A DNA stretch of 33,548 nucleotides from Deltaproteobacteria bacterium. GTDB lineage: Bacteria; Desulfobacterota; Dissulfuribacteria; Dissulfuribacterales; JALVPX01. This document shows, one piece after another, positions 1 to 33,548 of this stretch. Both the position numbers and the translations under genes were made by a program. Under the pieces are notes generated by a model, which searched no databases, was not told where the DNA came from, and was given only the letters and a program-made list of their open reading frames with translations. The first letter of the stretch is position 1, and each line of letters begins with the position of its first letter. The stretch covers positions 1 through 33,548 of the forward strand of contig JALVPX010000159.1 in NCBI GenBank assembly GCA_027031565.1. Reading direction: 5' to 3'.

Positions 1-872
1 ACCCCATTGGTAACTTGATCCAAGATTAGAGAGCGATTTGAATCGGCCACGTCAGGGGCCATTTCAATGCCCCTGTTGATTGGCCCTGGATGCATTATAA
101 TGGCCTTAGATTTTGTTTTTTGGAGTATATCGGCGTTAATTCCAAATATTCTGGAATATTCTCTGTCAGATGGTATTAAATAGCTGCCCTGGCGCTCTTT
201 TTGAAGTCGCAGGGCCATTACTACATCGGCATCCTTGATGGCATCCGTGAGACTGTACTCCACCTTTACACCGTACACCTCGGGCGCTGGCGGCATCAAG
301 GTTCCTGGGCCGCATATCACAACTTCGCTCCCCATTTTTGTAAAGCCCACCATATCGGAATGTGCCACCCTGCTGTGGAGAATGTCACCAATGATTGCGA
401 TCTTCAGCCCTGCGAGGGTGCCGAAGTGTTCCATTACAGTAAACATATCCAGCAGGGCCTGTGTTGGATGCTCATTGGTGCCGTCCCCTGCGTTAATAAC
501 AGAACAACCAACGGCCTTTGCCATGAGATGCGCTGCGCCTGAACATGGGTGGCGCAATACCAATACGTCAGGCCTCATGGCCTCGATGTTTTTGGCCGTA
601 TCTATCAGATCTTCCCCTTTGGTCACACTGCTGGAGCCCTTGGAAATGCCTACCGTGTCTGCACTTAGCCTTTTAGCAGCAAGTTCAAAGGAGAGCTTGG
701 TGCGCGTGCTGGGCTCAAAAAAGAGATGGACCATTGTTTTGCCCCTTAAGGGAGGCACCTTTTTGATGGGTCGGTCCAGGATCTCTTTTAAAGATGCCGC
801 AGTCTCCAATATGAACAAGATTTCCTCTTTTGAGAGGTCATGGATGCTCAAGATATCCTTTTTGGGCGTCAT
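1..872 (-). CDS. pyrB: Aspartate carbamoyltransferase catalytic chain, 3' end truncated by the window edge
   Basis: Absent from the ORF track because it runs off the window. Reverse translation from the ATG at 872..870 gives MTPKKDILSIHDLSKEEILFILETA...LFFEPSTRTKLSFE...NEHPTQALLDMFT...MHPGPINRGIE. These include the STRT carbamoyl-phosphate motif and the HPTQ and HPGP motifs of ATCase. The 235..960 + ORF is its antisense shadow. Confidence 0.9.
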   Translation of the reverse strand, partial: MTPKKDILSIHDLSKEEILFILETAASLKEILDRPIKKVPPLRGKTMVHLFFEPSTRTKLSFELAAKRLSADTVGISKGSSSVTKGEDLIDTAKNIEAMRPDVLVLRHPCSGAAHLMAKAVGCSVINAGDGTNEHPTQALLDMFTVMEHFGTLAGLKIAIIGDILHSRVAHSDMVGFTKMGSEVVICGPGTLMPPAPEVYGVKVEYSLTDAIKDADVVMALRLQKERQGSYLIPSDREYSRIFGINADILQKTKSKAIIMHPGPINRGIEMAPDVADSNRSLILDQVTNG

Positions 873-878
873 AATGGC

Positions 879-906
879 AAAAAAAAACCTCCTTAAAAAA
901 GGAGGT
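879..906 (-). promoter_or_regulatory. Terminator-like hairpin plus U-run in the pyrB leader (candidate attenuator)
   Basis: The minus strand reads ACCTCCTT-TTTT-AAGGAGGT followed by 8 T, then GCCATT and the pyrB ATG. The stem is 8 bp (906..899 with 894..887) with a 4 nt loop, and the T-run is 886..879. The 3' arm contains the only Shine-Dalgarno-like sequence. Confidence 0.4.
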
Positions 907-968
907 CGGAACCTATTTCAATGTTTGCATCTCTTATGTCCCATTGCACCTGTCTCATGACGCCATTT

Positions 969-996
969 ATTATCATAAAGATGGAGGAAGCGTCAA
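969..996 (-). promoter_or_regulatory. Putative sigma-70 promoter for pyrB
   Basis: The minus strand reads TTGACG (996..991), a 16 nt spacer, then GATAAT (974..969). This lies about 95 nt upstream of the pyrB ATG. Sequence match only. Confidence 0.3.
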
Positions 997-1081
997 GGGA
1001 GTAAGAAGTTGCGAAATTCCAGAGGTCAATTATTTTGAGTCGGTCCAAGTTGGAGGGCTAGAATCAATAAGGAGACGGCAA

Positions 1082-1762
1082 ATGAATAAAAAGAAGTCCC
1101 TGTCTTCAAGGTACGCAGGCCGCCTGTGCATGCTCGTTGTTTTGGCTATGTTTGTATCACTGCTTCTTGGGTGCAGCAATGTCTACTACGCCGCATGGGA
1201 AAAGGTGGGCAAGCATAAGAGAGATCTTCTCAGGGACAACATCGAGGCCGTTCAAAAGGAGCAGCAAGAGGCTGGAGAGCAGTTCAAGGATGCATTAACT
1301 CGCCTAAAGGAGCTTACCGGTTTCAAGGGGGGCGATCTGGAAGATGCGTACAATAAACTAAGGGATGATTATGAAAAGTGTGAGAAAAAGGCTGAGGCCG
1401 TCAAGCGGCGGATAAGGAAGATTGACTCCATAGCTTCTGATCTCTTCGATGAATGGTCAAGTGAGATAGACAGCATGTCCAGCCCGCAGTTAAAAAGAAA
1501 AAGCAGGGAAAAGCTCGCTATCACAAAGAAACGATATGCACGGCTCTACCTAGCAATGAAAAAAACCGAAAAGAGGCTTCCTCCGGTCTTGACCCAGCTT
1601 AGGGACAACGTTCTTTACCTTAAGCACAACCTGAATGCCAGGGCTATTGCAGGCCTTCAGGCCGAGGTGTCTAGCATAGAGCTTGATGTAGATCGTCTAG
1701 TAAAAGACCTGCAGGCTTCCATTAAAGAGGCAGAGGAATTCATTAAAACCATGCCAGAGTAA
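1082..1762 (+). CDS. DUF2959-family lipoprotein
   Basis: ATG at 1082 is preceded by AAGGAGA. The signal peptide has an LLLGC lipobox. The sequence CSNVYYAAWEKVGKHKRDLLRDNIEAVQKEQQEA, followed by coiled-coil-like charged sequence, is typical of DUF2959. The upstream part of ORF 944..1762 is unlikely to be translated. Confidence 0.8.
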   Translation: MNKKKSLSSRYAGRLCMLVVLAMFVSLLLGCSNVYYAAWEKVGKHKRDLLRDNIEAVQKEQQEAGEQFKDALTRLKELTGFKGGDLEDAYNKLRDDYEKCEKKAEAVKRRIRKIDSIASDLFDEWSSEIDSMSSPQLKRKSREKLAITKKRYARLYLAMKKTEKRLPPVLTQLRDNVLYLKHNLNARAIAGLQAEVSSIELDVDRLVKDLQASIKEAEEFIKTMPE

Positions 1763-1796
1763 AAGGCATGCAAAGGCGTTAAAAAGCCAAAGAGAA

Positions 1797-1821
1797 GCCG
1801 TTCACCCAAAGGGCGAACGGC
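1797..1821. terminator. GC-rich hairpin between the convergent DUF2959 and yedF genes
   Basis: gccgttcaccc-aaa-gggcgaacggc gives 10 of 11 positions paired. There is no U-tract on the + strand and a T-rich tract on the - strand. A second small hairpin gggag-gcaa-ctccc follows at 1827..1840. Confidence 0.35.
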
Positions 1822-1952
1822 TCTGATGGGAGGCAACTCCCGCATATGCTGTTTCCTTCGTGTTGTCTCGTACTTTTGGTTAGGCTCCGAGCTTGTTTTT
1901 GGCCTTGTTAATAAGGCTTTTTCCTGTTTGAAAGCGTCGGCTCATCTTGAGC

Positions 1953-2561
1953 CTAGGCCCTTATGACCTTGGTTGCCAACTGCATGGATGTGACTATATC
2001 AAGCATGTTGGTGGTTTCTCCAACTTCCCTTTGGTCCATTGCTCCATAAAATTCAAGGCACGTCCCGCAAACAAGGACGGACACACCCTTTGATTCAAGC
2101 TCTTTCAGGGTTTCCACATGCGGGGAATCCTTTATCGCAAGTTTTACCCCTGCGTTCAGAAAAACAAGCCTCCAAAGATCTGGTCCTAGTTCCTTCAATG
2201 TTTTCAGGAAATTACCCATCAAGGCCCTTCCAAGCTGTTCATCTCCAGTGCCTATTCGGTCTGAGGGAATAAATACCAGTATCCTTTGCTGCCCCTCCAT
2301 GTTCGAGAAAAAGGCTTCACACGCCTGAGATTCAATATCGGCTTGTCCTGCAGGATTCCCAGTTACATGTATAGAGCCGTCACTGTCTTGAGTGATTTCA
2401 ACAGCCATTCCCTGACTCTTCAAGAAACGGGATACGTTGATCTTCGCTGCCTCGTTATCCACTATAATTTCAATTGGTTCGTTGGGGTGGGTTTCCAAAA
2501 GTTCCTTTGCAGCCAGCACAGGCTGGGGGCATGCAAGGCCTTTGCAATCCTTGACAGGCAT
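1953..2561 (-). CDS. yedF: YedF-type selenium-metabolism / sulfurtransferase-like protein (TusA-like N-terminus plus DsrE-like C-terminus)
   Basis: The N-terminal CKGLACPQPVL carries the TusA/SirA CPxP motif. The C-terminal half (ILVFIPSDRIGTGDEQLG...VLVCGTCLEFYG) resembles a DsrE/YedF fold. Confidence 0.8.
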   Translation of the reverse strand: MPVKDCKGLACPQPVLAAKELLETHPNEPIEIIVDNEAAKINVSRFLKSQGMAVEITQDSDGSIHVTGNPAGQADIESQACEAFFSNMEGQQRILVFIPSDRIGTGDEQLGRALMGNFLKTLKELGPDLWRLVFLNAGVKLAIKDSPHVETLKELESKGVSVLVCGTCLEFYGAMDQREVGETTNMLDIVTSMQLATKVIRA

Positions 2562-2623
2562 GATTTCCTCCTTGTTGCTTGATCAAGTGGTTATCAAGTT
2601 GAATTTAGGATAAAATAAAGATA

Positions 2624-3670
2624 ATGAAAGTGGAAGAAAGTCCTTTTCAAATTCCTGCGATCTTGAGGGAAAGTTGGGAACAAATCCGGCAGCCTGGCAT
2701 TGTGCACACGGAAGACGTGTGCCTGCTTGCTAACGATTCCTTTGCTGCCCTGCTAGGTTATGTGAGAAGTGATGACCTGGAAGGGCTTCAAATCGGCGAA
2801 TTTTTTTCGCCCTGGCCGGCAAGGGAAATAAGGCTTGGGCGCAGGGAGGTCTTGGGCAGAAAGGCGGACGGCTCACCAGTGGATCTTGAAATTATGACAT
2901 TGCCCTTTTATTCGGGCGATGAGGTGTTGTACCAGAGTCTCGTTCGGGATATCTCAGAATTGAGGTCGTGGGAGGACAAGCTTCTTCAAAGCGAGCGCCT
3001 GAGTGCAATGGGGCGTTTGGCAGGCGAGATAGCCCATGAGATAAACAATCCATTGGGTGGGATACTGCTTTACGCAAATCTGCTCAAGGAAGACATGTCT
3101 GATGAGCAGGCTGCCATGTCCAATGTTGAAAAGATCGTGAAGCTGGCCACGCGGTGCAGGATAATCGCAAAGGGACTCCTCAATTTCGGCAAATCGTCTT
3201 CCCGTTCATATGCTCCAGTGGACCTCAACCAGGTGGTTGCAGAGATGTTCTCGTTGATCGAAGACCACAACCTGTTCAGGGAGATCAAGGTCAAGATCGA
3301 TCTTGATAATGAGATCCCCCATTTAATGGGTGACAAGGGCCAGATGGAACAAGTGGTTCTCAACTTGATCATAAACGGGGCAGAAGCCATTAAAGGGCCT
3401 GGCCACCTGCATGTTTCCACACGCTATGAACAGGACACGAGAAGTGTTGTCCTGGCAGTTCAGGATACCGGAGTCGGTATTCCAGCAGAAATAAGGCACA
3501 GGATATTTGAGCCCTTTTTCACCTCAAAAAAGCCTGGAAAGGGTACGGGCCTGGGACTGTCCATTACCCACGGTATTGTACAGAGGCACCGTGGAACCAT
3601 TACCATAGAAAGTGAAATGGGTGTCGGCACACTCTTTGAGGTGCGGCTCCCGGTATTGGCATCGGGTTAG
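2624..3670 (+). CDS. Soluble PAS-domain sensor histidine kinase
   Basis: H-box AGEIAHEINNPL, N box NLIINGAEA, G boxes DTGVGI and GTGLGLSI. No transmembrane segment is visible, and the N-terminal ~120 aa are PAS-like. Confidence 0.85.
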   Translation: MKVEESPFQIPAILRESWEQIRQPGIVHTEDVCLLANDSFAALLGYVRSDDLEGLQIGEFFSPWPAREIRLGRREVLGRKADGSPVDLEIMTLPFYSGDEVLYQSLVRDISELRSWEDKLLQSERLSAMGRLAGEIAHEINNPLGGILLYANLLKEDMSDEQAAMSNVEKIVKLATRCRIIAKGLLNFGKSSSRSYAPVDLNQVVAEMFSLIEDHNLFREIKVKIDLDNEIPHLMGDKGQMEQVVLNLIINGAEAIKGPGHLHVSTRYEQDTRSVVLAVQDTGVGIPAEIRHRIFEPFFTSKKPGKGTGLGLSITHGIVQRHRGTITIESEMGVGTLFEVRLPVLASG

Positions 3671-3675
3671 AGAGA

Positions 3676-5031
3676 TTGAAGGAACGCATTATTATTGCAG
3701 ATGACGACCACGCCATAGTCGACGGGTGCAACCAGGTTCTGTCGAAGCTGGGCTATGAGGTGACATGCGCCTATTCTGGTCTAGAGGCCTTGGAATTCCT
3801 GGAAAAGTATGAATATGACCTGGTTCTGCTCGACCTGAAGCTGCCCGACATAAACGGCCTGGACCTTTTGCGCGAACTCAGAAAACGGGATTCTGTGGTC
3901 CCTGTTGTAATGATAACTGCCTACGGCACCATTCAAAATGCAGTAGAAGCCATGCGCCTGGGGGCAGATGATTTTCTACCCAAGCCCTTTGAGCCGGATG
4001 AACTTCGTCTCGTTGTCAGGCGTTCCCTTCGGGCAAGGCGTTTGGCAAAGGAAAATCTCTATCTCAAGGAGGAACTTCGGAAAAAGGAAGGGTCGGTGGA
4101 GGTAATCGGCACCAGCAGGGCCTTGTCTTCACTGCTCAAGCAGGTGGAAAGGGTTGCACCACTGGACACCACGGTCTTGATTACAGGCGAAAGCGGAACG
4201 GGAAAGGGCCTGATTGCAAGAAAGATACACCAGTTGAGCAGACGCAGCGGCTTTCCATTTGTCTCTGTGGACTGTTCAACACTCGTTCCATCCTTATTCG
4301 AAAGCGAGCTGTTCGGCCATGTGAAGGGTGCATTTACCGGCGCTACAACCCATAAGATAGGCAAATTTGAAATGGCTGACGGCGGCACCCTCTTTCTGGA
4401 TGAAATAGCAAATATTAATCTGGAGCTTCAGGCCAAGCTTTTAAAGGCCGTGGAGGAAAAGGAGATCTCCCGGGTGGGAAGCCAGAGGATCACGAAAGTG
4501 GATGTCCGTATAGTGGCTGCAACGAACCGGGATCTGCAGAAAGCGGTTTCAAAGGGAGAGTTCAGGGAAGATCTCTATTTCAGGCTCAACGTCGTTGCAT
4601 TGACCACACCGCCGCTGCGTGAACGCAAGGAAGATATCCCCCTGCTGGTTGAGCACTTTCTTAAACGTTTTGCTTTCAACCATGGAAGAAAACTGCTCAA
4701 GGTCGCTCCTGAGGTGCTGGCGCGTCTTAAAGAGTATGAATGGCCTGGAAACGTCAGAGAGCTTGAAAACGCAGTGGAACGCCTGGCTATTTTTGCTCAG
4801 GATGATGTGATCACCCTGGAAGATCTTGCCATGGCCAGGGTGCCTCAGGCAGGCCCGGCACCGCGGCTCCACTATTCAGGCAAACTGCCCTTGGAAGAGG
4901 TTGAAAAGGCCCACATCCTTGGAGTTCTCAAAGACACCAACGGCAACCGGACAGAGGCCGCAAAGATACTGGGAATAGACAGGAAGACCCTCAGGTTGAA
5001 ACTGCAAAAATGGGGAATACATGAACTTTGA
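3676..5031 (+). CDS. Sigma-54-dependent response regulator (NtrC/AtoC family)
   Basis: REC domain (IIIADDD...LLDLKLPDINGL...PKPF). AAA+ activator motifs GESGTGKG, ESELFGH and GAFTGA. C-terminal Fis-type HTH NRTEAAKILGIDRKTLRLKL. The TTG start lies 6 nt after the kinase stop. Confidence 0.9.
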   Translation: MKERIIIADDDHAIVDGCNQVLSKLGYEVTCAYSGLEALEFLEKYEYDLVLLDLKLPDINGLDLLRELRKRDSVVPVVMITAYGTIQNAVEAMRLGADDFLPKPFEPDELRLVVRRSLRARRLAKENLYLKEELRKKEGSVEVIGTSRALSSLLKQVERVAPLDTTVLITGESGTGKGLIARKIHQLSRRSGFPFVSVDCSTLVPSLFESELFGHVKGAFTGATTHKIGKFEMADGGTLFLDEIANINLELQAKLLKAVEEKEISRVGSQRITKVDVRIVAATNRDLQKAVSKGEFREDLYFRLNVVALTTPPLRERKEDIPLLVEHFLKRFAFNHGRKLLKVAPEVLARLKEYEWPGNVRELENAVERLAIFAQDDVITLEDLAMARVPQAGPAPRLHYSGKLPLEEVEKAHILGVLKDTNGNRTEAAKILGIDRKTLRLKLQKWGIHEL

Positions 5032-5875
5032 CGTTATAATTGTAAATTATTGCTCCCACGGGCCCCTGGAGACATGCCTGTCATCTCTATTCCAGCACAA
5101 TGCCACAGAAATTGCCAACGTTGTCGTTGTTGACAACAGCCCCAAAGGAGTGCCTCCGGAGATAAAAGCCGCATTCCCTGGTGTCCTGTTTCATGAAAAT
5201 TTTTCAAATTTAGGCTTTGCAAGGGCGGTAAATCAGGCCCTTGCAGTCTCAAAGGCCGGGTACATATGCCTGCTCAATCCTGATACCGAAGTCAAAGGGC
5301 CTTTTTTGAACCATTTTCTTGATTTTTTTGAACGGGAGCCTGCTGCATCAGTAGCGGGCCCCCTTGTCCTTAATTCAGACGGTTCGGTACAGGGCTCAGC
5401 GCGTTCATTCCCCAGGTTGGCAACAGCGTTTTTTGGCAGGACCACTCTTCTTTCCCGTTTGTTCCCAGGCAATCCCTTAACGTCAAAAGAGATACTTTCT
5501 GGCAGCCACGTTTCAGGACCGTTGGAGGTGGACTGGGTTTCAGGGGCATGCATGGGGGTGAGGCGCCAGGCCATTGACGAAGTCGGGGGCTTGGATGAAC
5601 GCTTTTTCCTCTACTGGGAGGACTGCGACTGGTGCACGAGGTTCAGGCGCCATGGCTGGGGCGTGTTTTATCTACCGGGCGCAGGACCCGTGGTGCATCA
5701 TGCCGGTCTGGCCAGCAGGCAGGTCAGGTGGCTTTCCAATTATCATTTTCACAGGAGCGCATGGCTTTTGTACAAAAAATATGATAACAGTCCCGCAGGG
5801 TTTCTGTCAGCGGTGGCCCTGGCTGGGGCCATTGTCAGATGGTCGTTTCTCTCGTTCAAACTTTTGAGGAGATAA
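5021..5875 (+). CDS. Family 2 glycosyltransferase (rhamnosyltransferase/WbbL-like)
   Basis: DVIIVNYCS, VVVDNSP, LLNPDTE and FFLYWEDCDWCTRF are typical GT2 blocks. The ATG overlaps the regulator gene by 11 nt, implying co-transcription. Confidence 0.85.
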   Translation: MNFDVIIVNYCSHGPLETCLSSLFQHNATEIANVVVVDNSPKGVPPEIKAAFPGVLFHENFSNLGFARAVNQALAVSKAGYICLLNPDTEVKGPFLNHFLDFFEREPAASVAGPLVLNSDGSVQGSARSFPRLATAFFGRTTLLSRLFPGNPLTSKEILSGSHVSGPLEVDWVSGACMGVRRQAIDEVGGLDERFFLYWEDCDWCTRFRRHGWGVFYLPGAGPVVHHAGLASRQVRWLSNYHFHRSAWLLYKKYDNSPAGFLSAVALAGAIVRWSFLSFKLLRR

Positions 5876-5878
5876 CCA

Positions 5879-7666
5879 ATGTTTCGTAGTTTCAATGGGG
5901 CGTTGTCATATACTTTTGCACCCATCTTCATTGCGGTTTGGCTGGTGGGGAGTGCTGTACAGGCAGCAAACTGGACGGTAATGGTATATATGGCCGGGGA
6001 CAACAATTTGTCCGATGCCCTGGTGAACGACGTGCTGGAGATGATGAAGGTCGGCTCTACAAAGGACGTGAATATAGTAGTACAGGCGGAACTGAGTTCC
6101 CTGTTCAGCTCCTTCAAGCACAATGGCCATACATACCGCTTCAGGGTGCTGAAGGATCGCCTCGAATGGCACGACCTGGGCACCAATCTCGACATGGCCG
6201 ATCCTGCCACCCTTTCGGCTTTCATAGGCTGGGCAAGCAGAAATTATCCTGCCGATCATTATGCCCTCTTCCTTTGGGATCACGGCCTGGGCTGGATGGG
6301 CGGCAACAACGATACCATGCGCGCCGGCATGCGCGGCTTGCTGGAGGACCGTACGAGCGGAACCTTCATGTCTTTGGGAGAGCTCAAGGATTCCCTGGCG
6401 CAATCGGCTGTTTTTTTCGACCTCATAGAGTTTGATGCCTGCCTAATGGGCATGCTCGAGGTGGCTGCTACCGTGTATGACTATACGAAATATATAACCT
6501 TTTCTGAGGCCACAGAACCCGGCGACGGCAATCCCTACGACAAGATATTTCACCTTCTTGTCTCCAAGCCGGAAATGGGTGGGAGGCAGCTGGCAGCCAC
6601 TATTGTGTATTCATATGTAGAGCATTATCGGAACGCCAAGAACGGCCTTGTAAGTGTAACGAAATCCGGTCTGGATTCTACTATAGTGCCTTCGTTGGTA
6701 ACCAGAACGGTTTCTCTGGCAGAGGCACTGGAACATGCCTTGTCGGATCCTTCAAGTGTCGATCGACTTGTCCGTGTCCAAAAGGAGGTGCAGACCTTCT
6801 ATGGGCTGACCGGAAGCACAGATCTCTATGACTTTTGCGACAAGGTTGCTGATTTGGGCGGAGAGGTAGGGCAAAGGGCAAGGGCAGTTAAAATGCTCTT
6901 CAACAATGATCAGCTCATTGAGTCCCATTACACGCCCCAAGCTGTGGAAGGCGGCCTGGTTGCCACCAGTTCGGTGTCAAGTGCACATGGAATCGCAATC
7001 TTTTTCCCTTGGTTCAGGGACGTCACGAGGGATGTCATGCACGAATACCGTCAATTCTGCTCTTCTGCTGGTATGTCACAATGGTTCGCATTCGTCGACA
7101 ATTTGCACCACAAGGTACAGGAGACCCACATGGTTACTTCTGAGGGCGGATTTATTATTGCCGCCTTTTGGACAGATTCTGATGGCTTTAAGAGCAGTGC
7201 TGATATAGACCTCTATGTGGTGGAACCAGATGCTGCCTATGCGCCATGGCTGGGCCAGACCACGCCCAATGGATTCTTTTCTGCTGACTCGCTAGACAGC
7301 GGGAATAATTTTGAGGTTTATACTGCCCGGGAAAGGGTGGAAAAAGGCCTCTATCTCCCAGTGTTAAATCTCTATGATCTTGGTTTTGAATCCAGGGTAC
7401 GCGCTTACTGCTTCTATTCCCGGGATCCAAGCCTACACAATGTCATCACCTGGGGCCCGAATTTCATGGACATGTATCTTCCAGCACCTGATCCGGAAGA
7501 TTGGGACGAATGGGTTATATACTTATTGAGTATGAATTTCTATTCTGACTGGTGGATTCCAGGAGAGGTCCAGAAGACCCTTTCAAGGGCACCCTTGCCT
7601 GCTGTGCAGGCCTTTTGGAATGCGGTCAGGGATCAATATCTCAATAAAAGACAAGGGGCTTTCTAA
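5879..7666 (+). CDS. Secreted clostripain-like cysteine peptidase (MEROPS C11-like) with a C-terminal beta-rich extension
   Basis: Signal peptide, then WTVMVYMAGDNNLS, LFLWDHGLGW (candidate catalytic His) and IEFDACLMGMLEV (candidate catalytic Cys). The start lies 3 nt after the GT2 stop. Confidence 0.75.
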   Translation: MFRSFNGALSYTFAPIFIAVWLVGSAVQAANWTVMVYMAGDNNLSDALVNDVLEMMKVGSTKDVNIVVQAELSSLFSSFKHNGHTYRFRVLKDRLEWHDLGTNLDMADPATLSAFIGWASRNYPADHYALFLWDHGLGWMGGNNDTMRAGMRGLLEDRTSGTFMSLGELKDSLAQSAVFFDLIEFDACLMGMLEVAATVYDYTKYITFSEATEPGDGNPYDKIFHLLVSKPEMGGRQLAATIVYSYVEHYRNAKNGLVSVTKSGLDSTIVPSLVTRTVSLAEALEHALSDPSSVDRLVRVQKEVQTFYGLTGSTDLYDFCDKVADLGGEVGQRARAVKMLFNNDQLIESHYTPQAVEGGLVATSSVSSAHGIAIFFPWFRDVTRDVMHEYRQFCSSAGMSQWFAFVDNLHHKVQETHMVTSEGGFIIAAFWTDSDGFKSSADIDLYVVEPDAAYAPWLGQTTPNGFFSADSLDSGNNFEVYTARERVEKGLYLPVLNLYDLGFESRVRAYCFYSRDPSLHNVITWGPNFMDMYLPAPDPEDWDEWVIYLLSMNFYSDWWIPGEVQKTLSRAPLPAVQAFWNAVRDQYLNKRQGAF

Positions 7667-7667
7667 C

Positions 7668-8102
7668 ATGAGAGCCTATTGCTGGATTGGATTGTCAGTA
7701 GGCACCGCATTGCTGTTCGCCCTTATTATGACAAGTGCTTGCAGCAGTGCACAACCTTTTCATGGGGATCCTTGTTATCCGGAACCGACCGTGGCTTCTG
7801 TCAAGGACATATACTCTGGAAAATTGAATGACAAGTTGGTCAAAATTGCAGGCCGGTACCAGGGATGGGCTGGATGCGCCGCGCAGCAGAACAATACGAT
7901 CATGGTAACCCGAAGCGATTGGGTCTTATCCGATGCATCCGGCTGTATTTACGTAACAGGCGGTATTCCCCGCTCTGTCAAGCCCTTGCCCAATCATCCA
8001 GAAGGGCAAAAGGTCTGCATAATTGCCGTGGCAAGGGAGATCAACGGGAAACACGTCCTGGTATTCAGGCAGGAATGCGCATATAAGCCTTTTCCAAGAT
8101 AG
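7668..8102 (+). CDS. Small exported protein, possible lipoprotein with an OB-fold (BOF/YgiW-like) look
   Basis: ATG at 7668 lies 1 nt after the C11 stop. The hydrophobic signal ends in TSAC. The mature part (TVASVKDIYSGKLNDKLVKIAGRY...VLSDASGCIYVTGG...KVCIIAVAREINGKHVLV) loosely resembles BOF-family OB folds. The family call is weak. Confidence 0.55.
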   Translation: MRAYCWIGLSVGTALLFALIMTSACSSAQPFHGDPCYPEPTVASVKDIYSGKLNDKLVKIAGRYQGWAGCAAQQNNTIMVTRSDWVLSDASGCIYVTGGIPRSVKPLPNHPEGQKVCIIAVAREINGKHVLVFRQECAYKPFPR

Positions 8103-8105
8103 TTC

Positions 8106-8750
8106 TTATTCCGCTGGCACAAAAATGATCTGGCCAGGGCAGATGAAATCGGGATCCCTTATTTGGGGATTTGCCTGAATCAGTTTGCCCAGGGGCAGGT
8201 TGAATTTGGCTGCAATCATATAGAGATATTCACCTTTTTTTACTACATATTCCTTGGGAGCGTGCACGGGGGAGGGGGCGCCGGCAGCAAGGGTGCCATT
8301 TGCATCCTTTCCTGGTGTAGAAGCCTTTCCAGGTGCTAGTGCAGGCCTTTCAGGCCCGTTTTCTACATGCTCTGCGCCATTGATGACCACGGTTTCCAAG
8401 GGCCTGTCTTCTACCTTAGATTGCTTGATGTTTTGTTGCGTCTGTCCCTGTTTTTTTTCGGGAAATGCGGGTGCTATCCCTTCCAGGGCAATGTCCTCAT
8501 CCTGGGTTTGAGCTGTCGACGAGGGTCTTTTTTGAGGGGGTGTGGTATGGGCTGTTTCTGCCTTGATCAAGGAGGCAACCCTTTTGTGCGGGAGATCCTC
8601 CTTTGTCGGCACGTTACCTGTTTGCTGCGCCTCTTTTTGGGGCACGGCAGGAGGGGTTGTTGGGGGTTTGCCTCCCTCTTTCTTGATATTAAGGAATACC
8701 AAGATAAAAAGCGCCACCAACAGAATCAAAATATTCAGTGTGCGTGACAC
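8106..8750 (-). CDS. LysM peptidoglycan-binding protein with an N-terminal membrane anchor and a Pro/Gln-rich linker
   Basis: N-terminal transmembrane segment ILILLVALFILVFL, a low-complexity P/Q/T linker, and a C-terminal LysM (YVVKKGEYLYMIAAKFNLPLGKLIQANPQI...PGQIIFVP). Confidence 0.8.
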   Translation of the reverse strand: MSRTLNILILLVALFILVFLNIKKEGGKPPTTPPAVPQKEAQQTGNVPTKEDLPHKRVASLIKAETAHTTPPQKRPSSTAQTQDEDIALEGIAPAFPEKKQGQTQQNIKQSKVEDRPLETVVINGAEHVENGPERPALAPGKASTPGKDANGTLAAGAPSPVHAPKEYVVKKGEYLYMIAAKFNLPLGKLIQANPQIRDPDFICPGQIIFVPAE

Positions 8751-8782
8751 CGCCTTTGCTCCTCTCCTTTGAACAGTAACTG

Positions 8783-9286
8783 TTAAGTATTTAAGGCCGT
8801 TACTATTTCGCGGTTGAAGGCGGGGATGTCAGAAGGCTGCCGCGACGTTATCAAGTTGCCGTCCACGACCACTTCTGCATCCACATATTCCACTCCTGCT
8901 GCCCTCATTTCCCCTGCAATTGCCTTGTAACCCGTGGCCTTGCGGCCCTGGATCACGCCTGCTGAGATCAATACTTGCGGGCCGTGGCATATGGCAGCCA
9001 CTGGCCGTTGAACCTTGAAAAAATCCTTTACTATATCCTGTACTCTTGGAATTCCCCTTATCGCCTCTGGTGCTTTTCCGCCAGGTATGACCAATATCTT
9101 GTAGCCGCTGCTTTGGACATCATCAAAGGAGAGGTTGGCAGTTACGGTGTATCCCCTCTTTCCCTTGATCTCTCCCCATTCCGGGGCCGCAATATCCACT
9201 TGAAAGCCCTCTTCCCTCAGCCTGTACATCGGACACAGTAATTCACTGTCTTCAAAGCCGTCTGCACTCAAGATCAATGCCCGCAT
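8783..9286 (-). CDS. DJ-1/PfpI family protein (intracellular protease/deglycase type)
   Basis: MRALILSADGFEDSEL...ILVIPGG...AAICHGPQVL carries the nucleophile-elbow Cys-His. The ATG at 9286 is preceded by GGAGG. The longer ORF reaching 9397 has no family support. Confidence 0.85.
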   Translation of the reverse strand: MRALILSADGFEDSELLCPMYRLREEGFQVDIAAPEWGEIKGKRGYTVTANLSFDDVQSSGYKILVIPGGKAPEAIRGIPRVQDIVKDFFKVQRPVAAICHGPQVLISAGVIQGRKATGYKAIAGEMRAAGVEYVDAEVVVDGNLITSRQPSDIPAFNREIVTALNT

Positions 9287-9448
9287 GGAAAAACCTCCAT
9301 CGAAAAAAATAACGTTTTTCTTATATATTTTTACCTCAAAAGTCGATCTTGCACAAAGTCTTTTGTGAGATGTTGACAAGGTTGATCTTCGACTCAAATT
9401 AAAAACAGGACCACTTGCGATTCTTTTGGGGTTCCAGGAGGTAATGCC

Positions 9449-9826
9449 ATGAAGAGAGACGAGTTTATCAAGACGGTACAGAAAAAACTGGAACTAGACA
9501 GCAAAGATGATGCAATATGGATCACGGATACGATCTTGAAGACATTGTCTGAGCGCCTTACTGAACAGGAGGCCTTCGACCTTGCCTCCCAACTGCCCCG
9601 CGAGCTCAAGGAACTTGTAAAAGGTGTGCCAGATCATGTGATAAAGATGGATCGTCAGAAGTTCATTGCCAAGGTGGCTGAGCGCCTGGACGTCTCCCTG
9701 GAGGAGGCCGAAAGATATATCAAGGCCACCTTTTCTGTGCTGAAATCCGCGGTTACCCCTGGAGAGATAGAAGATGTCTTGTCCCAGCTTCCCAAAGACC
9801 TTGCAGGGCTTTTGGCAGAAGCTTAG
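9449..9826 (+). CDS. DUF2267 domain protein
   Basis: 125 aa with two helical repeats (FIKTVQKKL...ILKTLSERLTEQEAFDLASQLPRELK and FIAKVAERL...VLKSAVTPGEIEDVLSQLPKDL), characteristic of DUF2267. Confidence 0.75.
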   Translation: MKRDEFIKTVQKKLELDSKDDAIWITDTILKTLSERLTEQEAFDLASQLPRELKELVKGVPDHVIKMDRQKFIAKVAERLDVSLEEAERYIKATFSVLKSAVTPGEIEDVLSQLPKDLAGLLAEA

Positions 9827-9850
9827 CAGTGGACGCCGTAGCAGGCAGGA

Positions 9851-10390
9851 ATGAGGGATTGGAACGTTGTCATATGTGTCAAGGAGCGGGGATTCCGTTC
9901 GGCCTGTGAGCTTTTGGATGAACTCGGCCAGCTACAGCGCACAGATTTTTACAATGTGCTGGTAATGCGTGTAGAAGACACGCAGGCGGCCCTCGAGGCC
10001 CTGAAAAAGATGATTGACATAGATCCAAATATCACCAGTTATATATCCAAGTTTGTTCCCTCCCAGGCGGGTTTCTCTTTCCGGGATCGAAAGGAGTTTG
10101 AGGACAAGGCCTGTGAAATCCTTGGAAAATGGGCGGAAGCAATAGCTGGCCACACCTTTCATGTACGAATGCACCGCAGGGGCTTCAAGGGAAAGATTTC
10201 ATCCCAGCAAGAAGAACAGTTCCTTGCCCAGTTTGTTTTGGATGTCCTGCACTCAAAGGGCAAAGACGCCGAAATATCCTTTGAAGATCCCGATTTTATC
10301 ATTTCAGTTGAAACAGTTGGAAACCAGGCAGGCCTCTCTTTGTGGTCTAGGGATGATTTGAACCGTTATCCCTTTTTGGGCCTGGATTGA
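9851..10390 (+). CDS. Stand-alone THUMP-domain protein (predicted RNA binding)
   Basis: 179 aa. MRDWNVVICV...FYNVLVMRV...FHVRMHRRGFKGKISSQQEEQFL...ISVETVGNQAGLSLWSRDDLNRYPFLGL matches my recollection of short bacterial THUMP-only proteins. Not verified by search. Confidence 0.6.
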   Translation: MRDWNVVICVKERGFRSACELLDELGQLQRTDFYNVLVMRVEDTQAALEALKKMIDIDPNITSYISKFVPSQAGFSFRDRKEFEDKACEILGKWAEAIAGHTFHVRMHRRGFKGKISSQQEEQFLAQFVLDVLHSKGKDAEISFEDPDFIISVETVGNQAGLSLWSRDDLNRYPFLGLD

Positions 10391-10438
10391 TCCCTCTTGT
10401 TTTCAAAAACCACCGGGCTGGTATAAGATGTTTTGATC

Positions 10439-12517
10439 ATGGATGGAAAAAAGCCTGAACTCCTGGCCCCTGCAGGCGACAAGAAAGCCTTTACTGCTGC
10501 ACTGGATGCAGGGGCAGACAGTGTATACATCGGGTTAAAGGCCTTTAATGCCCGTGCCCTGGCAAGGAATTTCTCACCCCGGGAAGCGGCAGACCTGGTT
10601 GCCTTTGCCCATGAACGTGGCAAAAAGGTCTTCGTTGCCATGAATGCCCTGGTAAAGGAGTCAGAGCTTGAACATGCAGTTACTACCCTTGCCCAGGTGG
10701 AGGCCATGCAGGCAGATGGATTGATCATCCAGGATCTCGGCATCCTTCATATAGCCCGCCGCTATTTTCCAGGCCTGCGGCTTCACGCCTCGACCCTCAT
10801 GACCATCCACAATTCCTACGGCGTAAAACAGGCACACCAAATGGGATTCAAAAGGGTTGTGCTTGCCAGGGAAATGACCATCCATGAAATAGAGGCAGCG
10901 GTTAAGGCAGCCCCAATAGAAATTGAAGTCTTCATTCATGGCGCCATGTGTTTTTGCTATTCAGGGCTTTGTCTTTTCAGCAGCTTTATGGGCGGCAGAT
11001 CTAGCACCAGGGGGAAATGCGTGCAGCCATGCCGCCGAAAGTACAAATGGGGAAGGCGGCAGGGAACATTTTTCTCTATGAATGACCTAGAGGCAGGGCC
11101 CGTGGTATGGAATCTGGCTGAAATTGGTGTGGACTCATTGAAAATTGAAGGAAGGCTCAGACCAGCAAACTACGTAAGGCATGTAGTCTCAGGCTACAGG
11201 ATTCTTCTTGACAGCCAGGCAGGAGATCCCAAAGCTGTTGAAGCAGCTCGCGACCATTTCCAGCAGGCCCTCGGGCGGCCGGGTTCCAAGGGTTTTTTCT
11301 TCACACCTCGGCCAAATGACCTGATTTCTCCGAGGCAGACCTCGAATACAGGACTCTTTGTTGGAAGGGTGAGCTCCATAAAGAGGAGATGTTTTGAGGT
11401 TACGTTGAAGGATCTTCCTGTAAACAAGGGGGATCGGATAAGGCTGGTCAATAAAAAAGATCAGCAACATTCCTTCCGCATAACAAGATTAGAAAATGAA
11501 CAACAGGGGAATAAGGTCATTATATTTCATGAACTTGATCAGGCATTTTCAAATGCCTTGGTCTTTAAGATCGACTGTGCAAGGAAGGGAAAGGATTTGA
11601 CCGCCGGGCTGGCTGGGAGACCTGGTTCGCAGTTTCGCTGGGATCGCACAAAAGCAGCAAATATTGTCCAGTCCATGGATAACAAGAGAGCAGGCAGGCC
11701 AACGGCGAGGCGGGCTGTATCAACGCCGCGGCTATGTGTAAGATTATCCAATATACACGACATCAAATGGTTCCACCGTGCGAACGTAGATGCTTTTCTG
11801 ATAAAGACGGCCCGCAGGAACATCCGGTCGTTTCAGAGCCTTAAGAAAATCCACAGGGATAAAATTGTTTGGTTTATTGAACCGATACAACATGAATCCG
11901 AGGCCCTTGAGCTTTTCAAGGCAGCCGTACAGCTATACAGGTCTGGTGCGGCCAGGTTCGAGGTGTCTAACCTAGGTCACCTCCAAATGCTTAAAGAGGC
12001 CCTTGAACATGTGAAAAGCCGGATCTCCAGTAAACAGCTCATCATTTATTCATCCCACCACCTTAATTTACTCAACTCCCGTGCCCTCATGGAAGCGGTT
12101 TCCCTGGGAATCGATCGCCCGCAATTTTCCATTGAAACAGACATGGAAAATGCTGAAAATGCCCTTTCCCGTTTCCGCAGCAAGCCGGTTGCCTTTACCA
12201 TTTTCAGCTTTCTGCCGCTGTTTCATTCACGCATGGGCCTCATGGATTTCAAGTCTTCATCAAGTGTCATCAGCCCCAAGGGTGAAACTGCCATATGGCG
12301 ATCCAGCAAGAAGGGCGGAAGACTGGTAGCCCCGGTGCCATTCAATGCCACTGGTCTGGCCGGCAGGCTAAGTGGCGCAGGCTTTGCGGCATGGGTGATC
12401 GATTTGACCAGTTGTTGCAGGGAAACAGGCAATCTTAAAGAGATTGCCAAACGCCTGGTGAACAACAGGCCTCTTCCAAAAGGCACATATTTCAATTTGG
12501 TAAAGGGGCTGGCTTAG
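10439..12517 (+). CDS. Long U32-family protein (peptidase U32 / O2-independent hydroxylase family) with a C-terminal extension
   Basis: PELLAPAGDKKAFTAALDAGADSVYIG...FNARA is the canonical U32 N-terminus. The Cys cluster CFCYSGLCLFSS...GKCVQPCRRKY is the U32 Fe-S-type motif. I prefer the ATG at 10439 over the TTG at 10433. Confidence 0.85.
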   Translation: MDGKKPELLAPAGDKKAFTAALDAGADSVYIGLKAFNARALARNFSPREAADLVAFAHERGKKVFVAMNALVKESELEHAVTTLAQVEAMQADGLIIQDLGILHIARRYFPGLRLHASTLMTIHNSYGVKQAHQMGFKRVVLAREMTIHEIEAAVKAAPIEIEVFIHGAMCFCYSGLCLFSSFMGGRSSTRGKCVQPCRRKYKWGRRQGTFFSMNDLEAGPVVWNLAEIGVDSLKIEGRLRPANYVRHVVSGYRILLDSQAGDPKAVEAARDHFQQALGRPGSKGFFFTPRPNDLISPRQTSNTGLFVGRVSSIKRRCFEVTLKDLPVNKGDRIRLVNKKDQQHSFRITRLENEQQGNKVIIFHELDQAFSNALVFKIDCARKGKDLTAGLAGRPGSQFRWDRTKAANIVQSMDNKRAGRPTARRAVSTPRLCVRLSNIHDIKWFHRANVDAFLIKTARRNIRSFQSLKKIHRDKIVWFIEPIQHESEALELFKAAVQLYRSGAARFEVSNLGHLQMLKEALEHVKSRISSKQLIIYSSHHLNLLNSRALMEAVSLGIDRPQFSIETDMENAENALSRFRSKPVAFTIFSFLPLFHSRMGLMDFKSSSSVISPKGETAIWRSSKKGGRLVAPVPFNATGLAGRLSGAGFAAWVIDLTSCCRETGNLKEIAKRLVNNRPLPKGTYFNLVKGLA

Positions 12518-12527
12518 GCGGAAACTC

Positions 12528-12668
12528 AAGGCGTTCTCTAAAAATTAGGATTTTTGTTCGAGGGCAAGGTGCACAAAAATAACCGCAGACATATTGTCGA
12601 TATTTCGAGGATTATTTTTGAGTGCAGTGCAGCTATTGGGCAAGAAGACAATTTTTAGAGACAGCCTT
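12528..12668. repeat. Small palindromic repeat element, copy 1 (~141 nt, MITE-like)
   Basis: Terminal inverted repeats aaggcgttctctaaaaatt and aatttttagagacagcctt. Inner hairpin gcacaaaaataacc (12571..12584) with ggattatttttgagtgc (12609..12625). A near-identical copy sits at 21253..21396. Confidence 0.85.
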
Positions 12669-12743
12669 AAATGTTCTGGCTGGAAGATGGGCAGGCGTTT
12701 TTGCGAAGTCCGCCTGATTGTCAATCGCCTGATCAAGCTACAT

Positions 12744-13226
12744 TCAGCCTGTACAGGCCTTTTCAATATCCAAAAGAGCTTTTTTAACATCGAGGCCACA
12801 CGAAAAGCCGGTCAGGTTCCCGCCCCTGCCAATCACCCTGTGGCACGGAACAACAATGGGCAGAGGGTTTCGTTTCAATGCCTGGCCTACTGCCCTTGGG
12901 GAAGCGCACCCCAAGGTTTCTGCCAGTTCACCATAGGTTATAGTGGCGCCGTGGGGAATCCTGGCAGTCTCCTGCCATACCTTCAGTTGAAAAGGCGTGC
13001 CGGTCAGACGATAAACTCGGCTGTCCAATGAAACCCCTTTACCCTTGAGGATCTCCAAGAGGCGTCTTCCCAGGGGGTGGTTCACTATGGGCTGCGTGGC
13101 TGGAGCTGCAATAGATAACTCCAGGCGTGTCAAGAGTGAGTGGCTGAAAACCGCCCTTACCTCTAGAAACAAGTCAAGGAATTGTATATGAAATATTTCC
13201 GGTACAGCATCAGATATCGTGTTCAT
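12744..13226 (-). CDS. ogt: Methylated-DNA--protein-cysteine methyltransferase
   Basis: TPFQLKVWQETARIPHGATITYGELA...NPLPIVVPCHRVIG carries the PCHR active site. Confidence 0.85.
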   Translation of the reverse strand: MNTISDAVPEIFHIQFLDLFLEVRAVFSHSLLTRLELSIAAPATQPIVNHPLGRRLLEILKGKGVSLDSRVYRLTGTPFQLKVWQETARIPHGATITYGELAETLGCASPRAVGQALKRNPLPIVVPCHRVIGRGGNLTGFSCGLDVKKALLDIEKACTG

Positions 13227-14223
13227 AGCCCTTGAAAGAGATTTCTTCCAGGCACCCGCTATTTCCTTCCAGCCAGACCCCCTTGCCCTCTTCTATTCTT
13301 CCGATTGCAAAGGCCTTTGAACAGGTCTTGGCGGCTATTTTCGAGATCTGCTGCATGTACTCTGGCCGAGCTGTCCAGATCAGCTCGAAGTCTTCTCCCC
13401 CTCTTAATGCCGCATCAAGCGAATCTATGCCGAGGAAGGCAGCGATCCTTTTTGATGCCCTTGATATGGGAACAGCCCTTTCATAAATGACGGCCTTGAC
13501 ACTGCTCTGGGCGCAGATATGGGCTACATCTGTTGCCGGCCCGTCTGATACATCGATGGCACATCTTACCAGGCCTGAGGCCGCCAAGGCCCTTCCAAGT
13601 TCCAGCCTCGGTGCAGGAACAAGGTGACGCAAAATAAGCCTTTTTATGGTTTGTTTTAGGCCAGGACGATATTTTCTGCCAAATTTTTGCAGCCATCTGA
13701 GACCAAGGGAAGCCTCTCCCAGATAGCCTGAACAAAACAGCAGATCGCCAGGCCGGGCCATGCTTCTAGTCAGATATCGATCCCTGCCCACTTCGCCCAC
13801 AAGGGTTACGGTAATGTTGAACGGGCCAGCGCTGGAAACACTGTCACCGCCTATTAAAACAGCTCCGGCCTCGGCGAGTTGATCAATGAGGCCCTTTAAA
13901 AATTCCTTCAAAAAATATTTTGAGGCATAAGGCGGTGACGAAATGGCAACCAGTGCCCATTTCGGCATCCCCCCCATTGCCGCTATATCGCTGAGATTTA
14001 CAGCCGCAGATTTGGAACCAAGCTCATAGGGCTTGAAATAGGAGAGGTCGAAATGTATCCCTTCAGCCAGGCAGTCCGTGGTTACCACCAGGTCTTTTTG
14101 GGATTCCGGCTGCAAGACAGCACAATCATCGCCGATACCAATCTTGACCGAGGGATCTGTCTCACGGCTTCCAGCAAGTGATTCAGCCAGTGCTATTAAA
14201 TCCCTTTCCTTGAATCTAGTCAC
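13210..14223 (-). CDS. thiL: Thiamine-monophosphate kinase
   Basis: [11 protein letters not shown]...[28 protein letters not shown] and DVSDG are AIR-synthase-fold ThiL blocks. The start is set at the GTG at 14223 (overlap GTGACTAG with the ndk stop) because of its spacing to the GIGDDCA motif. The maximal ORF extends to 14319. Confidence 0.8.
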
Positions 14224-14632
14224 ATATCTCCAGCTCACTGAAGAAGTATGCAATCTCGGTTCTGGCTGTTTCTGGGGCATCTGAGCCATGCACCACGTTT
14301 TTCTCGATGTCAGTGGCAAAGTCCGCCCTGATGGTGCCGGGTTCCGCCTCTTTGTAATTGGTGGCCCCCATGAGTTCCCGGTTCTTTTTGATAACGTTTT
14401 CCCCTTCCAGTACCATTACGACAATGGGACCCGATGACATGAAGTCGGTCAGGCTGTCAAAGAAAGGCTTGTCTTTGTGGACTGCATAAAAGCCCTTGGC
14501 CTCATCCTTGGTCATGTGGAGCATTTTCATGGCGGCTATCTTGATGCCCGCCTTTTCAAACCTGCCGATTACTTCACCGATGAGGCCCTTTGAAACTCCA
14601 TCTGGTTTGATTATTGAAAGGGTGCGTTCCAT
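14216..14632 (-). CDS. ndk: Nucleoside-diphosphate kinase
   Basis: [13 protein letters not shown]...[14 protein letters not shown]...GATN...IRADFA...NVVHGSD carries the active-site His context. Confidence 0.95.
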
Positions 14633-14665
14633 ATTTCCTCCTCCATAGCCTGTTTTTGTTAAAGA

Positions 14666-16510
14666 CTAGCTTGTTCTTATAAATTCCACCAATGCCTTGG
14701 CCACTTCCCATTTGTTCAATGGACTGATTACATACATTCCATGCACGAATTCCTTGATTTCAGAGATGAGTTTCTGTGTTATCTCCATGGCGGCCTTTCT
14801 CTGGTCCGCTGCCTTGTCAAATTCCCACAGCCGCTTACGTATGTGGGCAGGAACCGATATGCCGGGTACCTCATTGTGCAAGAACTCGGCATTTCTTGCA
14901 GAGATCAAGGGAAAGATTCCTGGAAATATCATGAGGCCTAACTTCTGTGTGAGTTCCATGGTCTTTTCAATATGATCAGGATCAAACATGGGCTGCGTCA
15001 TCACGAAATGCGCCCCTGCTGCCGCCTTTTTTTCGAGTTTCCTGAGCTGCATGGTCGGATTGGAAGGCCGGTAGCTGAACGCCACTCCAATGGAGATATG
15101 TGTCCTGCCCTGCATGGAGCGGCCGGCCAGGTTGAATCCTGCATTGAAGCGGCTGATGGTGCGCACGAGCCCAATGGAATCCAAATCAAACACGCCTGTA
15201 ACTCCAGGTTGGTCGCTGGCGCTGGCAGGATCCCCGGTTATTGCCAGGATGGCATTGATCCCAAGGAAATGCGCTGCCATGATCTGGGCCTGCAGGCCCA
15301 GCACGTTTTTATCACGGCATGTCAAGTGTAAAATTGTCTCAATGCCTACTTCTTCCTTGATTATGTGAGCGAGGGAGAGATTATCGGCCCTCAAGATCGC
15401 CAGGGGGTGTTCGGCCAGGCTGATGGCACTTGCACCGCACTCTTTCAATGCCTTTGCGCCTTCAATAATTGTTCCTATGTTCAAGTGAACAGGGGGATCG
15501 AGTTCCACTATCACCGGCAATGCGGTATCTTGCAGCCCCTCCAGAAAAGCCCCCTTTTGCGCGGTTTCAGGCCTTTCCCCTGGGCGTTCAAGGCTTGCCT
15601 TTGACTCGATTGCGCCCCTGGCAGCAAATCTCTTTTTGAGGCGAAGCACCTGCTTAAATTCATGTATGTGGGCTGGTGTTGTGCCGCAGCATCCACCTAC
15701 CAGGCGGGCGCCGAGCTTGATCATTTCGGAAAGGCCCGCGGCCATGTATGCAGGCTGGGCAGAGTAAACTGTTCTGTCCCCAACCACCTCGGGAAGGCCG
15801 GCATTCGGAAAAGCAGACAGGGGCACCTGGTCTTTCAATGCAGCCAGCTTTTCAAAGGCGGCCAGCATTGCCTTAACTCCCCTTCCGCAATTGGAGCCGA
15901 AGACATTGGCTCCCGCATCGATTGCCGAGTCGGCACACGACAAGGCGTCTCTTCCATCTACCGTCAGGCCCTTGGCCGGGAAAACCATTTGAGCGATGAT
16001 GGGAATATCAGGAGCCAATCTTCTGCAGGCATGAATAGCGGTCAGCAGCTCTTCCAGGTAGCTGAAGGTTTCAAGGATCAGAAGGTCCACTTCTGCTTCA
16101 AGCAGGGGTGATGCGTGCTCCTGGAAGCTCAGCGATACGTCATCGGCAGTGATATTGTCCCCGGTCAATGGATAGAGACCGCTCGGCCCTATGGAACCGG
16201 CCACGTAAACCGTGTTCCCAGCCGCCTTTTTGGCCAGCAGTGCTCCCTGGAGATTGATTTCCTTGATCTCGTTTTGCGATATAGGCTGCGCGGCCAGCTT
16301 GAACCGGTTTGCGCCAAAGGTGTTTGTTTCAATAACCTGTGATCCAGCCCGGATATATTCCTGATGGGCCGACAAGACCAGTTCAGGCTCTTGTAGATTC
16401 AACAGATCGGTATTCGTGCCGAGGGCGATTCCCTTGTCATAAAAGTAGGTGCCGAGGGCGCCGTCACCCAGCAACACCCGTTCTCTTATGGTTTCCAGGA
16501 TAGAGCGCAC
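14666..16510 (-). CDS. Bifunctional homocysteine S-methyltransferase / 5,10-methylenetetrahydrofolate reductase (YitJ-like)
   Basis: The N-terminal half (LLGDGALGT...VIETNTFGAN...GGCCGTTP) is an Hcy-binding domain. The C-terminal half (VELDPP...HLTCRD...ILAITGDP) is MTHFR. The GTG start directly abuts the ppiD stop. Confidence 0.85.
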   Translation of the reverse strand: MRSILETIRERVLLGDGALGTYFYDKGIALGTNTDLLNLQEPELVLSAHQEYIRAGSQVIETNTFGANRFKLAAQPISQNEIKEINLQGALLAKKAAGNTVYVAGSIGPSGLYPLTGDNITADDVSLSFQEHASPLLEAEVDLLILETFSYLEELLTAIHACRRLAPDIPIIAQMVFPAKGLTVDGRDALSCADSAIDAGANVFGSNCGRGVKAMLAAFEKLAALKDQVPLSAFPNAGLPEVVGDRTVYSAQPAYMAAGLSEMIKLGARLVGGCCGTTPAHIHEFKQVLRLKKRFAARGAIESKASLERPGERPETAQKGAFLEGLQDTALPVIVELDPPVHLNIGTIIEGAKALKECGASAISLAEHPLAILRADNLSLAHIIKEEVGIETILHLTCRDKNVLGLQAQIMAAHFLGINAILAITGDPASASDQPGVTGVFDLDSIGLVRTISRFNAGFNLAGRSMQGRTHISIGVAFSYRPSNPTMQLRKLEKKAAAGAHFVMTQPMFDPDHIEKTMELTQKLGLMIFPGIFPLISARNAEFLHNEVPGISVPAHIRKRLWEFDKAADQRKAAMEITQKLISEIKEFVHGMYVISPLNKWEVAKALVEFIRTS

Positions 16511-18400
16511 TTAAAGTTTTTGCAGATACTCGATTTCTGCCCTTTCGCGGACGTGTTTCAGCCAGTCTTCGAAAACGGTTTGATGCTTCAAGGCCAGCAG
16601 CTTGTCTTTGATTGATTTTTTTGAAGCAATATAGCCAGCTGGATCAGCCTCTTTCACGGCCTTGAATGCAACTATGTAAAAGGAGTTGCCGCTTTCCAGC
16701 ACCTTGTCTGGCAGAGGCTTATCAGCCCTCAGGCCCTTGGCGCCCTGCACTACCTGAGCCGGAAGTTTGCCCCCTGCCACGGTATCTGTGCGCTTGAAAA
16801 AGCCGGTCTCCTCTATGGCAAGCCCCTTTTCTTTGGCCGCCTTTTCAAGCCCCTTCTCCTTTGCCGCTTCCAGGATCTTGTCTGCCTTTTTCCTGCATAA
16901 CTCCTTGGCTTGTTGGCGGATATAGTCCCTCTTGACCCGCTCCTTGACCTCTTCCAGAGGGGGCACGTAAGGGAGTCTTTTGTCAACCACCTCGGCCACC
17001 ATTACCCCTTGGGGTAGATCGAGCAGGGAACTCAACTCACCCTTTTGAAGCATAAAAAGGGAGTCAAGGACATCAGGCTTTGAGGCCAGAAGCGCAGGGG
17101 GATTCCTTCTGGAAAAAAATCCGGTGGTGCCTTCCTTCAACTCATTGGCCTTCACGTAGGCCTCCAGGCTTCCCATGTCTATTATTTCATCATAGGCGGC
17201 GTTTGCCTTGTCCCACAAGATCTTGGTCGCCTTTTGGGACTTGAGCTTCTGAATGATCAGCGGTCTTGCCTCGTCAAGGGACTTGGTCCTCTCCGCTGTT
17301 TTTTTGTACACCTTGATTATGTGATACCCGAATTTTGTCAAAACGGGTTTGCTGATCTCTCCTTCCTTCAATGAAAAGGCGGTTTCATCAAAGGGCTTAA
17401 CCATGATGCCCCTTGTAAAGGGGCCCAGATCACCGCCCCTTTGCGCACTGCCTGGATCCTCTGAGAACTCCCTGGCAAGTTTTGCAAAGTCTTCGCCCTT
17501 TTTAAGCCTCTCGTAAAGATCCATGGCCTTTTTATGGATTTTCTCCCTCTCTTCCTTTGAGGCATCCTCGGGAACCTTCAGCAAGATGTGGCGCGCTGAT
17601 ACGCGTTCTGGCTCATGAAATTCCTTCTTGTGGGTTTCGTAATAGTTTTTGATTTCGTCATCGCCCACTTCGATTTCCTTTTCCACGTCGGCCCTTTTTA
17701 AGAGCAGGTAGCGGAGCTGGATTTGCGGATCAGTTTTGTAGGCCTCCTTGTGTTTTTCATACCATGCCTGAAGCTCTTCTTCCTTGGGCTTCACATCCTT
17801 TTCGCATTCCTGCGATTTTATTTGCACGAAGGCGAGATTTATCTGCTGGTTTTCATAATTGAAATAGTCTCTGGCTTCGTCTTCCGGCACGTCCAGCCCG
17901 GCAGAAAGCAGTGTGCGAAGTTTTTCCGCAAGGAGTTGATTCCTGACCTGGGCCTCAAAGCCCGTGGGCGTGAGCCTGGATTGAGCTAGGGCGCGTTGAT
18001 ACAGGTTTTGATCAAACACGCCGTCCCTCTTAAAGGCGGGTATGTTTAGGATCACCTGCTGAACTTCTTCATCGCTCACGATTATGCCCATCTCTTCCGC
18101 CTTCTGCCTTATGAGGGCCCGGTTGATGAGGTCATTCAAAACAACCTGCTTAAGGTTCAAGCGCTTGAAAATGGCCTCTGGAATGTTGCCGCCGAACATT
18201 TGCGTATAGCGCTCCAAGGTGCGGGAATAGGCGGAATTGTATTGTTCGAGCAAGATCTTTTCGCCGTTGACCTTGGCTATCACACTCATGCGCCCTGAAC
18301 GGAAGTTTCCAACACCCCAGAATATGAAAACAAGCACTATTGCTCCAAGTATAAACTTGAGCATCCATGATCCAGCACTTCTGCGGATAAAGTCCAGCAT
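16511..18400 (-). CDS. ppiD: Periplasmic chaperone / peptidyl-prolyl isomerase PpiD
   Basis: N-terminal anchor [31 protein letters not shown], a SurA-N-like region, and a parvulin block RHILLKV...[17 protein letters not shown]...FGYHIIKV. Confidence 0.85.
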
Positions 18401-18503
18401 GATTATTCAGACTCCTAAACTTTTTTGGTGAATTTAGTCTTATTCAGTCCCGGATTTGAAACATAGTTATAAAGTTTAGTCAATGGTCTAATGGCCCTCC
18501 ACG

Positions 18504-19544
18504 TTAATCGGTGTTCTGTGGCGGCGGAGAGAACCGCAATTTGTCGATTGTTTCGTCATTAAAGGGGACTGCCTGCACCACGTTTGTTTCCTTCCCCTTG
18601 ACCCCTTTTACAATGACATTGCAGGGCTCTTCTGGATCAACCTTACAATATCTGAGCAATACAGAGGCTGCCTCTTCAATTGGAGGAGGCTGTTTGTACC
18701 TGCGCAACAGACCTGTGGGCCCAGATCCGTCCTTATATTGCAGTAACAAGTCATCTCCCCTGGCCAGCTTCACCACTTTGCTGTTTTCCGTTTGGTTCCG
18801 GCCCACCGCAAACCAGCTGTTGCCGCTCAACAAGAAATGCCGGCCGACCTGTGCGAGCAGAAAATCATTGGCATCGAGGTTGTCCCACAGGGACAACATG
18901 GTTCTGAATCTTTCAGACAATATGGGATCTGCAAGGGCGCATCCGCCTGCAGGGCTGGGGTATTCCGTAATGGAATATTTTTCTGCCAGGGCCATTTGTC
19001 CTTTTCGTCCGCGGCCTGATAAGGAAAGGAGTTTGCTACGGTCAACGAGCCCCTCCTCTTCTACTCGTGTCGGTTTCAAGTTTTTTGCACAAAGTGGCCT
19101 TAGTAAAAGGCCTTCTGCCCCGCTGTCCCTTTCAATTATTCTCAGCGTATCCCTCCTCTGGGACATTGGTCTTTGACCAATGACTTCTCCTGTGGCAATA
19201 AAAGATGCCCCTGTTTCCTTCATCAATGAAAGCGCCTGCTTGATCATCAAGATCTTGCAATCGATGCAGGGGTTCAGATAGCGGCCGTATCCATGTGCAG
19301 GGTTCTTCAGCATTTTGAGATACTCATCTGTAATATCAACTACCATAAGGTCAATGCCGTACTTCCTTTTGACCTCGCTTATCCACGCCTCTTTGTCTTC
19401 CTTTATATGGTAGCTGAAAAATGGAGTAATGCATTGAAGCGCGATTACCACGATGGACTGCTCTTGCAGTACCTTGCAGGCCAGGATGGAATCGAGCCCG
19501 CCTGAAAACAGGACTATTGCCTTGGTCTTCTTTCCGGATTCCAT
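18504..19544 (-). CDS. PP-loop ATP pyrophosphatase, ThiI/MnmA-like tRNA sulfurtransferase family, with no THUMP domain
   Basis: AIVLFSGGLDS is the PP-loop, and NPCIDCK and FIATGEVIGQRPMSQ are also present. I prefer the ATG at 19544 (TGAcATG junction with the recN stop). The 44-codon upstream extension would overlap recN by about 130 nt. Confidence 0.7.
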   Translation of the reverse strand: MESGKKTKAIVLFSGGLDSILACKVLQEQSIVVIALQCITPFFSYHIKEDKEAWISEVKRKYGIDLMVVDITDEYLKMLKNPAHGYGRYLNPCIDCKILMIKQALSLMKETGASFIATGEVIGQRPMSQRRDTLRIIERDSGAEGLLLRPLCAKNLKPTRVEEEGLVDRSKLLSLSGRGRKGQMALAEKYSITEYPSPAGGCALADPILSERFRTMLSLWDNLDANDFLLAQVGRHFLLSGNSWFAVGRNQTENSKVVKLARGDDLLLQYKDGSGPTGLLRRYKQPPPIEEAASVLLRYCKVDPEEPCNVIVKGVKGKETNVVQAVPFNDETIDKLRFSPPPQNTD

Positions 19545-19545
19545 G

Positions 19546-21210
19546 TCAGCGGCTTTCTTTGAGCAAACGGCTTGCGAAGGAGGCCGCCTCCTCGCCCTGA
19601 TCACCCAGCATTCGTTTAAGCTCGTCAAGGCGCTCACTTCCAGACAACACGGCAAGTGTTGAAACCGTTCTTTCACCTTCTACCCTTTTGGATACCTGCA
19701 AATGACAGTCTGCCAGGGCTGCGATCTGCGGAAAGTGCGTTATGGCTATAACTTGACCATACCCAGCAAGTTTTCGAAGTTTTGCGCCTACCCTGCCTGC
19801 TGCTTCACCTCCAATACCGGCATCTATTTCATCAAAGATCATGGATTCCATCCCAGCCTTTGCGGCAAAAACGGACCTAAGCGCAAGCATGACCCTGGAA
19901 AGCTCGCCGCCAGAGGCAATAGAGGCCAGAGGCTTTGGCTCTTCTCCGATATTTGGGGAAAAAACAAACTCCACCTCTTCCATGCCCTCTGATGTGACAT
20001 CCTCGACACGGGGTTTTTGGGGTATGTGAATATTGACCGCGAACCGGGCTTCATGGAACTGAAGTTCAGCAAGTTCCTTTTCAACGGCTTTGGCCAGGGT
20101 GCGGCTGCCAGCTATGCGCTTTTCATAAAGAATGCCGGCAAGCTCCAACAAACGCTCCTCGCTTTCCTTGAGCGCCTTTTCAAGATGAGCAATATCGTTT
20201 TCCATCTCTTCTAGCTCCCGCAGGCGCCGGGCACACATCTCCTTGTGTTCGAGCACGTCTTTCAGTTCAGGACCAAAGCGTCGTTTGAGCTGGCGTATGG
20301 CATAAAACCGTTCTTCCAGCTTGCTTAAAAGGGCTGGGTCGGCTGCCAGTCCGTTGATGTAATCCCTTATGCCATAGGCGACCTCCTGGATTTGATAAAC
20401 GCAAGATTCAAGTTCCTTTTCGAGCTGTTCAAGGCCTTGATCAAGGGCACACATTTTGGCCAAATGCTGCTGGCAATCGGCCAGAATCTCCAAAACGGCC
20501 CCCTTTTCCACATATAGTTTTCCATAGGCTTCCTCGGCCAGAGCGCGGAGCCTGTCAGCACTTTTCAGAACCTGTAATTTCTGTTCAAGCTGCAGGTCTT
20601 CGTCTTGGTGAGGGTCCACCGTTGAAATGGCCTCCATTTCTTTTTGAAGAAGTTCCATCTCCTCTTGCCTGCCCTGAAGGGCCTTTTTCTGCTTCTCAAG
20701 ATTCGCGGCAAGCCGTTTGGTCTCACGGAAACGGTCTTGAAAAGCTGCCAGTTGGCGTTCAAGTCCGCAGTAAGAATCCAACAAATGCCTGTGCCTGCCC
20801 CTGTTCAGGAGGTCTTGATACTCGTGCTGCCCGGAAATGGATAAAAGGCTGCCCATGATATATTTAAGGTTTTTTGCACTGATCATGCTGCCGTTGGCGT
20901 ATATCCGGCCGCGGCCTTCTCTGGGTATGATCCGCCTAACAATGAGTTCATCTTCTGCCTCCAGGCCTATTTCTTCCAAGAACCCTTGGGCAGGCCTAGG
21001 CAGGGCAAAAAGCGCTTGGATTTCTGCCTGTTTCGCACCCCTTCTAACCAGGGAGGGATCCGCCTTGGCACCCATGAGGAGTTGGAGGGCCTTGATAATC
21101 AGGGATTTGCCCGCCCCGGTTTCGCCGGTTATTGCAGTGAAACCAGGCCCGAGTTGTGCCTGGGCAGCCTTAAACAGCACAAAATTTCTGATATTTATCT
21201 CCAAAAGCAT
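19546..21210 (-). CDS. recN: DNA repair protein RecN
   Basis: MLLEINIRNFVLF...FTAITGETGAGKSLII is the Walker A region. A long coiled-coil middle follows. The C-terminus carries the SMC signature ASGGELSRVMLAL and Walker B MIFDEIDAGIGG. Confidence 0.95.
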   Translation of the reverse strand: MLLEINIRNFVLFKAAQAQLGPGFTAITGETGAGKSLIIKALQLLMGAKADPSLVRRGAKQAEIQALFALPRPAQGFLEEIGLEAEDELIVRRIIPREGRGRIYANGSMISAKNLKYIMGSLLSISGQHEYQDLLNRGRHRHLLDSYCGLERQLAAFQDRFRETKRLAANLEKQKKALQGRQEEMELLQKEMEAISTVDPHQDEDLQLEQKLQVLKSADRLRALAEEAYGKLYVEKGAVLEILADCQQHLAKMCALDQGLEQLEKELESCVYQIQEVAYGIRDYINGLAADPALLSKLEERFYAIRQLKRRFGPELKDVLEHKEMCARRLRELEEMENDIAHLEKALKESEERLLELAGILYEKRIAGSRTLAKAVEKELAELQFHEARFAVNIHIPQKPRVEDVTSEGMEEVEFVFSPNIGEEPKPLASIASGGELSRVMLALRSVFAAKAGMESMIFDEIDAGIGGEAAGRVGAKLRKLAGYGQVIAITHFPQIAALADCHLQVSKRVEGERTVSTLAVLSGSERLDELKRMLGDQGEEAASFASRLLKESR

Positions 21211-21252
21211 GGCAGCTGGAATATACTTTATTTTTGAAAAGTGAAAAACTTG

Positions 21253-21396
21253 AGGCTGCGTCTAAAAATTAGGATTTTTGTTCAAGGGCAAGGTGCATAG
21301 AAAAATAATCACAGACATGTTGTTGATATTTCGAGGATTATTTTTTTGAGTGCAACGCAGCCAACGTGGCAAAAAGACAATTTTTAGAGGTAGCCT
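21253..21396. repeat. Small palindromic repeat element, copy 2 (~144 nt)
   Basis: It aligns end to end with 12528..12668. Termini are aggctgcgtctaaaaatt and aatttttagaggtagcct. Differences are a few substitutions and 2 nt indels in A/T runs. It begins 42 nt upstream of the recN ATG. Confidence 0.85.
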
Positions 21397-21430
21397 AAAG
21401 TATTTCCTTGAAAGACAGAACTATTTTAAT

Positions 21431-21800
21431 AACTGCCCGTTAATGGGGTGGCTGGTGTGTCTCCTTCACCATTTTTAAAGGTCTGCGTGCGTCTGCAACG
21501 GCTCTTACATCCTCTTCACGTTAAAAATGGTTCAGGAGCCATCCCCAGCCGCCGTCCCCACGACTGTGCATTCAAAAAGCTTTTTATCCCGAAGGGTCTT
21601 TGATTCCCATGCCTTAAAATCGACGATACAGGTTTTTAAAAAGTCTTTTTGAAAGAAAAGCTGTTGGGTTTATACGCAGGTGCGGATCAGGTCTAGTGTG
21701 TGGCTCCTGAAGAGTTTTCGGCGTGAATGGGGCCAGGATGTGGAGTAGCTGCACGAAAAGAACTCTGAAAACTCTGAAGGAGACACCACTAGACCTTGTA
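21431..21800. repeat. Large foldback repeat, copy A (two ~105 nt hairpins flanking an AT-rich core); candidate MITE or structured ncRNA
   Basis: Hairpin 1 spans 21447..21553 and hairpin 2 spans 21690..21795. Hairpin 2 is a diverged reverse complement of hairpin 1. The unit has no ORF and repeats at 21851.. and 31341.. Confidence 0.85.
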
Positions 21801-21850
21801 AGGGAAATAATTATTTCACATTAATACGTGCTTTTGTGAGGTCAGTTTTT

Positions 21851-22205
21851 AACTGTCTTTAATGGGGCGGCTGGAGTGTCTCCTTCACCATTTTTAAAGG
21901 TCTGCCGTGCGACTGCCTAGGTTCTTCATTTTCTTCACGTTAAAAATGGTTCAGGAGCCAACCCCAGCCACCGCTTCCACGTATGTACCACCTAAAAGCA
22001 TTTTTTATCTCAAAGAGTCTTTGATTCTCATGCTATTAAAAAATGACGGCACCGCCCTTTAAAAAGTCATTTTAAAAGAAAAGCATTTTTGTTTGTACGC
22101 AAGGAGATTGAGTCTAAATAGTGGCTCTCGAATGGTTTTCGGTGTGAATGGGGCCAGGATTCGGTTTAATTTCGCCCAAACGAAAGTGGCTAAAGTTGCT
22201 GGTTA
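21851..22205. repeat. Large foldback repeat, copy B (tandem to A, 420 nt offset; 3' hairpin degenerate)
   Basis: Hairpin 1 (21864..21973) differs from copy A at 13 of ~111 hand-aligned positions. The core is recognisably homologous. The 5' arm of hairpin 2 is present (22110..22160) and the 3' arm is largely lost. Confidence 0.8.
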
Positions 22206-22345
22206 AGATCTGTTTTTGATGTCTTTCCTTGAACTTTAAGGTATAAACTGCGGTGGGATTGGCTTTTTACTGTTTAAAAAATTTCTTTTTATTCCGAAAG
22301 GTGGAGAAAGGCCTGTTATTGTCTAATCTCAGGAGGAATGACGTA

Positions 22346-24148
22346 ATGCGTAAGATTATGCGGCATAATTGGATCTTTCTATCCATGATTGTCATGGCGC
22401 TCAGCGCGCTCATTGTCATGGGTTCAATGTGTAAGGGCTGGGCCTCGGACAAATTTTCAGCCAAGGAGGCGCATTCCACAGATCCAGGTGATGCGGAAAA
22501 GATCTATTTGAGCGGGCGTATCTTGGACAGCCACAAAGAGCCTGTTCCTGATGCCAAACTTCAGATCTTGATCGATGGTAAACCGCGCCATATAAAATTG
22601 AGCGAACATGATCATGGAAGTTCCGACGATTTCGAATCTGCATCCGACGGCAGCTACCAGATAGTGCTTGAGCTGCCAAAAGGCGCCTTTGAGGCCAGCA
22701 AAGTGGAACTTTCTGTGTTCAAACCTAGTTTCAAGCCATACAAGCTTTCCATTGATCCGGCACAGCTGGCGAAAAAGGGACATGAATTTTATGGAAACTA
22801 CGATGTCATTTTGCCAAGATCAGTTGGTCCAGCCTTTTGGATAGCCACTGTCATATTTCTTTTGGCCTACGTTCTTATTTCTTTTGAGTTGCTGCACCGC
22901 ACAATTGCAGCAATGCTCGGGGCCTCACTTATATTGGTGATCAGCTATACCCTGGGGACTTTCAATCCAGAGTTTCATATCATGTCTTATGAACAGGCAG
23001 TAAAGGCCATCGACATGAACGTGATCTTTTTGCTCATGGGAATGATGGTGATCGTGGGCATCCTGAAACATACCGGGGTTTTCCAGTGGTGTGCATACAA
23101 GTCCTACAAATTGGCCAAGGGCAATGTAATGATGTTGAGCCTGATCCTCATGACCTTCACGGCAGTATCCTCAGCCTTTCTGGACAATGTCACCACGATG
23201 TTGTTGCTGACCCCTGTTACTATTGAGATTGCTTTATCCCTTTCCATTAATCCACTGGCTTTACTCATTCCAGAGGTGCTGGCATCTAATATAGGCGGTA
23301 CTGCAACACTGATAGGTGATCCTCCCAATATCATGATAGGATCCTATGCAGGTCTTACATTTGTTGAATTCGTGAAAAACTTGGCACCTATATGTGTGCT
23401 TTCCATGGCCGTGGTTTTTGTCATGACCAAACTTATTTATGGCAAAGAATATCAAGCAGCCAAGGTTGAGGACATTGAAGGTTTTATTGCAAAGCTCAGG
23501 GAAGAATACAAAATTACTGACAGCACTCTGCTCACCTTCGGTATGATAATCATGGCCATCGTGATTGGCATGTTCCTGGCACATGGAGTGCTTCACATGG
23601 AGGTAAGCATTGCAGCCCTTTTTGGAGGGGCGGTGCTCTTTACTTACGGCCTCTTAACAAAAAAGATAGATCTGCTGGAACTTATCGAAAAGGATATAGA
23701 GTGGCCCACGCTTCTATTTTTCATTTTCTTGTTTATCCTGGTAGGCGCAGTTGAGGAAGCAGGGCTTTTGGCCATCGTGGCCGACTGGGTCCTTGGTGTA
23801 TCGAAAGGCAGTCTTGTCGCCTCCATTTGTTTGATCTTGTGGGTTTCAGCCTTCATGAGCGCCTTTGTGGACAATATTCCGTTTACGGCAACCATGCTGC
23901 CCATTGTGGCATACCTCACCAGGGTAATCCCCGGAGCAGAAAGCGGCGTCTTGTGGTGGGCCCTTGCCTTTGGCGCATGTTTTGGAGGCAATGGAACCAT
24001 TATCGGCGCCAGTGCCAATGTGGTAACCGTTGGCATTGCAGAGGCCGCCGGCTACCCAATGAAATTTTTCGGTTTTATGAAAGTTGGAATGGTTTGTATG
24101 ATATTGACCGTGGCCCTAGCAAATGTGTGGCTGCTGCTTTTCTATTAA
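22346..24148 (+). CDS. ArsB/NhaD-superfamily (SLC13/CitMHS-like) anion permease with an N-terminal exported beta-sandwich domain
   Basis: The ATG at 22346 is preceded by AGGAGG. A signal/anchor is followed by a CarboxypepD_reg-like segment (IYLSGRILDSHKEPVPDAKLQILIDGK...DGSYQIVLELP...VFKPSFKPY), then about 10 transmembrane helices with the GDPPNIMIGS and FGGNGTIIGASANV hairpin motifs. Confidence 0.85.
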   Translation: MRKIMRHNWIFLSMIVMALSALIVMGSMCKGWASDKFSAKEAHSTDPGDAEKIYLSGRILDSHKEPVPDAKLQILIDGKPRHIKLSEHDHGSSDDFESASDGSYQIVLELPKGAFEASKVELSVFKPSFKPYKLSIDPAQLAKKGHEFYGNYDVILPRSVGPAFWIATVIFLLAYVLISFELLHRTIAAMLGASLILVISYTLGTFNPEFHIMSYEQAVKAIDMNVIFLLMGMMVIVGILKHTGVFQWCAYKSYKLAKGNVMMLSLILMTFTAVSSAFLDNVTTMLLLTPVTIEIALSLSINPLALLIPEVLASNIGGTATLIGDPPNIMIGSYAGLTFVEFVKNLAPICVLSMAVVFVMTKLIYGKEYQAAKVEDIEGFIAKLREEYKITDSTLLTFGMIIMAIVIGMFLAHGVLHMEVSIAALFGGAVLFTYGLLTKKIDLLELIEKDIEWPTLLFFIFLFILVGAVEEAGLLAIVADWVLGVSKGSLVASICLILWVSAFMSAFVDNIPFTATMLPIVAYLTRVIPGAESGVLWWALAFGACFGGNGTIIGASANVVTVGIAEAAGYPMKFFGFMKVGMVCMILTVALANVWLLLFY

Positions 24149-24163
24149 AAGGAGGTAGGTGAG

Positions 24164-25129
24164 ATGAGTGAAATAAGTTTTCAGCCATTAACCAAGATCT
24201 TGGTTCCCATAGATGGTAGCGAGCCCAGCAAAAGAGCAGTGGTCTTTGCAGGGTGCATGAGTCAGATTGTAGACAGGGTGAAAATGATAACTCTGCTCCA
24301 TGTACTGGCAGGAGGATATTTGGCAAGACATATGTCCAATATCGATGTCAGGGCAGGGCACTTGATAAAGAGTGACATGTTTTTCAAGCTCAAGGAACAC
24401 CATATTGCCAAAGAAGTGGTGCCTATTATGGACGAGGCCGAAAAAATATTGGAAGGGTTTGATATCAAGGCTACGGTCAATCGCGACGTAGTAGAGGGTG
24501 TGCCGGTGGATGCCATTTCCGAAGTGGCTGAAAAGGGTAACTACTCCACGATCGTGATGGGAAGAAGGGGATTGTCGCCAGTTCAAGAGGTCCTGGTTGG
24601 CAGCGTTACTTCAGGGCTTCTTCATAAGGCCATTCATCCTACTGTTTACGTGGTTGGTCACAAGGTGCTTGAACCAGAACAAAAATGCCCTATTCCGCGC
24701 ATTTTGATACCAGTTGATGGCTCTCCAGGCTCCCTGGGCGCCTTGAAGGAAATGGCGGCATTTAGCTCTAAGGCAAATGGATGTGTTGAAAAGGTGATCT
24801 TGCTTCGGGTCGTGGACATAGCCAAATATGAAAAGGCATTGAAAGAGGGCAAGGCGCTTGAAGACGAGGCTGTGGAGATCTTGAAAGATTGTAAAAATCG
24901 CCTGTTAAACAGTGGAATTAGGGAAGACAAAATTGAAATGATAGCCCGTTACGGCAGGCCTGCTGAAACTATATTGGACGTAGCAGCAGAAAATGATGTA
25001 AACATCATCATTATTGGAAGAAAAGGCCGTTCTGCTGTAAAGGAAATAGTAATGGGCAGTGTAAGCAGTCAGGTGCTTCACAAGGCCGTAGAGCCTACGG
25101 TTGCTATCGTGTGCGCCTCCACTAGCTGA
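24164..25129 (+). CDS. Tandem universal stress protein (two UspA domains)
   Basis: There are two repeats of ILVPIDGS...S..A followed by VMGRRG...GSV(T/S)S..LHKA..P(T)V..V. Confidence 0.9.
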   Translation: MSEISFQPLTKILVPIDGSEPSKRAVVFAGCMSQIVDRVKMITLLHVLAGGYLARHMSNIDVRAGHLIKSDMFFKLKEHHIAKEVVPIMDEAEKILEGFDIKATVNRDVVEGVPVDAISEVAEKGNYSTIVMGRRGLSPVQEVLVGSVTSGLLHKAIHPTVYVVGHKVLEPEQKCPIPRILIPVDGSPGSLGALKEMAAFSSKANGCVEKVILLRVVDIAKYEKALKEGKALEDEAVEILKDCKNRLLNSGIREDKIEMIARYGRPAETILDVAAENDVNIIIIGRKGRSAVKEIVMGSVSSQVLHKAVEPTVAIVCASTS

Positions 25130-25148
25130 AAATAAATCAATCAAAACC

Positions 25149-25182
25149 GGCTGCCCCCAAGTCTTACATCTTGCGGGCAGCC
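25149..25182 (+). terminator. Interrupted hairpin downstream of the usp gene
   Basis: ggctgccc (25149..25156) pairs with gggcagcc (25175..25182), and inner caag pairs with cttg. There is no clear U-tract, so the terminator call is weak. Confidence 0.3.
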
Positions 25183-25310
25183 TGTTGCCTTAAGAACCCT
25201 CTGTTTTTTTATTTCTCTCCTGGGTATTTGGAACCATCTTTCAATGTGGTATTTTTGAATAGGCGTATAAGCAGCAAAAAAAACCACATTGACGAGGTCT
25301 TGATCCAGCC

Positions 25311-28300
25311 ATGACACAAATCAATCTTGCCACCCCCTTTTTCCAGCCAAGCTTTGAATGTAACCGTGTTGCAACAGATGATATCAGTGCCGAGGTATCT
25401 GGGTGCCTGCTGATAGTGTCTTGGAACGATGCAATAAGCGGCAGGTACAACCCTGCCGAAGAGGATTTGTACCTCCAGGTGTTCAGGCAAGACCTTGTTC
25501 TGGAAAAAAAAGTCAGCCATCTCTCTTCTACAGAGGAATATATGGAACAGGGCGGCAGCCTCACCATAAAGTTAGTCAAGAAAAGCCGCTTCAGGTTCAA
25601 TGTCTCATCGCCTTTTCATTACACTCCAAAGATAATTTTTGTTTCTGAAAACGAGGGCCGGCACCATCTTGTCTGGGAGGATATAGACTGGCACAGCCTG
25701 CGAAAAGAGATCGAAATAGGCACAGGCCTGGACTGGGACAAGGACATAGAATTGGTCCTTCACATCGTGCGTGCAAGAATAGAAGGCGATTTGCCCCAGG
25801 ATGAGTGGCAGCCCGTAGGCCTTTCAAATAACGCGTTGCTGCTGGGTGTGTTGGACAAAGTGGAACTGCTGATACAAGAGAGGGGCGCTGCAGGCTTTGA
25901 GGGCCGGCGCATCTTGAAAAGGGTCTTTGAGCTCACCTTTCAGCATCCATCGTTTTTGGAGAGTTTGGATGAGCTGCAGATTGAGGCATCCCCTCTTGGT
26001 CCATACCTGGAACTGAAAAGGGAGATCTGGGAAGAGGACTCGGTTCAAATCAGGGCCTGGTGGAGGCTTTTTGATGAACATTGGGGCCTTATCGAGGATC
26101 AGGTTTTAAGGCCTGAAGGCCTGGAATGGGCGGACGTGGATGTTTGTGTGCGGCTCTTCCGCATGGGCGTGGACGGTTGGGAGCCTTTCAGGGAAGAGGA
26201 ACACAACAAGGTTTTGACAGCAAACGACTTTCTGTTCACCTCTATCCCGGCTTATTCCACATTCAAGGCAGCCCTGGTCCTGCACGACAAAACAAAGGGC
26301 GAAGACCTTGAAATTCCGGTTCTTGTTTCTGCCCCCCTGTCAATACCAGACAGGCCCGACAAGATTGTGTTGATGCCGATAGACGAAAGGAGGGTATTTG
26401 CCTACTGGCACCTGGACCAGGCACGTTTATCAAAAAAGATAGAAGAGTTTAGCAGCGGCAATCCCTCCAGGGCGAAGACCTATCTCAGGGTGTTTCACGA
26501 CTGGGCAGGCGCCTTGCACCATCACATTGACAAGGATGCCGAGGTGTGCCTGGAATATACGGACAACTTTTATTTGAACGTTGAGCCAGACAAGATTTAC
26601 AGGGTTCAGCTTGCTGCTGTGCTGGATGACGGAAAGGTCGAACCCCTGACCGATTTTTCAAATCCTGTACAGACAGCAAGGGTGCAGCCGGGCACCAATC
26701 CTGTGGTCTTCCGGGAGGTGAACCAAGCCTTTGAGCATCCCAGCCACAGGAGGCTCGACGCACCTATGGATACGGCGGATCACTCCATAGGGCTACTGAC
26801 CATTCATCTCCATGCCCATCTGCCCTTTATCCGCAGGCGTGTAGTCTACGGCACAACCGGCATTTGGCAGCCGATCGGTTTCCCAGAGGAATGGTATCAT
26901 GAGGCCGTCCGGGAGACCTATGTGCCTCTTCTCCTGGTGTTCGAGAGGTTAAGGGATGAGGGCGTTGATTTCAGGCTTTCAATGGATATTTCACCTACCC
27001 TGACCAACATGATGCGGTGCCCGTTATTGCAGGAAGAATTTTTGAAATACATGGAGGCAAATATCAGCATAGCCCTTGCGGAAGTGGAACGTACACGGAG
27101 AGAGGCACCCCATTATCATCAGACAGCCTGGATGCATTTAAACCGTTTCAGGGAAGTCAGGGATTATTTCCTGAAATGCGGTAGGGATTTGACCAAGCCT
27201 TTCAGGGAACTTCAGGAACAGGGATATTTGGAGATTTGTACATGCGGGGCTACCCATGCATTTTTGCCCTTTTTCATGTCGACACCAGAGGGCGTCAGGG
27301 CACAAATCACGACAGCCGTTGAGGATTACAAAAAGACCTTTGGGCGCGAGCCAATAGGAATATGGCTCCCGGAATGCGCCTATGTTCCAGGCATTGAAGA
27401 GTTTGTGCAGGAGGCCGGGCTGAGATATTTCTTTACAGAGACCCACGCGGTGCTGCTGGCGGATGCCCCTGCCGCATTTGGCACCCATGCCCCGGTTTAT
27501 CTCAAGGGAAGCGATGTGGCCGCCTTTGCCAGGGACCCTGAAACAGGCAAGCAGGTTTGGAGCGGGGAGGAAGGCTATCCTGGTGATCCTGATTACCTTG
27601 AGTTTCATATAAAAGGAGGCCCCTTAAAATATAACCGGATTACCAGCCGGGGCAGTGATTACAAGGAGCCATATGTGAGGGAATGGGCACTTGAAAAGGC
27701 TGCCCGCCATGCCCAACATTTCATGGAGTCACGCAATTTCCGCTTCGAGCATATCAAAAACTGGTTCTGGAAAAAGCCGCTCGTTGTTGCCATGTATGAT
27801 GCGGAATTGTTTGGCCACCACTGGTATGAAGGGCCTGATTTCCTCTATTTTCTCTTCAAAAAGCTGTATTACAATCAAAACCAGACAGAACTGATCACCC
27901 CAGGTGCCTACCTGGCCCGCTATCCAAGGAATCAAGAGGTCTTTCTCAATCCTTCTTCATGGGGAGACAAGGGAACCTTTGACAAGTGGATGTATGGTTC
28001 TGTTTCATGGATGTACCGCCATGCCCATGAGGCCCTGGAGGAGATGACGGCCATGTTGAGCGATTTTCACCAGAACCGCAGGGAAGATGAAGTGGCTGCT
28101 AGGATCGTAAAACAGGCAAAGCGGGAGGTGCTGCAATCCATGAACAGCGATATTCCCTTTGTGATTTCAAACGGACATTTTGTGGACCGAATGAAGGAAT
28201 TCTTCTTTGATGATCTGGAAAGGTTTTGGAAGCTTGCAAGCCTTTATTGGAACGTTGATATGGATCAGGCCCTGCGTGCCTGCCTGTTGAGGCGTCTTGA

Positions 28301-28337
28301 AATGGAAAACCCGATCTTCCAGGAAATGCATTTGTAG
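25311..28337 (+). CDS. GH57 1,4-alpha-glucan branching enzyme-like domain fused to an N-terminal ~495 aa region of DUF4912-like modules
   Basis: The C-terminal half has LTIHLHAHLPFIRR, GIWLPECAY (nucleophile Glu context) and DAELFGHHWYEG (acid/base Asp context), which are GH57 signatures. The N-terminus contains KIVLMPIDERRVFAYWHL, the DUF4912 hallmark, plus two more similar modules. Confidence 0.85.
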   Translation: MTQINLATPFFQPSFECNRVATDDISAEVSGCLLIVSWNDAISGRYNPAEEDLYLQVFRQDLVLEKKVSHLSSTEEYMEQGGSLTIKLVKKSRFRFNVSSPFHYTPKIIFVSENEGRHHLVWEDIDWHSLRKEIEIGTGLDWDKDIELVLHIVRARIEGDLPQDEWQPVGLSNNALLLGVLDKVELLIQERGAAGFEGRRILKRVFELTFQHPSFLESLDELQIEASPLGPYLELKREIWEEDSVQIRAWWRLFDEHWGLIEDQVLRPEGLEWADVDVCVRLFRMGVDGWEPFREEEHNKVLTANDFLFTSIPAYSTFKAALVLHDKTKGEDLEIPVLVSAPLSIPDRPDKIVLMPIDERRVFAYWHLDQARLSKKIEEFSSGNPSRAKTYLRVFHDWAGALHHHIDKDAEVCLEYTDNFYLNVEPDKIYRVQLAAVLDDGKVEPLTDFSNPVQTARVQPGTNPVVFREVNQAFEHPSHRRLDAPMDTADHSIGLLTIHLHAHLPFIRRRVVYGTTGIWQPIGFPEEWYHEAVRETYVPLLLVFERLRDEGVDFRLSMDISPTLTNMMRCPLLQEEFLKYMEANISIALAEVERTRREAPHYHQTAWMHLNRFREVRDYFLKCGRDLTKPFRELQEQGYLEICTCGATHAFLPFFMSTPEGVRAQITTAVEDYKKTFGREPIGIWLPECAYVPGIEEFVQEAGLRYFFTETHAVLLADAPAAFGTHAPVYLKGSDVAAFARDPETGKQVWSGEEGYPGDPDYLEFHIKGGPLKYNRITSRGSDYKEPYVREWALEKAARHAQHFMESRNFRFEHIKNWFWKKPLVVAMYDAELFGHHWYEGPDFLYFLFKKLYYNQNQTELITPGAYLARYPRNQEVFLNPSSWGDKGTFDKWMYGSVSWMYRHAHEALEEMTAMLSDFHQNRREDEVAARIVKQAKREVLQSMNSDIPFVISNGHFVDRMKEFFFDDLERFWKLASLYWNVDMDQALRACLLRRLEMENPIFQEMHL

Positions 28338-28353
28338 ATTGGCAGCCCAGGAA

Positions 28354-28695
28354 TTACTCATCCTGCCCGATTAAATCGAGCCATTTTTCCACCAGCTCCT
28401 TGAATTCTCCATGCTGCAAGGCAATTTTCTGGCCCTGCCCTTCGTAGAGCGGTTCGATGACCACCTGGTCATGATTCATGGTGACCGCATAGGCATTTCC
28501 TACGAATTCAGTGGCTATTGGGCCGGTTTCGGCCTGGTCGAGCAGACGCAGGAGCTCTCTTGCCATGGCACTGTCGGCCTGTATGTCCGTCTGCAGAAAC
28601 ATGGCCGCGCTTTTCATGTCTCCATTAGCCTCTACCCTAGGCATGCCTTTTTCATCTATAAAAAATCTTGGTTTTTTTCTTTTTCCTTTTGGCAT
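28354..28695 (-). CDS. Small acidic cytoplasmic protein, candidate partner or immunity protein of the upstream EndoU-like nuclease
   Basis: The ORF lies directly downstream of and overlaps the nuclease gene. The start is uncertain: ATG 28695 gives a 44 nt overlap, and ATG 28644 lies 7 nt after the nuclease stop. The sequence is acidic and has no signal peptide. It faintly resembles UPF0231/YacL-like proteins; unverified. Confidence 0.5.
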   Translation of the reverse strand: MPKGKRKKPRFFIDEKGMPRVEANGDMKSAAMFLQTDIQADSAMARELLRLLDQAETGPIATEFVGNAYAVTMNHDQVVIEPLYEGQGQKIALQHGEFKELVEKWLDLIGQDE

Positions 28696-29194
28696 TGTTA
28701 CGATCCTTGATATAGACAGGAAAGGCTGTATTAATATTCCCCCTCTTGTTGAGATAACCTTGGATGACAAATCCACTGCCAGACGGGCCTATCCACGGCT
28801 GTTTCCGCGGATGTTCCCTGTGCTTGTAGGCGTGGAGTATGGCCTTTATCACTTCTTTGCGGCTCATCTTGTCAGGGAAAAAGGAGGAGAATTTCTGTTT
28901 CCATCTACGAGTCCTCTTGTCCCATATTTCCACCCGGGCAGTATAGACCCCAGCCCTGTTGGGTGGAGAGACTATTTTCACCATCCTTGCTGTCTCAGGG
29001 TCACGCCCCCCTGGCCTTGAGTGAAACCCCACAGGCCTTCCTTTTCTGTTGATCTCGCCCTTGAAAATATGGGTCAAATTGATTTGGGGCCTTGTGCGGC
29101 TCCACTCAGATCTTGCACATATAGAGACAGGCAGCAAAAGGATGCCGAGGGCCAGAAGGCATGCTGGCAGCAGCCACTTGTTTCTGAAATTCAT
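28652..29194 (-). CDS. Secreted EndoU-like (EndoU_bacteria family) ribonuclease
   Basis: The ATG at 29194 is preceded by GGAG. Signal peptide MNFRNKWLLPACLLALGILLLPVSICA. Then THIFKGEINRKGRPVGFHS, GVYTARVEIW, KQKFSSFFPDKMSRKEVIKAILHAY and GFVIQGYLNKRGNINTAFPVY match the His/His/Lys-containing blocks of bacterial EndoU domains as I remember them. Confidence 0.65.
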   Translation of the reverse strand: MNFRNKWLLPACLLALGILLLPVSICARSEWSRTRPQINLTHIFKGEINRKGRPVGFHSRPGGRDPETARMVKIVSPPNRAGVYTARVEIWDKRTRRWKQKFSSFFPDKMSRKEVIKAILHAYKHREHPRKQPWIGPSGSGFVIQGYLNKRGNINTAFPVYIKDRNNAKRKKKKTKIFYR

Positions 29195-29261
29195 GGTTCC
29201 AACTCCATCCCGATGCAACAATTGATGGCATCAATATATCAAACGGGATTTATGCTGTCTA

Positions 29262-29963
29262 TCAGCCAAACAGATCCCACGGTGGATGCAGCGGAGGTCC
29301 AGACTCGAATGTCATGCAGTTTTTCCTGGTGGGATGGAGCAAGGTGAGCTTGAATGCGTGCAGGGCAATGGAACGGTCAGGCAAGGGTTCAGGCGCTCCG
29401 TACTTCAAGTCACCGGCAATCGGGTTGCCGATATGAGCGCATTGTGCCCGCAACTGATGCGGCCGTCCGGTTACAGGTTCCAGTTCGACCAGGCTCAATT
29501 TGCCGTTGGTTTTTAAAAGTTTCAGAATTGTCTTTGCCTTTTTCGCCTTTGGGCTGCCGCCTTGATTTGCCGGATGAATTTTTACCAAATTTTTTCGCCT
29601 GTCCTTGGATATCCAGTGAACAAGTTCGGTTTCAGAAGGAGGCGTTCCATGGACCACTGCCAAATATTTTTTTCCCATTCTTTTCTTCCGTAGCTGTTTT
29701 GAGAGCCTGGAAGCAGCTTTGGAGGTCAAGGCAAAACAGACCACGCCTGACACAGGGCGGTCGAGTCTGTGTACCACACCCAAAAAGACATTGCCTGGCT
29801 TATTGCGGCTGATCTTCAAGTAGTCTTTTCCCCAATCGAGGAGAGAAAAGTCCCTTGAGCTGTCTGGTACGACCGGCATGCATGCAGGTTTGGACATGAT
29901 CAATAGGTGATTGTCCTCATATAGAATGTGTACGTCTTGCCTGGTTTGGGGTATCATCACCAC
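29262..29963 (-). CDS. RluA-family pseudouridine synthase
   Basis: ILYEDNHLLIMSKPACMPV and GVVHRLDRPVSGVVCFA (catalytic Asp motif), plus GRPHQLRAQCAHIGNPIAGDLKYG. Confidence 0.85.
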   Translation of the reverse strand: MVMIPQTRQDVHILYEDNHLLIMSKPACMPVVPDSSRDFSLLDWGKDYLKISRNKPGNVFLGVVHRLDRPVSGVVCFALTSKAASRLSKQLRKKRMGKKYLAVVHGTPPSETELVHWISKDRRKNLVKIHPANQGGSPKAKKAKTILKLLKTNGKLSLVELEPVTGRPHQLRAQCAHIGNPIAGDLKYGAPEPLPDRSIALHAFKLTLLHPTRKNCMTFESGPPLHPPWDLFG

Positions 29964-29986
29964 AAATATAAGAAGGTTGACTGGTT

Positions 29987-31168
29987 ATGCAAAAGAAAAG
30001 GGTCAAAACCGGGCTGGAGCGCATCCTGGCAGAGAAGCCTGCCTGGATTCAGGGCAAACGGTTAGGCCTCTTGTGCCACCAGGCCTCCATAGACAGCAAT
30101 TACCGTCACGCCAAGGATCTTATGAGCGAGGCCTTCCCAGGTGCATTGAAGTGTTTGTTCAGCCCCCAGCACGGGCTTGATGCAGAAAAGCAGGATAATA
30201 TGATCGAGTCTGCTGACGGCTGGGATTCCAGGTTGTCCATTCCCATATTCAGCCTTTATGGCGAGGTTCGCAAACCAAGGCCGGACCACCTGTCTCAAAT
30301 AGACATGTTCGTTGTTGATCTGCAGGATGTGGGCTGCCGTGTCTATACCTACATTTGGACAATGCTTCTGGCCATGAGGGAGTGCGCAGAGGCAGGGGTG
30401 GAAGTATGTGTTTTGGACAGGCCTAATCCAATAGGCGGGCTGAAAGTGGAAGGCAACCTGCTAGATCCAGGCCTTTTTTCCTTCGTGGGGCTTGCCCCCA
30501 TACCGATGCGCCACGGTATGACCATGGGTGAACTTGCGCTGATGCTGGCACGGCTTGAGAAACTGGATATTGAACTGCACGTGGTGGAAATGGAGGGATG
30601 GAGCCGTGGAATCTGCTTTCCGGAAACAGGGCTGCCCTGGGTATGGCCATCTCCCAACATGCCCGCCTTTGAAACAGCGCTGGTATATCCCGGACAGGTA
30701 GTGCTTGAAACCACCAACATTTCCGAAGGCCGCGGTACCACCCGGCCCTTCGAGATATTCGGGGCACCATATTTGGAGCAAGGAAAAATCATCAGTCACA
30801 TGGATAATTTTGGTTTACCAGGCTTTTTGCTCAGAAAGCAGAACTTTGAGCCAACGTTTCATAAATGGCAAGGGGAGGTGTGCAGAGGCTTTCAGATTCA
30901 TGTAACAGACAAAGACAATTATAAGCCCTTTTTGACCACGTTAGCCTTGTTGTCAATTATAAGAAAAGAATTTCATGACGATTTTGAATGGAAGGCTCCT
31001 CCCTATGAATATGAGTATGAAAAATTACCAGCTGATTTGGTTATAGGAGATCCTAAGGTTAGGCAAGCAGTGGAAGAGGGTGTGCCTCCCATGGAAATGG
31101 AGCTTCTTTGGGCAGAAGAAGTTAAGGAATTTGAAGAGCAGAGAAGAAAGTTTTTATTATACTCTTAA
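29987..31168 (+). CDS. DUF1343 protein (exo-beta-N-acetylmuramidase NamZ/YbbC family)
   Basis: VKTGLERILAEKPAWIQGKRLGLLCHQASIDSNYRH, FSPQHG, DLQDVGCRVYTYIWTM and NISEGRGTTRPFE are typical DUF1343 blocks. Confidence 0.8.
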   Translation: MQKKRVKTGLERILAEKPAWIQGKRLGLLCHQASIDSNYRHAKDLMSEAFPGALKCLFSPQHGLDAEKQDNMIESADGWDSRLSIPIFSLYGEVRKPRPDHLSQIDMFVVDLQDVGCRVYTYIWTMLLAMRECAEAGVEVCVLDRPNPIGGLKVEGNLLDPGLFSFVGLAPIPMRHGMTMGELALMLARLEKLDIELHVVEMEGWSRGICFPETGLPWVWPSPNMPAFETALVYPGQVVLETTNISEGRGTTRPFEIFGAPYLEQGKIISHMDNFGLPGFLLRKQNFEPTFHKWQGEVCRGFQIHVTDKDNYKPFLTTLALLSIIRKEFHDDFEWKAPPYEYEYEKLPADLVIGDPKVRQAVEEGVPPMEMELLWAEEVKEFEEQRRKFLLYS

Positions 31169-31340
31169 GACCTGGAAAAAATTTTCTCCCCGTACTTCAA
31201 CAAGCGCCTGTCCAATCCCGAGATTCTGCGGCAGAGATGTGGTGTATTGTGAACGCCTACAAAGAAAACCCTCCTTTAAAAGCCATATAAAGGCATATTA
31301 AAAATACCAGGGTGATGTTTTAATATGGCTGGCCTGGAAC

Positions 31341-31700
31341 GTTTAAGAGGGCTGCTGGGGGTCTCCCTCACCATTTTTATAGGGTAGCCGTGCGACTGCC
31401 GAGTCTCTACGTTCCATTTCCGATAAAAAATGTTTCAGGAACCACCCCAGCAGCCATTTCCACGCCTGTGCATTCCAGAAGGATTTCATACGGCGTTGAA
31501 ATTTATTCCGTGTTATTCAAAATAAAGATAAATTTTTTCTTTTTTGAAGTGCCTGATTTGGAATTTGAACGCAAATGCGAAATGGGTTCAGTGTGTGGCT
31601 CCTGAAGAGTTTTCATCGTGAGATGCAGCACAAGGTGCAAGAAGCCGCACGAAAAGAACTATAAAAACTCGGAAGGAGACACACACTGAACCCTGTAATA
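31341..31700. repeat. Large foldback repeat, copy C (solitary, more diverged)
   Basis: Hairpin 1 spans 31350..31455 and hairpin 2 spans 31584..31693 (14 bp perfect basal helix gggttcagtgtgtg/cacacactgaaccc). The core is AT-rich. The architecture matches copy A, with compensatory changes in both basal helices. Confidence 0.85.
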
Positions 31701-31831
31701 TGGTTAATGTGTAAAAAAACATCTCCTTTTAGTCAGTTCTACTCTTCCACTCCGAATTTTGGCAAATATTCAGAGTGATATTGCAACCAGTGTGATTTAG
31801 GGAGGCCGGGTCTGTGGCGCTGGCAGCTAGG

Positions 31832-32395
31832 CTACCTGTCAGAAGGCCAATATCCCTCTGGCTCGTATCCAGGCACGAGGTTGTGAATTCCCTGAAGGTG
31901 CCTGTACTGTTCATTGTAATCCAGGCCGTAACCCACGAGGAACCCCTTCTGAACGTCAAACCCGACATAATCGACCTGAACGTCAACCTTTCGCCGTTCT
32001 TTCTTGTCTATGAGGCAGCAGATCTTGACCGATGCAGGCTTGTGGAGCTTTAAAACCTCTGTCAGGTATTCCAGGGTGTATCCAGTGTCAACTATGTCCT
32101 CCACTACGATCACGTCCTTTCCGGAAATATCGAGTTCAATGTCCTTGGTTATGCTCACTTTTCCCTCTGACTCCATGCCGGACCCATAGCTGTACAAGCG
32201 GACAAAATCTATTTCCGTATTGACGTCCAGCGCTCTGCACAGATCTGCAAGGAAAATGAACGCCCCTTTCAAAATTCCGATCAGAACCAGCGGCCTCCCC
32301 TTGTAATCCCTGGAAATCTCCTTTCCAAGTTCTTGAACCCGGGCCTTGATTACGTCCGGAGACAATATCTCGGTTAATTGGTCTTTTTCCTGCAT
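31832..32395 (-). CDS. hpt: Hypoxanthine phosphoribosyltransferase
   Basis: The ATG at 32395 is preceded by GGAGGAG. LIGILKGAFIFLADL..., then the PRPP motif VIVVEDIVDTGYTL, then FLVGYGLDYNEQYR. The 83-codon upstream extension of the track ORF has no support. Confidence 0.9.
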   Translation of the reverse strand: MQEKDQLTEILSPDVIKARVQELGKEISRDYKGRPLVLIGILKGAFIFLADLCRALDVNTEIDFVRLYSYGSGMESEGKVSITKDIELDISGKDVIVVEDIVDTGYTLEYLTEVLKLHKPASVKICCLIDKKERRKVDVQVDYVGFDVQKGFLVGYGLDYNEQYRHLQGIHNLVPGYEPEGYWPSDR

Positions 32396-32527
32396 CTTTT
32401 CCAGGCTCCTCCAACTCGCTAATGTTGACAAGTTACCATATGTTATTACCTTATGCCCGAGCCGCCATGCATCTGGCGGCTTTTGTATCATGACATAAAT
32501 TTTAGATAGACGGAGGTCAAGATTTTT

Positions 32528-32743
32528 ATGCCTATATACGAATTTTCCTGCAAGAAGTGTAATACCAATTTTGAGACCTTCGTGGTCTCCCACAAGGGCA
32601 TAAGTTCGGTGGAATGCCCCAAGTGCGGCTCGAAAGAGGTGCATAAGGTCGTTTCTGCCTTTAATTGCGGGTGCTCATCCGGCAGTTCTATATCCGTCGG
32701 CGGCTCATCGGGTTGCGGCACTGGTTCCACGCGCTTTGGGTGA
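32528..32743 (+). CDS. FmdB-family zinc-ribbon protein with a Cys/Gly/Ser-rich tail
   Basis: MPIYEFSCKKCNTNFE...VECPKCGS carries two CxxC pairs. The C-terminal tail is NCGCSSGSSISVGGSSGCGTGSTRFG. Confidence 0.8.
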   Translation: MPIYEFSCKKCNTNFETFVVSHKGISSVECPKCGSKEVHKVVSAFNCGCSSGSSISVGGSSGCGTGSTRFG

Positions 32744-32783
32744 GCTTAACTAGACCTGGCTGGAAGCCGGGGCAGGAGGCACT

Positions 32784-33509
32784 ATGCTGGTAATTGAAGA
32801 CTTGTGGGTGGATGTTCAAGGCCGAGAAGTTCTGAAGGGTATCAACCTGGAGATTGGAAAGGGCGAGACCCACTGCCTTTTTGGGAAAAACGGCTCTGGC
32901 AAGACCACCTTGCTGATGACACTGATGGGTTTTTCCGGCTATGAGGTCAAGCATGGCAAGATCACCTTCAAGGGTGAAGATATAACCCGCATGCCTATTC
33001 ATGAAAGGTCAAGGTTGGGTATTGGAATTTCCTTTCAGAGGCCGCCGACACTGCGCGGAGTGAAGCTGCGTGACATGCTTGCCATTTGCAGCGGCGGAGA
33101 TGCAAGTGCGGCAACTCAGCTGGCCGTAAGTTACGGTTTCGACCATTTTCTGGACCGCGAAGTAAACCTTGGTTTCTCAGGCGGTGAGATCAAAAAATCA
33201 GAGCTTCTGCAACTGCTGGCCCAGAATCCGGACTTGACCCTCCTTGATGAACCCGAATCCGGCGTTGATATTGAAAATCTTCATGTGATAGGAGACATGA
33301 TACGCAAGCTGTTGGAAAAAGACAAACACAAGGGCCGTACCAAGTCGGGGCTAATTATCACCCATACCGGATTCATCCTTAATTACGTAGCTGCGGACAA
33401 GGGACACGTGATGCTCAATGGAAGGCTGTGCTGTCAGGGCAATCCAGTTGAAATATTCGAAGGCATCCAGAAATATGGCTACGAGGAGTGCGCGAGATGT
33501 CAGTTATAA
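32784..33509 (+). CDS. sufC: Fe-S cluster assembly ATPase SufC
   Basis: Walker A GKNGSGKTTL, ABC signature FSGGEIKKSELLQL, Walker B LTLLDEPESGVD and H-loop IITH. The size and lack of a transmembrane domain fit SufC. Confidence 0.85.
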   Translation: MLVIEDLWVDVQGREVLKGINLEIGKGETHCLFGKNGSGKTTLLMTLMGFSGYEVKHGKITFKGEDITRMPIHERSRLGIGISFQRPPTLRGVKLRDMLAICSGGDASAATQLAVSYGFDHFLDREVNLGFSGGEIKKSELLQLLAQNPDLTLLDEPESGVDIENLHVIGDMIRKLLEKDKHKGRTKSGLIITHTGFILNYVAADKGHVMLNGRLCCQGNPVEIFEGIQKYGYEECARCQL

Positions 33510-33548
33510 AGGAAAACAGGCCTCATCCCCAGGACATAGAGCTTCTAC
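33496..33548 (+). CDS. 5' end of the next suf-operon gene (SufB/SufD-like?), truncated by the window edge
   Basis: The ATG at 33496 overlaps the sufC 3' end by 14 nt. The visible sequence MSVIKENRPHPQDIELL is all there is. Assignment rests on operon context only. Confidence 0.35.

Follow-up and report, generated by a model that had tools for sequence, protein, structure and literature searches.

A repeat unit of ~360 to 420 nt, present in three copies in the 33,548-nucleotide stretch of DNA that we analyzed (the window), is best explained as a lineage-specific, nonautonomous palindromic intergenic repeat that combines a REPIN/BIME-like architecture with the size and AT-rich core of a MITE; we put the probability of this reading at about one-half. 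Two of the copies, A and B, lie head to tail in a gap of 1135 nt that is bounded by recN (minus strand, ATG at 21210) and, on its 3' side, by a gene whose product is a transporter of the CitMHS family (ATG at 22346; Pfam E value of 1.7e-80), and the third, C, lies apart from them. By analogy with known palindromic repeats, an enzyme whose gene lies elsewhere probably recognizes the unit in its hairpin form. If this reading is true, the unit is an unusually large and modular palindromic intergenic repeat, three times REP size, and provides a natural case, from an uncultured, deep-branching lineage, in which to ask what recognizes hairpins of this kind and by what route they spread; if it is only decaying selfish DNA, its interest is local.

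Organization of the unit in the window

Each unit is made up, in order, of a head, a hairpin (H1, ~107 nt), an AT-rich core (~135 nt), a second hairpin (H2) that is an inverted copy of H1, and a tail. The features located in the window are as follows.

Positions 21431 to 21850: unit A, directly abutting unit B (21851 to 22240).
Positions 21431 to 21446, plus strand: head of unit A, AACTGCCCGTTAATGG; the 5' edges of B and D have it too, and those of C and F keep it weakly.
Positions 21447 to 21553, plus strand: hairpin H1 of unit A, from its fold (-42.9 kcal/mol), its covariance-model score (115.5 bits), and pair counts.
Positions 21554 to 21689, plus strand: AT-rich core of unit A, from its GC content (0.35 to 0.40) and the six-copy alignment.
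Positions 21690 to 21795, plus strand: hairpin H2 of unit A, an inverted paralogue of H1 (64% identical as the reverse complement) with the basal stem GGTCTAGTG/CACTAGACC.
Positions 21796 to 21850, plus strand: tail of unit A, the spacer before B; it is also kept at a second tandem junction (contig L021, variant G and then the head of F).
Positions 21851 to 22240, plus strand: unit B, with a head, an intact H1 (21866 to 21972), a core, and a decayed H2 (about 22111 to 22215).
Positions 31341 to 31700, plus strand: unit C, the most diverged full copy, with H1 (about 31350 to 31455), a core, and H2 (about 31584 to 31692).

The tandem pair and the third copy at 31341 to 31700 had been recognized in the preliminary description of this DNA, and both were confirmed by repeat finding and blastn. 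Direct-repeat families D1 to D4 and D8 are spaced at 419 to 423 nt, the step from A to B, and families D1 to D3 and D7 are spaced at 9474 to 9896 nt, the step to C; in blastn alignments, A is 78.7% identical to B over 305 nt (E value of 3e-66) and 69.9% identical to C over 369 nt (E value of 5e-32). The 420-nt period is absent from the output of Tandem Repeats Finder because there are fewer than two copies at ~78% identity. The preliminary description had missed a second repeat in the gap, R2 (21246 to 21404), the conserved head AACTGYCYKTTAATGGGG, and the tail of ~55 nt at the tandem junctions. The head is shared at unit edges, as is a motif ending in ACCYTGTAA after H2, and in copy D, which has a unique 5' flank on contig L009, similarity to the other copies ends upstream of AACTG.

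The gap had also been described as free of ORFs, and no credible one was found there: the longest ORF within A or B has 51 aa and the longest within C has 71 aa, and the frames are not conserved between copies. A small core-encoded protein was considered and rejected, the frames not being conserved and the candidate ORFs being 7-aa stubs. A protein search with a pseudo-protein assembled from all stop-free six-frame segments returned nothing at an E value of ≤1, which is a weak result, since a 48-aa ORF called in L012 was also missed.

Local hairpins and their conservation

Both hairpins of unit A fold in the manner first proposed, H2 with an energy of -50.6 kcal/mol and a covariance-model match of 98.2 bits on the minus strand. 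At the base of H1 in this unit, the stem GGTGGCTGG/CCAGCCGCC is followed by a GUG/CAU stem, a U-C mismatch, and a CUCCU/AGGAG stem, and the upper part consists of a UC × UC internal loop, an 11-bp A/U stem, a CGUG/CACG stem, and a variable apical loop of ~28 nt. The inverted blocks by which H2 had been related to H1 are exact (21457 to 21468 against 21775 to 21786 and 21531 to 21541 against 21701 to 21711; repeats I4 and I7). The segment between the hairpins is AT rich, as had been noted, with a GC content of 0.35 to 0.40 compared with 0.50 to 0.57 in the hairpins; in the alignment of six copies it contains two A5-N2-3-T5 palindromes, and it ends, directly 5' of H2, in a small covarying hairpin (CGCAGGTGCG in A, CGCAAATGCG in C, and GGCAAAGCC in D). 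H1 of unit B scores 121.5 bits and is 88% identical to H1 of unit A, a value that matches the 13 differences originally counted between them. The 3' hairpin of B had been called decayed, and here its 5' arm is recognizable, its 3' arm is lost, and the hairpin covariance model finds no match. The two hairpins of C score 92.6 and 100.3 bits. We also observed that the 3' arm of this unit type's H2 contains, in copy A (21761 to 21778) and likewise in E and K, a perfect 9-nt tandem duplication (two copies of AACTCTGAA).

When four H1s are aligned with two reverse-complemented H2s, the result is a hairpin of 31 pairs, nine of which are changed on both sides (5/500 in shuffles). Paired cells make up 93.5% of this alignment, compared with 82.7% in column shuffles (0/500), and pairing falls to 40 to 49% once the partners are slid. 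The double-sided changes divide stems of the H1 type from those of the H2 type: the basal stem is GGCTGG/CCAGCC in the former and CTAGTG/CACTAG in the latter, and the second stem is ACCATTTTTAA/TTAAAAATGGT in the former and AGAGTTTTC/GAAAACTCT in the latter. One further compensatory change, G-C to T-A in copy C, falls within the H1 type. Because the changes that distinguish the two types keep each local hairpin and break the stem pairing between H1 and H2, the conserved structure is a pair of local hairpins and not a long foldback. The unit had previously been interpreted as a foldback with composite inverted termini; that H2 is an inverted and diverged H1 holds, and RNAfold can pair the two, but the compensatory changes break this pairing. 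For the whole unit, RNAfold prefers the long H1:H2 foldback (z = -4.9 on either strand), and the summed energies of local H1, core, and H2 come within 2 to 6 kcal/mol of it.

Elements that are invariant, or nearly so, in both hairpin types comprise GTCTCCYTC, CGTGC, TTCAGGARCCA, the UC × UC internal loop, and the U-C mismatch. As far as sequence can indicate, the maintenance of mismatches inside a covarying stem suggests that what is recognized is a single strand in folded form and not a symmetric site in duplex DNA. Wobble pairs have no strand preference, with 8 cells on one strand and 5 on the other. Identity ranges from 72 to 91% among H1s and from 77 to 95% among H2s, compared with 60 to 65% between H1 and the reverse complement of H2, and the H1s of different copies cluster with H1s and the H2s with H2s. 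Since identity is higher within types than between them, the duplication that produced H1 and H2 is older than the spread of the family, and it is the whole unit that is copied.

A comparison of orthologous A regions from two strains with an overall identity of 98.3% revealed 13 differences; these fall in the pre-head, the head, and the apical loop, and the stems and motifs of H1 are unchanged. H1 is intact in all five copies in which it is visible, whereas H2 is decayed in two of five (B and K), and this asymmetry could reflect selection on H1 alone. Stem-type covariation, retained mismatches, the pattern of strain-level substitution, and the intactness of H1 point to something more than junk.

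Distribution, the companion repeat R2, and assembly junctions

The same locus was found in Logan assemblies, in two metagenome assemblies from ENA, and in the NCBI MAGs GCA_027034575.1 and GCA_054009395.1. Over about 60 kb of sequence from one species, there are at least seven distinct copies; the window accounts for A, B, and C, and other assemblies add D, E, F/G, and K. Copy D, whose H1 is 88% identical to that of A, is assigned to another locus because its 5' flank is unique. Copy E consists of a core and H2 and sits beside a copy of R2; variants G and F form the second tandem junction (L021), at which a variant tail is followed by a new head; and copy K, located 4.8 kb to the left of the window (L024), has an intact H1 and an H2 with a mutated 5' arm. 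Copies A and B lie between divergent gene starts and copies C and K between convergent gene ends, those flanking C being the 3' ends of the NamZ and phosphoribosyltransferase genes. All units in a stretch of ~46 kb (A, B, C, and K of L024) share one orientation, with H1 on the left; they represent three independent loci, and the observation is not significant. No direct repeat is common to the sequences that flank A, B, C, D, E, and K, and the outer boundaries are fuzzy, with no target-site duplication definable.

The nearest named relatives by RecN, in Thermodesulfobacteriaceae and Dissulfurimicrobium, are 45 to 48% identical and three others are 65 to 68% identical, values which indicate a deep-branching, Desulfobacterota-like lineage. 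The recN loci of the three closest relatives (L014, L015, and L016; 65 to 68% RecN identity; 52 kb) contained no copy of the unit by blastn, nhmmer, or the hairpin covariance model; the relatives lack the unit at recN, but synteny there is not conserved. Comparisons of the unit with plasmids and phages by blastn gave no match. An exact scan of representative genomes for TCTCCNTCACCATTTTTANAGG gave five matches, all due to chance and inside coding sequence; a 21-nt motif had no match in JGI metagenomes, and a motif scan of IMG/VR likewise had none. A three-block hairpin pattern, which recovers all five intact hairpins of the window, gave three matches in JGI metagenomes, all of them chance matches in GC-rich coding sequence. 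The original statement that the unit belongs to no Rfam family held, with no match in the window at the gathering score and only miRNA, snoRNA, and plastid-UTR noise at an E value of ≤10, and a domain search bore out the reported lack of transposase, integrase, and reverse transcriptase genes in the window. Neither the window nor the rest of the ~60 kb of species sequence retrieved contains a RAYT.

R2 is a long hairpin of ~155 nt, unrelated to the main unit, and occurs in the window at 21246 to 21404, in the same gap and directly upstream of unit A, and at 12522 to 12675. These two copies are 84 to 91% identical, and a further variant accompanies copy E (L020 and L023). The best Rfam score for R2 is noise (Plastid-psbA-1, E value of 0.24). 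A homologue is present in the relative with 68% RecN identity (L015, 5975 to 6135), so R2 would be older and more widespread than the main unit. A separate observation concerns the recN leader together with the left edge of R2b (AATTTTTAGACGCAGCCTCAAGTTTTTCAC, recN strand; window positions 21211 to 21270), which is conserved upstream of recN in the relative (L015, 7118 to 7192); an arm of R2 may thus overlap a leader or regulatory sequence of recN that has been conserved.

The unit and R2 fragment every short-read assembly of this organism and give rise to chimeric joins in MAGs. Contigs L001, L007, L008, L009, L020, L021, L024, and L027 systematically end in, or are chimerically joined through, the two repeats, and in the L009 chimera H1 and the core of copy D are joined to H2 of copy A. 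Copy E with its R2 neighbor lies downstream of an MGMT gene in L020 (8861 to 9162) and L023 (9085 to 9473). In the window (12480 to 12680), L024, and L027, the stop codon of a U32 peptidase gene is followed directly by R2, with no E, and when the left junction of E was sought through variants of the U32 peptidase gene, the gene again ran directly into R2a without E. The R2 of L020 and L023 has the look of a hybrid formed from two copies, and an assembly chimera inside R2 is as likely an explanation for the presence or absence of E as a difference between strains. At the start of L023 (positions 1 to 337; MAG GCA_054009395.1), the core is inverted and joined at a shared 12-mer, TTCAGGAGCCAC, an inverted microhomology; identical H1s stand in opposite orientations on both sides of the core, and the far junction is not that predicted by inversion. 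To judge from these junction sequences, a foldback chimera of assembly or library origin would fit better than a site-specific inversion, the alternative being a real inversion or an inverted duplication.

Comparison with known elements and alternative explanations

The features that the unit shares with REPINs, as set out in passages of PMC3337134 and PMC3116915 that define them, and with BIMEs, for which our comparison draws on general knowledge, include two alternating palindrome subtypes, which can be likened to the Y and Z palindromic units, clustering head to tail with two kinds of linker, an intergenic, noncoding, and lineage-specific distribution, and the maintenance of hairpin structure rather than of stem sequence. 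The REPIN/BIME arrangement is seen in A, C, and K, where H1 is followed by a core of 135 nt and then by H2 in inverted orientation, and in the tandem junctions A-B and G-F. The modules are 107 to 111 nt long, whereas REPs measure 20 to 40 nt, and they are separated by a spacer of 135 nt; this spacer and the lack of a RAYT in the sequence retrieved set the unit apart from REPINs. The foot of a REP carries a conserved GTAG or CGTC tag, as given in part of PMC3733652; the sequence 3' of H1 is CGTC in A, CGCT in B and D, and CATT in C, and H2 has nothing equivalent.

Resemblance to MITEs (Correia/CREE, ERIC, RUP, Nezha, and the Tn3-derived TIMEs) lies in the length of 350 to 420 bp, the long terminal inverted repeats, the AT-rich noncoding core, the dispersed multiple copies, some of them decaying, and the folding into long hairpins. 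H1 and the reverse complement of H2 qualify as terminal inverted repeats, with 60 to 65% identity over ~105 nt and exact blocks of 11 to 12 nt. In contrast to MITEs, the unit has no target-site duplication that we could find and no known parent IS, it forms atypical head-to-tail tandem arrays, and its termini are large hairpins with independently covarying stems, which lowers the end-to-end similarity to 60 to 65%. Like attC sites, including those of CALINs, the modules are imperfect hairpins within the range of 57 to 141 nt, putatively recognized by their structure, in which certain unpaired bases are conserved and the apical loop varies, and they are clustered with no integrase nearby. They differ from attC in having no RYYYAAC/GTTRRRY core sites (their bases are GGGGYGGCTGG...CCAGCCRCC and RGGTCTAGTG...CACTAGACC), in alternating in orientation where attC sites point one way, and in having no cassette ORFs between them. 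Judged by its sequence, the unit falls outside the definitions of both REP and attC. NIMEs consist of RS blocks flanked by dRS3 inverted repeats of ~20 bp; compared by description, they resemble the present arrays in being intergenic, bounded by inverted repeats, and mixed with other families (here R2 beside A and E), but there is no sequence relation and the hairpins here are ~107 nt long. Among other candidates, a Tn3-type inverted repeat was rejected because only the GGGG start is in common, a parS or hix site because the resemblance is to a partial half-site, a CsrA sponge because the GGA motifs are located in stems, and an SD/anti-SD riboregulator because no start codon follows AGGAG.

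The preliminary description had left the choice between a nonautonomous mobile element and a family of large structured RNAs; we consider the former, as a nonautonomous repeat, more probable than the latter. On the reading as a palindromic repeat, the H1 and H2 modules would act as extruded or single-stranded hairpins and would be the recognition sites of a structure-specific protein encoded elsewhere, in the manner of RAYT with REPs and REPINs, TnpA with IS200/IS605 ends, and IntI with attC, and the family would have spread by mobilization in trans combined with local tandem duplication. The pattern that supports it is one of dispersed copies and head-to-tail arrays in which copies decay (H2 in B and K), and the use of both divergent-start and convergent-end settings resembles that of selfish intergenic repeats. 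Secondary effects on the host of the kind associated with BIMEs, namely, transcript-end stabilization, termination, and nucleoid-protein binding, are possible by the same analogy. Against the palindromic-repeat reading, the flanks yield no target-site duplication, the assemblies yield no clean pair of filled and empty sites, and the window has no gene for a transposase, RAYT, or integrase. In addition, a copy identity of 70 to 90% denotes greater age and divergence than a recent MITE burst typically has, and an intact H1 beside a decayed H2 is unlike what is predicted for a two-ended transposition substrate. A more speculative version, which we regard as unlikely, takes the ~107-nt hairpins, with their invariant mismatches and motifs, as substrates of an undescribed structure-specific system, either a new class of hairpin-recognizing mobilization of single-stranded DNA (a "giant REPIN" served by an enzyme of its own, of the HUH type or another) or a new family of paired hairpin RNAs with H1 under host selection.

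The same covarying stems and conserved mismatches would also suit structured noncoding RNA genes, in which each ~110-nt hairpin or the whole ~350-nt unit is an RNA, the internal loops are putative protein sites, and the copies are paralogous sRNA genes. Strain-level substitutions that avoid the H1 stems, the intactness of H1 in every visible copy, and the reading of the 2 × 2 loop on the H2 strand as written, where it becomes a tandem G-A, a common RNA motif, agree with this explanation. We nevertheless regard it as unlikely, since the occurrence of the same motifs in both orientations in each unit would give a single transcript one sense and one antisense module, the wobble pairs are without strand bias (8 versus 5 cells), no sigma-70-like promoter or intrinsic terminator is common to the copies, their relation to flanking genes is not consistent, Rfam offers no match, and homologues were found in one species only, an unusual situation for a functional RNA whose own copies diverge by 25 to 30%. 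The setting of C and K between convergent gene ends, together with the A-tract/T-tract palindromes of the core, recalls instead host-domesticated cis elements, that is, transcript-end stabilizers, bidirectional terminators or insulators, or gyrase or nucleoid-protein sites, which would have spread only by duplication and recombination. The tandem palindromes of alternating orientation, separated by linkers of two types, mirror the architecture of BIME-2 that Gilson and Bachellier reportedly described. This explanation would seem rather improbable: no T-run follows the hairpins, the terminator scan revealed no common signal, A and B occupy a promoter region and not gene ends, and decayed copies are tolerated. 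Inverted repeats around an AT-rich segment of ~135 to 160 bp could also denote invertons, in which a global invertase would flip the core by recombining the H1 arm with the inverted H2 arm, and the L023 core is inverted at its 12-mer. This is very improbable; the far junction in L023 is inconsistent with inversion, the same H1 on both sides has the look of a foldback chimera at a contig end, no promoter was found in the core and no recombinase gene in the window, and the copies between convergent genes (three counted) would leave a switchable promoter without a target.

Elsewhere in the window, a gene for an EndoU-family nuclease (28354 to 29221, minus strand; Pfam E value of 2.2e-26) adjoins a small overlapping ORF that has no Pfam domain, and the two may constitute a toxin-immunity pair.

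Follow-up and report, generated by a model that had tools for sequence, protein, structure and literature searches.

Copy C of a repeated intergenic element in this DNA keeps both of its hairpins despite drift from the two other copies, and the initial annotation took such helix preservation to indicate selection on secondary structure, either in RNA or in single-stranded or cruciform DNA. The locus raises two questions: are the paired changes real and a sign that a folded shape is selected, and what kind of element carries the hairpins? Throughout, the window is the whole stretch of DNA that was analysed, 33,548 nt in length.

Three element copies in two intergenic spacers

An uncultured member of the Thermodesulfobacteriota is the source of the window, a chromosomal contig on which a Pfam scan of 30 ORFs shows housekeeping genes. 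The closest named relatives of its proteins come from Dissulfuribacterales or Desulfobacteraceae MAGs. Two long intergenic spacers hold three copies (A, B and C) of an element of about 360 nt, all inside 10 kb. Copies A (21447-21795) and B (21866 to about 22235) form a tandem pair with a period of about 420 nt. Their spacer is bounded by recN on the minus strand and by the gene for a CitMHS transporter on the plus strand, and the pair lies upstream of the CitMHS/Usp operon, on the same strand. Copy C (31350-31693) is located between the convergent genes for NamZ and a phosphoribosyltransferase (PRTase). Copy A is about 78% identical to copy B and about 70% identical to copy C.

The whole unit measures about 360-470 nt. 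In it, a long imperfect palindrome and a second one of about 110 nt enclose a spacer of about 130 nt. As a single strand, each 110-nt palindrome is predicted to form a four-helix hairpin with a tandem G.A loop and a one-sided bulge between helices. The hairpins and spacers below carry no strand of their own; the strand of each folding energy or covariance-model (CM R1) match is given with it.

Hairpin 1 (H1) of copy A spans 21447..21553 and folds at -43.2 kcal/mol on the plus strand (z -3.8) and -46.2 on the minus strand (z -4.5), with a CM R1 score of 92.6 bits on the minus strand. It contains, in order, the basal helix ggtggctgg/ccagccgcc, a CUCCU/AGGAG helix, a 2x2 loop, an A/U-rich helix, a CGUG/CACG helix and the apical loop. 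In the spacer (21554..21689), the two halves are mutual inverted homologues by pairwise alignment, AAAAAG(T)CTTTTTGA ... ATGCACAG / ATACGCAGG, and a TTTGATTCYC motif also lies within it. Hairpin 2 (H2) spans 21690..21795 (-51.6 kcal/mol on plus, z -5.2; 110 bits on plus); its tandem GA/GA loop reads on the plus strand, while the two-arm pattern described below matches the minus strand.

Copy B begins with an H1 at 21866..21972 (ggcggctgg/ccagccacc; 103.3 bits on minus), followed by a spacer at 21973..22110 with 76-82% identity to that of copy A (repeat families D1, D4 and D8). Its H2 is a decayed remnant at 22111..22235 (repeat family D2, 60% identity) without a CM R1 match: the 5' arm is still recognisable, the 3' arm is lost, and the fold is at the level of shuffles (z -0.85 and -0.30). 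In copy C, H1 spans 31350..31455 (ggctgctgg/ccagcagcc; -41.8 on plus and -48.9 on minus; 104.4 bits on minus), and the spacer spans 31456..31583 by sequence and pairwise alignment. The H2 of copy C spans 31584..31693 and scores 113.2 bits on plus. Its 36-nt arms (31584-31619 and 31658-31693) are 83% complementary (I1), and it folds at -50.2 on plus (z -6.8) and -53.9 on minus (z -8.7).

No tRNA was found in the window, and the Rfam 15 covariance models gave no match at gathering score over its whole length. With permissive filters, Rfam yielded sub-threshold chance matches only at both window loci and none at the unit of a related locus, L015 (L numbers denote loci fetched from relatives). None of the 30 window ORFs scanned against Pfam is a transposase, recombinase or integrase.

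The window also contains a second palindromic repeat family, Y, whose copies, hairpins about 150 nt long, lie at 21246-21404 (in the recN-CitMHS spacer) and at 12522-12680. The element spacer has palindromic motifs as well, for instance AAAAAGCTTTTT.

Paired changes between copies A and C

The positions and bases reported in the initial annotation for both basal helices all agree with the sequence. In H1, ggTGgctgg (21447-21455) faces ccagcCGcc (21545-21553) in copy A, and ggCTgctgg (31350-31358) faces ccagcAGcc (31447-31455) in copy C, so that a T.G pair has become C-G and a G-C pair has become T-A. In H2, ggtCTagtg (21690-21698) and cacTAGacc (21787-21795) of copy A correspond to ggtTCagtg (31585-31593) and cacTGAacc (31684-31692) of copy C, with adjacent changes from C-G to T-A and from T-A to C-G. 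Further A/C double changes, A-T to T-A and G-C to T-A, lie atop helix 3. The loop block gccgtgcgactgcc, which had been described as conserved between B and C, is indeed common to both.

We then compared the two copies in a structural alignment of 30 pairs. Nine stem bases of H1 differ between A and C, and 26 pairs are formed in A and 27 in C (P ~0.001); 11 stem bases of H2 differ, and 26 pairs are formed in both copies (P ~0.002). Here P is the fraction of trials that pair as well after random mutation of an equal number of stem bases. A few A/C stem changes are uncompensated, so the preservation of pairing is strong but imperfect. All intact hairpins fold well below dinucleotide shuffles on both strands, as RNA (z from -3.0 to -8.7) and as DNA.

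Hairpin 2 is an inverted duplicate of hairpin 1

H2 duplicates H1 in inverted and diverged form. One and the same two-arm pattern finds H1 on the plus strand but H2 on the minus strand, and a profile of the element matches its own reverse complement (E 5.8e-19, copy A reverse strand). The inverted homology spans the apical region (CGTGA...GCACG), the loops and some 40 nt of flanking sequence, in which lies a palindromic AAAAAG(T)CTTTTT box.

In the orientation given by the reverse complement of H1 or the plus strand of H2, the hairpins share a common plan. From the base upwards, a basal helix of 9-14 bp leads through a G.A mismatch or bulge to a CUCCU/AGGAG helix of 5 bp. The 5'-GA/5'-GA loop, which is symmetric, separates this helix from an A/U-rich one of 11 bp; above that come 7-12 nt that bulge from one side only (ACGAAAAGAACU in H2), the CGUG/CACG helix and an apex that varies. 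Hairpin units measure 105-110 nt, with an apical region of about 25-45 nt and a G+C content of 43-54% over CM matches of about 125 nt. Conservation is also seen in two unpaired blocks, ACGAAAAGRACU and CGUGA...GCACG, and over about 100 nt of upstream sequence.

Relatives in a second species

A GTDB scan with one two-arm pattern and one genome per species gave seven chance matches without a hairpin, the source species evidently not being among the representatives. Three scans of viral contigs, and blastn against plasmids and phages, returned only chance matches or none. Relatives were instead reached by walking outward from the flanking proteins.

Strains of the window's species (L001-L004, L018 and L033) all carry copy C. 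A second uncultured Thermodesulfobacteriota species (L015, L016 and L030), whose NamZ is 72% identical, has a diverged H2-type hairpin in another spacer than that of copy C, between the genes for EndoU and a pseudouridine synthase (RluA). Using a pattern built from features common to both types, we found four more second-type loci in one JGI metagenome (L020, L023, L024 and L027); the same search recovered an already found second-type locus again (L025). In total, at least five loci of the second species contain the element, and they adjoin carAB, Hsp20, RNase PH and RluB-like genes. The repeated unit of this species is 473 nt long and consists of a 200-nt hairpin X, a spacer and an H2-type hairpin. 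Its left end is thus hairpin X and not H1; the base of X (GGCAGCT/AGCTGCC) resembles that of H1, and X is otherwise a different hairpin.

About 90 kb from four more distant relatives (L017, L028, L029, L034, L035 and L036) contain no copy. The family is so far distributed over two species-level lineages in a narrow clade of uncultured Thermodesulfobacteriota.

Covariation across the family

The claim that selection acts on secondary structure was supported by covariation in these further homologues. A covariance-model alignment was made of 14 distinct hairpins, which fall into only three to four lineages, and was compared with shuffle and slid-partner controls in which phylogeny is not modelled. 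Pairing cells amount to 95.0%, versus 79.2 +/- 1.4% in shuffles. Both-sided changes occur in 14 of the 23 consensus pairs, versus 8.1 +/- 1.7 after shuffling, a level reached in none of 500 shuffles; when the partner is slid by 1-3 columns, 2-5 both-sided pairs and 38-61% pairing are left.

A hand-curated structural realignment of 30 pairs, which puts the window type and the second-species type, previously offset by one base, into the same register, contains 354 Watson-Crick, 24 G.U, 7 A.C and 24 other cells. At least two Watson-Crick types are found at 18 of the 30 pairs. Comparison of the H1 with the H2 paralogues shows 8-10 both-sided changes, and comparison of the window type with the second-species type 8-13. 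Pairwise random-mutation nulls give P from about 0.002 to below 5e-5.

Recently diverged copies behave differently from these old ones. Within the second species there are no double changes, and the single changes comprise 10 that are wobble-compatible and 9 that are disruptive. Between strains, the NamZ-PRTase spacer including copy C is 96.1-97.6% identical and the adjacent NamZ gene 98.2-98.7%; the copy C spacer evolves no more slowly than the flanking NamZ gene. Taken with the compensated changes between lineages, the lack of within-species double changes and a spacer no slower than NamZ indicate that the structure is held in the long term but that individual copies are only weakly constrained, some of them decaying (B hairpin 2, L020 and L027).

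One possible source of such compensation involves no selection on structure at all: template switching within the molecule, or conversion from arm to arm, may copy one arm of a quasi-palindrome into the other when DNA is replicated or repaired. The initial annotation had named arm-to-arm conversion as a scenario that would refute its own claim. Both strands of the hairpins fold near-equally as DNA or RNA, the wobble asymmetry described below is weak and heterogeneous, and the adjacent double changes from CT/AG to TC/GA fit a templated event. Yet such copying should perfect the arms, and the family keeps its imperfections: the tandem 5'-GA/5'-GA loop in 14/14 hairpins, the G.A mismatch in 7/7 window-type hairpins, a U.G pair throughout a subfamily (five copies) and the one-sided bulge of 7-12 nt all persist while adjacent pairs change. 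Moreover, the partners of the basal helix lie about 90 nt apart, and recent copies show uncompensated single changes, not rapid correction. Mechanical homogenisation is therefore unlikely to be the explanation.

Alternatively, the arms could be two copies of one protein-binding site in duplex DNA, such as the terminal inverted repeats of a MITE or an operator, and change together without any hairpin. Inverted repeats at two scales (the arms, and H1 versus H2), palindromic spacer motifs such as AAAAAGCTTTTT and insertion polymorphism between species are consistent with this proposal. However, the arms differ from each other at fixed positions family-wide (GA versus TC, the G.A mismatch and U.G), the roughly 30 consecutive covarying positions per arm far exceed a typical binding site, and a gene for the cognate protein is not nearby. 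We consider duplex sites quite improbable. Since the GA/GA loop, the G.A mismatch and the bulge stay fixed while neighbouring pairs change, a specific folded single strand is favoured over both arm correction and duplex sites.

Strand and coding potential

Which strand folds was to be read from the balance of G.U and A.C pairs, as the initial annotation had proposed for finding the transcribed strand. Overall, the orientation with the GA/GA loop (GA orientation) shows an excess of G.U over A.C, 24 versus 7 cells or about 13 versus 4 independent events; two further A.C mismatches come from strain L033 (H2, GA orientation) and bring the overall ratio to about 13 to 6. In the window's species alone, the wobbles point to the minus strand in H1 and H2 alike, at about 7 to 2, so the comparison yields an overall bias and does not settle the strand. 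The GA orientation folds more stably than its complement in 12/14 hairpins. Because sheared G.A pairs and G.T wobbles have comparable stability in DNA, a single-stranded DNA form stays among the candidates.

The bias towards the GA orientation is part of the case for a family of small-RNA genes, a reading that we regard as possible but rather doubtful. One hairpin (about 115 nt) and the conserved 50-100 nt or so upstream of it would together make an independent transcription unit, whose RNA acts in trans. The two units of the composite would be transcribed divergently from the spacer, and both RNAs would carry the tandem G.A loop and the purine-rich bulge and act by protein binding or base pairing. 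Several observations besides the folding and wobble biases speak for such genes. The GA/GA loop is a stable sheared tandem that would be UC/UC on the other strand, the unpaired blocks are conserved, and the upstream flank is conserved between both species and between H1 and H2 units. A stem followed by a T-run was seen by eye about 30 nt downstream of the hairpin in three of five second-species loci (L015, L020 and L024), and no neighbour gene is consistent.

Other observations do not fit small-RNA genes. Neither by eye nor by scan did a sigma-70 or sigma-54 promoter appear with a conserved position or spacing, and simple terminator scans flagged nothing at the elements scanned. Measured from the hairpin, the TTGAA box is shifted by 20 nt in H1 relative to H2 units and by 6 nt in one species relative to the other. 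The additional A.C mismatches of L033, and the minus-strand wobble bias of both hairpins in the window's species, misfit divergent transcription. Copies that decay, a spacer no slower than its flanking gene and a very narrow distribution also argue against genes of this kind.

Equally tentative is the stronger proposal of a new bacterial non-coding RNA class. It would be defined by four covarying helices, the sheared tandem G.A, the ACGAAAAGRACU bulge and an apex closed by CGUG/CACG, and its genes, multi-copy and often arranged in divergent pairs, would have terminators of their own. The RNA would work through a dedicated protein partner or a conserved single-stranded seed, the repeat-like spread being secondary. 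If the small-RNA reading is true, the hairpin would be a new structured RNA motif that Rfam lacks.

Stop-free frames of 28-73 codons span hairpin 2 in most copies. We rejected a coding reading: the frames shift between copies (+1 nt in the H2 of copy C and in L020, and divergence of L015 and L024 after REK/REN), H1-type hairpins have a stop four codons after GTG, and a hydrophobic ...FRVLFV... frame is explained by T-rich strand composition. Translations of the repeat ORFs have no protein homologues in 5.8 billion sequences. A type I toxin-antitoxin or small-protein locus was likewise rejected, as no short ORF is conserved in frame across copies.

The same results bear on the proposal that the element is a cis-regulatory leader of CitMHS, or a small-protein or type I toxin-antitoxin locus with a hidden ORF (...CTKRTLK... 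on the GA strand or ...FRVLFV... on the other). Copies A and B do lie upstream of the CitMHS/Usp operon on its strand, and open frames do cover hairpin 2. However, copy C and the L015 copy are located between convergent genes and the flanking genes are unrelated across loci, to which the frameshifts, the stops in H1-type hairpins, the T-rich composition and the empty homologue search are added. This proposal is very improbable.

Presence and absence between species

The spacers that contain the element differ greatly in length between relatives. The NamZ-PRTase spacer measures 663 nt with copy C in the window and 66, 113 and 1 nt in L015, L028 and L029. The EndoU-RluA spacer measures 596 nt with the element in L015 and 40 nt in the window. 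Upstream of recN, the spacer is 1135 nt long in the window (Y, A and B) and 419, 127 and 64 nt long in three relatives. Presence and absence were thus seen between species only (NamZ about 72% identical), the three strains of the window's species all having copy C. The flanking genes differ at every locus and have unrelated housekeeping functions.

At least 8 of 15 element-carrying contigs, the window excluded, start or end inside the element (L001, L016, L018, L019, L024, L027, L032 and L033). Multi-copy repeats disrupt assemblies in this way, and the repeat reading would explain why assemblies of these MAGs break at these spacers. Neither the window nor the fetched loci (about 400 kb) showed a transposase beside element-like ends. 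As for a target-site duplication, the unit ends at L015 and L020 share no direct repeat, and the species that supply the empty and filled sites have diverged too far for an alignment.

A proposed family of palindromic intergenic repeats

Together, our results show that the paired changes are real, and the explanation that we favour, with about an even chance of being right, is that the copies belong to an undescribed family of dispersed, non-coding, non-autonomous palindromic intergenic repeats whose hairpin shape is selected. In element lineages that last, compensated substitutions preserve the shape of the hairpin. Which intergenic spacers have gained copies differs from lineage to lineage, a copy can be duplicated in tandem (A-B), and individual copies decay.

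The repeat reading accounts for three copies in 10 kb, two of them in tandem, and for an H2 that is an inverted copy of H1. Other long palindromic repeats occur alongside (Y in the window and X in L015), and spacer length polymorphism, dispersal over at least five loci of the second species, assembly breaks and the decay of recent copies all point the same way. Against it stand the modest copy numbers seen (3, and at least 5), hairpins three to five times as long as REP units, the absence of a transposase or recombinase from the window, and the lack of a recognisable target-site duplication. Conserved sequence outside the helices (ACGAAAAGRACU, CGUGA...GCACG and about 100 nt upstream) and the downstream stem with a T-run in three of five second-species loci look more like a gene with a terminator. 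In addition, mobility is deduced from presence and absence between species and not from a filled and empty pair of close strains.

We propose that the hairpin is what propagation or function depends on. It may act as a stem-loop in any transcript that runs through it, in mRNA end protection, processing or termination, as considered for REP/BIME, ERIC, Correia and bcr1. Another option is that the hairpin forms in single-stranded DNA and is recognised by a trans-encoded enzyme. With one hairpin in each orientation, either strand would present one GA-loop hairpin.

If the repeat reading is true, an uncultured sulfur-cycling lineage contributes a palindromic family with long hairpins and two modules, and the family joins the short list (REPIN, ERIC, Correia and bcr1) in which the hairpin shape is demonstrably kept by compensation. 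Because an old inverted duplication (H1/H2), diverged subfamilies and decaying young copies coexist in it, the family is also a small test case for telling apart selection on RNA, selection on single-stranded DNA and mechanical correction of palindromes.

Comparison with known systems

Several known systems share single features with the family. An attC site is an imperfect palindrome bounded by RYYYAAC ... GTTRRRY, found in a cassette array of one orientation with an integrase nearby. We rejected this identity: the ends GGYNGCTGG/CCAGCNRCC, GGTYYAG/CTRRACC and GGTTTAGG/CCTAAACC do not fit GTTRRRY, H1 and H2 are opposite in orientation, and an integrase is absent from the window. SRP-like, Y-RNA-like, retron and omega- or bridge-RNA readings were also rejected, as their defining sequence features or partner genes are lacking.

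With multi-copy structured small RNAs, the family shares covarying helices, conserved loops and bulges, the sheared tandem G.A and a possible terminator-like stem at some loci. Unlike them, it gave empty promoter scans, its copies decay, it is confined to two species-level lineages, and it has no associated protein gene. It has no similarity to any Rfam family.

As in MITEs, the unit is non-coding, shorter than 600 bp (360-470 nt) and bounded by terminal inverted repeats, formed in the window's species by the inverted ends H1 and H2. It is also present in one species and absent from another at the NamZ-PRTase, EndoU-RluA and recN-upstream sites.

A BIME is laid out as a palindrome, a central motif and an inverted palindrome. 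The inverted pair that characterises REPINs and REP-BIMEs is found here too, H2 resembling the reverse complement of H1 with loops and flank included. In REPINs, tandem clusters take in their flanks, and changes on one side of the hairpin are commonly compensated on the other (PMC3116915). A REP unit is a G+C-rich sequence of 20-40 nt whose 5' tetranucleotide is conserved; its copies number tens to hundreds, and RAYT is a single-copy gene. Unlike these short G+C-rich palindromes, the units of this family are four-helix structures of about 110 nt with conserved internal loops, 3-5 times longer; unlike REPINs, the observed copies number 3 in the window's species and at least 5 in the second, and a RAYT is absent from the 33.5 kb window.

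ERIC and Correia/NEMIS elements are imperfect intergenic palindromes of 100-150 bp that are co-transcribed with their neighbours, form RNA stem-loops and vary in presence between genomes. In contrast to the family described here, they have a single palindrome per unit and occur in Proteobacteria, and Correia has a TA duplication and 26-bp inverted repeats. Repeats of the ERIC/Correia type have been reviewed (PMC3184786).

The bcr1 element of the Bacillus cereus group, about 155 bp long, is dispersed in intergenic regions with a distribution that is non-conserved between relatives (PMC3184786). It has two predicted independent stem-loops with compensatory base-pair changes, some of its copies are destabilised, and it is transcribed and mobile (PMC3184786). 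The present family differs from bcr1 in having no sequence relationship to it, in its phylum and in size, one hairpin alone measuring about 110 nt and the unit 360-470 nt; bcr1 also has 5-bp direct repeats, and none were seen here. Like bcr1, this family has two hairpins, compensated changes, decaying copies and varying presence. On these comparisons, bcr1, REPINs/BIMEs, ERIC and Correia appear to be the closest kind of element, and the family, which has no sequence similarity to them, belongs to none of them.

Architecture of the composite unit

In the composite unit of the second, related species, the position of hairpin 1 (H1) is occupied by a different hairpin of 200 nt, termed X, which lies at 8757-8975 of contig L015, at 1239-1456 of L020 and, with an apical deletion, at 2-146 of L023. 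The basal helix of X (GGCAGCT/AGCTGCC) and portions of its 3' side are H1-like, and thus X may be an expanded H1, judging from sequence resemblance.

About 30 nt 3' of the H2-type hairpin, we read by eye a stem (AGCC...GGGY) that leads into a T-run in L020 (~1725-1785), L024 (~190-245) and L015 (9255-9290), all from this species; L023 shares this flank, except that its loop is deleted. The stem and T-run could represent a terminator belonging to the composite unit. Simple terminator scans covered L015 and L024 and made no call at these positions.

Hairpin 2 (H2) is crossed on both strands by stop-free frames of 30-70 codons (CTKRTLK... and ...FRVLFV...), located at 21723-21824 (+) and 31588-31722 (-) in the window and at 9142-9261 (+) and 9036-9245 (-) in L015. 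We rejected these frames as coding, since the frame differs from copy to copy and the openness reflects the purine-rich or T-rich composition of the strands.

Genomic surroundings and copy number

A further repeat family, Y, has two copies in the window (12522-12680 and 21246-21404; 84-91% identity), each an imperfect palindrome of ~150 nt. The plus-strand fold is much the better (consensus -42 versus -25 kcal/mol) and contains several G.U pairs. The second copy, Y2, lies in the recN-CitMHS spacer and directly adjoins copy A of the paired-hairpin element; therefore, this spacer consists of repeats throughout.

In a possible toxin/immunity pair, a gene for a bacterial EndoU nuclease domain overlaps the small ORF that lies downstream of it; the locus is at 28354-29221 on the minus strand of the window and at 7825-8662 in L015. 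This arrangement is conserved between the two species, in each case near the element-bearing spacers.

Public assemblies of both species break recurrently within elements, with contigs L001, L016, L018, L019, L024, L027, L032 and L033 ending inside one, and only the contig of the window contains an unbroken A/B tandem. Thus, the real copy numbers are probably underestimated.

Two motifs are kept in the element spacers of both species: an A5-GC-T5 box, which is an exact palindrome (AAAAAGCTTTTT / TTTTAAAAARTCT), and TTTGATTCYC. The box and motif region covers 21575-21586 and 21643-21657 in the window and ~9040-9056 in L015. In L015, the minus strand reads AATCAAAAATTTA, which by eye appears to agree with the IHF consensus WATCAANNNNTTR.
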